Part shown: piece after piece, positions 1 to 64,000 of the stretch
Numbering within the stretch: the stretch's first letter is position 1
How the letters are laid out: every line of letters starts with the position of its first letter
Notes under the pieces: model-generated
What the model was told of the DNA's origin: nothing
What the model saw: only the letters and a program-made list of their open reading frames with translations
Databases searched by the model: none
Made by a program: the position numbers and the translations under genes
From: an uncultured Acidobacteriota bacterium
GTDB lineage: Bacteria > Acidobacteriota > Thermoanaerobaculia > Multivoradales > UBA5704
Direction: 5' to 3'
Assembly: GCA_963700145.1 (NCBI GenBank)
Contig: OY969474.1
Coordinates: forward strand, 1,280,001-1,344,000
DNA: 64,000 nucleotides

Positions 1-57
1 CGCGGGAGGATAGCAGGAGGAGGGGGCGCGCCGGAAGTCAAGCCCGGGCCAAGGCCG

Positions 58-858
58 CTACCCGAGCATGGCCGGGCGCTCGGCCGCGGGCGCCGCGGCG
101 TCCGCCGCCAGCTCGAAGTCGACGACCACCGGCAGGTGGTCGCTGGCGACGCGCGAGACGTAGAGGCGGCAGCGGTGGGCGGCGGCGAGCTGGAGGCCGC
201 CCCGGTAGTAGACCCGGTCGAGCCCGCCGCGCGGCGAGAAGGCCGGGTAGGTCGCGATCGGCGATTGCTGGCCGCTGCGCAGGTCGGTGGCGCAGCGGAA
301 GCCGAGCCCGTCGGTGAAGACCGCGCGCAGCTGCGAGCGCCAGTCGTTGAAGTCGCCGCCCACGAGACACGGCCCGTCGAGCGCCATGTCGGCGAACTCC
401 GAGGAGCGCACCAGCAGCTCCACCTGCGCCGCCCGCTCCCAGGCCGAGAGACCGAGGTGGAGGTTGAAGACCTCGAGCGGCGGCCCGTCGGGGAGCGGCA
501 GCAGCGTCGTGTGCTGGCTGCCGCGCCGCTTGCGGTTGCCGATCGTCAGGTCGATGTTGCGCTCGCGCAGGATCGGGAAGCGGGAGAGGGTGGCGTTGCC
601 GTAGCGCCCCCCTTTGCGCAGGGTGACGTTGTGGCCGACCGCCACGTGCGGGTAGTCGAGCGCGCGGGCGAGGCCGCGCCCGAGGTCGAGCTCGCGCGAG
701 CGCGGCGCCCCCTCGTCCACCTCCTGGAGGAGGACGACGTCGCCGGCGTGGTGGCGGAGGATCTCGACGATCCGATCGGGGCGGAAGCGGCGGTCGACGC
801 CGATCGCGCGATGGATGTTGTAGGTGACGACGCGGAGGCGCACGGCGAGGGCTCTCAC
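58..858 (-). CDS. Endonuclease/exonuclease/phosphatase (EEP) family protein
   Basis: Motifs TYNIH, LLQEVD, YGNATLSRFP, GGDFND, LDRVYY, ASDHLPV; exact start uncertain. Confidence 0.9.
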   Translation of the reverse strand: MRALAVRLRVVTYNIHRAIGVDRRFRPDRIVEILRHHAGDVVLLQEVDEGAPRSRELDLGRGLARALDYPHVAVGHNVTLRKGGRYGNATLSRFPILRERNIDLTIGNRKRRGSQHTTLLPLPDGPPLEVFNLHLGLSAWERAAQVELLVRSSEFADMALDGPCLVGGDFNDWRSQLRAVFTDGLGFRCATDLRSGQQSPIATYPAFSPRGGLDRVYYRGGLQLAAAHRCRLYVSRVASDHLPVVVDFELAADAAAPAAERPAMLG

Positions 859-908
859 CCCGCGCTGCCGGCCAGGCCGGGCCGCCGGGGGGCATCTATA
901 GTAGCCGG

Positions 909-1457
909 ATGGCGCGCGTCTTTACTGCCGGCCACTCCACGCGGACGGCCGCCGAGCTGCTCGAGATCCTCACCGAGGCCGGGGTCGAGCTCCTGGTCGA
1001 CGTCCGCCGCTTCCCCGGCTCGCGCCGGCACCCGCAGTTCGGGCAGGAGGCGTTGGCCGCGAGCTTGGCGGAGGCCGGCATCGACTATCGCCACGAGCCC
1101 GACCTCGGCGGCCGCCGGGCGCCCCGCCCAGGCTCCCCCCACACCGCCTGGCGCGTCGCCGCCTTCCGCGGCTACGCCGACCACATGGAGACGCCGGAGT
1201 TCGCCGCCGCCCTGGCGCGCCTGGAGGGAGCCGCCGCGGAGCGGCCGACCGTCATCCTCTGCGCCGAGGCGCTCCCCCAACGCTGCCACCGGCGGCTGAT
1301 CGCCGACGCCCTCGTCGCCCGCGGCCACGAGGTCGTCCACCTCCTCGCCCCCGGCCGCGCCGAGCCGCACGCCCTCCATCCCGACGCGCGCGTGCTGGCG
1401 GACGGGCGGCTCCTCTACGCCGCCGGCGAGCCGGCCGGGCTCTTCGCAGCCCTGTAG
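909..1457 (+). CDS. DUF488 family protein
   Basis: FTAGHSTR, LVDVRRFPGSRRHPQF, LGGRR, CAEALPQRCHRRLIAD. Confidence 0.9.
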   Translation: MARVFTAGHSTRTAAELLEILTEAGVELLVDVRRFPGSRRHPQFGQEALAASLAEAGIDYRHEPDLGGRRAPRPGSPHTAWRVAAFRGYADHMETPEFAAALARLEGAAAERPTVILCAEALPQRCHRRLIADALVARGHEVVHLLAPGRAEPHALHPDARVLADGRLLYAAGEPAGLFAAL

Positions 1458-1486
1458 CGCCCCTCGCCTGTGGTAGAAGAGACGGC

Positions 1487-3085
1487 GTGCCCCCCGCGCT
1501 GAAGCTGGTGCCCCGCGGCGCCGCCGTGCTGACGGGCGAGGTGTGCCCGGCCGAGACGCCGATCCACCTCGGCCGCGACACCGCTTGCGAGGTGGTCATC
1601 CCCGACCCCGCAGTGTCGCGCCGCCACGCCCGGCTGCGCTGGCAGGGCGCAGAGCTGCTGCTCGAGGACCTCGGCTCGACCGGCGGCACCTTCTGCAACG
1701 GCGCGCGGATCGAGCGCTCGGCCCTGCGGGCGGGGGACGTGGTGCGCTTCGGCCGCCACGTCGAGTACGTCGTCGAGCCGGTCGTCGGCACCTCGACGCT
1801 GCTGGACGCAACGCGGCAGGCGGGCGGCGGCGGCGAGGGGGTGCGCCACCTCCAGCTCCTGCTGGAGGTCGCCCGCACGCTCAACACCGCGACCGTCCTC
1901 GACGAGGTGCTCGACCTCGTGCTCGGGGCGGCGGCGCGGCTGATGCGCGCCGAGCGCGTCTTCCTGAGCCTGCGGGAGGGCAGCGAGACGAGCCTCCTCC
2001 GCTACCCGCGCAGCGCCGAGGCGCCGTCGCCCCCCGAGGTCGCGCTGCTCGAGCGGGCCCTGGCAAAGCGCATCACGGCGGTCGAGGAGCTGACCGCCCT
2101 CTCCTCGGCCGACACCACGCTCGGCCCGGCGGCCGAGGCCGCCGCCACCCCGCTCCTCGTCGCCCACCGCACCGTGGGGCCGCCGCAGGACGCCTCCTTC
2201 GTCGGCCGCGTCGAGGCGATCGGCGTGCTCCTCGTCGCGCGCTCGCTCTCGCGCGGTGGCTTCACGGCCGACGAGCTCGCCGTCTTGGAGTCGCTCGCCG
2301 CCGACGCCGCGATGGCGATCGACGGCGCCCGCCTCTACCGCGAGGCGCGGGAGAAAGCCAAGATCGACCATGAGATGACGCTGGCGCGGTCGATCCAGAC
2401 CGCCCTGCTGCGGCAACCCCCCGCGGTCCCCTTCGCCGAGGTCTTCGCCATCAGCCAGCCGGCGCGCAGCGTCGGCGGCGACCTCTACCACGGCGCGCTG
2501 CTTCCCGGCGGCGGTCTCGCCCTGGCGGTGGGCGACATCTCGGGCAAGGGGGTCTCGGCGGCGCTGCTGATGGCCCTCCTCCAGGGGCTCCTCGAGCTCC
2601 TCCACGACCTCGGCCGGCCGCTCGCCGAGGTGCTGCCGGCGCTCGACCGCACGCTCCACCGCTACAACCCGGGGAACCGCTTCTGCACGCTGGCCGCCGC
2701 CCACCTCGCGCCGGATGGCGCGGTCGAGCTGGCCAACGCCGGCCACTGCCCGATGGCGCTGCTGCGGCGCGACGGCGGCCTCGAGCGGGTCGCCGCGCAC
2801 GGGCCGATCCTCGGCCTCCTCCCCGCCGCGAGCTGGGTCACCGAGCGCCTGGCGCTGGCGCCCGGCGACACGCTCGTCCTCTACAGCGACGGCATCCCGG
2901 AGTCGGCGGCGCCGGACGGCCGGGAGCTGGGCGACGCGGGGGTGGACGCCTGCCTCGGCCGGCTCGCCGGCGCGGCGCCGCAGGCCATCGCCGACGCCCT
3001 CCTCCAGACCGCCGCCGACCACCGCCGCGGCCGCGAGGCCGAGGACGACGTGACCCTGCTGGTCGCCCGCTACACCGGCGCCTGA
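1487..3085 (+). CDS. FHA-GAF-SpoIIE (PP2C-type) serine phosphatase
   Basis: FHA motifs LGRD, VSRRHA, DLGSTGGTFCNG; PP2C motifs VGGDLY, GDISGKG, NAGH, YSDGIPE, EDDVTLL. Confidence 0.9.
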   Translation: MPPALKLVPRGAAVLTGEVCPAETPIHLGRDTACEVVIPDPAVSRRHARLRWQGAELLLEDLGSTGGTFCNGARIERSALRAGDVVRFGRHVEYVVEPVVGTSTLLDATRQAGGGGEGVRHLQLLLEVARTLNTATVLDEVLDLVLGAAARLMRAERVFLSLREGSETSLLRYPRSAEAPSPPEVALLERALAKRITAVEELTALSSADTTLGPAAEAAATPLLVAHRTVGPPQDASFVGRVEAIGVLLVARSLSRGGFTADELAVLESLAADAAMAIDGARLYREAREKAKIDHEMTLARSIQTALLRQPPAVPFAEVFAISQPARSVGGDLYHGALLPGGGLALAVGDISGKGVSAALLMALLQGLLELLHDLGRPLAEVLPALDRTLHRYNPGNRFCTLAAAHLAPDGAVELANAGHCPMALLRRDGGLERVAAHGPILGLLPAASWVTERLALAPGDTLVLYSDGIPESAAPDGRELGDAGVDACLGRLAGAAPQAIADALLQTAADHRRGREAEDDVTLLVARYTGA

Positions 3086-3091
3086 GCGGGT

Positions 3092-3118
3092 TGTCGATTT
3101 CCCCGACCCTCGTTCGAC
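3092..3118 (+). promoter_or_regulatory. ECF42-type promoter (TGTCGA-N17-CGAC)
   Basis: TGTCGA at 3092-3097 and CGAC at 3115-3118, upstream of a DGPF/YciI gene; matches the described ECF42 consensus; cognate-type sigma factor at 6515. Confidence 0.7.
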
Positions 3119-3186
3119 GTCAGAGTAGAGCCGGGGATCACGAGCCCCGGCTCCCAACCCGAAAACCGGAAGGGAGAGAGACGACG

Positions 3187-3609
3187 ATGCGAGTCATGGT
3201 ACTGGTCAAAGCGGACAAGAGCTCCGAGGCGGGCGTCATGCCGGACGAGAAGCTCCTCACCGACATGACGAAGTTCAACGAGGACCTGGCGAAGGCGGGC
3301 GTGATGCTCGCCGGCGAAGGGCTCCATCCCAGCTCGAAGGGCGCGCGCGTGCGCTTTTCGGGCGGCAAGAAGACCGTCATCGACGGCCCCTTCGCCGAGG
3401 CCAAGGAGCTGGTCGCCGGCTTCTGGCTCTGGCAGGTGAAGTCGCTGGACGAGGCGATCGAGTGGCTCAAGCGCGCTCCGTTCGAGGGCACCGAGGTCGA
3501 GATCCGGCCGGTCTTCGAGGCGGCGGAATTCGGCGAGGCCCTCTCGCCGGAGCTGCGGGAGAGGGAGGAACGGATCGCCGCGCAAGCGGCCGAGAACGCC
3601 AAGCGGTAA
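3187..3609 (+). CDS. YciI/DGPF family protein
   Basis: AGEGLHPSSKGARVRF, VIDGPFAEAKELVAGFW; ATG at 3187 after a purine-rich RBS. Confidence 0.92.
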   Translation: MRVMVLVKADKSSEAGVMPDEKLLTDMTKFNEDLAKAGVMLAGEGLHPSSKGARVRFSGGKKTVIDGPFAEAKELVAGFWLWQVKSLDEAIEWLKRAPFEGTEVEIRPVFEAAEFGEALSPELREREERIAAQAAENAKR

Positions 3610-3619
3610 CGGCCGGAAC

Positions 3620-3661
3620 CCGGCGCACGATCGGCGCGGTGTCGCGTCGATCGTGCGCCGG
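3620..3661. terminator. Hairpin between convergent genes (possible bidirectional terminator)
   Basis: ccggcgcacgatcggcgcg-gtgt-cgcgtcgatcgtgcgccgg inverted repeat; no clear U-tract. Confidence 0.5.
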
Positions 3662-3674
3662 TCGGTTGTTCCAG

Positions 3675-4823
3675 CTACGGCACCGGAGTCGCTGAGAACG
3701 CCGGCCGCGCGCCGGTGTCCGGATCGAAGGCCCTCCCCGTGATCACCCCGCGGTCGTTGATGTCCTGGGCGGTGGTCAGGACGTCGCCGTAGCCGGGCGC
3801 GACGAGCGTGTTGAGGTCCGTCATGACGCCGTCCTCCCAGAGGAAGGCGCGGCAGGCGCCGGCGGCGTCGCACGACACGCCGACCACCTGGCCCCGGGCG
3901 TTGATGCCGTGGGCTTCGCTGTAGACGTCGCCCGGCAGCGTGCCGACTTTGCGGATGCCGCCGCGCCGCGTCCAGAGGAACGCGCGCAGCTGCGGGTCGT
4001 CCGGATCGTCGTCGGGCTGGCTGGCGAAGCCGACGACGTCGCCGCGCTGGTTGATGGCCATCGGCGTGTTCCAGGTCGCGCCGCCGAGGTTGCCGATGTC
4101 GGTCACCCTGCCTTTTTCCCAGAGCACGGCGTGCGCGGCGGTGTGGCGCCCGACCGCCTGGTCGCAGGCGCCCGAGATGCCGACGACCTGGCCGCGGTCG
4201 TTGATCGCGGTGGCGGCGGTGGAGGTGTCGCCGGGGAGCGGCGGCAACTCGCGGATTTGGTCGCCGGGCCCCCAGACGACGGCGCGGAACTGGAGGACCT
4301 GCGGCGGCACGCAGGTCGGGTCGTGCACGGTGTTCTCCGCCCACCCGACCACCTGCCCTCGGTTGTTGGCGCCGGTGGCGAAGCCGTTGTTGCCCCCGAG
4401 CGTCGGCAGCGCCCGCATCACGCCGTCTTCCCAGACGAACCCGAGACAGGTGAAGCCAGTCGCGGTCGCCGGCGGGAAGAAGGCCGCGCAGCTCCAGTTC
4501 TCCCCGAGCGGCTCGGGCGTGGAGGCCTGCGCGATGCCGACGAGCACGCCGTTGTTGTTCTTGACCGGCCAGGCGACGCTGCTGTTGGGGCCGCCGAGGG
4601 TGCCAAGGTCGAAGGCGGTGCCGTCCAGCCAGAGCGTGGCGTGCCGGGTCTGGTCCCCCGCCAGGTTCGAATAGCCGGCGATCCAGCCCCGGTTGTTGAC
4701 GCTGTTCCCGCGGCTCACCGTGCCGCCGAGCGAGGGGAGATTGGTGACGCGGTACTCCGCGCCCAGGGCGGCGGCGGGCAGCAACGCCGCGAGGACCAGG
4801 GATCGTGCGATGAGCGTCTTCAT
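3675..4823 (-). CDS. Secreted HAF-repeat (extracellular repeat) protein
   Basis: Signal peptide MKTLIARSLVLAALL after AAGGAGG; repeated LGTLGG, INDRGQVVG, (H/R)AFLW units. Confidence 0.88.
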   Translation of the reverse strand: MKTLIARSLVLAALLPAAALGAEYRVTNLPSLGGTVSRGNSVNNRGWIAGYSNLAGDQTRHATLWLDGTAFDLGTLGGPNSSVAWPVKNNNGVLVGIAQASTPEPLGENWSCAAFFPPATATGFTCLGFVWEDGVMRALPTLGGNNGFATGANNRGQVVGWAENTVHDPTCVPPQVLQFRAVVWGPGDQIRELPPLPGDTSTAATAINDRGQVVGISGACDQAVGRHTAAHAVLWEKGRVTDIGNLGGATWNTPMAINQRGDVVGFASQPDDDPDDPQLRAFLWTRRGGIRKVGTLPGDVYSEAHGINARGQVVGVSCDAAGACRAFLWEDGVMTDLNTLVAPGYGDVLTTAQDINDRGVITGRAFDPDTGARPAFSATPVP

Positions 4824-4990
4824 GATTGCCTCCTTCGGGCCGACCGGGCACTCTGCGACAGCGCGAGCGCCCGCCGGAGACGGTAGGGCCGCGCCCGCCC
4901 GCTTGCTCGCCGCTTTCGGACGCTGAATCGGCGGAATTCGGCGTCCGAATCCGGCGCGTCGAGGTCGCCGGGCTGGTGTAGGTTCGTGAG

Positions 4991-6505
4991 GTGATCGAGC
5001 CGGCCGGCCCTCCCCCATCGCTCCCCGCCGACGTCTGCCAGCGCGCGCTCGACGCGCGCGACGCGCGCTTCGACGGCCTCTTCTTCGTCGGCATCGTCAC
5101 CACCCGGATCTACTGCCGGCCGACCTGCCCGTCGCGGCGCGCCGACCCCGACCACCGGCGCTTCTTCGACTCCGCCGCCGCCGCCGAGGGCGCGGGGTTT
5201 CGCCCCTGCCTGCGCTGCCGCCCGGAGCTGGCGCCGGGGCGGGCGCTGATCGACGCGGTGTCGCGCCTCGCCGACACGGCCGCGCACCGCATCGCCGCCG
5301 GCGCGCTGAACGGCCGCCGGGTGGCGGACCTGGCCGCCGAGCTGGGAGTGAGCGAGCGCCACCTGCGGCGGGCCTTGCAGCGCGAGATCGGCGTCTCGCC
5401 GGTCGAGCTGGCGCAGACCCACCGCCTGCTGCTCGCCAAGCGCCTCCTCGCCGACACCGCCCTCTCGGTGACCGACGTCGCCTTCGCCAGCGGCTTCGAG
5501 AGCCTGCGCCGCTTCAACGTCACCTTCCGCGAGCGTTACGGGATGAGCCCCAGCGCCCTGCGGCGGCCGGCGCCGGCGCGCCCGGCGGCGACGTCAAGGC
5601 CGGCGGGCGATCTCCTGCGCCTGACGCTCGCCTACCGGCCGCCGCTGGCCTGGGACGCGCTCGCCGCCTTCCTGGGGCGCGAGGCGACGCCGGGGGTCGA
5701 GGTCGTGGAGGGCCGGCGCTACGGCCGCACGGTGCGGCTCGGCGGGCGGAGCGGTGTCGTCTTCGCCGAGGACTCGCCGGCGGAAGCCCAGGTGAAGATC
5801 GACATCTCGCCGTCGCTCCTGCCCGTGCTGATGCCCCTGCTGGCGCGGCTGCGGCAGCTCTTCGACCTCGACGCCCAGCCCGCGGTGGTGGACGCGCACC
5901 TCGAGCGCGGCGGGCTCGCCGCACTCGTCCGCCGGCGGCGCGGCGTGCGCCTCCCCGGCGCGCTCGACGGCTTCGAGGTCGGCCTGCGCGCGCTGCTCCG
6001 CGGCGCGGCGTCGTCGGGCGCTGCGACGCGCGCGCTCGCCGGCCGTGTCGCGGCGGCCCTGGGGGAGCCGCTCGACACCGGGGTCCCGGCCCTCAACCTG
6101 CTGGCGCCGAGCGCGGAGCGCGTGGCCGAGGCGGGAGCGTCGGGGCTGATGGCGATCGGCGTGTCGCGGCGGCGCGCCGACGGCATCCTGGCTTTCGCGC
6201 GGGCGGTCGCCGAGGGCGGGCTGCGGCTGGATCCCGGGAGCGACGTCGCCGAGACGCACCGCGCGCTGATGGCGATCGCCGGCATCGACGACCGGCTGGC
6301 GACGACGATCGTGATGCGCGCGCTGTACTGGCCGGACGCGTTCCCCGCCTCGGACCGCGCCCTCCAACACGCGGCGGGGGCCGCGAGCCCCGGGGTCCTG
6401 CGCGCCCGGGCGCGAAAGTGGCGCCCCTGGCGGGCGTACGCGGCCCAGCACCTCTGGCTGGGCCGCGCACCGCGGCCTTGCCGCGACGGATCGCCGATGA
6501 TGTGA
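4991..6505 (+). CDS. alkA: Ada Zn-binding/AraC HTH fused to AlkA DNA-3-methyladenine glycosylase
   Basis: RDARFDG, YCRPTCP, GFRPCLRCRPE, AraC motif VAFASGFESLRRFN, AlkA motifs PDAFPASD and WRPWRAYAAQHLW. Confidence 0.92.
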   Translation: MIEPAGPPPSLPADVCQRALDARDARFDGLFFVGIVTTRIYCRPTCPSRRADPDHRRFFDSAAAAEGAGFRPCLRCRPELAPGRALIDAVSRLADTAAHRIAAGALNGRRVADLAAELGVSERHLRRALQREIGVSPVELAQTHRLLLAKRLLADTALSVTDVAFASGFESLRRFNVTFRERYGMSPSALRRPAPARPAATSRPAGDLLRLTLAYRPPLAWDALAAFLGREATPGVEVVEGRRYGRTVRLGGRSGVVFAEDSPAEAQVKIDISPSLLPVLMPLLARLRQLFDLDAQPAVVDAHLERGGLAALVRRRRGVRLPGALDGFEVGLRALLRGAASSGAATRALAGRVAAALGEPLDTGVPALNLLAPSAERVAEAGASGLMAIGVSRRRADGILAFARAVAEGGLRLDPGSDVAETHRALMAIAGIDDRLATTIVMRALYWPDAFPASDRALQHAAGAASPGVLRARARKWRPWRAYAAQHLWLGRAPRPCRDGSPMM

Positions 6506-6514
6506 TCGGCCGCC

Positions 6515-7792
6515 GTGACGGCGACCGACATCCGGCGCACCATCGACGCAGTCTGGAGGATCGAGTCGGCCCGGCTGATCGCCGGGCTGGCGCGGATCGT
6601 CCGCGACGTCGGCCTCGCCGAGGACCTGGCGCAGGACGCGCTCGTCGCGGCGCTCGAGCGGTGGCCCGAGGCGGGCGTCCCGGACAAGCCGGGCGCCTGG
6701 CTCATGGCCGCCGCCAAGCACCGGGCGATCGACCAGCTGCGCCGGCGGGCGCTGCTCGAGCGCAAGCACGACGAGCTGGGGCGCGAGCTGGAGGCCCAGC
6801 GGGAGGAGGAGGCGCCGGACCTCGACGCCGCGCTCGACGACCCGGTCGGCGACGACCTCCTGCGCCTAGTCTTCATCTGCTGCCACCCGGTCCTGGCGAC
6901 CGAGGCGCGCGTGGCCCTCACCCTGCGCCTCCTCGGCGGCCTGACCACCGAGGAGATCGCGCGCGCCTTCCTCACGCCGGTGCCGACCGTCGCCCAGCGC
7001 ATCGTGCGCGCCAAGCGCACCCTCGCCGAAGCGGGCGTGCCGTTCGAGGTGCCGCGCGGCGGCGAGCTGGCTGCCCGTCTCGCGTCGGTCCTGGAGGTCG
7101 TCTACCTGATCTTCAACGAGGGCTACGCGGCGACCGCCGGCGACGACTGGATGCGCCCGGCGCTGTGCGAGGACGCGCTCCGCTTGGGCCGCATCCTGGC
7201 CGAGCTGGCGCCGCGGGAGCCGGAGGTCCACGGCCTGGTCGCGCTGATGGAGATCCAGGCGTCGCGCGCGCCCGCCCGGGTGGGCCCCGCGGGCGAGCCG
7301 ATCCTGCTCCTCGACCAGGACCGCGGGCGTTGGGACTACGTCCTCATCGGGCGCGGCCTGGCGGCCCTCGAGCGCGCCGAGCGGCTCGGCGGCGCCGGCG
7401 GCCCATACGCGCTGCAGGCCGCGATCGCCGCCTGCCACGCGCGGGCGCGGACGCCGGAGGAGACCGACTGGCGGCGCATCGCGGCGCTCTACGAGGCCCT
7501 CGCCAGGCTCGCGCCCTCCCCCGTCGTCGAGCTGAACCGGGCGGTGGCGGTGGGGATGGCGTCCGGTCCGGCGGCGGGCCTGGCGCTGGTCGATGCGCTG
7601 ACCGCGGAGCCGGCGCTCGCCGGCTACCCGTTCCTGCCCAGCGTGCGCGGCGACCTCCTCGCCAAGATCGGCCGCCACGCCGAGGCGCAGGTGGACTTCG
7701 AGCGCGCGGCGTCGCTCACCGCCAACGCCCGCGTGCGGGCGCTGCTTCTCAAGCGCGCCGCCGCCTGCGCGGGGGAGGCCCAGTCGCCTTAG
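6515..7792 (+). CDS. ECF sigma-70 factor with C-terminal TPR extension (ECF42/DUF6596 type)
   Basis: LAEDLAQDAL, DDLLRLVFICCHPVL, VYLIFNEGY, YALQAAIAACH, PSPVVELNRAVA. Confidence 0.92.
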   Translation: MTATDIRRTIDAVWRIESARLIAGLARIVRDVGLAEDLAQDALVAALERWPEAGVPDKPGAWLMAAAKHRAIDQLRRRALLERKHDELGRELEAQREEEAPDLDAALDDPVGDDLLRLVFICCHPVLATEARVALTLRLLGGLTTEEIARAFLTPVPTVAQRIVRAKRTLAEAGVPFEVPRGGELAARLASVLEVVYLIFNEGYAATAGDDWMRPALCEDALRLGRILAELAPREPEVHGLVALMEIQASRAPARVGPAGEPILLLDQDRGRWDYVLIGRGLAALERAERLGGAGGPYALQAAIAACHARARTPEETDWRRIAALYEALARLAPSPVVELNRAVAVGMASGPAAGLALVDALTAEPALAGYPFLPSVRGDLLAKIGRHAEAQVDFERAASLTANARVRALLLKRAAACAGEAQSP

Positions 7793-7925
7793 TTTCGGAC
7801 CGCCATGGCGGACGACCTCGATCACCGTCTCCATGAGGCCATTGCGAAAGGCGCAAGGAGACCAGCAGGGCTCGCCGGCCTCCCGAGCCCTCCCCTACCT
7901 CAGGCCAGCTGCTAGCGCCAGAGCG

Positions 7926-8186
7926 TTAGCACCGGCTGATGCCGCAGGTCACCGGCGGAATGCCCCAGCGGGTCTTGCAACAGGCCTTCCACCGGCCGAA
8001 ATTCGGTATGTTGAAGCACTTGTTACCGAAGAACGGCAGCGTGAAACACTTCCGCCCGCCGCCGACCTGCACGCATGGGGTGCACAGACTTAGCTGGGGC
8101 GCCACACCGGGCTCGCTCCAGGCGGCCGCCCCCGCGAAGGAGCTCATCGACCGGTCCGCGGGCTGAGATTGCGTTGGCATGCGCAT
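7926..8186 (-). CDS. Putative RiPP precursor A (86 aa): 31-aa leader ending GVAPQ plus a 55-aa cationic core with 8 Cys
   Basis: AAGGAG RBS 9 nt before ATG; co-oriented downstream of a PatA-type protease; N-terminus MRMPTQSQPA shared with the neighbouring small ORF. Confidence 0.75.
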   Translation of the reverse strand: MRMPTQSQPADRSMSSFAGAAAWSEPGVAPQLSLCTPCVQVGGGRKCFTLPFFGNKCFNIPNFGRWKACCKTRWGIPPVTCGISRC

Positions 8187-8273
8187 GACTGTGTTCTCCT
8201 TCCTCGTGTGAGGTAGTCCTTTTGGCGCTCGGATTACCGCAGCCGCGATGGGCCTGCGGCCGGTCGCGCCGCG

Positions 8274-8477
8274 TCACTCTCCCGACTCGTCGTACTCTCC
8301 CGACTCGTCGTACTCTCCCGACTCGTCGTACTCTCCCGACTGGCCCCCTTCTTCGCCGTCGTCGTGCTCGTCCTCCGCGCCGTGCGGGAGGACGCCGACC
8401 TGATCGGGGTTCAGGCCGCGCCATGGGCGACGACGGGCGTCGCGGGCCGCTGGCTCCGACTGGGTTGGCGGACGCAT
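8274..8477 (-). CDS. Putative RiPP precursor B (67 aa): leader ending GVLPH plus a polyacidic (SGEYDE)3 core
   Basis: GAAAGGAG RBS 8 nt before ATG at 8477; N-terminus MRPPTQSEPA is 8/10 identical to precursor A. Confidence 0.7.
   Translation of the reverse strand: MRPPTQSEPAARDARRRPWRGLNPDQVGVLPHGAEDEHDDGEEGGQSGEYDESGEYDESGEYDESGE
8277..8341. repeat. 18-bp perfect tandem repeat, about 3.6 copies, coding for SGEYDE
   Basis: ctctcccgactcgtcgta x3 plus a partial copy. Confidence 0.95.
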
Positions 8478-8543
8478 CGTGCCTTCTCCTTTCGGGGTTA
8501 ACCCCGTCCGCACGCCGGGCGGGGCGGAATCAACAACATCGGC

Positions 8544-17726: not shown

Positions 17727-18076
17727 GGCCGGCGATCCTGGGACGGCACCCCGAAGGTGATCTCGAGCTCGACCGTGGTGCCGAGGGCTCGCGCCCACTC
17801 GCGCAGGAAGCGCACGGTGGGATTGCTGTTGGCCTGCTCGGCCTGCGAAATGGCCTGCTGGCGGCAGCCGAGCTTTTCCGCCAGCGCGGCTTGGGAGAGC
17901 CCGGCCCGCTCACGCGCCTCCCGCAAAAGGTAGCCGACCGGCGACTCCTCCCACGCCGGCAGCTTCCCCCAACGGCGGAGAGCGGCCCACTCGGGGTACA
18001 CCCGTGGTCGCCGGCGCTTGAGCCCAGGAGGAAGCGGCGGCAGGGAACGCCGTGGGGGCATCGTGAACGTTCTCAT
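17723..18076 (-). CDS. XRE-family helix-turn-helix regulator
   Basis: LLREARERAGLSQAALAEKLGCRQQAISQAE, NPTVRFL; start uncertain (18061, 18076 or 18085). Confidence 0.8.
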   Translation of the reverse strand: MRTFTMPPRRSLPPLPPGLKRRRPRVYPEWAALRRWGKLPAWEESPVGYLLREARERAGLSQAALAEKLGCRQQAISQAEQANSNPTVRFLREWARALGTTVELEITFGVPSQDRRP

Positions 18077-18192
18077 TCTCGCCATCCTCGGGCCTCGCTG
18101 AGATCTTCAGGTGGATCGGAGCACAACGTATAGATTGTACGCGCGAGCAGGCGCGCCAGTCCTCGAGCTTGCTCCGTCGTAAGCTCCGCCCC

Positions 18193-19905
18193 ATGACCGA
18201 CCCCCGCCCGGCGTTGCCGCCGTCGCCGCCGGCGCGGATCGACTTTCGGCGGTATCGCAAGCTGCGGCGCTTCGTCGCCTCCGTCTTTCTCCACGCCCTC
18301 TGGTGGGACCTGCTGCTCAACCGGCCGGGGCTTTCCGTCTTCCGGCCGCCGGCGATCGTGCGCTGGCGGCGGATCGCGCGGCGCTACCGGGCGCTGGCGG
18401 TCGAGATGGGGGGCGTGCTGATCAAGCTCGGGCAGTTCCTCTCGGTGCGCGTGGATCTGCTGCCGGCCGAGGTGATCGGCGAGCTCTCCGGCCTGCAGGA
18501 CGAGGTCCCTCCGGCCCCCTACCCCGCCGTCCTGGCGCAGGTCGAGGCGGAGCTGGGGCGGCCGGTCGGCGCCGTCTTCGCCCGCTTCGAGCCGGTCCCG
18601 GTCGGCGCCGCCTCGCTGGCGCAGGTGCACGCCGCGGCCCTGCCCTCGGGAGAAGCGGTCGTCGTCAAGGTGCTGCGGCCGGGGATCGAGGTGCTGGTCG
18701 AGACCGACCTCGCGGCGGTCGGGCTCGCGCTGCGCCTGCTCGCCTGGTCGCGCACCGTGCGCCGGCGCGTCGACCTCCGCCGCCTCGGGCAGGAGATCAA
18801 CGCCACCACCCGGCGGGAGCTGGACCTCACGGCCGAGGGCAAGCACGCCGAGCGCTTCGCCGCCGACTTCGCCGGCGACCCGCGGGTGATCGTGCCGCGC
18901 ATCCACTGGCCGCAGACGACGCGCCGGACGCTGACCATGGAGGACGTGGCGGCGATCAAGATCAGCGACCTGCCCGCCCTCGAAGCGGCCGGCATCGACC
19001 GCGGCGCCGTCGCCCGCACGCTCTACGACCTCTACATGCGGCAGATCTTCGAGCACCACTTCGTGCACGCCGACCCGCACCCGGGGAACCTCTTCGTTCA
19101 CCCCCTGCCCCCGGGCGGCGAGGCCGCGGCTCCCAGCGACGGCGGCACGCCCTTCCGCATCGCCTTCGTCGACTTCGGCATGGTGGCGACCGTCCCCGAG
19201 CGCCTGCGCGAGCCGCTGCGCGAGTACGCCATCGCCCTCGCCACCCGCGACGCGGCGCGCATGGTGCGCTCCTACGAGACCGCGGGCGTGCTCCTCCCCG
19301 GCGCCGACCTCAACCGCCTGATCGAGATCCACGAGGACCTCTTCGAGCGCTTCTGGGGCGTGCGCATCGGCGACCTCCGCGAGGTGGCCATCGCCGAGGC
19401 GCGCTACTTCCTGCGGCAGTACCGCGACCTGCTCTACGAGATCCCGTTCCAGGTGCAGGTGGACATGCTCTTCGTCTCGCGCGCGGTGGGCCTCCTCTCG
19501 GGCCTGTCGACGACGCTCGACCCGACCTTCGATCCCTGGGCCGCCACCATGCCCTTCGCCGAGCGGCTGGCGCGCGAGGAGCTGCGGCGCGGCTGGCGCG
19601 ACTGGGTGGAGGAAGGGACCGAGCAGGGACGGGCACTCTTCTCCATGCCGCGGCGGCTGGAGCGGCTGATCGGCCAGCTCGAGCGCGGCGATCTGCAGGT
19701 CGAGGCGGCGCTCGCCGCCGACACCCGCCGCGCCGTGCACCGGCTGGAGCGCGCCGTCCTCCGCCTGGCCTGGATGGCGACCGGCGCGGCGTTCCTCATC
19801 GCCGCCACCGTCGTCCACGTCGTCCGCCCGGAGCAGGCGCTCGACGCCTGGCTCTTCGCCGCGGCGGGGGTGGCGCTGCTCTGGGGAGTGCTCTTCCGGC
19901 GGTGA
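18193..19905 (+). CDS. ABC1/AarF/UbiB-family atypical kinase
   Basis: IKLGQFLSVRVDLLP, ASLAQVH, VVKV, HADPHPGNL, VDFGMV, C-terminal TM helices. Confidence 0.92.
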   Translation: MTDPRPALPPSPPARIDFRRYRKLRRFVASVFLHALWWDLLLNRPGLSVFRPPAIVRWRRIARRYRALAVEMGGVLIKLGQFLSVRVDLLPAEVIGELSGLQDEVPPAPYPAVLAQVEAELGRPVGAVFARFEPVPVGAASLAQVHAAALPSGEAVVVKVLRPGIEVLVETDLAAVGLALRLLAWSRTVRRRVDLRRLGQEINATTRRELDLTAEGKHAERFAADFAGDPRVIVPRIHWPQTTRRTLTMEDVAAIKISDLPALEAAGIDRGAVARTLYDLYMRQIFEHHFVHADPHPGNLFVHPLPPGGEAAAPSDGGTPFRIAFVDFGMVATVPERLREPLREYAIALATRDAARMVRSYETAGVLLPGADLNRLIEIHEDLFERFWGVRIGDLREVAIAEARYFLRQYRDLLYEIPFQVQVDMLFVSRAVGLLSGLSTTLDPTFDPWAATMPFAERLAREELRRGWRDWVEEGTEQGRALFSMPRRLERLIGQLERGDLQVEAALAADTRRAVHRLERAVLRLAWMATGAAFLIAATVVHVVRPEQALDAWLFAAAGVALLWGVLFRR

Positions 19906-20504
19906 GCGGCGAGGGGCCGTGGGACCCGGAGCAGGTCTACGCGGCGCGGCGGCGGCAGCCGCGGCTCTGGCCCTGGCTGCTCCTGGTCGCCGGCATCGCG
20001 GCGGCGGGCGTGGCGCTCTTCACGCTCCTGCCGCGCTGGAGCGGGCGCCTTCCCTGGTTGCAGGGCGGGCGCGGCGGCGGCAATGCGAGCGCCGGTGAGG
20101 CGGTGGCGCCGCGCCCGCGGCCGCCGCGGCCCGGCGCCGCCGAGCTGCGGACCGAGGGGCGGCGCGAGTTCACGGGCTACGCCCGCGCCGCCTGCACGCC
20201 GCACGACGGGGCCGGCTTGCAGGTGGCGCTGCGCACCGGCACGGCCGAGCTGCCGGTCGTGGCGCTGGTGGTGTCGGGGTTCGACGGTGCCGGCAGCTAC
20301 ACCGGGCGCGTCTTCTTGACCGCGCGCGGCCCGCGCGGCGCGCTGGTGCGCTCGACCGGCGCGGCCGAGCTGGAGGTCGAGCGCCGGAGCGCCCGCGGCC
20401 GGCGCAGCGCGCTCGCCGGCCGCTTCGAGGGACGCTACGCCGGCGCGGCCGGCGCCGGCACGCTCCGCGGCCGCTTCGAGCGCTGCCTCTTCACCGCTCC
20501 CTGA
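19902..20504 (+). CDS. Hypothetical membrane-anchored protein
   Basis: GTGA overlap with the upstream stop; N-terminal TM LWPWLLLVAGIAAAGVALFTLL. Confidence 0.65.
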   Translation: MSGEGPWDPEQVYAARRRQPRLWPWLLLVAGIAAAGVALFTLLPRWSGRLPWLQGGRGGGNASAGEAVAPRPRPPRPGAAELRTEGRREFTGYARAACTPHDGAGLQVALRTGTAELPVVALVVSGFDGAGSYTGRVFLTARGPRGALVRSTGAAELEVERRSARGRRSALAGRFEGRYAGAAGAGTLRGRFERCLFTAP

Positions 20505-20569
20505 GCGGCGCTGCAACGTTTCACCCGCCCTTTTCCGTCTACTCCGGGGCCACCACACGGAGGAGACCC

Positions 20570-20941
20570 ATGATCCAGGAACGCGCCTACCCCGCCCTCG
20601 ACGCTGTCCACGCCCTCTTGATCGCCGCCCACGAGGCGACCCGCTTCCTGAGCGGGCCCGACCTGGGCGGCCTGGTCGCGCGCCTGCGGCGCACCGCCGC
20701 CGGCGCCCACGAGGCCGTCCTCTACGCCTCCCGCCGGCTCGACGACCCCGCCGGCCGCGACGAGCTGCTGCGCGCCCGCGAGCTGCTCGTGGAGCTGGCC
20801 GACGACGTCGCGGTCGCGCGCCTCCAGGGCCTCGACTACGCCGCGGCCGCGGACCTGCTGGAGTACCAGAGCCAGGCCAGCTTGGCGCTCGCCGCGCTCG
20901 ACGGCGAGCTGCGCTTGCAGATGGAAGCGTGCGCGGCGTGA
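20570..20941 (+). CDS. Hypothetical helical protein, possibly a divergent four-helix-bundle (IVP/Avd-like) protein
   Basis: GGAGGAG RBS; pattern GLVARLRR...LLRARELLVEL...ARLQG resembles the four-helix-bundle family. Confidence 0.65.
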   Translation: MIQERAYPALDAVHALLIAAHEATRFLSGPDLGGLVARLRRTAAGAHEAVLYASRRLDDPAGRDELLRARELLVELADDVAVARLQGLDYAAAADLLEYQSQASLALAALDGELRLQMEACAA

Positions 20942-21020
20942 GGCCGCGCCGAGGACGCCGCGGCGGATCTGTTATAAAGACTGCATAGCAGCCGCGAGGT
21001 AATCGCTTCCGAAGCCGGCG

Positions 21021-21689
21021 ATGGCGATCGAGCTGAAGAGTGTGTTCGTGAGCAGCACCTCCGACCTGCTCGAAGAGCGGGAGACGGTGCGCAGCGTGAT
21101 CCGCGACTATCAGATCGAACGCCAGCTCCTGCCCTACATCTCCGACTCCGACATGCGGCCGGGCGCCACGCCCGAGGAGCGGCTCCGCGAGGAGATCCGC
21201 AACGCCGATCTCTTCATGATGATCCTCGGCGGCAGGTTCGGCTCGCTCCACCCCAAGGCCGCGACGCAGCCGCCGCCGTCGATCTGCGAGTGGGAGTTCG
21301 AGGAGGCCCGGAGACGGGGACTGACCATGCTGTCCCTGGAGAAGGTGCTGCCCGCCGAGACCATCGAGGAGCCGCAGCGCCGCTTCCGCGACCAGGTCCG
21401 CCAGTTCTCCTCCGGCGTCTGGCGCAAGACCTTCTCCAACCGCGACGAGCTCGCCAGGATCCTGGTCGGCGTGCTCATCGCCTGGGCCCTCTCCGAGAAG
21501 CGGTCTGTGCAGCGCATGGAGGTCCTCGCCTGGGCGATCCTCGCGCTCGGGGTAGCCCTCGTCGTCTCCCTGCAGTGGCTGGACAACAACAGCGTCTCGC
21601 GCGCCTTCCCCGCCGGCGGCGTCGCCATGATCGCCGTCGCGCTCCTCGGCTTCGCGGGACAGAACCTGATTCGGATGATCCGCCGATGA
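21021..21689 (+). CDS. DUF4062 domain protein with two C-terminal TM helices
   Basis: VFVSSTSDLLEERETV, EEIRNADLFMMILGGRFGS, SICEWEFEEARRRG. Confidence 0.8.
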   Translation: MAIELKSVFVSSTSDLLEERETVRSVIRDYQIERQLLPYISDSDMRPGATPEERLREEIRNADLFMMILGGRFGSLHPKAATQPPPSICEWEFEEARRRGLTMLSLEKVLPAETIEEPQRRFRDQVRQFSSGVWRKTFSNRDELARILVGVLIAWALSEKRSVQRMEVLAWAILALGVALVVSLQWLDNNSVSRAFPAGGVAMIAVALLGFAGQNLIRMIRR

Positions 21690-22432
21690 GCGAAGCTCTC
21701 CCGCCGCCGCAGCAGCAGCAGGATGCCGACATCGCCACCATGGCCGCCGACCTGGCCAAGCGGCGCCGGCGCCTCCAGCTCCTCAATCTCGCGATCCTGC
21801 TCGTGCCGCTGGCGGCCGGCGTGATCTTCCTCGCCTTCGGGAGGAACCACAACGAGAGGGTCGTCGAGTCCGTCACCGAGAAGGCCTCTTCGAGAGTCGC
21901 GGCGACGGTCGAGAATGCCGTGCCGCGGGCCGTCGATGCGGTGGCCAAGGTGAGCGTCCCGCGGGAGGTCAAGGCGTCGCTCAAGGAGACCGTGCTCCCG
22001 GCGGTCCGGACAACGGTCGCACAGACGGTCCCGCTAAGGGTGGAGGAAGCGCTGACCAAGGCTCAGGTCACAGAACGGCTCGATACGCTCGAGACCCAGG
22101 CGCTCGAGACTGCCCCGTCGGCGTCTGCCGAGCGCATCAGGGAAGTTGAGAAAGACCTCGCCGATCTGAAAGAGCGGCTCACCACCCAGGAGAAGACGCT
22201 CAAGACGCACACGCGGCAGATCGAAGGCCTGGGGCGGGTCCGAGGCCTCTCCGCAGAGGACCTGATCCGACGTCTCAAAGAGGCCGAAGCGCGCTTGCAG
22301 GCAATCCCCTCCGGCCTGGACGAGTTGCCAAACCTGCCCAGACCCATGCGGGAAGGCCTGAGGAACGTCGGCCAGGTGCGCGAGGACCTGCAGGAGCTGC
22401 GGGAGCTGCTCGAGCGGGCGAACCAGGAGTGA
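21686..22432 (+). CDS. Single-TM coiled-coil protein
   Basis: ATGA overlap with the DUF4062 gene; TM LLNLAILLVPLAAGVIFLAF; heptad-rich C-terminus. Confidence 0.7.
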   Translation: MSEALPPPQQQQDADIATMAADLAKRRRRLQLLNLAILLVPLAAGVIFLAFGRNHNERVVESVTEKASSRVAATVENAVPRAVDAVAKVSVPREVKASLKETVLPAVRTTVAQTVPLRVEEALTKAQVTERLDTLETQALETAPSASAERIREVEKDLADLKERLTTQEKTLKTHTRQIEGLGRVRGLSAEDLIRRLKEAEARLQAIPSGLDELPNLPRPMREGLRNVGQVREDLQELRELLERANQE

Positions 22433-22442
22433 GGAGGGCCGC

Positions 22443-23201
22443 TCAGCCCCCGAGCACGCTGCCGCCGTTGACGCTCAGCACCTCGCCGGTGATGTGGCGG
22501 GCGAGCGGCGAGGCCAGGAAGAGGACCGGGCCGGCGATGTCGTCGGGGTCGGCGACCCGGCCGAGCGGGATCGAGGCGGCGACCTCGCGCCCGGCCTCGC
22601 CGGCCAGGGCCGCGGCCGTCATGTCGGTCGCCACCCAGCCGGGGGCGACGGCGTTGACGCGCACCCGCGGCGCCAGCTCGCTCGCCCAGGCCCTGGTGGC
22701 GGCGATGACGGCGCCCTTGCTCGCCGCGTAAGGGCTGTAGAAGGCCTCGCCGCGCTGCCCGGCGGTCGAGCTGACGTTGACGATGTTGCCGTCCGGCGAG
22801 CGCTCGAGGAGCGGCAGGGCGCCGCGGGCGCAGAGGAAGGGGCCGACGACGTTGACCTCGAGGGTGGCGCGCAGCTCGCCGCTGTCGAGCTCGCGCAGCG
22901 GGTTGTGCACCCAGACGCCGGCGTTGTTGACCAGGCAGTCGAGCGCCCCCCACTCGCGGGCGACGTGCTCGAAGAGCGCCGCCACCTGGTCCTCCTGCGT
23001 GACGTTGCAGCGGAACATCCGGTGCGGGCGGTGCGGCGCGAGGGCGGTCAGCTCGGCGAGGAGGCGCTTGGCCTTCGCCTCGCTCGCCACGTAGTGGACA
23101 AGCACGGCGGCGCCCGCCCGCGCGAACGCCCGGCAGCAGGCGGCGCCGATGCCGCGGCTCGCCCCGGTGACCAGGACGTGCCGGCCGGAAAGGTCGATCA
23201 C
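22443..23201 (-). CDS. SDR family oxidoreductase (FabG-like)
   Basis: TGASRGIG, VNNAG, YAASKGA, VNAVAPGWVATDM; GTGA overlap with the thiolase stop. Confidence 0.92.
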   Translation of the reverse strand: MIDLSGRHVLVTGASRGIGAACCRAFARAGAAVLVHYVASEAKAKRLLAELTALAPHRPHRMFRCNVTQEDQVAALFEHVAREWGALDCLVNNAGVWVHNPLRELDSGELRATLEVNVVGPFLCARGALPLLERSPDGNIVNVSSTAGQRGEAFYSPYAASKGAVIAATRAWASELAPRVRVNAVAPGWVATDMTAAALAGEAGREVAASIPLGRVADPDDIAGPVLFLASPLARHITGEVLSVNGGSVLGG

Positions 23202-24391
23202 GAGGTTGATTCGACGACCAGCGCGATCCCCTGCCCGCCGCCGATGCAGGCCGACGCCACGCCGACGCCGCCGCCGCGCCGCCGCAGCTCCTTGAGCACG
23301 GTCAGCACCAGGCGCGTGCCGGTCGCCCCGAGCGGATGGCCGAGCGCCACGGCGCCGCCGTTGACGTTGAGCTTGGCCGGGTCGAGCTCCAGCTCCTTCA
23401 GCACCGCCAGGATCTGGCCGGCGAAGGCCTCGTTGATCTCGAAGAGGGTGACGTCGTCGAGCGTCATGCCGGCCTTGGCCAGGGCGGCGCGGATCGCCGG
23501 CGCCGGGCCGATCCCCATGCGCGAGGGCTCGACGCCGACGACCGCCCAGGAGACCAGCCGCCCGAGCGGCGACCAGCCGCGCTCGCGCGCCCGCTCGGCG
23601 GTCGAGAGCAGCATCATGGCCGCGCCGTCGACGATCCCGGAGGCGTTGCCGGCGGTGACGAAGCCGTCCTTGTCGAAGGCGGGCGGCAGGCCTTCGAGGT
23701 CCTCCATCGTCGTCCCGGGGCGCATGTGGTCGTCGCGGTCGATGGTCTTCGCCCGCTTGCCGCTGCCCACCTCGACCGGCACGACCTCCTCGGCCAGCCG
23801 GCCGCTCTCCCAGGCCGCAGCGGCCCGCTTCTGCGAGCAGAGCGCGAATTCGTCCTGCTCGCGGCGGGAGATGCCGTAGTCGCGCGCCAGGTTGTTGCTG
23901 GTCTGCGCCATGTAGCAGCCGCACCAGCTGTCCATGAGCGAGACCATGAGGAGGTCCTGGAGCTGCCCCTGGCCGAGCTTGAAGCCCTTGCGCGCGCCCC
24001 AGATGACGTGCGGCGCCTGGCTCATGTTCTCCATGCCGCCGACCAGGACGGTGGTGCCGTCGCCGGTGAGGATCGACTGCGCGCCCGAGAGGATGGACTG
24101 CACGCCGGAGCCGCAGAGGCGATTGACGGTGAGCGCCGGCACCTCCTTCGGCACCCCGGCCTGGAGCGCCACGTGGCGGGCGCCGTAGATGGCGTCGGCG
24201 GAGGTCTGCAGGGCGTTGCCGACGACGACGTGGTCGAGCTCCGCCGGGTCGGCGCCGGTGCGCTCGAAGAGGGCGCGCGCGGCGCGGGCGCCGAGCTCGA
24301 TCGCCGAGAGGTCTGCGAAGGACCCGTTGTACTCGGCCATCGGGGTGCGCACCCCGTCGACGAGCACCAGGTCGCGAATTGCGAGGGACAT
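23198..24391 (-). CDS. Acetyl-CoA C-acyltransferase (thiolase)
   Basis: NRLCGSG, GMENMSQAP, EINEAFA, NVNGGAVALGHPLGATG, CIGGGQG. Confidence 0.95.
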   Translation of the reverse strand: MSLAIRDLVLVDGVRTPMAEYNGSFADLSAIELGARAARALFERTGADPAELDHVVVGNALQTSADAIYGARHVALQAGVPKEVPALTVNRLCGSGVQSILSGAQSILTGDGTTVLVGGMENMSQAPHVIWGARKGFKLGQGQLQDLLMVSLMDSWCGCYMAQTSNNLARDYGISRREQDEFALCSQKRAAAAWESGRLAEEVVPVEVGSGKRAKTIDRDDHMRPGTTMEDLEGLPPAFDKDGFVTAGNASGIVDGAAMMLLSTAERARERGWSPLGRLVSWAVVGVEPSRMGIGPAPAIRAALAKAGMTLDDVTLFEINEAFAGQILAVLKELELDPAKLNVNGGAVALGHPLGATGTRLVLTVLKELRRRGGGVGVASACIGGGQGIALVVESTS

Positions 24392-24415
24392 GCGGTCTCC
24401 TTGGGTTGGTCCGAG

Positions 24416-25462
24416 CTAACGCGGGTCGCGATGATACGCCAGCGCGTGGAAGCGGCGGCGGCGGCGGTTGATCGGCACGGCGGCGCTGGTGCGGTGGGCG
24501 AGGAAGACGAGCACGCGCCCCGCCTCGGGATCGATCCAGAGGTTGCCGCCCGGAAAGCCGGTATGCCCGAAGGCGCTCGGCGGCAGGCAGGGCCCGCCCC
24601 CTTGGAGCGTCCGCCGCCGCCACCAGCCGAGCGCGAAGCGCGTCCCGCCGCCGCGCGCCCGCGCCACCGCCTCAGGCGTCAACAACGCGCCCGGCCGCAG
24701 CCATTCCGCGCCCAGCCGGAAGAGCGCTTCGGCCGGGCCGAAGAGCCCGGAGTGGCCGGGGAAGCCGCCGAGGAAGCGGGCGTTGCCGTCGTTGGGGATG
24801 CCGGGGGGCGGCGGCGGCAGGAGGTCGATCGCGAGGCCTTGCTCGGCGGCGAGGCGGACCTCCTTGGCCGTGTCGCAGCGGCAGACCGCGACGTCGGGCC
24901 GGTCGCCGGGCACGTCCTCGACGCCTTCGATCCCGAGCGGGCGGAGGACGCGCTCGGCGAGCAACGGCAGGAGCGGCCGCCCGAGGAGGCGCTCGGCGGC
25001 GAGCCACCAGACGATGAAGTCGAGGTCGCTGTAGGTGCCCCGCCGCTCGCCGAGCAGCGTCCCGCCGAGGAGCAGCGGCTCGACCTCCGCCGGCTCGCGG
25101 CAGAGGTGGTAGAGCGGCGCCCAGTGGCGCACGCCGGCCTCGTGGCGGAGGAGGTCCTCGAGCGTGCGGCGGGCGAGCGCGGGGTGGGATGCGGGGAGGG
25201 CGTCGCCGACAGCGGTGTCGAGCGGCAGCTCGTTGCTCGCGTCGAGGATGAGGGCGAGAGTGGCGATGAACGGCTTGACGAGCGAGCCGTAGTCGAAGCG
25301 AGTGGCGAGCGTCGCCGGCCGGCCGGGCCGCGCCTCGCCGGCGAGGCCGGTCCAGGCGATACCGCCGGCGCCGCCGACCATCCCGGCCGCCGCGCTCAGC
25401 TCGCCGGCGGCGACGAGGTCGTCGAGGTAAGCCTGCAGACGCTCGCCCGCCGCCTTTGTCAT
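24416..25462 (-). CDS. Beta-lactamase-related serine hydrolase
   Basis: SxxK motif FDYGSLVK, LLRHEAG, YSDLDF, FGHTGFPG, LWIDP; start uncertain (ATG lies inside the adjacent repeat). Confidence 0.85.
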   Translation of the reverse strand: MTKAAGERLQAYLDDLVAAGELSAAAGMVGGAGGIAWTGLAGEARPGRPATLATRFDYGSLVKPFIATLALILDASNELPLDTAVGDALPASHPALARRTLEDLLRHEAGVRHWAPLYHLCREPAEVEPLLLGGTLLGERRGTYSDLDFIVWWLAAERLLGRPLLPLLAERVLRPLGIEGVEDVPGDRPDVAVCRCDTAKEVRLAAEQGLAIDLLPPPPPGIPNDGNARFLGGFPGHSGLFGPAEALFRLGAEWLRPGALLTPEAVARARGGGTRFALGWWRRRTLQGGGPCLPPSAFGHTGFPGGNLWIDPEAGRVLVFLAHRTSAAVPINRRRRRFHALAYHRDPR

Positions 25463-25573
25463 CCCGAGCGAGAGCGAGGGATCTGGGCGGGGGGCGGCAC
25501 GACGAGCGCCCCGTGTTCGAGAGGTCTTCACGCCACCCTTCCCCCAGATCCCTCGCTCACGCTCGGGATGACA
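25457..25573. repeat. REPIN-like inverted repeat, family 1, copy 1
   Basis: tgtcatcccgagcgagagcgagggatctggg ... cccagatccctcgctcacgctcgggatgaca; related copies at 31609 and 57645. Confidence 0.9.
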
Positions 25574-25592
25574 GGCGTTGCGCTTCGGGCCT

Positions 25593-26759
25593 TCACTGGT
25601 AATTCCCCGGGTGGCCGGTCTGGAAGACGACCACCCGCTCCCCTTCAGCAAGCTCTCCCGCCGCCGCCAGGTCGTCGAGGGCGGCGAGCGCCGCCGCCCC
25701 TTCCGGACCGATCAGCAGCCCGGCCCGCGCCGCCCGCACCGTCACCTCCGGCAGCCGCGCCTCGTCGACCGCCAGCGCCCGCCCATCCGTCTCGCGCAGC
25801 GCGCGCAGCACCAGGAAATCGCCGAGCGCTCGCGGCACGCGCAGGCCCCAGACGCGCGTTTGCGGATCCTGCCAGGGCGCCGCCTTCTCCGCGCCGGCGG
25901 CGAAGGCGCGCACCAGCGGCGCGCAGCCGGCGGCCTGCACGACGACGAAGCGCGGCCGGCGGCCGGCGACCAGCCCCAGCCGCTCCAACTCGGCGAAGGC
26001 CTTGTGCATGCCGACGATGCCGGTGCCGCCGCCGGTCGGGTAGACGATCCACTCCGGCAGCTCCCAGCCGAATTGCTCGGCGACCTCGAAGCCCATCGTC
26101 TTCTTTCCCTCGACGCGGTAGGGCTCGCGCAACGTCGAGAGCGTCCAGTAGCCATCGTCGCCGGCGAGGAGCTTCGCCGCCTCGACCAGCGTGCCGGGCG
26201 CGGTCAGCACCTCCGCGCCGTGGGCGCGGCAGCGGGCGGCGACGGTCTGCGGCGTGTCCTCGGGGAGGGCCACTCGCGCCGGCAGGCCGGCGGCGGCGGC
26301 GTAGGCGGCGAGCGCGAGGGCGGCGTTGCCGGCGCTGGCGAGCTGCACGCCCGGCGCGCCGAGCTCGCGGGCGCGGTTGACGGCGAGCGAGAGGCCGCGC
26401 GCCTTGAAGGAGCCGGTCGGGTTCCCCGCCTCCTCCTTGAGCCAGACGCGCACGCCGTCCGGCGCCCAGCCGCGCAGCGGGACGAGCGGCGTCCCCCCTT
26501 CGCCGAGGTCGACGCGGCGGGCGGCGTCGCGCAGCGGCAGCAGCTCGCGGTAGCGCCAGAGGGTCCAGGGGCGGGACGGCAGGGCGCGGCGGAGCGCGGC
26601 GCCGCGCGCGGCGTCGAGGTCGTAGTCGACCAGCCACGGGGCGCCGGCCGGCGAAAGGAACGCGGGCTCGTCGAGCGGGGCGGCGGCGCCGGTGCGGGAG
26701 CAGACGAGGCGTCGCGCCCAGCGCTCGCCGGGGTCGGTCTCCGGCGGCGCGGCGGTCAC
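25593..26759 (-). CDS. thrC: Threonine synthase (PLP-dependent, fold type II)
   Basis: LWRYRELLP, LGEGGTPL, NPTGSFKARG, SAGNA, EPYRVEGKKTMG, YPTGGGTG, PEGAA. Confidence 0.88.
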   Translation of the reverse strand: MTAAPPETDPGERWARRLVCSRTGAAAPLDEPAFLSPAGAPWLVDYDLDAARGAALRRALPSRPWTLWRYRELLPLRDAARRVDLGEGGTPLVPLRGWAPDGVRVWLKEEAGNPTGSFKARGLSLAVNRARELGAPGVQLASAGNAALALAAYAAAAGLPARVALPEDTPQTVAARCRAHGAEVLTAPGTLVEAAKLLAGDDGYWTLSTLREPYRVEGKKTMGFEVAEQFGWELPEWIVYPTGGGTGIVGMHKAFAELERLGLVAGRRPRFVVVQAAGCAPLVRAFAAGAEKAAPWQDPQTRVWGLRVPRALGDFLVLRALRETDGRALAVDEARLPEVTVRAARAGLLIGPEGAAALAALDDLAAAGELAEGERVVVFQTGHPGNYQ

Positions 26760-27508
26760 GGCTCCCGCGGCGCGGCGGTCGTGGGCGGCTCGCCCGGCAG
26801 CTCTTCGCCGTGGCCGGTGGAGAAGCGCTCCTCGGGCGTCTGCACGGCGCGGATGCGGTCGCGGTATTTCGCCACCAGCGCGACGTTGTGGCGGAGCGCC
26901 TCGCCGGCCGACTCGGCCGGCGTCTCCGCCCGGCCGCGCATCTCCGCGAGCTTGCGCTCCAGCTCGGCCCGCCGCGCCGGGTCGGCGACCGCCTGCTTCT
27001 GCGCCTCGAGGAACTGCACGTACTCGTCGCGCCCCTCGGCGAGCTGGGCGTTGACCCGCTGGGTCAGCTCGGCGAGGAGCGCCGCGGTCACCCGCTCCTC
27101 CACCCACTGGTACTCCTTCGGGTTGTGCTTCAGCTCCTGGGCCGCGCGCAGGTTGGCGGTGGCGATGTCGGCCGCGTCCCCCACCGCCTGCACCGCCTCG
27201 AAGAGGCCCATCTCCTCGCCTTCCTTCTTGGCCTCGGCGGACTTCTTCTCCAGCTCCTTGCCCGCCACCTCGCGGATGCGCTTGCCGCGCTGGCGCACCG
27301 CCAGGTACATCTCGATCTGCGCGTCGGTGAGCTTGCCGTCCGCGGGCGGGTCGTACTGCGCCGCCGCGACCTCGTCGAGGACCTCCAGCGTCCCCTTCTC
27401 CTTGAGCGCCTGCTGGACCGCGGCCTCGTCCTCCGCCGGATCCTTGCGGCAGGCGGCGGTCGCGAGGAGGAGGGCGGCGGAAGCGGCGGCGAGACGGCGG
27501 CGAGTCAT
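26756..27508 (-). CDS. Hypothetical lipoprotein
   Basis: Lipobox-like LLLATAAC; high-GC3 codon usage; coupled to the downstream gene. Confidence 0.75.
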   Translation of the reverse strand: MTRRRLAAASAALLLATAACRKDPAEDEAAVQQALKEKGTLEVLDEVAAAQYDPPADGKLTDAQIEMYLAVRQRGKRIREVAGKELEKKSAEAKKEGEEMGLFEAVQAVGDAADIATANLRAAQELKHNPKEYQWVEERVTAALLAELTQRVNAQLAEGRDEYVQFLEAQKQAVADPARRAELERKLAEMRGRAETPAESAGEALRHNVALVAKYRDRIRAVQTPEERFSTGHGEELPGEPPTTAAPREP

Positions 27509-27580
27509 GGGGCGAGGATGTTAGCGCACGCCCGGCGCCGATCGGTTAGGATCGACGCAACTTAACAAGGGGAGGGTGCC

Positions 27581-27985
27581 ATGGCACCTCAGGTGACCGA
27601 ACCGAATCGCTTCGAGCTGCGTCTCGGCGGCACGACCATCGTCTACACCACCAGCAGCATCGCCGGCCAGCCGACGCTGAGCCTCGACGAGGACGGCAAT
27701 TCGCGGAGCTGGAGCGGCAGCGAGATCGAGCGCGAGGAGACGTCGCTCGGCGCGCTGGTGACGGTGACGCTGGACTTCATCGCCGACTTCAAGCGGGACA
27801 CGCTCAGCCTCCTGCTGCCGGAGATCCACCTGCCGCAGGACGGCGGGAGCTCCGACTTCACGGCGATCGTCATCTGGACGACTCACCGCACCAGCATCGG
27901 CGGCCCGCAGCTCGTGGAGGGCCCGATCCAGGTCTACACCTGCGTCAAGACCTTCCACGGCACGGCGCAGCAGGTCGCTTTCTAG
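27581..27985 (+). CDS. Conserved hypothetical beta-rich protein
   Basis: GGGAGG RBS, typical codon usage; no function recognised. Confidence 0.75.
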   Translation: MAPQVTEPNRFELRLGGTTIVYTTSSIAGQPTLSLDEDGNSRSWSGSEIEREETSLGALVTVTLDFIADFKRDTLSLLLPEIHLPQDGGSSDFTAIVIWTTHRTSIGGPQLVEGPIQVYTCVKTFHGTAQQVAF

Positions 27986-29232
27986 CGGTCGGGCGAGTCG
28001 GTGCGGCCGGCGAGGGCCTCGAGGTAGGCGGCGCGGTAGCGGGCGGCGATCGCGTCCCAGGTGAGCTCGCGCTCGGCCTTCCGCCGCCCCGCCTCCCCCA
28101 TCGCCCGCCGTTCTTCGGGATTGGCGAGCAGGCGCAGGAGGGCGGCCGCCAGGGCGGCGGCGTCCCCTTCCGGCACGAGGAGGCCGGTGCGACCGTCCTC
28201 GACGGCGAGCGGGATGCCGGAGATCCCCGAGGCGACGACGGGGAGGCCGCTCGCCATCGCTTCGAGGATGACGTTGGGGAGGCCGTCGACGTTGCCCTTC
28301 GAGTCGTGCACGGCAGGCAGCGTGAACACGTCGGCGGCGCGGAAAAGATCGGGTAGGGCATCGTGCGCCACCGTCCCCGGGAAGTGGATGCGCTCGGCGA
28401 ACGGTGCCGCCGCCGCGCGCAGCTCGGTGAGCCGGTCGCCGCTGCCGGCCAGGACGATGTGAGTCTCCGGGTGCGCCGCGAGGATCGCCGGGGCTGCCCG
28501 TAGAAGCACGTGGAAACCCTTCTTCGTCGCCAGCCGGCCGACGCCGAGCAGCAGCGGCGCGCTCTCCGGGACGCCGAGCCGAGCGCGCCACGCTCCCCTA
28601 CCCGAGCCTTGCGGCGAAAACGCCGCGACGTCCACGCCGTAAGGGATGACCCGCGCCCGCTCGGCGGGAAACCCCAGCGCGCAGACCCGCTCGACCAGCT
28701 CCGGCGAGCAGCCGGTCAGGAGCCGCGCCCGCGCCAGCACCCGCCGCGCCGGGGCGCGGTAGGGCGGCCGCTCGGCCAGGAAGACATCGCTGCCGTGCAG
28801 CCCGACGGCGAGGGGCGTGCGCCGCGGCCGCCCGGGCGCGGCGACGGCGTTCGGCACCAGCCAGTGGGCCTGGTAGAGGTCGAAGCGCCCCCGCGCCAGC
28901 AGGTGCCGCACCGCCCGCCGCGCCGCCAGGGCGTAGAGCGGCGCCACCGCCAGCGCCGCGCCGCGCACCCGCTCGTCGGCCTCGAGGCTCCGGCCGTACC
29001 CCAGCCGCTCGGCCCGCGCCGGCGCGTAGCGGAAGGTGCGGACCTCGACGCCGGCGTCCTCCCAGCGCGCCGGCAGCCCCGCGGCGTGCGGCGCCACGAC
29101 CGTCACCGCGTCGCCGCCGCGCACCAGCGCCGCGGCGAGGTCGCGGATGAACGGCCCGCTGGGGTCGCCGGGGTGGCGCGGGAAGGTCTGGGTGAGGAAG
29201 AGGAGGGCGAGGCGCGACGGCGGCGCGGTCAG
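27982..29232 (-). CDS. Glycosyltransferase family 4
   Basis: HWLVP, LHGSD, GRLATKKG, DGLPNVILEAMASGLPVVAS; frame extends to LFLTQTFPR with a CTG start at 29232 after AAGGAG. Confidence 0.9.
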   Translation of the reverse strand: MTAPPSRLALLFLTQTFPRHPGDPSGPFIRDLAAALVRGGDAVTVVAPHAAGLPARWEDAGVEVRTFRYAPARAERLGYGRSLEADERVRGAALAVAPLYALAARRAVRHLLARGRFDLYQAHWLVPNAVAAPGRPRRTPLAVGLHGSDVFLAERPPYRAPARRVLARARLLTGCSPELVERVCALGFPAERARVIPYGVDVAAFSPQGSGRGAWRARLGVPESAPLLLGVGRLATKKGFHVLLRAAPAILAAHPETHIVLAGSGDRLTELRAAAAPFAERIHFPGTVAHDALPDLFRAADVFTLPAVHDSKGNVDGLPNVILEAMASGLPVVASGISGIPLAVEDGRTGLLVPEGDAAALAAALLRLLANPEERRAMGEAGRRKAERELTWDAIAARYRAAYLEALAGRTDSPDR

Positions 29233-30215
29233 TCCAGGTGCTCCTTGACCGAGTAGCTGTCGGGGCGGCGGAAGTTCTTGAAGGTGAACATCTCGCCGAG
29301 GAGGCCGGTGGTGAGCACCTGGATGCCGAGCAGCATGAGCAGCACGCCGAAGAGCAGCAGCGGCCGGTTCGACAGGTCCTCGCCGCCGAACCAGAGGACC
29401 GCGAGGTAGAGGTTGATGGCGAAGCCGGCGGTCAGGAAGAGAAGGCCGAAGGCGCCGAAGAGGTGGAGCGGCCGGCGCGTGTAGCGGGTGATGAAGAGCA
29501 CGGTGATGAGGTCGAGGAGGCCCTTGTAGAAACGGTCCCAGCCGTACTTGCTCGTCCCCGCGCGGCGCGGGTGGTGCGCGACCTCGATCTCCCCCACCGA
29601 GAAGCCGCGCCGGCTGGCCAGCACCGGGATGTAGCGGTGGAGCTCGCCGTAGACCGCGATCTGCTCGAGCACCTCGCGGCGGTAGACCTTGAAGCCGCTG
29701 TTGAAGTCGTGCAGCGGCACCTGCGCGAGCTGCCGCGTCACCCAGTTGAAGAGGCGCGACGGCAGCCGCTTCGAGACCGGGTCGCGCCGCCGCCGCTTCC
29801 AGCCGGAGACCAGGTCCAGGTCCTTCTCTTCCAGCGTCGCGAGGAGGCGCGGGATCTCCTCCGGCGCGTCCTGGAGGTCGCCGTCCATGGTGATCACCAG
29901 CTCGCCGCGGGAGTGGTCGAGCCCGGCCGAGAGCGCCGCCGCCTTGCCGAAGTTGCGGCGCAGGCGGAGGAGCTTGACCCGCGGGTCGGCGGCGTGGGCC
30001 TCGCGCACCCGCTCAGGGGTGCCGTCGCGCGAGCCGTCGTCGATGAAGAGGAGCTCGAAGCTGCGGCCCAGGCCGTCGAGCACGGCCGCCGTGCGCCGCG
30101 CCAGCTCCCCGACCGTCCCCGCCTCGTCGAGCACCGGCACCAGCACGCTCACCTCCAGCGGCACCGGCCGCGGCAGGCTCGCCGGGTCGCGCAGCGGGAC
30201 CGGCTGGGAGCTCAT
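29229..30215 (-). CDS. Glycosyltransferase family 2 (ArnC/polyprenol-phosphate glycosyltransferase-like)
   Basis: IDDGSRD, RNFGKAAAL, MDGDLQD, HDFNSGFK, GELHRYIP, 2 C-terminal TM. Confidence 0.92.
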   Translation of the reverse strand: MSSQPVPLRDPASLPRPVPLEVSVLVPVLDEAGTVGELARRTAAVLDGLGRSFELLFIDDGSRDGTPERVREAHAADPRVKLLRLRRNFGKAAALSAGLDHSRGELVITMDGDLQDAPEEIPRLLATLEEKDLDLVSGWKRRRRDPVSKRLPSRLFNWVTRQLAQVPLHDFNSGFKVYRREVLEQIAVYGELHRYIPVLASRRGFSVGEIEVAHHPRRAGTSKYGWDRFYKGLLDLITVLFITRYTRRPLHLFGAFGLLFLTAGFAINLYLAVLWFGGEDLSNRPLLLFGVLLMLLGIQVLTTGLLGEMFTFKNFRRPDSYSVKEHLD

Positions 30216-31525
30216 AGCGGTGATTGTACGCCCGGCGCCTCGCGCCGCCGGAAGAGGAAGATCACGAGGCCTGCAACGATCGCGACGGCGCCGGCGATCA
30301 GGTTCCGCGGCTCGGCGCTGCCGACCAGGACCAAGCAGACCAGGACGGCGGCGATCGGGATCAGCGGCCCGCCGGGCAGGCGGACCGTCCCCGGGAGCGA
30401 TGCCAGCTTCCGGCGCAGGATCGGCACGGCAGCGGCGGTGCCGATGTAGGTCGCCAGGCGCGCCACGACCGAGAGCGCCGCGAGCTGGACGAACGTGCCG
30501 GTCAGGGCGAGCGGCAGCGCCACCAGCGCCTGCAGGACCACGGCGTTGGCCGGCGTGCGGAAGCGCGGATGGACGCGGGCGAGGAAGCGCGGGCCGAAGC
30601 CGTCCTCGGCCAGGGCGAACAGGTAGCGCGGGCCGGAGAGCATGGTGTTGCCGTTGGTGCCGAGGATCGAGAGCACGGCACCGAGGGTGAGCAGCCACCC
30701 GCCCCAGCCGCCGAGGAAGAGCCGGGCGGCGTCGGCGAGCGGCGTCTCCGAGTCCGCGACTCCGGGCAGGGTGCCGAGCGCCACGAGCTGCACCGAGGAG
30801 TAGATGAGCGTCACCAGGACGATCTGCGTGATGAGGGCGAAGGGCACGTCGCGGCGCGGGTTCTTGAACTCGCCGGCCGGCGCGGCGGTGTTCTCGAAGC
30901 CGGCGTAGGCAAAGAGGAGGAGGAGCGCCGCCTCGCCGAGCGACCCGGCGCCGGTGGGCTCGGCGCCGGCGAGCGTGGCGCGCGAGAAGTAAAAGGCGCC
31001 GGCGACGACGAAGATCAGCAGCGGGACGATCTTGCCGATCGCCAGTACGACCGCGGTGCGCGCTCCCGCCTTGACGCCGACGACGTTGATGACGGTGAGG
31101 GCGAGGACGGGCAGGGCGATCGCCAGCCCGCGTCCCACCCCTTCGCGCGCCGCTGGCAGCAGGTAGCCGAGCGCCTGCGCGAAGCCGGCCGAGAGCGACG
31201 CCACCGAGGCGACGCGCGCCAGCCAGGTCATCCAGCCGACCTCGAAGCCGACCAGGTCGCCGAAGGCGGTGCGGGCGTAGAGGTAGGCGCCGCCGGGGCG
31301 GTCGAAGTAGCTCCCCGCCTCGGCGAAGCAGAGGACGATCAGGAGCACCGCGAAGCCGGCGGCCACCACCGCCCAGACGCTCGCCGCGCCGAGGATCGCC
31401 GCCGCCGCCGCCGGCAGCAAGTAGACGCCGCTGCCGATGACGTCGTTGAGCGACAGCGCCACGATCTCCCAGCGCGAGACCACGCGCCGCAAGGCGGCCG
31501 TGCCTTCGACCCTCGGTTCGGCCAA
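30212..31525 (-). CDS. APC-family amino acid permease
   Basis: IGSGVYLLP, CFAEAGS, GGAYLY, FAYAGFE, EFKNPRRDVP, HPRFRTP. Confidence 0.92.
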   Translation of the reverse strand: MAEPRVEGTAALRRVVSRWEIVALSLNDVIGSGVYLLPAAAAAILGAASVWAVVAAGFAVLLIVLCFAEAGSYFDRPGGAYLYARTAFGDLVGFEVGWMTWLARVASVASLSAGFAQALGYLLPAAREGVGRGLAIALPVLALTVINVVGVKAGARTAVVLAIGKIVPLLIFVVAGAFYFSRATLAGAEPTGAGSLGEAALLLLFAYAGFENTAAPAGEFKNPRRDVPFALITQIVLVTLIYSSVQLVALGTLPGVADSETPLADAARLFLGGWGGWLLTLGAVLSILGTNGNTMLSGPRYLFALAEDGFGPRFLARVHPRFRTPANAVVLQALVALPLALTGTFVQLAALSVVARLATYIGTAAAVPILRRKLASLPGTVRLPGGPLIPIAAVLVCLVLVGSAEPRNLIAGAVAIVAGLVIFLFRRREAPGVQSPL

Positions 31526-31576
31526 TCGAATCCTCCTCGGAAGAGTCGCGGCATCATAGCGGCTCCGGCGTGTCTA

Positions 31577-31744
31577 CTAGCGGGTTGTAACACGCGAACG
31601 ATTAGTCCTGTCATCCTGAGCGAAGCGAAGGATCTGGGCGGGGGAAAGCGCGGGGCCCAAGGACTTCGCGCCCACCCTGCCCCCAGATCCTTCGCTCTCG
31701 CTCAGGATGACCTTGCTAAGCATTCTCCCGTTACAGGCCGCTAG
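31577..31744. mobile_element. MITE-like nested inverted repeat: CTAG-ended outer arms enclosing family-1 REPIN copy 2 (31609..31711)
   Basis: Left CTAGCGGGTTGTAACACGCGAACGATTAG versus reverse complement of the right arm CTAGCGGCCTGTAACGGGAGAATGCTTAG (22/29); inner tgtcatcctgagcgaagcgaaggatct ... agatccttcgctctcgctcaggatgac. Confidence 0.65.
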
Positions 31745-31753
31745 AATCGGGTC

Positions 31754-33019
31754 GTGGACCGGGACCGCCTCCTCGCCGACTTCCGTGCCGTCCGCTCGAC
31801 GACGATCGAGCTCTGCCGGCCGCTGCGGCCGGAGGACTACCGCGTCCAGTCGATGCCCGACGTCAGCCCCCCGTGGTGGAACCTCGGCCACACCACCTGG
31901 TTCTACGCCAAGAACGTGCTCGAGCCGTTCGGCCGCGGCGCCGCGGAGGACGCGCGCTACGAGTACGTCCTGAACTCCTACTACGAGTCGCTCGGGCCGC
32001 GCCTGGCGCGCGACCGCCGCGGCCTGGTGACCCGGCCGACGACCGACGAGGTCTACGAGTTCCGGCGCGGCGTCGACGCGCGGATGGAGGCGCTGATCGA
32101 GGAGGTCCCGGAGGAGCGCTTCGAAGAGCTCGCCTTCCTGGTCACCACCGGCCGCCAGCACGAGCAGCAGCACCAGGAGCTGCTGGTCACCGAGGTCAAG
32201 CACATCCTCGGCAGCAACGCCCCCGAGCTGCGCGAGCCGTACTGCGGCGCGCGCAAGGACGCCCTCCGGCACGACGCCCCGCCCCCGCCGCACGACTTCG
32301 TCCCGATCGCCGGCGGCCTCTACCAGATCGGCAACCTCGACGGCGGCTGGTGCTGGGACAACGAGCTGCCGGTGCACCAGGCCTGGCTCGACGACTTCGC
32401 GCTCGGCAGCCGCCTGGTCACCAACGGCGAGTACCTGGAGTTCATGGCCGCCGGCGGCTACGCCGACCCGCTCCTCTGGCTCTCCAATGGCTGGGCGGCG
32501 GCGCGCGAGCACGGCTGGGAGGCGCCGCTCTACTGGGAGCGGGACGGTGGCGGCTGGCAGGTGTGGACGCTGGCCGGCGACCGGCCCGTCGATCCCGACG
32601 AGCCGGTCGCGCACGTCAGCTTCTACGAGGCCGAGGCGTACGCCCGCTGGCGCGGCGCGCGGCTCCCCACCGAGCGCGAGTGGGAGCGCGCGGCCCGGGC
32701 CGCGGGCTTCACGGCCGATGGCGGTAATTTCCTCGAGAGCGGCGCCCTCCATCCGCGGCCGGCCATCGGCGCCGCCGGCGCCCTCCTCCAGATGGCCGGC
32801 GACCTCTGGGAGTGGACGACCAGCCACTACGAGCCCTACCCCGGCTACCGCCCGTTCGAGGGCAACCTCATGGAGTACAACGGCAAGTTCATGGACAACC
32901 AGCGCGTCCTGCGCGGCGGCTCCTGCGCCACCCCCGCCTCCCACATCCGCCCGAGCTACCGCAACTTCTGGCCCGCCGACACGCGGTTCCAGATGACCGG
33001 CATCCGGCTGGCGCGGTAG
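31754..33019 (+). CDS. egtB: Ergothioneine biosynthesis sulfoxide synthase EgtB
   Basis: QSMPDVSPPWWNLGHTTWF, NSYYE, HEQQHQELL, VTNGEY, EYNGKFM, SYRNFW. Confidence 0.92.
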   Translation: MDRDRLLADFRAVRSTTIELCRPLRPEDYRVQSMPDVSPPWWNLGHTTWFYAKNVLEPFGRGAAEDARYEYVLNSYYESLGPRLARDRRGLVTRPTTDEVYEFRRGVDARMEALIEEVPEERFEELAFLVTTGRQHEQQHQELLVTEVKHILGSNAPELREPYCGARKDALRHDAPPPPHDFVPIAGGLYQIGNLDGGWCWDNELPVHQAWLDDFALGSRLVTNGEYLEFMAAGGYADPLLWLSNGWAAAREHGWEAPLYWERDGGGWQVWTLAGDRPVDPDEPVAHVSFYEAEAYARWRGARLPTEREWERAARAAGFTADGGNFLESGALHPRPAIGAAGALLQMAGDLWEWTTSHYEPYPGYRPFEGNLMEYNGKFMDNQRVLRGGSCATPASHIRPSYRNFWPADTRFQMTGIRLAR

Positions 33020-33091
33020 CGCGCCCGCGGCTCGGCCGCGCCTTGACATCCCCCGCCCGCATTCGCATGCTTGCGGAAAGGAGCATCACCC

Positions 33092-34033
33092 ATGGCCGCC
33101 AAGTCCAAGGAAGCGCTCGCAAGGCAGGCGCGCTTCGTGTTCGTCGGCACCATCCAGAAGCTGCGCGCCGCCAACCTCGCGGAGATCGACGACAAGGAGC
33201 GGACGGTCGTGGTGCGCGTCGATCGGGTCGAGAAGGGGCCCGAGAGCATGGCGAGCTACGTCGGCCGCGACATCACCGTCAAGCTGGCGCCGCGCGAGAC
33301 CGTGCGCGCCGGCGAGCAGGCCCGCTTCTTCACTAACGGCTGGCTCTTCGGCGAGACGCTGGCGGTCGAGTCGGTGGGCCATGAAGCGGTGGTGCCCGCG
33401 GCGGCGCCACGCGGCCGCCGGGCCGTCGCGGCGGCGGCGCGCCCCGGCGAGACCCGGCGCGGCGTCCTGGCGGCGAGCATCTCCGCCTCCGAAGCGGCCA
33501 GCGAGCCGGCCGCGCGCCTCAAGGCCGCCGCCATCGCCGACCGCGTCGCCAGCGCCGACGTCGTCGTCCGCGGCCGGGTCACCGCCGTGCGGGTGGCGCC
33601 AGAGGAGCGGCCGGCGCCGCGCACGGGCGCGCGGACGCGCGGCGTGACGGCGGCAGCCACCGAGGCGCCGCGGCGGAAGCCGATCACCGAGCACGACCCG
33701 CAGTGGCGGGAGGCGGAGATCGAGGTCGACGAGGTCGAGAAGGGAGGGACGGGGAAGAAGAAGGTCGTGGTGCGCTTTCCCGGCAGCGACGACGTGCGCT
33801 GGTACAAGGCGCCCAAGTTCCAGCCGGGCCAGGAGGGGGTGTTCATCCTGCAGAAGGCGGCCGGGGAGACGGCCGCCCGGCCCGGCGCGCGGCGGGGGCG
33901 CGCGGTGGCCGCCGCCGCGGAGAGCGCGGCCGGCCCGGACACTTTCACCGCCCTCGATCCCGACGACTTCCAGCCGAGCGAGCGCGCGCCCGAGATCCGC
34001 GCCCTCGCCGCGGCCACGGACGAGCCCGAGTAG
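33092..34033 (+). CDS. Hypothetical protein with two internally similar beta domains
   Basis: AAAGGAG RBS; FVFVGTIQK...VVRVDRVEKG and VVVRGRVTAV...IEVDEVEKG. Confidence 0.8.
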   Translation: MAAKSKEALARQARFVFVGTIQKLRAANLAEIDDKERTVVVRVDRVEKGPESMASYVGRDITVKLAPRETVRAGEQARFFTNGWLFGETLAVESVGHEAVVPAAAPRGRRAVAAAARPGETRRGVLAASISASEAASEPAARLKAAAIADRVASADVVVRGRVTAVRVAPEERPAPRTGARTRGVTAAATEAPRRKPITEHDPQWREAEIEVDEVEKGGTGKKKVVVRFPGSDDVRWYKAPKFQPGQEGVFILQKAAGETAARPGARRGRAVAAAAESAAGPDTFTALDPDDFQPSERAPEIRALAAATDEPE

Positions 34034-34042
34034 AGGCACGCG

Positions 34043-35488
34043 ATGGCCGCCGCCAAGAAGAAGCCCCAACCCAAGCCGAAGCCGAAGCCGAAGAAGCCGG
34101 CCAAGCCGAAGAAGCTCAAGGCCGCCGAGACGGCGACGCTCCTGCTGGTCAACATGATCCCCCGCTCGTTGAGCGGCGAGACCGAGCAGGACAGCGAGCC
34201 GAGCCTCGCCGTCGATCCGAGCGACCCGAACCAGATCGTCGGCAGCGCCTTCACCCCCGACCCGCTGGGAGGCGCGTCCGCTCCCATCTTCGTGTCGCGC
34301 GACGGCGGCAACACCTGGGTCCTGCGCTCGACCGTGCCGAGCGAGGTGCAGACCGGGGACATCAGCCCGCGCTTCGGCGGCGGCGGGCGCCTCTACGCCG
34401 GCATCCTCAAGCGCCCGGGGAGCCTGCTGCTCAACATCCTGCGCACCGACGCCGCCGCCGGCACGACGCAGATGAAGGTCGTGGTCAGCCGCGAGCGGGT
34501 CGACCAGCCGTTCCTCGCGGCGGTGGAGCGGGACGGCAAGGACCGCGTCTACGTCGGCAGCAACGACTTCGCGGCGGCCGGCGGGCGCACGGCGACGATC
34601 GACCAGAGCCAGCACGGCGGCGCGGCGACGCCCACCTTCAGCGCCGTGCGGCTGGAGCGGCGGAGCACCGGCAGCGCCGGCCAGAACGGCCCGCAGGTGC
34701 GCCCGATCTGCCATTCCGACGGCACGGTCTACGTCGCCTTCTACGGCTGGCGCAGCTTCGACGACGCCACCGCGGAGGTCACCACCGACATCGTGCTGGT
34801 GCGCGACGACGCGGGGGGGACGGGGGCGAGCCCCTTCGGCGCCCTGGTCGATCCCAGCGACGGTCTCGCCGGCCGGCTCGTCGCCCGCGGCGTGTCGTTC
34901 AACTGGGGCGGGCAGCTCGGCAACCAGCGCCTCGGCGGCGACGTCGCCCTCGCCGTCGACCCGCGCGACAGCGACGTCGTGTACGTCGCCTGGGCCGACC
35001 GCCAGCCGACGACCGGCTACACGCTCCACGTCCGCCGCTCCACCGACCGCGGCGCCACCTGGTCGCCCAGCGACCTGCGGACGGTCGGCTTCGCCACCAA
35101 CCCGGCGCTGGCGATCAACAGCCGCGGACGCGTCGCCTTCCTGCACCAGCGCGTGACCGGCGACGGCGCCAGCCAGCGCTGGGTGACGACCGTCGAGCGC
35201 TCGGACGACGGCATCAACTGGAGCTCGATGATCCTGGCCACGGTGCCGGCCAACTTCCCGGTGCCGGTGTTCCAGCCCTACATCGGCGACTACGCTGGGC
35301 TGGCGTCCGTGGGCAAGGACTTCTACGGCATCTTCTCGGCCAACAACAGCCCCGACATGGCGCGCTTCCCCAACGGCGTCACCTACCAGCGCAACGCCGA
35401 CTTCACCACCCGCCGCCTGCTCGACACCGACGGCACGACGCCGGTGGCGGTGTCGATCGATCCGTTCTTCTTCAAGATCACGGAGTAG
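34043..35488 (+). CDS. BNR/Asp-box (sialidase-like beta-propeller) protein with a Lys/Pro-rich N-terminus
   Basis: Asp-boxes SRDGGNTW, STDRGATW, SDDGINW; EPSLAVDP; YIGDY. Confidence 0.82.
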   Translation: MAAAKKKPQPKPKPKPKKPAKPKKLKAAETATLLLVNMIPRSLSGETEQDSEPSLAVDPSDPNQIVGSAFTPDPLGGASAPIFVSRDGGNTWVLRSTVPSEVQTGDISPRFGGGGRLYAGILKRPGSLLLNILRTDAAAGTTQMKVVVSRERVDQPFLAAVERDGKDRVYVGSNDFAAAGGRTATIDQSQHGGAATPTFSAVRLERRSTGSAGQNGPQVRPICHSDGTVYVAFYGWRSFDDATAEVTTDIVLVRDDAGGTGASPFGALVDPSDGLAGRLVARGVSFNWGGQLGNQRLGGDVALAVDPRDSDVVYVAWADRQPTTGYTLHVRRSTDRGATWSPSDLRTVGFATNPALAINSRGRVAFLHQRVTGDGASQRWVTTVERSDDGINWSSMILATVPANFPVPVFQPYIGDYAGLASVGKDFYGIFSANNSPDMARFPNGVTYQRNADFTTRRLLDTDGTTPVAVSIDPFFFKITE

Positions 35489-35494
35489 CCACTC

Positions 35495-36991
35495 CTAGCC
35501 CAGTACCAGCCGCACGACCAGCCAGCACCACCCCGCCGCGAGGCAGGCGGCGGCGAGGTCGAGGAGAGCGCCGGTGCGGGCCATGCGCGGGATCGTCACG
35601 TAGCCGCTGCCGAAGACGATGGCGTTGGGCGGGGTGCCCGCCGGCAGCGCGAAATCGCAGGAGCAGGCGATGGTGGCGGCGAAGAGGGTCGTGGTCACCA
35701 GCTCCGGAGCGACCGCGTCCTTGAGCACCACCAGCATGACGGCGATCGTGGCGGTGTTCGAGGCCACGGCGGAGAGAGCGACGACGGCGAGGCTGGCGAG
35801 GAGCACCTGGCCAAAGCCGGGGAGGTCACGCACCGCGAGCAGGCGCTGGCCCATCCAGTCCGAGAGGCCGCTCTTCTGGATCGCCGCCGCCATCGCGAAG
35901 CCGCCGCCGAGGAGAAGCAGCGTCTCCCACGGCACCCGCTTGAGCGCCCGGAAGCCGAGGACCTGCCGCCGCGGCAGGCCGGGCGCCGGGCGCATGCGCC
36001 AGAGGAGGAGCGCGAGGGCGGCGAGCACCGCCGTCCCCCCTTCGACGTGCGCCGACGAGAGCTCGAAGGCGTGAACGTGCGGCCGCAGCACCTCGGTCAG
36101 CCACTTGCCGGCGATCCAGAGCGCCGCGGCGGCCAGGAAGACGCCCAGCACCACCCGCTCCGGCCGCTTCACTCGCCCGAGCCGCGCCAGCTCCCCGGCG
36201 ATCACCTCCGCCCCGACCTCGCCGGTCAGCCCGTCGCCGCGGCCGATCCGCCAGAGCATGCCGTAGACGACCGGCAGGAAGAGGAGGACGAACGGCAGCC
36301 CGACGGCCAGGAACTGGAGGAAGGAGATCGACACCCCCAGCCGCTCCATGAAGCCCGAGAACTGCGCGTTGGGGGCGGTGCCGATCTTGGTGCCGATGCC
36401 GCCGACGTTGGCGCCGTAGGCGATCGCCAGCATGATCGCCATGCCGTAGTGGCGGAGGCGCGGCCGGCCGGTCTGCTCCTCGATCTGCGCGATGAGGGCG
36501 ATGCCGATCGGCACCATCATCGTGGCGGTGGCGGTGTTGGAGATCCAGAGCGAGATGAAGGCGGTGGCGAGGAGGGTGCCGGCGAGCAGCCGCCGGGGGT
36601 CGCTGCCGATCCGCCGCATGATGCCGAGCGCGATACGGCGGTGGAGGTCCCACTGCTGCATCGCGGCGGCGATCGCCATGCCGCCGGCGAAGAGGAAGAT
36701 GTAGGGATCGAGGTAGGCGCGCGCGGTCTGCTCCAGGTTCGTGCCCAGGTCCGTGCCGAAGACGCGCGCCGCGGGCCAGAGCAGCAGCGGCACGCAGGCG
36801 GTCCAGTAGATCGGCACCGCCTCGGTCAGCCACCAGATCGCCATCAGCGCCGCGCCGGCGGCGGCGAGCGCGGGGCGGCTCCCCCACTCCGTGTGCTTGA
36901 GCGGCGTGTCGAGAAAGGCGAGGAGGGCGAAGGCCAGGAGCCCGGCGGCGAGGCCGCCGAGCCGCCAGGGCGTCCACTCCCAGCCCTTCAC
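35495..36991 (-). CDS. SLC13/DASS family sodium-coupled anion symporter
   Basis: SLWISNTAT, GGIGTKIGTAPN, ASNTAT, LPAGTPPNAIVFGSG. Confidence 0.92.
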   Translation of the reverse strand: MKGWEWTPWRLGGLAAGLLAFALLAFLDTPLKHTEWGSRPALAAAGAALMAIWWLTEAVPIYWTACVPLLLWPAARVFGTDLGTNLEQTARAYLDPYIFLFAGGMAIAAAMQQWDLHRRIALGIMRRIGSDPRRLLAGTLLATAFISLWISNTATATMMVPIGIALIAQIEEQTGRPRLRHYGMAIMLAIAYGANVGGIGTKIGTAPNAQFSGFMERLGVSISFLQFLAVGLPFVLLFLPVVYGMLWRIGRGDGLTGEVGAEVIAGELARLGRVKRPERVVLGVFLAAAALWIAGKWLTEVLRPHVHAFELSSAHVEGGTAVLAALALLLWRMRPAPGLPRRQVLGFRALKRVPWETLLLLGGGFAMAAAIQKSGLSDWMGQRLLAVRDLPGFGQVLLASLAVVALSAVASNTATIAVMLVVLKDAVAPELVTTTLFAATIACSCDFALPAGTPPNAIVFGSGYVTIPRMARTGALLDLAAACLAAGWCWLVVRLVLG

Positions 36992-37431
36992 TCCCCGGAC
37001 TCGAAGCGGCGGATCGCCTCGCGCAGCTCCTCGGGGAGCGGGACGGCGCGGCCGGCGGCGTAGTCCACCCAGGCGACGACGCCGCTGCCGTCCGCCACCA
37101 CCTCGTCGCCGCCGGCGCGGAAGAGGACGTACTCGTGGCGGAAGCTGCTGCGCCCGACCTCCGCGGTGCGCACCCCGACCTCGAGCGCCGCCGGCCAGTG
37201 GACCTGCCGCCGGAAGTTGAGGGTGGCGGCGACCAGCGCCGGGCCGTGCCGCTCGAGCCGGTAGCGCTCGAGGTCGATCGCGGCGAAGTAGCTCATCCGC
37301 GCCGACTCGCAGTAGGTGAAGTACTTGGCGTTGTTGACGTGCCCCATCTGGTCGACGTCCGCCCAGCGGACGGCGATCGGCTCGAGCAGCCGGAAGGCGG
37401 CGCGCGGGCTCACGGCGGCGGCCTGTCTCAC
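36988..37431 (-). CDS. Acyl-CoA thioesterase (4HBT/hotdog family)
   Basis: VRWADVDQMGHVNNAKYFTYCESAR. Confidence 0.9.
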   Translation of the reverse strand: MRQAAAVSPRAAFRLLEPIAVRWADVDQMGHVNNAKYFTYCESARMSYFAAIDLERYRLERHGPALVAATLNFRRQVHWPAALEVGVRTAEVGRSSFRHEYVLFRAGGDEVVADGSGVVAWVDYAAGRAVPLPEELREAIRRFESGE

Positions 37432-38504
37432 TCCTCGGGGATCTTGGCGCCGAGGTAGGTGGCGGAGCTGATCCCCATGAGCGCGAGGAGCGTGGGGCTG
37501 AAGTCGGGCATCGCCAGCCGGTTGTAGACCGAGACGCAGAAGATGACGCCCGTCACCAGCGTCCAGCCGAGCATCTGGAGGCGGTAGACGCTCAGCCCCT
37601 GGGGGCCGTCCAGGAGGTCGCGCAGGAACCCCTGGGAGGCGGCGACCAGCGGTGCCGCGGGAGGCGGCGGCGCTGCGGGCGCCGCCGCGGCCGCGCCGCC
37701 CTTTTCCTGCTTCCCCTGCGCGATCATCGATGCGCCGAGCGCCGTCCCCGAGCCGATCCCGAGCAACCCCAGCACCGAGCCGGTGATCGTGTCCAGCTCC
37801 TCGGTCACCATCCAGATGAAGACGAAGGCGGCGAGCGCCAGGAAGCTCCAGAAGGCGAGCTGGAAGCGCGCCAGGCTGTAGGGAGCGAGCGCGCCGGCCG
37901 GCGGCACGACGTGCGGATCGCGCAAGAGGGCGGTGCGCCGCGCCAGCCAGACCGCCAGGGCGACCGCCGCGGCGAGCAGCGCGCAGAAGAGGAAGAAGGG
38001 CACCTCGGGCAGCAGCTCGAGGCGGAAGTCACGCACCTTCGTCGGCCACTGCTCGTCGCCCTCCGGGCCGACGCTCAGCGTCACCTGGCGCGTGAAGTCG
38101 TCGGGGCTGCCGAGCAGCGTGTGCCAGGCGGCGTCCGAGTCCTCGGTGCGGTCGAGGAGGAAGCGGACGCGACCGTCTTCGACGGTGCACGACTCGGGAG
38201 GGGTACCGGGGATCGGCACGCCGTCGATGAAGAGGATCAGCTCGGCGCAGCCGTTGGTCACGGCGGCGAGCCCCGCGCGCAGCCCCTCGACCTGCAGGGT
38301 GACGCGCTCGCCGAGGCCGGCCTGGAGCGGCCGGTCGGGGTGGGCGTGCGAGCGGACGCCGACGACGACGGGCGACTTCGCGGCCGGCGCGGCGTCGAGG
38401 TTGTCGGCGGTGTCCTTGATCACCTGCCCGAGCGCCGCCGGCGCGAGCGCCAGCGCCAGCGGCGCGAGTGCCAGCCAGCCCACGGTGGGCCTGCGGATGC
38501 GCAT
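37428..38504 (-). CDS. Hypothetical multi-pass membrane protein
   Basis: Signal-like N-terminus; YSLARFQLAFW, RLQMLGWT, LLALMGISSATYLGAK. Confidence 0.8.
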   Translation of the reverse strand: MRIRRPTVGWLALAPLALALAPAALGQVIKDTADNLDAAPAAKSPVVVGVRSHAHPDRPLQAGLGERVTLQVEGLRAGLAAVTNGCAELILFIDGVPIPGTPPESCTVEDGRVRFLLDRTEDSDAAWHTLLGSPDDFTRQVTLSVGPEGDEQWPTKVRDFRLELLPEVPFFLFCALLAAAVALAVWLARRTALLRDPHVVPPAGALAPYSLARFQLAFWSFLALAAFVFIWMVTEELDTITGSVLGLLGIGSGTALGASMIAQGKQEKGGAAAAAPAAPPPPAAPLVAASQGFLRDLLDGPQGLSVYRLQMLGWTLVTGVIFCVSVYNRLAMPDFSPTLLALMGISSATYLGAKIPEE

Positions 38505-38584
38505 CGTTCTCCTCCGGTTGCGAGCGCGGGGATTCTGGGAGCGCCGCCGGGCGAAGTCAAGGCGCTGCGCTACACTCGCGCGCC

Positions 38585-39943
38585 ATGCGCCGACAGCTCG
38601 GCTTCGCCCTTGCGCTCCCGCTCCTCGGTCTCGCGGTCGCGGCCTCGCCGGCGCCGCAGGCGCAGCCGGCCGCCGCCGGCGGCCGCACGCTCGCCCTCGT
38701 CGGCGGGCGGCTCATCGACGGCTACGGCGGCCGGCCGCTCGAGGACAGCGTCGTGCTCGTCGAGGGCGAGCGCATCGCGGCGGTCGGGCGCGTGGGCGAG
38801 CTGGCGGTGCCGGCCGGCGCGGAGGTCGTCTCGACCGAGGGGATGAGCGTCCTGCCCGGCCTCTGGGACATGCACGTCCACCTGATGATCGTCGGCCACG
38901 CCGACTACGACCACTGGGACAGGACCTACCCGCCGCTCTTCCGCTCGACGATCATGCCCGCGGCGGCGAAGCAGCTCCTCCTGGCCGGCGTCACCAGCGC
39001 CCGCGACCTCGGCGCGCCGCTGGAGGACTCGATCGCCGTGCGCGAGGCGATCCGCACGGGCGCGATCCCCGGCCCCACCCTCTACGTCTCCGGCCCCTTC
39101 ATCCAGCACCGCCCGTACCCCGGCACCGAGGCCTTCCGCTGGGGCGTGGACGGCGTGGCCGACGCCCGCGCCAAGGTACGGCGCCTGGCCGAGGCCGGCG
39201 TCGACCAGATCAAGCTGATCGACCAGGACCAGATGACGATGGACGAGGTGCAGGCGGTGGTCGACGAGGCGCACAAGCACGGCCTCCCGGTCGTCGCCCA
39301 CTCCCATCGCGCCGAAGAGATCCGCCGCGGCATCAAGGCCGGCGTCGACTGCTTCGAGCACACCGGCCTCGGCACCGCCCCCGAGTACCCGCCCGACGTC
39401 TTCGACCTGATGAAGGGACGCGCGAACACCCTCTACTGGACGCCGACGATCGGTCCGCTCCTCCTCTACGACTACACGCGCGACGGTTTCCGCGAGCGCA
39501 TCGACGACCCGCGCTGGCAGGTGGGACTGCCACCGGAGGTGGTGGAGGACATCCGCCGCTCGCTGGCGCCGGTCGATCAGCTTTCCTACTTCCAGTTCGT
39601 CGGCAAGCGCCGGCCCACCTTGGCGCGCAAGTTCGAGCAGCTCCGGCAGTCGGGGATCGTGCTGATGATCGGCACCGACAGCGGCGTGCCGCTCAACTTC
39701 CACAGCGACTCGACCTGGCGCGAGATCGACACCTGGGTCAACACCTTCGGCGTCGAGCCGATGGACGCCATCCGCGCCGCCACCTTCTGGCCGGCGGTGC
39801 ACATGAAGGTGGACAAGGACGTCGGCACGATCGCCGCCGGCAAGTACGCCGACGTCATCGCCGTCCGTGGCGATGTCCTCCGCCACGTCGCGCTGCTCGG
39901 CGACGTCGATCTCGTGATCAAGCACGGGGCCCGGTACAAGTAG
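38585..39943 (+). CDS. Secreted amidohydrolase family protein
   Basis: PGLWDMHVH, GVTSARDLG, IGTDSG, GKYADVIAV. Confidence 0.9.
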   Translation: MRRQLGFALALPLLGLAVAASPAPQAQPAAAGGRTLALVGGRLIDGYGGRPLEDSVVLVEGERIAAVGRVGELAVPAGAEVVSTEGMSVLPGLWDMHVHLMIVGHADYDHWDRTYPPLFRSTIMPAAAKQLLLAGVTSARDLGAPLEDSIAVREAIRTGAIPGPTLYVSGPFIQHRPYPGTEAFRWGVDGVADARAKVRRLAEAGVDQIKLIDQDQMTMDEVQAVVDEAHKHGLPVVAHSHRAEEIRRGIKAGVDCFEHTGLGTAPEYPPDVFDLMKGRANTLYWTPTIGPLLLYDYTRDGFRERIDDPRWQVGLPPEVVEDIRRSLAPVDQLSYFQFVGKRRPTLARKFEQLRQSGIVLMIGTDSGVPLNFHSDSTWREIDTWVNTFGVEPMDAIRAATFWPAVHMKVDKDVGTIAAGKYADVIAVRGDVLRHVALLGDVDLVIKHGARYK

Positions 39944-39954
39944 GGCGCGGACCG

Positions 39955-40719
39955 TCAGAACCGGGTGGCGGCCGGGCTGGCGGACAGGACGTAGAGGCCT
40001 TTCACCGCCGTCCATCCCACCAGCACCAAGAGCGGCGCGACCGCCCAGCGCAGGCCGCTGCCATAGGCGATCGGGAAGTGGTTGCTCACCATGAAGAAGA
40101 GGAGCGGCACGGAGAGGTAGGTGTTGTGCTTCGACCGCAGGTTCGCGAGGCGCACCGCATCCTCCGGCGGGGCCGTGCCGGCCCGGGCCGCGGCGACGAT
40201 CCGCCGCTGGCTCGGCAGGATCCGCTGCAGGACGTTGTTGAACATGATGGTGCCGAACAGCGCGCCGAGGTGAATGAAGAGCGCGCGGCCGGACATGACT
40301 TGGCCGAGTGCGAACGACGCGCCGGTCAAGAGGACGAACGAGGCGGCGACGCCGAGCCGCTCCCGGCTCGCCAGCGCTCGCCAGAGGAGGTCGTAGACGA
40401 TCCACGCGACCACCAGCGCCCCCACTCCCGCGCCGATCGCGAGGCGTTTCGACTGGTGGCTCTCGACGAGGGCGCCGCCGGCGTAATAGACGATGACGAG
40501 CAGCCCGACGCCCGTCGCGAAGGTCACGACGGCGCCCAAGCGGAACAGAGACAGCGCGCGCGGCATGAGCTCGGGGACCACCTTCTGCCGCGAGTCGGCG
40601 TCGTAGGTCTTGGCGACCTGGGCGTTGACGAAGCCGAAGAACCAGAGCAGGCCGACCCACAGCACACCCGCCACGACGTGCAGCCACCGGAACAGGAGAT
40701 GCAGGGCTTCGCTGATCAA
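39955..40719 (-). CDS. puuD: Urate hydroxylase PuuD-like membrane protein (no cytochrome c domain)
   Basis: RWLHVVAGVLWVG, GTIMFNNV, RSKHNTYLSVPLLFFMVSNHFP. Confidence 0.85.
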   Translation of the reverse strand: MISEALHLLFRWLHVVAGVLWVGLLWFFGFVNAQVAKTYDADSRQKVVPELMPRALSLFRLGAVVTFATGVGLLVIVYYAGGALVESHQSKRLAIGAGVGALVVAWIVYDLLWRALASRERLGVAASFVLLTGASFALGQVMSGRALFIHLGALFGTIMFNNVLQRILPSQRRIVAAARAGTAPPEDAVRLANLRSKHNTYLSVPLLFFMVSNHFPIAYGSGLRWAVAPLLVLVGWTAVKGLYVLSASPAATRF

Positions 40720-40788
40720 TCGTTGGCGCTCGCGGTGATCGCTTGGTTGTCCGCTTGGTTGGCGTTCGCGAGTCTAGAATAGCGGCCG

Positions 40789-41400
40789 ATGAACCGCGAC
40801 GACGCTCTCGAGGCGCTCGATCTCCTGCGCCGGGTCGTGCGCGAGACGCGCGACGACACCGTGCTGCAGAACTGGGGCCTGATCTGGATGCTGCACGCCT
40901 GCACCAACGCCGCGGGCTTCATCGCCACCGGCTGGCTGCTCGCGCACGGCGTCCGCACGCCGCCCGTTTTCGTGGCGCTGTGGAGCGCCGTCTGCGGCGG
41001 CAACCTGCTCACCGTGGCGCTGCTGCGCCGGCGGCGCACCGGGGCGCGGACCTTCGTCGAGACGCAGCTCTGGGCGATCTGGACGGTGTTCGTGGCCGCG
41101 GTGAGCGTCTGCGCCTTCGTCAACTACTTCATGGGTCTCGAGACGCTCTTCTTGGGGCCGGTGATCGCCGTGCTGGCCGCCGTCGCCTACGCCTCGATGG
41201 GGTCGCTCATGGGCCGGCACTGGTACGGCATCGGCGCGCTCTTCCTGGTGGGGGCGCTGGCGATGACCCTGGCGCCGAACGTCCAGTTCTACATCCTCGG
41301 CGCCCTCTGGGGCTCGACGATGTTCACCTTCGGCTGGCTTCTCCACCGCGCCCGCCGCCGGCGCGAGCGCAGCGCAGAGGTCCGGCCGCAGATCGTATGA
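40789..41400 (+). CDS. Hypothetical integral membrane protein
   Basis: About 6 hydrophobic segments, typical codon usage. Confidence 0.75.
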   Translation: MNRDDALEALDLLRRVVRETRDDTVLQNWGLIWMLHACTNAAGFIATGWLLAHGVRTPPVFVALWSAVCGGNLLTVALLRRRRTGARTFVETQLWAIWTVFVAAVSVCAFVNYFMGLETLFLGPVIAVLAAVAYASMGSLMGRHWYGIGALFLVGALAMTLAPNVQFYILGALWGSTMFTFGWLLHRARRRRERSAEVRPQIV

Positions 41401-42503
41401 GCGCGCCGGGGAGCGACGAGGCGCGAAAGCTTTCGCGCCGGGCTCCGGTCGATGCGAGGAGCGCTTTCCGTCGCGCGACCAGCGCGACGGGCTCCGAGCT
41501 CGCGGCGCTCGGGGCTCTCGCGGCAGCGCACGTCTCGCTTCCCCGGCAGGAGCTCGAGGAGCGGCTGCGCGGCGCGGGAGTAGACGGCGCCCGCGGCGTC
41601 GTCGACGCCGTCGTGACGCGCGGGTGGGCGCGCGGGCAAGGCAGTGCGCTGGCGCTGACCGCCGCCGGCGGCGCCGCGCTTCTCGACGCCTGGAGCAGCA
41701 TCGAAGGCGCCCTCGCCGTCAACCCCGCCGCCGCCGGCGCCGAGAGCTGCCCCTCGATCCCCTGGCTGACGCTCGTCGAGACCGAGTGGATCGAGGCCCT
41801 GTCGTTCAACTACCGCGTCGATCCGGAAGCCCTGCGCGCCCTCCTGCCACCGCCGCTCGCGCCCGAGGTCTTCAAGGCGCACGGCTGGGTGCAGGTGCTG
41901 ATCTCCTCGCTGCGGGAGATGCGCCCGCGCGGGCTGCCGGGGCCGGCGGGCGTCTCCTTCTACCAGGTCAGCTACCGCGCCGCCGTGCGCTACCGCGGCG
42001 GCGACGGGGCCTGGCGGCGCGGCGGCTACTTCACGCGCAGCGAGACCAACGACCCGATGATGCGCGCCATCGGCAACCGCCTCACCGAGTTCCGCTTCCA
42101 CGACTTCGGCGCCGCAGACATCTTGATGGTGCGCGACGGCGACTTCCTGACCCTCGGCGTCGACGCCGCGACGGCCGGCGGCAAGCTCGTCGGCGTCGTC
42201 GACACGCGGCCGCTGCCGGGGCCACCGCCGGGCTCGCTGTGGGCCTCGCTGGAGGAGCTGCACGAGCCGCTCGTCGAGTGCTTCGACGCCTACGGCGTGG
42301 ATCCGGCGGCAGGCTATCTCTACACGCTGCGCATCGAACGCGGCCCCTGGCGGCCGCGCTTCGTCGCGCCGCTCGACCTCTTTTGCGAGTACTTTGCGCC
42401 GGACGGCGCCTGGGGCGACCGCGCCACGCTCGACTCGGTGCTCCACATCCCGCGCTGCCCCTACCGCTGGCTGCCGCTCGCCCGCGAGCCGCTACCGGCC
42501 TAG
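41397..42503 (+). CDS. DUF2071-like protein with a possible N-terminal winged-helix segment
   Basis: ATGA coupling; LSFNYRVDPEALRALLP, FYQVSYR; N-terminal GWARGQGSALALTAAG. Confidence 0.65.
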   Translation: MSAPGSDEARKLSRRAPVDARSAFRRATSATGSELAALGALAAAHVSLPRQELEERLRGAGVDGARGVVDAVVTRGWARGQGSALALTAAGGAALLDAWSSIEGALAVNPAAAGAESCPSIPWLTLVETEWIEALSFNYRVDPEALRALLPPPLAPEVFKAHGWVQVLISSLREMRPRGLPGPAGVSFYQVSYRAAVRYRGGDGAWRRGGYFTRSETNDPMMRAIGNRLTEFRFHDFGAADILMVRDGDFLTLGVDAATAGGKLVGVVDTRPLPGPPPGSLWASLEELHEPLVECFDAYGVDPAAGYLYTLRIERGPWRPRFVAPLDLFCEYFAPDGAWGDRATLDSVLHIPRCPYRWLPLAREPLPA

Positions 42504-42533
42504 AATCGCCGCGACCGGCAAGGAGAGTCCCCG

Positions 42534-42872
42534 ATGAGCGACCTGGCGTCGAAGCAGTGCATCCCATGCCGCGGCGGCGTGCCGCCGCTCGAGGGGGCGG
42601 AGCTGGAGCGCCTGCTCGGCGAGCTTAACGGCGAGGGCGGCGGCTGGCGGGTGGTCGACGGCCACCACCTCGAGAAGGAGTACGCCTTCCCCGACTTCCG
42701 CCAGGCGCTCGCCTTCGTCAACCGCGTCGGCGAGCTGGCCGAGGAGCAAGGGCACCACCCCGACCTCTACCTCTCCTGGGGGAAGGCCCGCTTCACCACC
42801 TGGACGCACAAGATCGACGGCCTGACCGAGAGCGACTTCGTCCTCGCCGCCAAGGCCGACCGGCTGGCCTGA
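42534..42872 (+). CDS. phhB: Pterin-4-alpha-carbinolamine dehydratase
   Basis: CIPCRGG, AEEQGHHPDL, WTHKIDGLTESDFVLAAK. Confidence 0.92.
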   Translation: MSDLASKQCIPCRGGVPPLEGAELERLLGELNGEGGGWRVVDGHHLEKEYAFPDFRQALAFVNRVGELAEEQGHHPDLYLSWGKARFTTWTHKIDGLTESDFVLAAKADRLA

Positions 42873-42949
42873 TCCGCGATCGCCGATCCCCCCGCAGGTT
42901 GCTTTTGAGCAACTGATATGATGGTGCTCTTTACCTCTCGGGGGATTCG

Positions 42950-45900
42950 ATGTCGAGCAACCCGTGGTTCCGTGGTCTCGGAGTCGTGTTCTGCTTCCTC
43001 GCCTCGGCCGTACCCGCGGTGTCGGCCGCTCCGCCTGGAAAGCTGCCGGCCGTCAAGCGGAGTGGCCGAGCGGCCTACATCGTCCAGCTCGTCGAGCCGC
43101 CGCTCGCCCGCTATCGCGGCGGCGCCCCCGGCCTGCAGGCGACCAACCCGCACGCCCGCGGCGAGCGGAAGCTCGACAGCCGGAGCCCCGACAGCCGCCG
43201 CTACACGGCCTATCTGCTCGCCCGCCAGCAGCAGGCCCTCGCCGCCGTCGGCCAGACGCTCGGCCGCGAGGTGGCGGCCCTCCACCGCTATACCCAGAGC
43301 TTCAACGGCTTGGCCCTGGAGCTGACGGAAGCCGAGGTGCGGACGCTCGCGCGCCTGCCCGGCGTGGCGGGCGTGACGCCCAGCCGCGAGCTGCGTCCCC
43401 TGACCGACGCCGGCCCGTCGTGGATCGGCGCCCCCGGCATCTGGGACGGCACCGCCACCGGCGGGCTCCCCGGCACGAAAGGGGAAGGGATCCTCGTCGG
43501 GATGATCGACACCGGCATCAACCTCGACCATCCTTCGTTCGCCGACGTCGGCGGCGACGGCTACGACCACACCAACCCGCGCGGTGCCGGCAACTACGTC
43601 GGCTGGTGCGACCCCGCCAACCCGGCCTACGACCCCGCCCTCCCCTGCAACGACAAGCTGATCGGCGTCTGGAGCTACCCGGACAGCGGCAACGATCCCG
43701 AGGACGATTACGGGCACGGCTCCCACACGGCCGGCACCGTGGCCGGCAACCACACCACCCTGGACTACGCCGCCGGCATGCCGCGGGCCGTCTCGGGCGT
43801 CGCGCCGCACGCCAACTTGATCTCTTACGACGTGTGCGTCTTCAGCTGCCCCTACAGCGCGCTGCTGGCGGGGATCGACCAGGCCGTCGCGGACGGCGTC
43901 GACGTGATCAACTTCTCGATCGGCGGCTGGGTGTTCGAGGATCCCTGGGACGACGTGCTCGCCGCCGCCTTCCTGGGTGCGCGCGAGGCCGGCGTCTTCG
44001 TCGCCGCTTCGGCCGGCAACAGCGGCCCCTGGTCCTCCTCGATCGGCACGCCGGCGTTCGCCCCCTGGCTCCTCACCGTCGGCGCGGCGACGCACGGCCG
44101 GGCGCTGGTCAGCACCCTCGCCGGCATGGCCGGCGGCGACACGACGCCGCCTCCCGATCTCCGGGGCAAGGGCCTGACCGGCAGTTACGGGCCGGCGGCC
44201 ATCGTGCACGCCGAGGACTTCGGCGACGCCTACTGCTCTTCGGCCTTCGCGGCCGGGACTTTCAACGGCCAGATCGTCGTCTGCGACGCGTACTTCAGCG
44301 ATCCACAGTTCATGGGACAGAACGTTCTCGCCGGCGGCGCCGGTGGTCTGGTCGTCGCCAACCTCTACAGCTGGCTAGGCGTCTTCGAGAGCGGCAACGT
44401 CCTGCCGGCGGTCCAGATCGACTCCAGCAAGGCGGACCAGCTCCGCGCCTGGCTCGCCGGCGGCTCGGGGCACGCCGGCTCGATCACGGGAGCTACCTTC
44501 GTCTCCGACCCGGCGGTCGCCGACGTCCTCGCCTACTTCAGCTCGCGCGGCCCCAACCCGATCGTCGCCGACGTCATCAAGCCGGACCTCATCGGCCCCG
44601 GCGTCGACGTCCTCGCCGCCACGAAGGACCCGGGGCTCTCCGCGCGGCTCAGCGGCACCTCGATGTCGAGCCCGCACGCCGCGGGCGCGGCGGCGCTACT
44701 CATCGCGCTCCACCCGAGCTGGACGCCGGCCGAGGTGCAGTCGGCCCTCATGACGACGGCACAGACGAGCGGCCTCAAGAAGGAGGACGGCACGACTCCC
44801 GCGACCAGCCCCTTCGACGTCGGGGCGGGGCGCGTCGATCTCGGAGACGCGGCGCGCGCCGGGCTGGTGCTCGACGTGACCCCAGCCGCCTTCGCGGCGG
44901 CCGACCCGGAGCTGGGGGGTGATCCCGCGACCCTCAACCTGGCGAGCCTCGCCGAGAGATGTCTCCCGGCCGCGCCGTGCTCCTGGACCCGCACGGTGCG
45001 GAGCACGCTGGCGGCGCCGTCGGAGTGGACGGTCTCGCACTCGGTTCCGGCCGGGATGAGCGTCACTGTCGTCCCGAGCTCCTTCTCCCTCGCGCCGGGC
45101 GCCACCCAGGAGCTCCAGATCTCGGTCGCCAACGACGCCGGCCTCTCCGGCTGGCAGACCGGCAGCATCCACTTGAGCGAGAACGGGGGACTGGCGCCCG
45201 GGGCGCACCTGCCGCTCGCCGTCCGCTGGGTCGACTTCCACGAGCTCGCGGTCAGCAAGTCGGGGGCCGGCACCGGGCGGGTGACCAGCAATCCGCCGGG
45301 GATCGACTGCGGCGCCACTTGCTCGGCGCGGTTCGTGGAGGAGAGCTTCGTCACGCTGACCGCCACCGCCGATCCCGGCTCCGTCTTCCTCGGCTGGGGG
45401 GGCGACTGCTACGGCACGAGCACCTGCAGCCTGAGCATGTACTACGACCGTTTCGCCATCGCCTACTTCGACGTCCAGCCCCCGGACCTGCCGCTCAGCA
45501 ACCGGGTGCCGACGAGGGGCTCGATGAACAGCCCCACCTACAACGGTTCCTGGCGCTACTACTACGCCGATCTAGGCGCCGGCAACGGGGAGCTGGTGGT
45601 CGACCTCTTCGACATGACCGGCGATGTCGATCTCTACGTCCGGCACGGTCAGAAGCCGAGCTTCTATGAGTACCACTGCTCCGATTATTACTACGGCACT
45701 CCCAACCGCAGATGCGTCATCACCGGGCCCGCGGCCGGGCGCTGGTGGGTCGGGATCAACAACGGCGACGTGGGGCTCATCCAGTACTCCGTCCGCGCGA
45801 GCTGGGGGAACAGCGCCGACCGCGCGCTGCAGAACGGCGTGCCGGTCGACGACTACGTCTCCGGCTACCAGGCAGGCGACGCCTGGAAGTACTACTCTGC

Positions 45901-46513
45901 GGACCTCTCGCAGGGCGGGGAGGAGCTGCTGGTCGAGCTGAGGAACCTCTCGGCGGACGCCGACCTCTTCGTGCGTTACGGCGCCAAGCCGGACCGGTCG
46001 AACTACGACTGCATCTCGGCCGAGGCGTCGACGCTGCCCGAGGCCTGTTCCATCCCTGCGGCCGCAGCCGGGCGCTGGTGGGTCGGGGTGAACAACTTCT
46101 CCGCCGGCACCGTGACCTACACCGTCGAGGGGAATTGGGCGTCTCCGGCACCCACCGCCTTCTACACCGTCACACCTTGCCGCTTGGTCGATACCCGCAT
46201 CGGCGGTCCGGCGCTCGCCAACGGGGTGGCCCGCGCCTTCACCCTCACCGGCAACTGCGGCGTGCCGCCGACGGCCAAGGCGCTTTCGCTCAACGTCACG
46301 GTGGCGCAGTCGACGGGCGGCGGCTTCGTGGTTCTCTATCCGGGAGACTCTCCACCGCCGCCGACCAGCACGCTGAACTTCAAGGCCAGCCAGGTGCGAG
46401 CCAACAACGCGGTCCTGCGGCTCAGCGCGGAGGGCACCCTTGCCGCCCTGGCCAGCGTCGGCGCCGGGGGTCAGGTACACCTGATCCTGGACGTGAACGG
46501 CTACTTCGAGTAA
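42950..46513 (+). CDS. Secreted S8 subtilase (I9 prodomain, PA domain, Ig-like, InlB-B-like, 2 PPC domains, C-terminal domain)
   Basis: IDTGI, HGSHTAGT, SAGNSG, SGTSMSSPH; DVDLYVR/DADLFVR PPC repeats. Confidence 0.93.
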   Translation: MSSNPWFRGLGVVFCFLASAVPAVSAAPPGKLPAVKRSGRAAYIVQLVEPPLARYRGGAPGLQATNPHARGERKLDSRSPDSRRYTAYLLARQQQALAAVGQTLGREVAALHRYTQSFNGLALELTEAEVRTLARLPGVAGVTPSRELRPLTDAGPSWIGAPGIWDGTATGGLPGTKGEGILVGMIDTGINLDHPSFADVGGDGYDHTNPRGAGNYVGWCDPANPAYDPALPCNDKLIGVWSYPDSGNDPEDDYGHGSHTAGTVAGNHTTLDYAAGMPRAVSGVAPHANLISYDVCVFSCPYSALLAGIDQAVADGVDVINFSIGGWVFEDPWDDVLAAAFLGAREAGVFVAASAGNSGPWSSSIGTPAFAPWLLTVGAATHGRALVSTLAGMAGGDTTPPPDLRGKGLTGSYGPAAIVHAEDFGDAYCSSAFAAGTFNGQIVVCDAYFSDPQFMGQNVLAGGAGGLVVANLYSWLGVFESGNVLPAVQIDSSKADQLRAWLAGGSGHAGSITGATFVSDPAVADVLAYFSSRGPNPIVADVIKPDLIGPGVDVLAATKDPGLSARLSGTSMSSPHAAGAAALLIALHPSWTPAEVQSALMTTAQTSGLKKEDGTTPATSPFDVGAGRVDLGDAARAGLVLDVTPAAFAAADPELGGDPATLNLASLAERCLPAAPCSWTRTVRSTLAAPSEWTVSHSVPAGMSVTVVPSSFSLAPGATQELQISVANDAGLSGWQTGSIHLSENGGLAPGAHLPLAVRWVDFHELAVSKSGAGTGRVTSNPPGIDCGATCSARFVEESFVTLTATADPGSVFLGWGGDCYGTSTCSLSMYYDRFAIAYFDVQPPDLPLSNRVPTRGSMNSPTYNGSWRYYYADLGAGNGELVVDLFDMTGDVDLYVRHGQKPSFYEYHCSDYYYGTPNRRCVITGPAAGRWWVGINNGDVGLIQYSVRASWGNSADRALQNGVPVDDYVSGYQAGDAWKYYSADLSQGGEELLVELRNLSADADLFVRYGAKPDRSNYDCISAEASTLPEACSIPAAAAGRWWVGVNNFSAGTVTYTVEGNWASPAPTAFYTVTPCRLVDTRIGGPALANGVARAFTLTGNCGVPPTAKALSLNVTVAQSTGGGFVVLYPGDSPPPPTSTLNFKASQVRANNAVLRLSAEGTLAALASVGAGGQVHLILDVNGYFE

Positions 46514-46902
46514 GGGCGCGACGAAGCCGGCGACTCGCGCGCCGGCGGCGCTGCCGCCCCCTGTGCGAGGAAGGCCCGCAGCAGCCTCTGCTCGTCAGGC
46601 GCTTGGATGCGGGTGAAGAGTTGCTCGCCGAGATAGTGGATGGTCGCGGGCTCGTCGAAGGGGAGCTTCTCGTACATGCGACCGCCGGCGAAGTGGCAAG
46701 GGCCGCAGCGGGTCTCGAGGAGCGGCCGCACCTCGTTTTGGAAGTCGACCGCGCGAACGGGCGCGGTGTGTGCCGGGATGGCAAGGCTGCGCGGGGGCGT
46801 CGCCGTTCGAGCGTCCGCCAGCTCCGGCGCGCCGCGGGCGCAGGTCCCGACGCCAGCGAGCAGGACGGCCAGCGCGGCGAGCCCCGAGGCCGGGTGGATC
46901 AC
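46501..46902 (-). CDS. Small secreted protein with CxxCH (possible cytochrome c)
   Basis: Hydrophobic N-terminus; VDFQNEVRPLLETRCGPCH. Confidence 0.6.
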   Translation of the reverse strand: MIHPASGLAALAVLLAGVGTCARGAPELADARTATPPRSLAIPAHTAPVRAVDFQNEVRPLLETRCGPCHFAGGRMYEKLPFDEPATIHYLGEQLFTRIQAPDEQRLLRAFLAQGAAAPPARESPASSRPYSK

Positions 46903-46960
46903 GGCTCGATCCTACTCCTCTCCGCTCGGGGAACCTGATGCCGCGGCGGCAGGGCTGCGG

Positions 46961-47220
46961 AAGCTCCGGTACGGTGACGGGCGCTCCGGAGCCATCACAG
47001 GAGCTCCGTTACCGTAACGGAAGGTCCGTGATCGTAACGGAAGCGCCGTCGCCGTAACGGAAGCGCCGTTACCATAACGGAAGCGCCGTTACCGTACCGG
47101 GTGCTCCGTTACCGTACCGGGCGCTCCGTTATCGTGCCGGGCGCTCCATCTCCATAACCGGCGCTCCGTCACCGTAACGGCGCCTCCATCGGCGTAACGG
47201 CGCCTCCATCGGCGTAACGG
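46961..47220. repeat. Non-coding tandem array, 13 units of 20 bp, palindromic core CCGTTAC-C-GTAACGG
   Basis: Units such as gagctccgttaccgtaacgg, aagcgccgttaccataacgg, gcgctccgtcaccgtaacgg in strict 20-bp register. Confidence 0.9.
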
Positions 47221-47343
47221 GGCGCCCGTAGCCCAGATCGAGCGCTCGGAGCCTCCTCGGATCGCGGCTCGGCTAGCCGGCACCGACGCCGCGGCGTGCT
47301 ATGGTCGCGCCGGTCCAAGACGCCAGCTCTGGAGCTGTTCTCG

Positions 47344-49122
47344 ATGCACCGCACGGCCTCCTTCGCCGCCGCTCTCCTCCTCGCCGCCGCGCCCCATGGC
47401 GCGCGGGCCGCCGAGCCGGCCGCCGCGCCGCCTGCCGAGCCCACGTTCTTTGAGGTCATCGACGTCCGCGTCGTCAACGTCGAGGTGATCGTCACCGACC
47501 GCGCCGGGCAGCCGGTGCCGGGGCTGGCGCGCGAGGACTTTGAGCTCCTGGAGGACGGCCGCCCGGTCCAGATCGACTACTTCTACGCCGAGAGCTCCGC
47601 GCCGGGAGCGGAGACGGCGCCGCCCGCGGCGGACCCGGCCATCACCGCGGACACTCCCCCACCCGCGCCGGCGGTGCTCGAGCCCTCCCCCGAGCAGCGG
47701 TTGCACGTCGGCGTCTTCATCGACGACCAGAGCCTGACGGCGCCGGCGCGCAACCGGCTGCTGCCGGCGCTCCGCCGCTTCCTCGGCACCGAGCTCGGGC
47801 GCGGCGACCGGCTCCTCCTCGCCCGTTACGACGGCAGCCTCACCGTGCAGCAGCCGCCGGTCGGCAGCTCAGGGGCGATCGAGGCCGCCCTCGACGCCGC
47901 GGGCCGCGGCTCGGCGCGCGGCTCCGACCGCCGCGCCGACCTGGCGCACCTGCTGCGTGAGCTGCAGGGGGGCCAACTCGCCGGCGAGAGCGAGAACGAC
48001 CATTCCGAGATGGACGCCGCCGGGATCTACGCCGGCATCCGCATGTACTCGCAGACCCGCTACGACGAGGTGCGGCGCACGCTCGGCGCCCTGTCGCAGG
48101 TGGTCGATGCGCTCGCCGGCCTGCCCGGGCGCAAGGCGCTGCTCTATGTCGGCGGCGGCCTTTCGCTGCGGCCCGGCGAGGCGCTCTACCGCGCCTTCGA
48201 GGGGAAGTACGGGCGCCTGGCGATGCGCGTCGGCGGCTCGCCGAACGACATTCTCCAGCACGACGCCACGCCGCTCCTGCGCGATCTGGCGGCGCGCGCC
48301 AACGCCGGCCGCGTCACCGTCTACGCCATCGGTGCGCCGGAGGACCAGGGCAGCCTCGCCCTCGAGCAGCGGCTGGACCCGCGGGCGATGAACACGCCGA
48401 GCGGCGGCATCACCTGGTCGACCGAGCTGGCCGCCAGCGAGAGCTTCAACCTGAGCGAGCCGTTGCAGATGATGGCCGGCCCGACCGGCGGCGTCGCCGC
48501 CTTCGACACGCCGAACCCGGGTGCTCTCCTGGCGACCGTGCAGCGCGACCTCTCGTCGTACTACTCGCTGGGCTTCGTCCCGTCGCGGCGCGACGGCGAC
48601 GCACGCCGGCTCGAGGTGCGGGTCAAGCGCCCGGACCTGCGGGTGCGCCATCGCGAGGGGTACCGCGAGGCGACCGGCCGCGAGCGTGCGGCGCGCGGCA
48701 CGCGCTCGGCGATCTTCCTCGGCTGGAGCGAGAACCCGCTCGAGGCGGCGATCGAGGTCGAGGGCTCGACGCTCGACCGCGACGGGCAGCTCCTCGTCGA
48801 TCTCCTGGTCAAGGTGCCGCTCGGCAAGCTCGTGCTGCTGCCGCAGGCCGACTTCCACGAGGGGCGGCTCACCGTTTTCGTCGGGGCGCGCGACCGGCAC
48901 GGCCGCACCTCCGACCTGACGGAGGTCGTGATCCCGATCCGCGTCCCCAACGATCAGCTCCTCACGGCGCTCGGGCAGGTCGCCGGTTATCGCGCCCGCC
49001 TCCGCCTGCGGCCGATCGAGCACCTGGTGGCGGTCGGCGTCCGCGACGAGCTGGGCAACGTCGAGTCGACGGCGACCACGGAGTTCCGTCCCGAGGCGGC
49101 CGCCGCCGGCTCCGGGCGCTGA
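47344..49122 (+). CDS. VWA-domain protein (acidobacterial VWFA-related type)
   Basis: EVIDVRVVNVEVIVTDRAGQPVPGLAREDFELLEDG, PGRKALL, YYSLGF, VRHREGY. Confidence 0.88.
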   Translation: MHRTASFAAALLLAAAPHGARAAEPAAAPPAEPTFFEVIDVRVVNVEVIVTDRAGQPVPGLAREDFELLEDGRPVQIDYFYAESSAPGAETAPPAADPAITADTPPPAPAVLEPSPEQRLHVGVFIDDQSLTAPARNRLLPALRRFLGTELGRGDRLLLARYDGSLTVQQPPVGSSGAIEAALDAAGRGSARGSDRRADLAHLLRELQGGQLAGESENDHSEMDAAGIYAGIRMYSQTRYDEVRRTLGALSQVVDALAGLPGRKALLYVGGGLSLRPGEALYRAFEGKYGRLAMRVGGSPNDILQHDATPLLRDLAARANAGRVTVYAIGAPEDQGSLALEQRLDPRAMNTPSGGITWSTELAASESFNLSEPLQMMAGPTGGVAAFDTPNPGALLATVQRDLSSYYSLGFVPSRRDGDARRLEVRVKRPDLRVRHREGYREATGRERAARGTRSAIFLGWSENPLEAAIEVEGSTLDRDGQLLVDLLVKVPLGKLVLLPQADFHEGRLTVFVGARDRHGRTSDLTEVVIPIRVPNDQLLTALGQVAGYRARLRLRPIEHLVAVGVRDELGNVESTATTEFRPEAAAAGSGR

Positions 49123-51218
49123 TGGTCTTGCGGCGGCGCGCCATCTCGGGCGCCACCCTCTTCGCGGCGGCGCTCGCCGCCGCGGCGCAGGCGCCCCCGG
49201 CGCCCGCCGCTCCTCCCCCGCCGCTCCGCTCGATGCCGGCCGGCGGCCTGCCGGCCGACGCCGCCGCCCTGCTCGTCAGCGGGCAGGAGGGCGGCGCGCT
49301 CCCCTTCGCCGTCCTCGCGCTCCCGCTGCCGGGAACGGGCGAGCGCGCCCGCGTCGCGGTGCGCGTCGAGATCGACGGCGCAACCTTGCTGGCGGCGACC
49401 GCGGAGCCGCCGGTGCGCGCCGAGGTCTACCTCTACGCCCTCGACGAGCGCGGGCGGATCGGCGACTCGCTCCTCGAGGTCCTCGAGGTCGATGCCGAGC
49501 GCCTCGGCGACGAGCTGGCCGCCGCCGGCGCGGCGCTCTCCGGCCAGCTCGCGCTCCTTCCCGGTGCCTACACCCTGCGGGCCCTGGTCCGCGCGCCGAG
49601 CACCGGCGTGCTCGGACTGCGCGCCATGCCGCTGGCCGTCCCCGACTTTCGACGTGGCACGCCGGCCCTCCTCCCGCCGCTCTTCCCCGCTCCCGCCGGC
49701 GGCTGGCTGGAGGTGAGCGCGTCGCGCGGGGCCGCGCCGTCGGACGTCCTGGGGACCGCGCGCGCGGCGGCGCGGGCGGTGCTGGCGCCCGGCGCCGCGG
49801 CGACCGCCGAGCTGCCGGTGTGGCGCACCGGCGAGTCCGGGGAGGTGACGCTGGAGGCGCGGCCGGACGCGGCAGGCCAGGGAGATGGCGGGGCGGCGGT
49901 GGCGCTGCCGGCCCGCGTGACCGGGCGGCGAGCGACCTCGATCGCCGGGCTCGACGTGCTGACCGTCGCGTTCGAGACCCGCTCCCTCCCGCCCGGAAGC
50001 TATGCGCTGACTGCGTCGCTCGCCGGCACCCGCTCGGCGGCGGCCGCCGTCACGGTCACCGCCGGCGCGGAGGAGGTGACCTGGGCGCAGCTCGGCGACG
50101 CCAGCGAGCCGGCCGTCGCGGCCGCCGCGCCAGGCACGCAGACCGCCCCCCGCCCCGCACGCCGCAACCGGCAGGCCACCGCCGCGTTGCGCACTGGGTT
50201 CCGCGAGGCGCTCCGCCGTCTCGCCGCCGGCGAGGCCGCCGCCGCCCGCGCCGCCCTGCGCGACCTAGAAGTCGCCGAGCTCGGCGGCGCGCGGCCGGCC
50301 GCCCCAGAAGCGCTCGCCGAGGTGGAGCTGGGGGTCGCGGTGGAGCTCGCCGCTGCGCACCCGGAGGCGCTGGTGCCCGTCCTCCTCCTCTATCAGCAGC
50401 TCCACCGCGAGCACCTGGAGGCCAAGCGCTACCTGCCGGCGGCGCACACGGCGGAGATGACCTTCGCGTTGGCCGACCTCTACGCCGGCCGCGGCGGACC
50501 GGCGGCGCGCCCGCTGGCGGCGCGCCTCCTGGTCGCGCTGGCGCTGGCCGACCTCGACCGCCCCCTCGGCGGCTTCGCCCTGCGCGCGCTGCGCGAGGCG
50601 CTGGCGCTGCACCCCGACGACGAGGTCGCCCTCTTGGCGCTGGCGGTCGAGGCCGAGCGGCGCGCGCTCTACCGGGAAGCCGTCGAGCGGCTCGAGCGAC
50701 TGCGGCGCCTCCGCCCGGCGGACGCGGAGGTGCGGCTCCGTCTCGCGGTCAACCTGGCGCGCGTGGGCAACGAGCGCGAGGCGAGGGGCCTGCTGGAGGA
50801 GCTGACGCGCGCGGCACCGGCCGGCGCGACGGCCGACGCCGCGGAGGACTGGCCGGTCGCGGTGGCCTTCCACGAGCTGGCCCGGCTGCAGCTGGCGGCC
50901 GAGGAGCCCGCCGCCGCGGAGCGGACGGCCCGCGCGGGGCTCGCCCGCTTCCCGCGCGACGAGAAGCTCGCGCTCCTCCTCGCCCTCGCGCTCGACCTCC
51001 AGGGACGGGGCGTCGAGGCGCGGCAGGAGCTCGGCGTGCTCAGCCCGGGCGGCGAGAGCGCCGCCTCGCCGCGCCACCGCTACGCCCGCCTGCCCGAGGG
51101 AGCGCTGGCGCGCGCCCGCCGCGAGCTGGAGCGGAGCGCGGCCGAGCGGCTCCCCTCTCTCGCCGCGGCCCTCGGCGGCCGCGAGGCGAGCGGCGCGCGG
51201 CCCGGAGGACCACCGTGA
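49122..51218 (+). CDS. Secreted TPR-repeat protein
   Basis: Signal peptide; C-terminal TPR-like helices; coupled to both neighbours. Confidence 0.75.
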   Translation: MVLRRRAISGATLFAAALAAAAQAPPAPAAPPPPLRSMPAGGLPADAAALLVSGQEGGALPFAVLALPLPGTGERARVAVRVEIDGATLLAATAEPPVRAEVYLYALDERGRIGDSLLEVLEVDAERLGDELAAAGAALSGQLALLPGAYTLRALVRAPSTGVLGLRAMPLAVPDFRRGTPALLPPLFPAPAGGWLEVSASRGAAPSDVLGTARAAARAVLAPGAAATAELPVWRTGESGEVTLEARPDAAGQGDGGAAVALPARVTGRRATSIAGLDVLTVAFETRSLPPGSYALTASLAGTRSAAAAVTVTAGAEEVTWAQLGDASEPAVAAAAPGTQTAPRPARRNRQATAALRTGFREALRRLAAGEAAAARAALRDLEVAELGGARPAAPEALAEVELGVAVELAAAHPEALVPVLLLYQQLHREHLEAKRYLPAAHTAEMTFALADLYAGRGGPAARPLAARLLVALALADLDRPLGGFALRALREALALHPDDEVALLALAVEAERRALYREAVERLERLRRLRPADAEVRLRLAVNLARVGNEREARGLLEELTRAAPAGATADAAEDWPVAVAFHELARLQLAAEEPAAAERTARAGLARFPRDEKLALLLALALDLQGRGVEARQELGVLSPGGESAASPRHRYARLPEGALARARRELERSAAERLPSLAAALGGREASGARPGGPP

Positions 51219-52426
51219 GGCGGGCGCTCCTCGCCGCGCCGGTCGCGGTCCTCCTCGCCGCCCTGCCCATCGCCGGCGGCGCCGCGCCGGAGCCCTTCTC
51301 GGTCGCCATCGTGCGACCTTCGCCGGGCGTCGCGGTCTTCGGCGACTTCGAGGTCGAGGTGGCGGTGCGGCCGGCCGGCGCCGCGGTCCGCGCGCTGGAG
51401 ATCTACCTCGACGGCGTCCGCGCCGCCCTCCTCGAAGCTCCGCCGTGGCGCGCAGTCCTCCAGACCGGGCAGCAGAACGAGGAGCACCGGATCGAGGTCG
51501 TGGCGCGCGACGCCGCCGGCCACACCGCGACCGTCGGCCTCACCACCGCGAAGATCCGCACCGACATGGAGGTCCTCGTCGAGCTGCGCCAGCTCTACGT
51601 GCGCGTCGAGCGCGACGGGCTGCCGGTCCTCGACCTCGACCGCAGCGACTTCACGGTGCTCGACGGCGGCGCCGTCCAGCCGCTCGTCGCCTTCGCGCGC
51701 GGCGACGCGCCGTTCAGCGCCGCGCTGCTGGTCGACGCCAGCACGAGCATGCGGGGCGACCGGCTGGCCACCGCGCTGCAAGGGGCGCGCACGTTCGCCG
51801 CCGGCATGCAGCGGCTGGACGAGGCGAAGCTGCTCCTCTTCTCCGACCGCCTGCTCCTCGAGACCCCCTTCACCAACCTCGCGCCGATCCTGGCGCTGCC
51901 GCTCGAGCGCACGACCGCCGGCGGCGGCTCCGCCGTCTACGACACTCTCTACCTCGCGCTCAAGCGGCTGGAGGCGCGGCCGGGACGGCGCGTCGTCGTC
52001 CTTCTCTCCGACGGCGTGGACGTCGAGAGCGCGCTGCCGATCGAGCGCGTGCAGTGGGCCGCGCGCCGCAGCCAGGCGGTCCTCTACTGGCTGCGCCTGC
52101 ATCGCCCGGAGGACGACCTCGCGCCCGACCAGGTGCACCGCCTCTCGGCCTGGCGCGACGCTGCGGGCCACCGGCTGGGGCCGGAGCTGCTGGAGCAGAC
52201 GGTGGTCGAGAGCGGCGGGCGGGTGGAGGTCCTGGCGCAAATCCAGGAGGTCGGCCCGGCGCTCGAGCGCCTCCTCGCCGAGCTGCGCGACCAGTACCTG
52301 CTCGGCTACCAGCCGGCCGGCGGCCGCGCCCGCCCCGACGGCTGGCGCGACGTGCGCGTCGTGGTGCGCGACCCGGCGAAGACCGGGCTCGCCGTGCGCG
52401 CGCCGCGCGGCTATCTCGAGCCCTGA
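51215..52426 (+). CDS. Ig-like plus VWA domain protein
   Basis: MIDAS motif DASTSM, LSDGVD, LRDQYLLGY; GTGA overlap. Confidence 0.85.
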   Translation: MRRALLAAPVAVLLAALPIAGGAAPEPFSVAIVRPSPGVAVFGDFEVEVAVRPAGAAVRALEIYLDGVRAALLEAPPWRAVLQTGQQNEEHRIEVVARDAAGHTATVGLTTAKIRTDMEVLVELRQLYVRVERDGLPVLDLDRSDFTVLDGGAVQPLVAFARGDAPFSAALLVDASTSMRGDRLATALQGARTFAAGMQRLDEAKLLLFSDRLLLETPFTNLAPILALPLERTTAGGGSAVYDTLYLALKRLEARPGRRVVVLLSDGVDVESALPIERVQWAARRSQAVLYWLRLHRPEDDLAPDQVHRLSAWRDAAGHRLGPELLEQTVVESGGRVEVLAQIQEVGPALERLLAELRDQYLLGYQPAGGRARPDGWRDVRVVVRDPAKTGLAVRAPRGYLEP

Positions 52427-52506
52427 CGCGCCTGGTCTCCGACCTGGTATGCGCCTTGCTCTATAGGGGGCGCGGAGCGATGGAGTTCCCCTAGGAGGAG
52501 ACAACG

Positions 52507-53031
52507 ATGAGACCGAAGATTCTGTGGTGCCTCACCCTGGCCGCGCTGCTGCCACTGGCATTCGCTTGCAAGGGGCACGACCGGGCCGACCTCGACGAGC
52601 CGGAGGACGTCGCCGCGGCGGCCACGACCGACGAGATTGGAGGGACCGGCGAAGCGGGCGACCTCAACCCTCTCGAAGCGCAGATGGCGATCGACGACGT
52701 GACGCTGGGCAGCAAGGCCGGCGCCGACGGCACGATCGCCGAGGCCGATCAGGAAGACGACTTCACCCCGGGCGAGCCGATCGTCGTCGCCATGGAAGTC
52801 GGGGACGTGCAGCCGGGCTCGGCCGTCAAGGTGCTCTGGTTCGGCCCCAACGAGACCAAGATCGGCGAGGAGAGCAAGACCGTCGTGAGCGGCCAGAGCT
52901 ACCTCAACTTCAACGCCGCCGACACCGGCGACTGGGCCAAGGGCGACTACCGGGTCGAGGTCTGGATCGGCGACGAGAAGGTCAACCAGCAGCAGTTCCA
53001 GATCGTCGACGAGGACGACGCGGCGACCTAG
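52507..53031 (+). CDS. Acidic lipoprotein
   Basis: AGGAGGAG RBS; lipobox LAFAC; GDYRVEVW. Confidence 0.8.
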   Translation: MRPKILWCLTLAALLPLAFACKGHDRADLDEPEDVAAAATTDEIGGTGEAGDLNPLEAQMAIDDVTLGSKAGADGTIAEADQEDDFTPGEPIVVAMEVGDVQPGSAVKVLWFGPNETKIGEESKTVVSGQSYLNFNAADTGDWAKGDYRVEVWIGDEKVNQQQFQIVDEDDAAT

Positions 53032-53080
53032 GTCTCCGCACCGCGGCTCCGTGCGAGCCGTGTTCGAGCTTCTCCCCGAG

Positions 53081-53120
53081 CGGCGGCAGCGAGGGCTTTC
53101 CTCCTGCCGCCGTCTTTTTC
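53081..53120 (+). terminator. Rho-independent terminator
   Basis: cggcggcag...ctgccgccg stem followed by tctttttc. Confidence 0.65.
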
Positions 53121-53127
53121 TTGCCGC

Positions 53128-55077
53128 TCAGAACGCCGGGGCCTGGCTCCCGCCGCACTGCCTGGCGTCGGGCTGATCGTAGGTCCGGACCGCCTTCGTG
53201 CGCGTGTCGGTGATGGTCAGCGTGTACGGCCGCGCCACCAGCGGCGCATACGTGACATTGAACTTCTTGCCGGCGGGCTGGATGTCGACGATCAGCTCCG
53301 GGTCGCCGCCGTCGCCGAAGTCGAGCGCGCCGCTGTTGCGCGGCACCAGCGGCACCGCTCCCGCCGCGTGCTCGCCCTGCGTGTCGCGCCAGACGGCGCG
53401 CACGGCGAAGCGGTTGTGCAGGCAGACGGTCGTCGCATCGGGCTTGCAGCCGCCGGCGGGCTTCTTGGCCTCGGCGGCGGTGCGGCTGGCCGAGGCGAAC
53501 GCGCGCTCGCTGCCGCCGCACCCGGACTCGCCGAACCAGGTGTAGTACTCGTGACTGCCGGTCTGCAGGTCGCGCAGGTAGATCTCGTAATAGGCGCCAG
53601 AGAGCGGCGCGTGGCTGACGGTGACGTTGCGACCGTCGTCGACGAAGCGCAGGGCCAGGTCGACGCTGTTGAGGTCGCCGAAGCTGAAGAGCCCGAGGGA
53701 GCCCGGCCCCTTCAACGCCTTGCCGCGGCCGAGCTTGACGGCGTACGGGTCGTACCACTCGACGTCGGCCTGGTAGCGCCCGCCCAGGCAGAGCGTGTTC
53801 GGTCCCGGCACGCAGCCGCCCACCGGCGGCCCGGTGAAGCGGCCGCGGACGGCCCGGATCACCGCGCTGTTGTCGCGCTTGCCGGCGATCCCCGTCGGGG
53901 TGCCGTTGAAGCGGATCGCCGGGTTCGAAAAGTGGGGGATGGTGCCGCAGCCCTGCGTGCAGTCGTCCGGGTAGGACATGATCGTGCGGAAACGCCCGTC
54001 GACGAAGTGCCCGTAGGCGTGCGGAAAGAGCGCGACCGACAGCGGCGAGCCGTAGCCCGGGTCGTGCTCGCAGCCCAGGGTGTGTCCCAGCTCGTGGATC
54101 AGCGTGAAGCCCGAGGCGCAGGACGCCGAGACGATGGAGCTGCCCTGCGGCGCGCGGCTGGCGTCCAGGAAGACGTCCTTGCGCATCAGGTCGGCGATGC
54201 CGCAGATCGTCTGCCCGCCCGTCCGCGGCTGACTGGTGACGAGGACCACCTGGTTGGCCCCCCACTGGCGCCGCAGATCGGCGACCGCCGGGCTGAGCGC
54301 CACCCATTGGAGGTCGTCGTAGACCTCGGCCTGCTCGATGTGATCGGTCCGCAGGATCTGCACCAGCTCGATCGTCACCGGGACCTGGCTGTTGGCGAAG
54401 GCGCTGTTGCCGAGATCGACGGCGTGCCGCACCTGGTTGACGAGGTTATCGAAGCTGCGCAGCGTGACGGTGGCTCCCGAGGTCGCCAGCACGAGCAGCC
54501 GCAGCGTCGTCGTGGGCGGCACCTTCGGCGGCTTGGGCTTGGCGGCGGCGGTGACGGAGTGCAAGCCGCCCTCCGGCTCCGGGCCGTCCGCGAGCAGGTT
54601 CGGCATGTCCGAGCGCTCGCGCACGCCGCAGGGCGGGAGCTGGGAATCGTCGATCAGCGCCAGCCGGTGGCCGCCGCCCTCGGCCGGCAGGATCTGGTAG
54701 GTCGCTTCCGCCGTCCTGATCGTGCCCAGGACCGCGTTCTCCCCCACGGTCAGCGTGGCGCTGCCGATCTCCCGCCCGCTCTCGCGGTCCACCAGCCGGC
54801 CCCGCCAGGCGAAGCTCCCGGCCGGCCGCAGGTCGATGCCGCTGCGCACCAGCTCGTAGGTGCGGCCGTCCAGGAGAGGCAGCAGGACCCGCTGGTCCGC
54901 CAGCGCCCGGCGGTCGATCTCGACCTCCTGCTCGGCGACGACGTCGAGCTGCTCGCTGGGCGGCCCGGCGAGGCGCTCGGCGAAGCGGAGGAAGGCGCGA
55001 GGCTCCTCGGCCGCGGCGGCCGGGACGGCCGACGCCAGGAGGAGGAGCGCGAGGTGAGCGGCGGAACGGCGGACCAT
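53128..55077 (-). CDS. Secreted M12/reprolysin-like zinc metalloprotease
   Basis: HELGHTLGCEHD, Met-turn TIMSY, PHFSNP; two Cys-led C-terminal repeats. Confidence 0.9.
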   Translation of the reverse strand: MVRRSAAHLALLLLASAVPAAAAEEPRAFLRFAERLAGPPSEQLDVVAEQEVEIDRRALADQRVLLPLLDGRTYELVRSGIDLRPAGSFAWRGRLVDRESGREIGSATLTVGENAVLGTIRTAEATYQILPAEGGGHRLALIDDSQLPPCGVRERSDMPNLLADGPEPEGGLHSVTAAAKPKPPKVPPTTTLRLLVLATSGATVTLRSFDNLVNQVRHAVDLGNSAFANSQVPVTIELVQILRTDHIEQAEVYDDLQWVALSPAVADLRRQWGANQVVLVTSQPRTGGQTICGIADLMRKDVFLDASRAPQGSSIVSASCASGFTLIHELGHTLGCEHDPGYGSPLSVALFPHAYGHFVDGRFRTIMSYPDDCTQGCGTIPHFSNPAIRFNGTPTGIAGKRDNSAVIRAVRGRFTGPPVGGCVPGPNTLCLGGRYQADVEWYDPYAVKLGRGKALKGPGSLGLFSFGDLNSVDLALRFVDDGRNVTVSHAPLSGAYYEIYLRDLQTGSHEYYTWFGESGCGGSERAFASASRTAAEAKKPAGGCKPDATTVCLHNRFAVRAVWRDTQGEHAAGAVPLVPRNSGALDFGDGGDPELIVDIQPAGKKFNVTYAPLVARPYTLTITDTRTKAVRTYDQPDARQCGGSQAPAF

Positions 55078-55122
55078 GAAGCCTCCTTGCGGCGGGAGAA
55101 CCACGGAGAGTTTGGTTACATT

Positions 55123-55599
55123 CTACTCCGGCAGGCGAGTGTTCTGCCAGGCGGCGAGGCGCCAGGCGCCCCCCTCGCGGACGTACACCGCGAGGTAGCG
55201 GGCGGCGAAGGCCACGTCCCGTCCGCCGGCGGTGGCCTGGACGTCGGCGCGCCCGGTGACGACGGCCGTGTCGCCGTAGACCCGTACCACCGCGTCCGGA
55301 GCGTCGATCGCCCTGTAGCGCAGCCGGCCCGAGGAGAGCGACTCCAGGAACTGCGCTTTCGTCTCGACCTGGCCGGTGGCGTGGGTATAGACGAGGTCGT
55401 CGGTGAGAAGCGGCGCGAGCGCCGCCGTGTCCCCCTGGACCATGATCTCGAGGCGGCGGGCCTGCGCCTCCCGCACCTGCTTTTCGGCCTCGGCCGAGGG
55501 GGTCTCGGTGTGCGGCGCGGCGAGCCCGGCAACCGGCGCGAAGAGAGCGACGAGGGCGGCGGCCGCGAGGGTGCGGTGCAGGTGCCGGGTCGAACGCAT
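55123..55599 (-). CDS. DUF4440 / NTF2-like secreted protein
   Basis: DDLVYTHATGQVETKAQF, VRVYGDTAVVTG, WRLAAWQNT. Confidence 0.88.
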   Translation of the reverse strand: MRSTRHLHRTLAAAALVALFAPVAGLAAPHTETPSAEAEKQVREAQARRLEIMVQGDTAALAPLLTDDLVYTHATGQVETKAQFLESLSSGRLRYRAIDAPDAVVRVYGDTAVVTGRADVQATAGGRDVAFAARYLAVYVREGGAWRLAAWQNTRLPE

Positions 55600-55622
55600 G
55601 CAGGTCCTTTCTGGCGGGGCGC

Positions 55623-57467
55623 TCAGCCCCGGATGCCGTGGCGCGCCATCTTGATCGTCAGCCCGTTGCGCGAGAGGCCGAGCAGGCGCGCCGCCTGCGA
55701 CTTGTTGCCGTGGGTGCGGCGCAAGGCCTCGCGGATCGCCGCCTGCTCGCAGGCCGCCACCAGGCCGTCCAGCGCGAGGTCCGAGCTGGCCTCGATCCGC
55801 GGCACCGTCTGGGTGGCGCTGCGCCGCACCTTCTCGGGAAGCAGGTTGACGTCGATCGGCCGGCCGGCCGGGCAGAGGTAGACGAGCTGGCGTGCGATGT
55901 TGCCGAGCTCCTCGAGGTTGCCCGGGTAGTCGTAGGCGAGGAGCGCCGACTTCGCCTTCATCGTGATCCCCTGCATCCGCTTGCCGGTCTCGTGGCAGAA
56001 CCGGTTGATGTAGGACTGCAGGAGCAGCGGCAGGTCCTCCTTGCGCTCCCGCAACGGCGGCACCTCGATCGTGCAGCGGGCGAGACGGTAGGCGAGGTCG
56101 ACCCGGAACTCGTCGCGCCCGGCCTTCTCCTCCAGCGAGTCGCGGCTGGCGGCGATGACCCGCACGTCGACCGTCTGCGCCAGGCTGCTGCCGGTGGCCT
56201 CGACCTCGCCGCTGCGCAGGAAGCGGACGAGGCGCGCCTGGGTCTCCGGCGGCAGCTGCTCGACGTCCTCGAGGTAGAGGGTGCCGCCGTGGGCCAGCGC
56301 CAGCTTCCCTTCGCGCCGCACCGGCCCGTCGCGCCCGGCTACCTCGGCGCCGAAGAGCTCGGCCTCGATCTGGTTCGGGCGGGCGCCGGCGCAGGTCGCC
56401 ACCACGAACGGGCCGTTGCGCCGCGGGCCGGACTGGTGGAGCGAGCGGGCGAGGATCTCCTTGCCGACCCCCGGCTCGCCGCGCAGCAGCACCGGCACCG
56501 CCGGGTCCACCGCCGAGCGCAGCTCCTCGATCACCTGCTGCATGCGCGGCGAGACGCCCATCGGCAGGCTCGGGTCGAGCACCAGGTCCTGCTGCCGCTG
56601 CCGGCCGGGGAGGATCGGCTCGTACCAGCCGACGTGGTGGATGAGGCCGAGGAGGACGAGGTTGCCGAGGGTGCGGAGGCCGGCGGCGGGCGACCAGCCG
56701 TCCGGTCGGTAGCGCGGGAAGGCGGTCAAGAGCTGGTAGTCGCGCTCCATCGCGGTGAAGGCGTGGCAGCAGCACCAGGCGGGCTCGCCGGCGAGGGTGC
56801 CGTCGAAGCTCACGCCGTCCTCTTGCACGGCGCCCTCGGTGTCGGCCGCGTCGGTCGGCCCGGTGAGGCGCGAGCGGAGCTGGTCCATCAGCTCCTCGCC
56901 GCTGGCCAGCCAGCGCTGCCGGGTGGCGACGGCGAGCTTGACGCCGGCCTGGTCCCCCTCGCCCAGCAGCAGCCAGAAGGCCCCGCCGGCGAAGTCGCCG
57001 AGGAGGTTGCGCACCAGGACCTCCGAAGGGGTGCGGCTCTCGGGGTCGGCGAGCACCCACTCGCTGAAGAGCGCCAGGTGGGCGACGATGCGCTCGGGGG
57101 TAATACGCGGGGTGTCCGGGACGTCCAGGACGATCGCGGGCGCCACCGCTTCGCCGGGGCGGGCGGGGCCGGGCGGGTCGGTGCGGACGTCCTCGACGAG
57201 GAGGGTGACGCCGCCGACGCGGATCTCGTCGAGGACTTCGAGGGCGGTTTCGCGCACTTTGCGGCCGGAGACGACCAGCCCGCGGCGGCTCCCCAGGTCT
57301 TCGATCCGCAAGGCGCTGCCGTCGAAGCGCAGCCGGGCGTGCTGCTGGGCCACGCCGACGTAGGGGAGGACGATGTCGCAGTCGGCCTTGCTGCCGATCA
57401 GCATCTCCTCCTGCGCCACCGGAAAGCGCTGCACCCCGTCCGGCGCATAAGCGACCAAGCGAAACAT
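55623..57467 (-). CDS. FHA domain plus sigma54-interaction-type AAA+ and Fis HTH regulator (degenerate)
   Basis: GEPGVGKE, VDVRVIAAS, FRVDLAYRL, PPLRERKEDL, YDYPGN, GNKSQAARLLGLSR. Confidence 0.88.
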   Translation of the reverse strand: MFRLVAYAPDGVQRFPVAQEEMLIGSKADCDIVLPYVGVAQQHARLRFDGSALRIEDLGSRRGLVVSGRKVRETALEVLDEIRVGGVTLLVEDVRTDPPGPARPGEAVAPAIVLDVPDTPRITPERIVAHLALFSEWVLADPESRTPSEVLVRNLLGDFAGGAFWLLLGEGDQAGVKLAVATRQRWLASGEELMDQLRSRLTGPTDAADTEGAVQEDGVSFDGTLAGEPAWCCCHAFTAMERDYQLLTAFPRYRPDGWSPAAGLRTLGNLVLLGLIHHVGWYEPILPGRQRQQDLVLDPSLPMGVSPRMQQVIEELRSAVDPAVPVLLRGEPGVGKEILARSLHQSGPRRNGPFVVATCAGARPNQIEAELFGAEVAGRDGPVRREGKLALAHGGTLYLEDVEQLPPETQARLVRFLRSGEVEATGSSLAQTVDVRVIAASRDSLEEKAGRDEFRVDLAYRLARCTIEVPPLRERKEDLPLLLQSYINRFCHETGKRMQGITMKAKSALLAYDYPGNLEELGNIARQLVYLCPAGRPIDVNLLPEKVRRSATQTVPRIEASSDLALDGLVAACEQAAIREALRRTHGNKSQAARLLGLSRNGLTIKMARHGIRG

Positions 57468-57644
57468 GGCGCTCAAAGGATACTCCAGGGGTCTTGGCGG
57501 GATGGGTTAACTCCCTCCCAACCCTCCCTGCGGCGGCCGTTCCGGTGTGGGGGCCCGCAGGCTCTCCTCCGCGCCCGGCGCTCCAGAGACCTGCGGGCCC
57601 TAGAACCGGCGGTGGAGCCCCTGCCGATGTCTGGCCGAGCCCTT

Positions 57645-57730
57645 CCTTGTCATCCTGAGCGTAGCGAAGGATCTGGGGGCAGGGTGCCGCCCCCCGCCCA
57701 GATCCTTCGCTCTCGCTCAGGATGACAAGG
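57645..57730. repeat. REPIN-like inverted repeat, family 1, copy 3
   Basis: ccttgtcatcctgagcgtagcgaaggatctggg ... cccagatccttcgctctcgctcaggatgacaagg. Confidence 0.9.
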
Positions 57731-57784
57731 AGGCGTCGTTGCTTGTGGGCGGGGGGACGTCACTTCAGAGTGTCGAGTCATGGC

Positions 57785-57956
57785 GCCGCGTGATGTGCCG
57801 GGCCAGAGGCCCGCGAAAGCGTCGCGCTCCGGTGAAGTCACCACCAACGTCCGCGAACGGAGCCGACTTGGCTCTGTGGCCACCACCCCTTCTGATCTGG
57901 AACCGCGAAGCGGCGCGACTCTTTCGCGGGCCGGGTGGCCCGGCATCTCACGCGGC
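57785..57956. repeat. Long imperfect inverted repeat (about 43-bp arms)
   Basis: gccgcgtgatgtgccgggccagaggcccgcgaaagcgtcgcgc pairs with gcgcgactctttcgcgggccgggtggcccggcatctcacgcggc. Confidence 0.8.
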
Positions 57957-58009
57957 ACTATCCGCCCCGCGCGGCGCCTCGGAACCTCTTGGTAATCTGC
58001 GCCGCCAAA

Positions 58010-58879
58010 GTGCTGCACTCCGACACCGCCTCCCTCCGCCGCGTCGCGCTGGTCCACGCGCGCGACGCCCTGCGCGGCCCCCAGGCGATCGCCGCCGAGT
58101 GGCAAGCGCTCGACTGGCTGGCGCCGCCCGACTTCGACCGCGCGCTCGCCGAGTACGACGCCTTCGTCGCGGCGCTGGAAGGGTTCGGAGTGGCGGTGGA
58201 ATTCCTGCCGCCGGGCGGGGACGCCACTCTCGACGCCCTCTATCCGCGCGACGCCAGCCTCGTCTTCGACCGCGGCGTCGTGACCTGCAGCATGGGGAAA
58301 ACCGCCCGGCGCGGCGAGCCGGCCGCGGCGGGGCGCGCCCTCGCCGCGCTCGGCCTGCCGGTGCTCGGCGGAATCGAGGGGAACGGACGCCTCGAAGGCG
58401 GCGACACCGCTTGGCTCGACGAGCGGACCCTCGCCGTCGGGCTCGGCCGGCGCACCAACCGCGAGGGCGTCGAGCAGCTCCGCGCCCTCCTCGCCGCGGC
58501 GGGCGACCCGCCGGAGGTCCTGGCCATCCCCCTCCCCGACTGGCGCGGCCCCAACGACGTCTTCCACCTGATGTCGGTCCTGAGCCCGATCGACCGCGAC
58601 CTCGCCCTCGTCTACCCGCCTCTCCTCCCAGCCCCGCTGCGCGCAGCCCTCGCCGAGCGCGGCATCCAGCTCGTGGAAGTCCCCGACGAGGAGCTCGACA
58701 CCCTCGGCTGCAACGTCCTGGCCGTCGGCCCCCGGCACTGCCTGATGCTCCAAGGCAACCCCGAAACCCGCCGCCGCCTCGAACGCGCCGGCGCCGTGGT
58801 CACCGTCTTCGCCGGCGAGGAGATCTGCGTCAAGGGCGGCGGCGGGCCCACCTGCCTCACCCGGCCGCTCGTCCGCTAG
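58010..58879 (+). CDS. Amidinotransferase/dimethylargininase (pentein) family protein
   Basis: DALYPRD, RRGE, LEGGD, RTNREG, FHLMS, GGGGPTCLTRP; start inferred. Confidence 0.88.
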   Translation: MLHSDTASLRRVALVHARDALRGPQAIAAEWQALDWLAPPDFDRALAEYDAFVAALEGFGVAVEFLPPGGDATLDALYPRDASLVFDRGVVTCSMGKTARRGEPAAAGRALAALGLPVLGGIEGNGRLEGGDTAWLDERTLAVGLGRRTNREGVEQLRALLAAAGDPPEVLAIPLPDWRGPNDVFHLMSVLSPIDRDLALVYPPLLPAPLRAALAERGIQLVEVPDEELDTLGCNVLAVGPRHCLMLQGNPETRRRLERAGAVVTVFAGEEICVKGGGGPTCLTRPLVR

Positions 58880-59922
58880 GGCGTCAGCACCACCTTGGTG
58901 CACCCTTCCACGCGGCGGTCGAAGAGGTCGTAGGCGCGCGGGCCTTCGGCCAGCGGCAGGCGGTGGGAGATGAGGCACGCGAGGTCGTGCCGGCGCGACT
59001 GGACGAGGGCGAGCAGCGTCTCCATGTAGCGGCGGACCGGGGCGCGGCCGGCGCGGTAGGTGAGATTCTTGTCGTAGGCCTCGCCGGGGGCGATGGCGAG
59101 GTGGCGCTCGGTGTGGACGCCGACCGCGGCGATCGTGCCGCCGGGGCGGACAAGGTCGAAGGCCAGGCGTGTGGCCTCGGCGCTGCCGACGGCCTCGACG
59201 GCGGCGTCGGCCCCGCGGCCCTCGGTCGCCTCCCGCACGCGCTCCGCGGCGTCCCCCTCGACGACGTTCACGGCCTCGCCGCCGAAGCGCGCGGCGAGCG
59301 CCAGCCGCTCCGGCACCGAGTCCAGCGCGAAGACGCACTCGGCGCCCAGCTCGCGCGCCGCTAGGACGGCCATGAGCCCCACCGGGCCGCAGCCCACGAC
59401 GGCCAGCGTCGCGCCGCCGGCCGCGCCAGCGCTCTCGGCCGCGAACCAGCCGGTCGAGAGGACGTCGCCGGCGAGGAGCGCCTCCTCGAGCGGCGCGCCG
59501 TCCGGGACGCGCACCAGCGTCGAGTCGGCGAGCGGCACCCGCACCAGCTCGGCCTGGGCGCCGTGCAGCCCGCGTCCGTCCTGCACCCAGCCGAAGAGCT
59601 GCCCCCGCGCGCAGCGCGAGGTCAGCCCCGAGCGGCAATAGAAGCAGGCGCCGCAGCTCGTGGTGAAGGGGCTGACGACGAGGTCCCCGGCACGGAAGCG
59701 CTCGACGCCCCGGCCCGTGGCGACGACCTCGCCGGCGAGCTCGTGTCCCATGACGGTGCCGGCGTCGAGGCCGGTCTCGACGCCGCGGTAGACGTGGAGG
59801 TCCGAGCCGCAGACGCCGGCGGCGCGGACGCGCACGATCGCGTCCCCCGGCTCGAGGAGCGCGGGGTCGGGGACGGTCGCCGGCTCGAGCCGGCGCACAC
59901 CGGCGAAGACGAGGGCTTTCAC
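58876..59922 (-). CDS. Zinc-dependent alcohol dehydrogenase
   Basis: CGSDLH, GHE, CGACFYC..C, GCGPVG, ISHRLPL. Confidence 0.93.
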   Translation of the reverse strand: MKALVFAGVRRLEPATVPDPALLEPGDAIVRVRAAGVCGSDLHVYRGVETGLDAGTVMGHELAGEVVATGRGVERFRAGDLVVSPFTTSCGACFYCRSGLTSRCARGQLFGWVQDGRGLHGAQAELVRVPLADSTLVRVPDGAPLEEALLAGDVLSTGWFAAESAGAAGGATLAVVGCGPVGLMAVLAARELGAECVFALDSVPERLALAARFGGEAVNVVEGDAAERVREATEGRGADAAVEAVGSAEATRLAFDLVRPGGTIAAVGVHTERHLAIAPGEAYDKNLTYRAGRAPVRRYMETLLALVQSRRHDLACLISHRLPLAEGPRAYDLFDRRVEGCTKVVLTP

Positions 59923-59999
59923 GCATCCTCCCGCGAAGCGGCTTGACGGTGTAACCTAATTCAGCCGCGCCGATTTTCGCAGCAAGACAAGGAGCTCCG

Positions 60000-61763
60000 A
60001 TGAAGAGGACCGCGCTCTGTGCGCTCGCGCTCGCGCTGTGCGCCGCGGGTCCGGCGGCCGCGAACGGCACGGCCGCCGCCGCCCCGCCGCCCGCGTCCCC
60101 CGCCCCGCTCCGCATCGCCGTCACCTACCCGGCGACGCTGGCGGCGGGGCCGCTCGACGGGCGGCTGTTGCTCGTGCTCTCGACCGATCTCGAGGGGGAG
60201 CCGCGCTTCCAGGTCGGCGACGACCTCGGGTCGCAGCAGGTCTTCGGGGTCGACGTCGAGGGGTGGCGGCCCGGCGAGGCGAAGGTCTTCGACGCCTCGG
60301 TCCTCGGGTTCCCGCTCGAGAGCCTCGCCCAGGTGCCGTCCGGCACCTACCGCGCGCAGGCGCTCCTCCACCTCTACGAGACCTTCCGCCGCGCCGATGG
60401 CCACACCGTCAAGCTCCCGATGGACCGCGGCGAGGGGCAGCAGTGGAGCCGCGCGCCGGGCAATCTCTTCTCGACGCCGCGCGAGCTGGCGGTCGATCCG
60501 CGCCGCGACGAGGAGCTGCGTCTGGCGCTCGACCAGACGATCCCGCCGCTCCCCGAGCCGGCCGCCACCAAGTACGTGCGCCACGAGCGCATCCAGTCCG
60601 AGCGGCTGACCGAGTTCTGGGGCCGGCCCATGCACCTGGGCGCCCACGTCCTCCTCCCCCACGGCTACGACGAGCACCCCGAAGCGCGCTACCCGCTGGT
60701 CATCTTCCACGGCCACTTCCCGGCCAACGTCACCGGCTGGCGCGAGGAGCCGCCTGACCCGGACATCCCGTGCGAGTACAGCGAGCGCTTCCGCCTCGAC
60801 TGCTACAACCGCATCCAGCAGGAGCAGGCCCACCAGCTCTACAAGGACTGGACCGGGCCCGGCTTCCCGCGCGCCATCGTCGTCGAGATCCAGCACGCCA
60901 ACCCCTACTACGACGACTCCTACGCCGTGAACTCGGCGAACCTCGGCCCCTACGGCGACGCCATCACCTACGAGCTGATCCCTTATCTCGAGAGGAAGTA
61001 CCGCGCGCTCGGCGCCGGCTGGGCGCGCTTCATGTACGGCGGCTCGACCGGCGGCTGGGAGGCGATGGCGGCGCAGCTCTTCTACCCCGACGAGTACAAC
61101 GGCGCCTGGATCGCCTGCCCCGACCCGATCGACTTCCGCGCCTACACGCTCGTCGACCTCTACGCCGACCGGAACGCCTACTACGCCGAGGGGCCGTGGC
61201 TGCGCGTCGCCCGCCCCGGCCACCGCGATGTCCTCGGCAAGGTCTCGACGACGATCGAGGCGATGAACCGCTCGGAGCTCGTGCTCGGCACCAACAGCCG
61301 CTCGGGCGGGCAGTGGGACATCTGGCAGGCGGTCTACTCGCCGGCCGGCGCCGACGGCTACCCGCGGCCGATCTGGGATAAGCGCATGGGCGCGATCGAC
61401 CCGGCGGTCGCCGCCCACTGGCGCGAGCACTACGACCTCGGGCACATCCTGCGCCGCGACTGGGAGAAGGGGCTGGGGCAGAAGCTCCAGGGGAAGCTCC
61501 ACCTCTACGTCGGCGACATGGACAACTACTACCTCAACGACGCCGTCTACCTGGTCGAGGAGTTCCTGAAGGGGACCACGAACCCGCCCTACGGCGGCGA
61601 GGTGGCCTACGGCGACCGCGCCGAGCACTGCTGGAACGGCGACCCGGCGCAGCCCAACGCCATCTCGCGCCTGCGCTACCACCAGATGTACCTGCCGAAG
61701 ATCGTCGAGCGGATCCTCGCTTCCGCCCCGCCGGGGGCGGACCTGACGAGCTGGCGGTATTAA
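60000..61763 (+). CDS. Secreted alpha/beta-hydrolase (putative esterase) family protein
   Basis: Signal peptide; DSYAVNSANLGPYGDA, nucleophile elbow GGSTGG, GDMDNYYL. Confidence 0.8.
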   Translation: MKRTALCALALALCAAGPAAANGTAAAAPPPASPAPLRIAVTYPATLAAGPLDGRLLLVLSTDLEGEPRFQVGDDLGSQQVFGVDVEGWRPGEAKVFDASVLGFPLESLAQVPSGTYRAQALLHLYETFRRADGHTVKLPMDRGEGQQWSRAPGNLFSTPRELAVDPRRDEELRLALDQTIPPLPEPAATKYVRHERIQSERLTEFWGRPMHLGAHVLLPHGYDEHPEARYPLVIFHGHFPANVTGWREEPPDPDIPCEYSERFRLDCYNRIQQEQAHQLYKDWTGPGFPRAIVVEIQHANPYYDDSYAVNSANLGPYGDAITYELIPYLERKYRALGAGWARFMYGGSTGGWEAMAAQLFYPDEYNGAWIACPDPIDFRAYTLVDLYADRNAYYAEGPWLRVARPGHRDVLGKVSTTIEAMNRSELVLGTNSRSGGQWDIWQAVYSPAGADGYPRPIWDKRMGAIDPAVAAHWREHYDLGHILRRDWEKGLGQKLQGKLHLYVGDMDNYYLNDAVYLVEEFLKGTTNPPYGGEVAYGDRAEHCWNGDPAQPNAISRLRYHQMYLPKIVERILASAPPGADLTSWRY

Positions 61764-61828
61764 CGCCCGGCACGTAGGCCGGGCGCTACGAACGACGCCC
61801 GTAGCGCCCGGGCCACGTCCCGGGCGTT
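61762..61828. repeat. GTAG-type REP doublet (family 2)
   Basis: aacgcccggcacgtaggccgggcgctacg plus inverted cgtagcgcccgggccacgtcccgggcgtt. Confidence 0.85.
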
Positions 61829-61856
61829 TTCCGCGCGAGTACAATGACTCGCCTTC

Positions 61857-63812
61857 ATGCACTGCCCTTGCCCTCCTTCTATTCGCCGCGCGGCGCGGGC
61901 CGTTGCCGTCCTCGTCCTGGCTGCGGCGCCCACCGCCGCCCAGGAGCGGAGCCTCTACTGGGAGTCGCTCGACGTCTCGGGACGCCTCGACGCCGAGGGG
62001 CGCCTCCACGTCGCCGAGCGGCAGACCTACGTCTTCACCGGCGACTGGAACGGCGGCGAGCGGCGCTTCGAGGTGGGACGGGACGAGAAGCTCGAGCTGC
62101 TGCGCCTGTCCCGCGTCGATCCCGACGGCGGCGCGGCGCAGCCGCTCGTCGAGGGCGATCTCGACCTGGTGGACGAGTACGCCTGGGTCGAGGGGAACAC
62201 TCTCCGCTGGCGCAGCCGGCTGCCGAGCGATTCCCCCTTCGACCGCACGCGCATCACCTATCTCCTGGAGTACGTCTACGACGGCGTCGTGCGGCGGCGG
62301 GGCGACCTCTACCGCTTGGAGCACGACTTCGCCTTCCCCGACCGCAGCGGCGTCATCGAGCGCTTCGCGCTCGACCTCGCGGTGGCGCCCGAATGGCAGG
62401 TGGAGGGGCCGTTCAGATCGCGCGTCGAGCGCCGCGACCTGACGCCCGGCGACGGCGTCGTGGTCGCCTTGCCGCTGCGCTACGCCGGCGCCGGCCGGCC
62501 GGCCGCGGCGGTCGAGCCGCTGCCCTTCGGCGTGCGCGCCGGCGCCCTGGCGGCGCTGGCGGTGGGGGTCGCCGTGCTCCTCGGCCTCTTCCTGAGCGAC
62601 CAGTCGCGGCTCGGCCGCTTCTCGCCGCCGCGCCCCGTGATCGACCGCGCCTGGCTCGAGCAGCACCTCCTCTCGCAGCGCCCCGAGGAGATCGGCGCGC
62701 TCTGGGACCGCCGGACGGGGCCGCCGGAGGTGGCGGCGCTGATCGCCCGGCTGGTCGGGGAGGGGAAGCTCGCGAGCCGGGTCGAAGAGGGGAAGGGGCT
62801 CTTCGCCAAGCCGGTGCTGCACCTCGAGCTGCGGGCCGACCGCTCCGAGCTCAGCGACTACGAGCGCAAGCTCATCGACAAGCTCTTCTGGAACGGCCGC
62901 ACCGAGACCGACACCGCCAGCGTGCGCGAGCGCTACAAGGGGAGCGGCTTCGACCCGGCCAAGGCCATCGCGGCGGGGCTCGAGCAACGACTGCGGCGGC
63001 TCTTCCCCGCCGAGGCGCCGGGCTATCAAAAGCCGTCCCGTAAGCCGACCCTCGCGCTCTTGCTCGGCGGGCTCGCCTGCGTCGCGCTGGCGGGGATCCA
63101 ACGGCCCGCCGCGGCGATCTCCATCCTCTTCCTCGTGGCGACCGTCTATCTCGGTCCGTGGGGCATCGCGCTCGCGGGTGCCGCCTCCTGGCGGCAGCGC
63201 GTCCAGCGGCTGGCGCCGGCGGCGCTCGTCTTCGCGGTGCCGCTCCTCCTGATCTGCGGCATGACGGTGGTGCTCCTCCTCTTCGAGGAGCTCTTCGGAG
63301 CCGATCCCATCGTGCGCCTCGCCTTCTCGGCGGCGGCGCTCGTGCTGCTGCCGCTGGCGGTCGTCCGCAACGTCCTCAACATGGCGCGCAGCCGCGAGTC
63401 GGCCGAGACGATCGAGCGCCGCCAACTCCTCGCCGCCGCCCGCCGCTGGCTCGCCGGCGAGCTGGGCAAACCCGAGCCGCGGTTGGAGGACGCCTGGTAC
63501 CCGTACCTTTTGGCGCTCGGCCTGGAGACCGACGTCAGCCGCTGGTTCCGCGCCTTCGGCGGCGCGAGCGCCGGCGGCATGACGGCCGGCTCGAGCGCGG
63601 GCTGGAGCGGCAGCGGGGGCGGCGGCCTCTCCTCCGGTGGCTGGAGCGGCGGCGGCGGGGCCTTCGGCGGCGGCGGCGGCAGCTCGGGCTGGGGGGTGGC
63701 GGTGGCCGGCCTCTCGGCCGGAGTGGCTTCGCCGAGCTCGAGCGGCGGGGGCGGTGGTGGTGGCGGAGGCGGGGGCGGCAGCTCCGGCGGCGGCGGCGGT
63801 GGCGGGTGGTGA
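61857..63812 (+). CDS. DUF2207-like membrane protein with Gly-rich tail
   Basis: DAEGRLHVAERQTYVFTG, PYLLALGL, terminal GGGGGGGW. Confidence 0.85.
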   Translation: MHCPCPPSIRRAARAVAVLVLAAAPTAAQERSLYWESLDVSGRLDAEGRLHVAERQTYVFTGDWNGGERRFEVGRDEKLELLRLSRVDPDGGAAQPLVEGDLDLVDEYAWVEGNTLRWRSRLPSDSPFDRTRITYLLEYVYDGVVRRRGDLYRLEHDFAFPDRSGVIERFALDLAVAPEWQVEGPFRSRVERRDLTPGDGVVVALPLRYAGAGRPAAAVEPLPFGVRAGALAALAVGVAVLLGLFLSDQSRLGRFSPPRPVIDRAWLEQHLLSQRPEEIGALWDRRTGPPEVAALIARLVGEGKLASRVEEGKGLFAKPVLHLELRADRSELSDYERKLIDKLFWNGRTETDTASVRERYKGSGFDPAKAIAAGLEQRLRRLFPAEAPGYQKPSRKPTLALLLGGLACVALAGIQRPAAAISILFLVATVYLGPWGIALAGAASWRQRVQRLAPAALVFAVPLLLICGMTVVLLLFEELFGADPIVRLAFSAAALVLLPLAVVRNVLNMARSRESAETIERRQLLAAARRWLAGELGKPEPRLEDAWYPYLLALGLETDVSRWFRAFGGASAGGMTAGSSAGWSGSGGGGLSSGGWSGGGGAFGGGGGSSGWGVAVAGLSAGVASPSSSGGGGGGGGGGGGSSGGGGGGGW

Positions 63813-63813
63813 A

Positions 63814-63842
63814 AACGCCCGGCACGTAGGCCGGGCGCTACG
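63814..63842. repeat. GTAG-type REP singlet (family 2)
   Basis: aacgcccggcacgtaggccgggcgctacg, identical to 61762..61790. Confidence 0.85.
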
Positions 63843-64000
63843 GCGTGGGCGGCGGCTCGGGGCTGCCGGTCTCGACGAAGCGCTTCAGCCGCCCCGCCTG
63901 CTCGCCGATGACGCCGTCCACGGCGGGCGCGATCGGCGCCAGGCCGTGCAGCGCGTCGCCGCTCAAGCGGTAGGAGACCTCGAGGCGCGTCCCGCCCTCG
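63838..64000 (-). CDS. C-terminal part of an SRPBCC-like protein (runs off the window)
   Basis: EGGTRLEVSYRLSG...APAVDGVIGEQAGRLKRFVETG...*. Confidence 0.6.
   Translation of the reverse strand, partial: EGGTRLEVSYRLSGDALHGLAPIAPAVDGVIGEQAGRLKRFVETGSPEPPPTP

Follow-up and report, generated by a model that had tools for sequence, protein, structure and literature searches.

A candidate four-disulfide cationic miniprotein from a minimal PatA-type protease cassette in an uncultured Acidobacteriota bacterium

The open reading frame at 7926-8186 (minus strand) of the window, that is, the whole 64,000-nucleotide stretch of DNA that was analysed, is a real, conserved and unannotated gene. It encodes a leader followed by a Cys-rich core and belongs to a small cassette with a subtilisin-like protease and an acidic peptide. 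We give about an even chance to the reading that the protease releases a linear, unmodified four-disulfide beta-sheet miniprotein from this minimal mobile cassette, and that the product is probably membrane-active or antimicrobial, with the acidic partner as its shield.

The gene starts with ATG and has a ribosome-binding site, AAGGAG, at 8201-8196, 9 nt upstream. Its 86-aa product is composed of a 31-aa leader with GVAPQ at its end and a 55-aa core (7929..8093, minus strand), which begins at codon 32, base 8093, directly 3' of GVAPQ. The earlier note on this DNA described a 55-aa, eight-Cys, cationic core without acidic residues and a precursor without a Sec signal. The counts are confirmed (8 Cys, 4 Lys, 4 Arg, no Asp or Glu, 5 Phe and 2 Trp; net charge +8, pI 9.5, ~6062 Da when oxidised), and by inspection the leader has no hydrophobic signal stretch. 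Homology searches recover 13 other proteins of 86-89 aa with 51-71% identity to the precursor. The conserved Cys spacing on which the earlier proposal hung is found, all eight Cys being invariant across these 13, and the leader is more variable. The dN/dS ratio is 0.14 for the core versus 0.35 for the leader (nine gap-free DNA sequences), and on this comparison the core is subject to purifying selection. A profile search of 1.84 billion representatives returns 47 clusters at E up to 0.001. Shadow ORFs are common in high-GC DNA and three further ORFs overlap 7926-8186, but a spurious frame with a Cys-rich composition by chance is a negligible prospect given the ribosome-binding site, the close homologues, the cluster representatives, the purifying selection and the conserved synteny. 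A composition like this is rare, as only eight of the 5474 ORFs of 60-120 codons in the genome have at least eight Cys in their last 55 residues. At least three further small ORFs of this genome have Cys-rich tails and resemble real peptides; they lack the cassette leader and are distant from the protease gene.

Three features absent from the earlier note are a PatA-type protease-DUF gene two genes upstream, a leader with two boxes and the acidic partner. The genes lie on the same strand in the order protease-DUF, acidic peptide and, last, Cys peptide. The leader opens with an N-box, M-x-x-P-x-Q-x-x-P-x-x-R (8151..8186, minus strand), common to the acidic partner and other cassette peptides; M1 and P4 are invariant and R12 almost so in an alignment of 58 leaders. 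It closes with a C-box, GVAPQ (8094..8108, minus strand), whose Q31 is invariant in 14 sequences. GVAPQ resembles the PatA cleavage site, given as G(L/V)E(A/P)S (PMC10885120), and from this motif likeness we infer cleavage there. The precursor is most likely made in the cytoplasm and then cut after Q31, and it is highly probable that the PatA-type S8 domain would make this cut and release the 55-mer. Proteins of the PatB family (L070:9054-9272 and L073:9014-9211) have an N-terminal box similar to the N-box of the cassette leaders, and PatB may, on this resemblance, be recognised through the same element, as a substrate or a decoy.

The protease gene (8544..10634, minus strand; 696 codons, start codon uncertain) encodes a PatA-type subtilisin (D64/H98/S265) fused to a cyanobactin DUF, with no signal peptide seen. 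It scores 599 bits against TIGR03895 (cut-off 421) and has S8, PatG_D and PatG_C domains. The S8 domain aligns end to end with 4h6w (E 5e-81) and 4h6v (E 9e-77) and far more weakly with PatG (E 8e-38). The PatG matches start only at residue 98, a region that the PatA alignment spans, and there is no PatG insert. The DUF domain (PatG_D plus PatG_C; 8547..9344, minus strand) has a C-x5-C loop and the fold of PatG-DUF, 4uvq, to which its model (pLDDT 93) gives the sole clear structural match (E 4e-26, Z 28.7, rmsd 2.3, 253 aligned). The N-terminal half is an OB fold, with Z of 8.1 and 7.2 to pertussis-toxin B-type subunits and 6.7 to SSB, matches that show a common fold only.

Directly after the S8 domain, an internal Shine-Dalgarno motif, AAAGGAG, with in-frame ATGs at 9623 and 9617 (9615..9633, minus strand) is a probable separate start for a stand-alone DUF. 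In 60 fused genes, an SD-like motif accompanies the first linker Met in 26/57 loci versus 45/475 Mets within domains, a count made per Met in which related loci are not independent. The linker (9369..9545, minus strand) holds two cleavage-like sites, GVSPS at 9545 and GLSPS at 9383, each followed by CxC, and a site of this kind with CxC occurs in 42/60 fused linkers. The internal-start signal, the linker site and a subfamily in which the DUF is a separate gene together suggest a DUF that functions on its own after maturation by the protease. Free DUF may likewise be a product of canonical cyanobactin proteases, PatA in 4h6v having a Met at the position equivalent to the internal start.

The DUF, probably also present as a free protein through its internal start, would be the best candidate for a carrier or folding helper. 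The carrier role is weakened because PatG-DUF showed no binding to PatE by NMR in the work of Mann et al. in 2014, whose available text leaves the function open (PMC4259220). The C-x5-C loop, which forms a disulfide in 4uvq, is present in 40/52 rows of fused DUFs; the split DUFs lack it, and a CxxC neighbour is found in 5/14 split loci, where the contig extends far enough. These motifs hint at the loop or the neighbour as a candidate thiol-redox helper. The CxxC protein is conserved and 75-95 aa long (L098:3353-3595, L102:813-1037, L104:181-468, L105:2296-2535, L106:1-186). The L098 copy matches no Pfam or NCBIfam family, and a redox or metal helper is possible. Elsewhere, in L116 (G049:C35:55776-59096), a diverged PatG_C protein immediately precedes an SpvB / FG-GAP gene, and a normal protease-DUF lies ~3 kb away from it.

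The disulfide pattern of the core can be read from natural variation. Among 55 sequences examined there are 53 distinct cores with a recognisable cut site (P0030 and P0032 lack one); P0022, P0027, P0031, P0033, P0036, P0038, P0040 and P0042-P0060 are omitted as partial or distant. The Cys count is even in 53/53 and eight in 50/53, the evenness being partly built in by retrieval with a Cys-rich profile. Acidic residues are absent from 46/53, and the charge has a median of +8 or +7, depending on leader type. The Cys of the core (Cys35, 38, 47, 57, 69, 70, 81 and 86; spacing 3,9,10,12,1,11,5) change in twos: C47 and C57 are both missing in each of two L011 peptides, C70 and C81 are both missing in P0034, P0037 and P0039, and variants in which C33 replaces C35 also have C71 in place of C69, both pairs being present in P0026, P0037 and P0039. 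C38 and C86 occur in every variant. As Cys are gained and lost in pairs, the family sequences imply the bonds C35-C69, C38-C86, C47-C57 and C70-C81 (I-V, II-VIII, III-IV, VI-VII), with C38-C86 assigned by elimination. The suggestion in the earlier note of four disulfides is thus supported by the paired changes.

One of five AlphaFold models of the precursor is confident (mean pLDDT 62 versus 36-42; pTM 0.33), with S-S distances unreadable. It has strands at 39-42, 45-50, 54-59, 62-72 and 79-85 (pLDDT 65-82), a disordered leader and no helix, and it places C47/C57 and C70/C81 across hairpins. Its all-beta amphipathic fold agrees with the amphipathic beta structure proposed before. Probably, although short of the confidence given to the cut, the core would form a five-strand antiparallel sheet with the four bonds above, two Pro-Gly hydrophobic hairpin tips and a net charge of +8. 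The tandem decamers reported earlier are present, with 6/10 positions identical, but the periodicity is modest, identity being 3-6/10 positions in the 40/53 family cores that fit the pattern. The periodicity is real and corresponds to two successive strand-turn units. A functional repeat is rejected, given this identity and the fact that the first hairpin can be deleted on its own.

Distant, longer cores (P0027, P0031, P0033, P0040, P0042-P0045, P0048-P0050, P0053-P0059; L012:8914-9180; L089:630-941) retain chiefly the hairpin C-x-x-L-P-x-x-G-x-x-C, which is therefore the best-conserved module of the larger family. P0060 (189 aa) has a signal-peptide-like start, an acidic middle and a C-terminal Cys domain that weakly matches the profile (E 9e-4); a secreted relative, perhaps eukaryotic, is one reading and a chance match the other.

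The label 'defensin-like' holds as an analogy but not as membership: the predicted connectivity is another one, no helix is predicted and the GXC gamma-core occurs in 0/14 homologues. The alpha- and beta-defensins and laterosporulin have six Cys with connectivity 1-6,2-4,3-5 or 1-5,2-4,3-6, which is not matched by an eight-Cys core with the pattern that covariation points to. Laterosporulin3 (6lwy) aligns to a moderate core model with Z 2.2, rmsd 4.0 and 41 aligned, tied with unrelated chains. The CS-alpha-beta peptides such as actifensin, described as C-X5-12-C-X3-C-X9-10-C-X4-5-C-X-C with a helix, two strands and a GXC gamma-core (PMC6989792), are ruled out by Cys spacing, the predicted helix-free fold and the absence of gamma-core patterns.

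There are nevertheless likenesses to known peptides. Laterosporulins (Brevibacillus) and actifensins (Actinomyces) are likewise ribosomal peptides of small size (4-6 kDa), unmodified and with disulfide bonds; as here, the actifensin leader is short (~32 aa) and the operon includes a subtilisin-like gene, and the alpha-defensin-like beta strands of laterosporulin recall the predicted core (all PMC6989792). Set against this, these bacteriocins have six Cys rather than eight, a different connectivity and no detected sequence similarity, and the helix, GXC gamma-core, GA/GG leader site and ABC transporters described for actifensin are not seen here (available part of PMC6989792). Eukaryotic defensins and protegrin-type beta-hairpin peptides resemble the core in being cationic, amphipathic, disulfide-locked beta structures matured by proteolysis. 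They differ in that the precursor here lacks a Sec signal, two of its four bonds would be local cross-hairpin ones and the acidic element has a gene and a leader to itself.

Searches with the precursor find no family in Pfam plus NCBIfam (nor do 19 family members in Pfam), no match among PDB sequences at E up to 1, no Foldseek match for the predicted structure at E up to 0.001 and a best VIA-align Z of 2.9. The Atlas feature search gives 0.76-0.78 for the whole protein, which are leads only, and nothing usable for the core alone. A new fold is not established by these negative results.

The acidic partner (8274..8477, minus strand; 67 aa) has the same leader type followed by 35 aa with 17 Asp/Glu and no Lys/Arg. 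An 18-nt tandem repeat at 8276-8347 builds part of this tail. Tail length varies from ~22 to 44 aa among the fused-cassette loci and, therefore, what is conserved seems to be the charge and not the sequence. An acidic ORF adjoins 27/30 core loci (25 by one filter, with L095 and L096 added by another); the L092 contig starts 52 nt upstream of the core gene, and no acidic ORF is seen in L094 and L105. In the GTDB comparison, which used the same filter and dropped three loci as too short, an acidic ORF lies within 1.5 kb in 3/77 DUF loci, exactly the three with the core, and in 0/74 others. The association thus spans both cassette types described below, yet it represents about two independent lineages. 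Animal alpha-defensins have an acidic pro-piece as counterpart, to which the partner can be likened by analogy, but it is encoded by its own gene. The co-processed acidic peptide might well act as a counter-ion partner that would keep the core soluble and harmless in the producer, a role to which we give a little less than an even chance.

The cassette lies in an inserted island (7778..11156) of GC 0.68, versus 0.77 and 0.755 in the flanks. The island is missing at the same site in G004, a genome of the same genus, where the flanking ECF sigma and DUF2784 genes directly adjoin. A diverged second copy (77%, 146 nt) of the 3' end of the flanking ECF sigma gene at 10759..10904 (plus strand) is a probable integration scar. 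Duplicates of this 3' end (10759-10904 and 7725-7774) bracket the island, and an integrase is absent. The DUF family is present in 5/61 related genomes, the organism's own included, and in 0/4 other genomes of the genus. The genome has one PatG_C locus and no second leader or protease copy, and no consensus promoter or terminator was found at the cassette. The DUF occurs in 12 plasmid records, all cyanobacterial or Streptomyces.

Cassettes of this kind are found in several phyla. The three-gene order is also present in L001, L002, L019 and metagenome loci. A GTDB genome scan with the DUF, from which the best 80 of 103 loci were kept, places it in Acidobacteriota, Planctomycetota, Pseudomonadota, Cyanobacteriota, Bacillota, Actinomycetota and archaea. 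A leader profile finds 131 small ORFs in 67 of these best 80 loci, mostly directly behind the protease, with the N-box M-x-x-P-x-Q-x-x-P-x-x-R, a C-box G-V-x-P-S/Q and cores that vary widely. At least four Cys are present in 95 of the 131, retrieved by the DUF alone, and 89/95 have an even Cys number. Most other cargo cores are near neutral in charge, and therefore the module is not generally a factory for cationic toxins. Across taxa, no recurrent tailoring enzyme, transporter, immunity gene or oxidase was seen beside the cassettes. The Pfam scan of the surroundings covered 50 flanking proteins, taken from the window and 14 other loci. Recurrent neighbours, found with crude ORF calling, are rejected as pathway genes and reflect shared insertion sites (CO-dehydrogenase and kinase regions).

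The core family itself is found on two cassette types. A metagenome scan yields 29 loci, 27 of them real and two spurious. Thirteen have the leader type of 7926-8186 and, where the contig shows it, a fused protease-DUF. Fourteen have an unrelated leader, M-x-L-P-x-F/M-x-A-E, a separate S8 gene, the small CxxC protein and a stand-alone DUF with its own leader and cut site. A tree of 61 DUF rows groups the ten fused cassettes that carry the core in a single clade (99/98) and puts the six split ones on a very long branch, the split group being sampled only via the core. Because the DUFs of the two types are 23-25% identical and the cores 44-58%, and given this tree, the sequences indicate either a transfer of the core cargo between cassettes or a cargo much better conserved than the machinery that serves it.

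Several variants of the cassette may be mentioned. In Alphaproteobacteria (L029:9666-9878, L035, L041, L045, L058, L065-L069, L072, L080), it ends with a conserved basic, nearly Cys-free leader peptide, two copies of which match no NCBIfam family. Two Yersinia species and some Alphaproteobacteria (L042:8874-9023, L043:8873-9022, L049, L056) have short Cys-free cores resembling amphipathic helices. L004, L006, L012 and L034 have two to four tandem DUF copies with peptide genes between them.

Antimicrobial activity of the released core is plausible. With about even odds, the core would attach to the anionic membranes of nearby microbes or to a target in their envelope, in the manner of defensin-like bacteriocins. 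The core may work like such a bacteriocin, matured in cyanobactin style, while a member of neither family. The largest gap in this account is the route of export and oxidation: neither precursor nor protease has a signal peptide, and no recurrent transporter is seen. The strong conservation of the core speaks more for a defined target or a structural role than for a lytic toxin of the fast-evolving kind.

A structural role is considered first. The protease-matured DUF, the acidic peptide and the cationic core could form a disulfide-cross-linked complex, coat or condensate, the core then being non-toxic. All three products have a cleavable site, the two peptides are oppositely charged, the core is strongly conserved and the DUF has a probable internal start, its own linker site and, in the second subfamily, its own gene; its N-terminal half is moreover of the OB fold, which often oligomerises (Z 6-8). 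Such co-assembly is nonetheless unlikely. The same DUF accompanies very different cores in the 74 other loci, which fits exchangeable cargo better than a tailored subunit, and the patchy distribution (5/61 related genomes) is that of conflict or secondary-metabolite genes. A Z of 8 or less shows a common fold only, and PatG-DUF ran as a monomer (PMC4259220).

Conservation of the core (dN/dS 0.14) and its invariant surface loop pattern would also be consistent with a folded ligand that has a specific, non-lethal target, such as a signal, adhesin, enzyme inhibitor or anti-phage peptide, and a LuxR-type regulator lies immediately upstream in L090 and L012. No receptor gene recurs, however, and a uniform charge of ~+8 together with hydrophobic tips is more usual in peptides that bind membranes, so we regard a ligand as improbable.

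As no export route was found, the Cys may remain reduced, which raises the possibility of a protease-released cytoplasmic peptide binding Zn, Cu or Cd through thiolates in the manner of metallothionein; the earlier note named metal binding as an alternative. Metallothioneins form metal-thiolate clusters and have a low aromatic content. The core does have CxxC and CC motifs, and the acidic partner could supply ligands, but the core lacks Asp, Glu and His and is rich in Arg, Lys and aromatics (seven). Its Cys come and go as cross-strand pairs in beta register, by which metal binding is judged less likely than disulfides. No metal-resistance genes recur nearby. Zn was bound in the PatG-DUF crystal, but by ligands that are not conserved (PMC4259220). 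Metal binding is thus quite improbable.

The relationship to cyanobactins and TOMMs deserves closer attention. Cyanobactin pathways (PatA/PagA; 4h6v, 4h6w, 3zxx; 4uvq; PatE and anacyclamide-type precursors) likewise have a PatA-type S8 domain and a DUF, above the TIGR03895 cut-off, and the cassette site G-[VI]-x-[PQ]-[SQ] resembles their G(L/V)E(A/P)S. Unlike them, the cassette has one protease, no PatG, PatB/C, PatD or follower, and an added acidic partner; its product is a folded Cys-rich core of 55 aa rather than a short macrocycle, and its range (Acidobacteriota, Planctomycetota, Pseudomonadota, Bacillota, Actinomycetota and archaea) differs. Cyanobactin clusters are described as always having the A and G proteases, a precursor and the B and C genes (available part of PMC4663559), and only the A protease and the precursor are present at the locus. 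The two small ORFs of the cassette show no PatB/C match in NCBIfam or Pfam, a search in which the PatB model matched L070. The leaders are related as well, TIGR04446 being matched weakly by one of 41 cassette peptides, at 20.8 bits and under the cut-off of 35. A search for LynF/TruF/PatF prenyltransferases finds none in the genome, nor in any control genome.

An ordinary precursor of this class, with Cys converted to thiazoles or the core macrocyclised, is therefore a very remote prospect. The PatA-family protease and cyanobactin-type leader speak for it, as do Atlas feature matches to PatB and DUF5837 clusters (0.76-0.77), which are leads only. TOMMs require a YcaO cyclodehydratase (PMC4603692), and no YcaO is found in the genome, which is 95% complete (the control matched in 5/14 genomes). 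There is one PatG_C locus and no PatG insert, and the stop codon immediately follows C86, leaving no follower; the core is 55 aa in all close homologues, compared with 3-20 aa in cyanobactins (PMC4663559). Because follower, PatG and YcaO are absent, neither a macrocycle nor heterocycles are expected, cyanobactin membership is ruled out and the whole reading is already largely refuted. Disulfides in cyanobactins are themselves held to form spontaneously (PMC4663559).

We return to the preferred reading of an unmodified, disulfide-bonded miniprotein with a probable antimicrobial role. Titles and the starts of abstracts yield no paper on the protease-DUF-peptide module; coverage of subscription journals was thin and an earlier mention is possible. 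Defensin-like disulfide peptides from bacteria are few, laterosporulins being the only ones before actifensin in the available text of PMC6989792. The core family would add a new four-disulfide scaffold to them, one for which both bonds and mass are predicted, the bonds from paired changes in nature, and which has a protease dedicated to it. It matched nothing in the libraries searched and represents a new form of leader-peptide maturation, its function being inferred only, and it may stand for a kind of antimicrobial peptide not described before from bacteria, though not a true defensin.

A broader proposal is offered tentatively, as one that we doubt more than we believe. The cassette would be a maturation system for disulfide miniproteins, free of tailoring enzymes and transporters and possibly ancestral to cyanobactin pathways. 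In it the DUF, a free protein by virtue of its internal start, would read the N-box as a carrier or oxidative-folding helper, the core would be an antimicrobial scaffold with a co-processed polyacidic antidote, and the two-peptide cargo would have passed between two cassette types separated by a deep split. What the cyanobactin DUF does has been an open question since 2014 (PMC4259220), and no setting for answering it is simpler than a cassette of only protease, DUF and peptides. If the shielding role is true, an acidic partner with a gene of its own, matured by the protease that also cuts the core, would be an uncommon way of protecting the producer.
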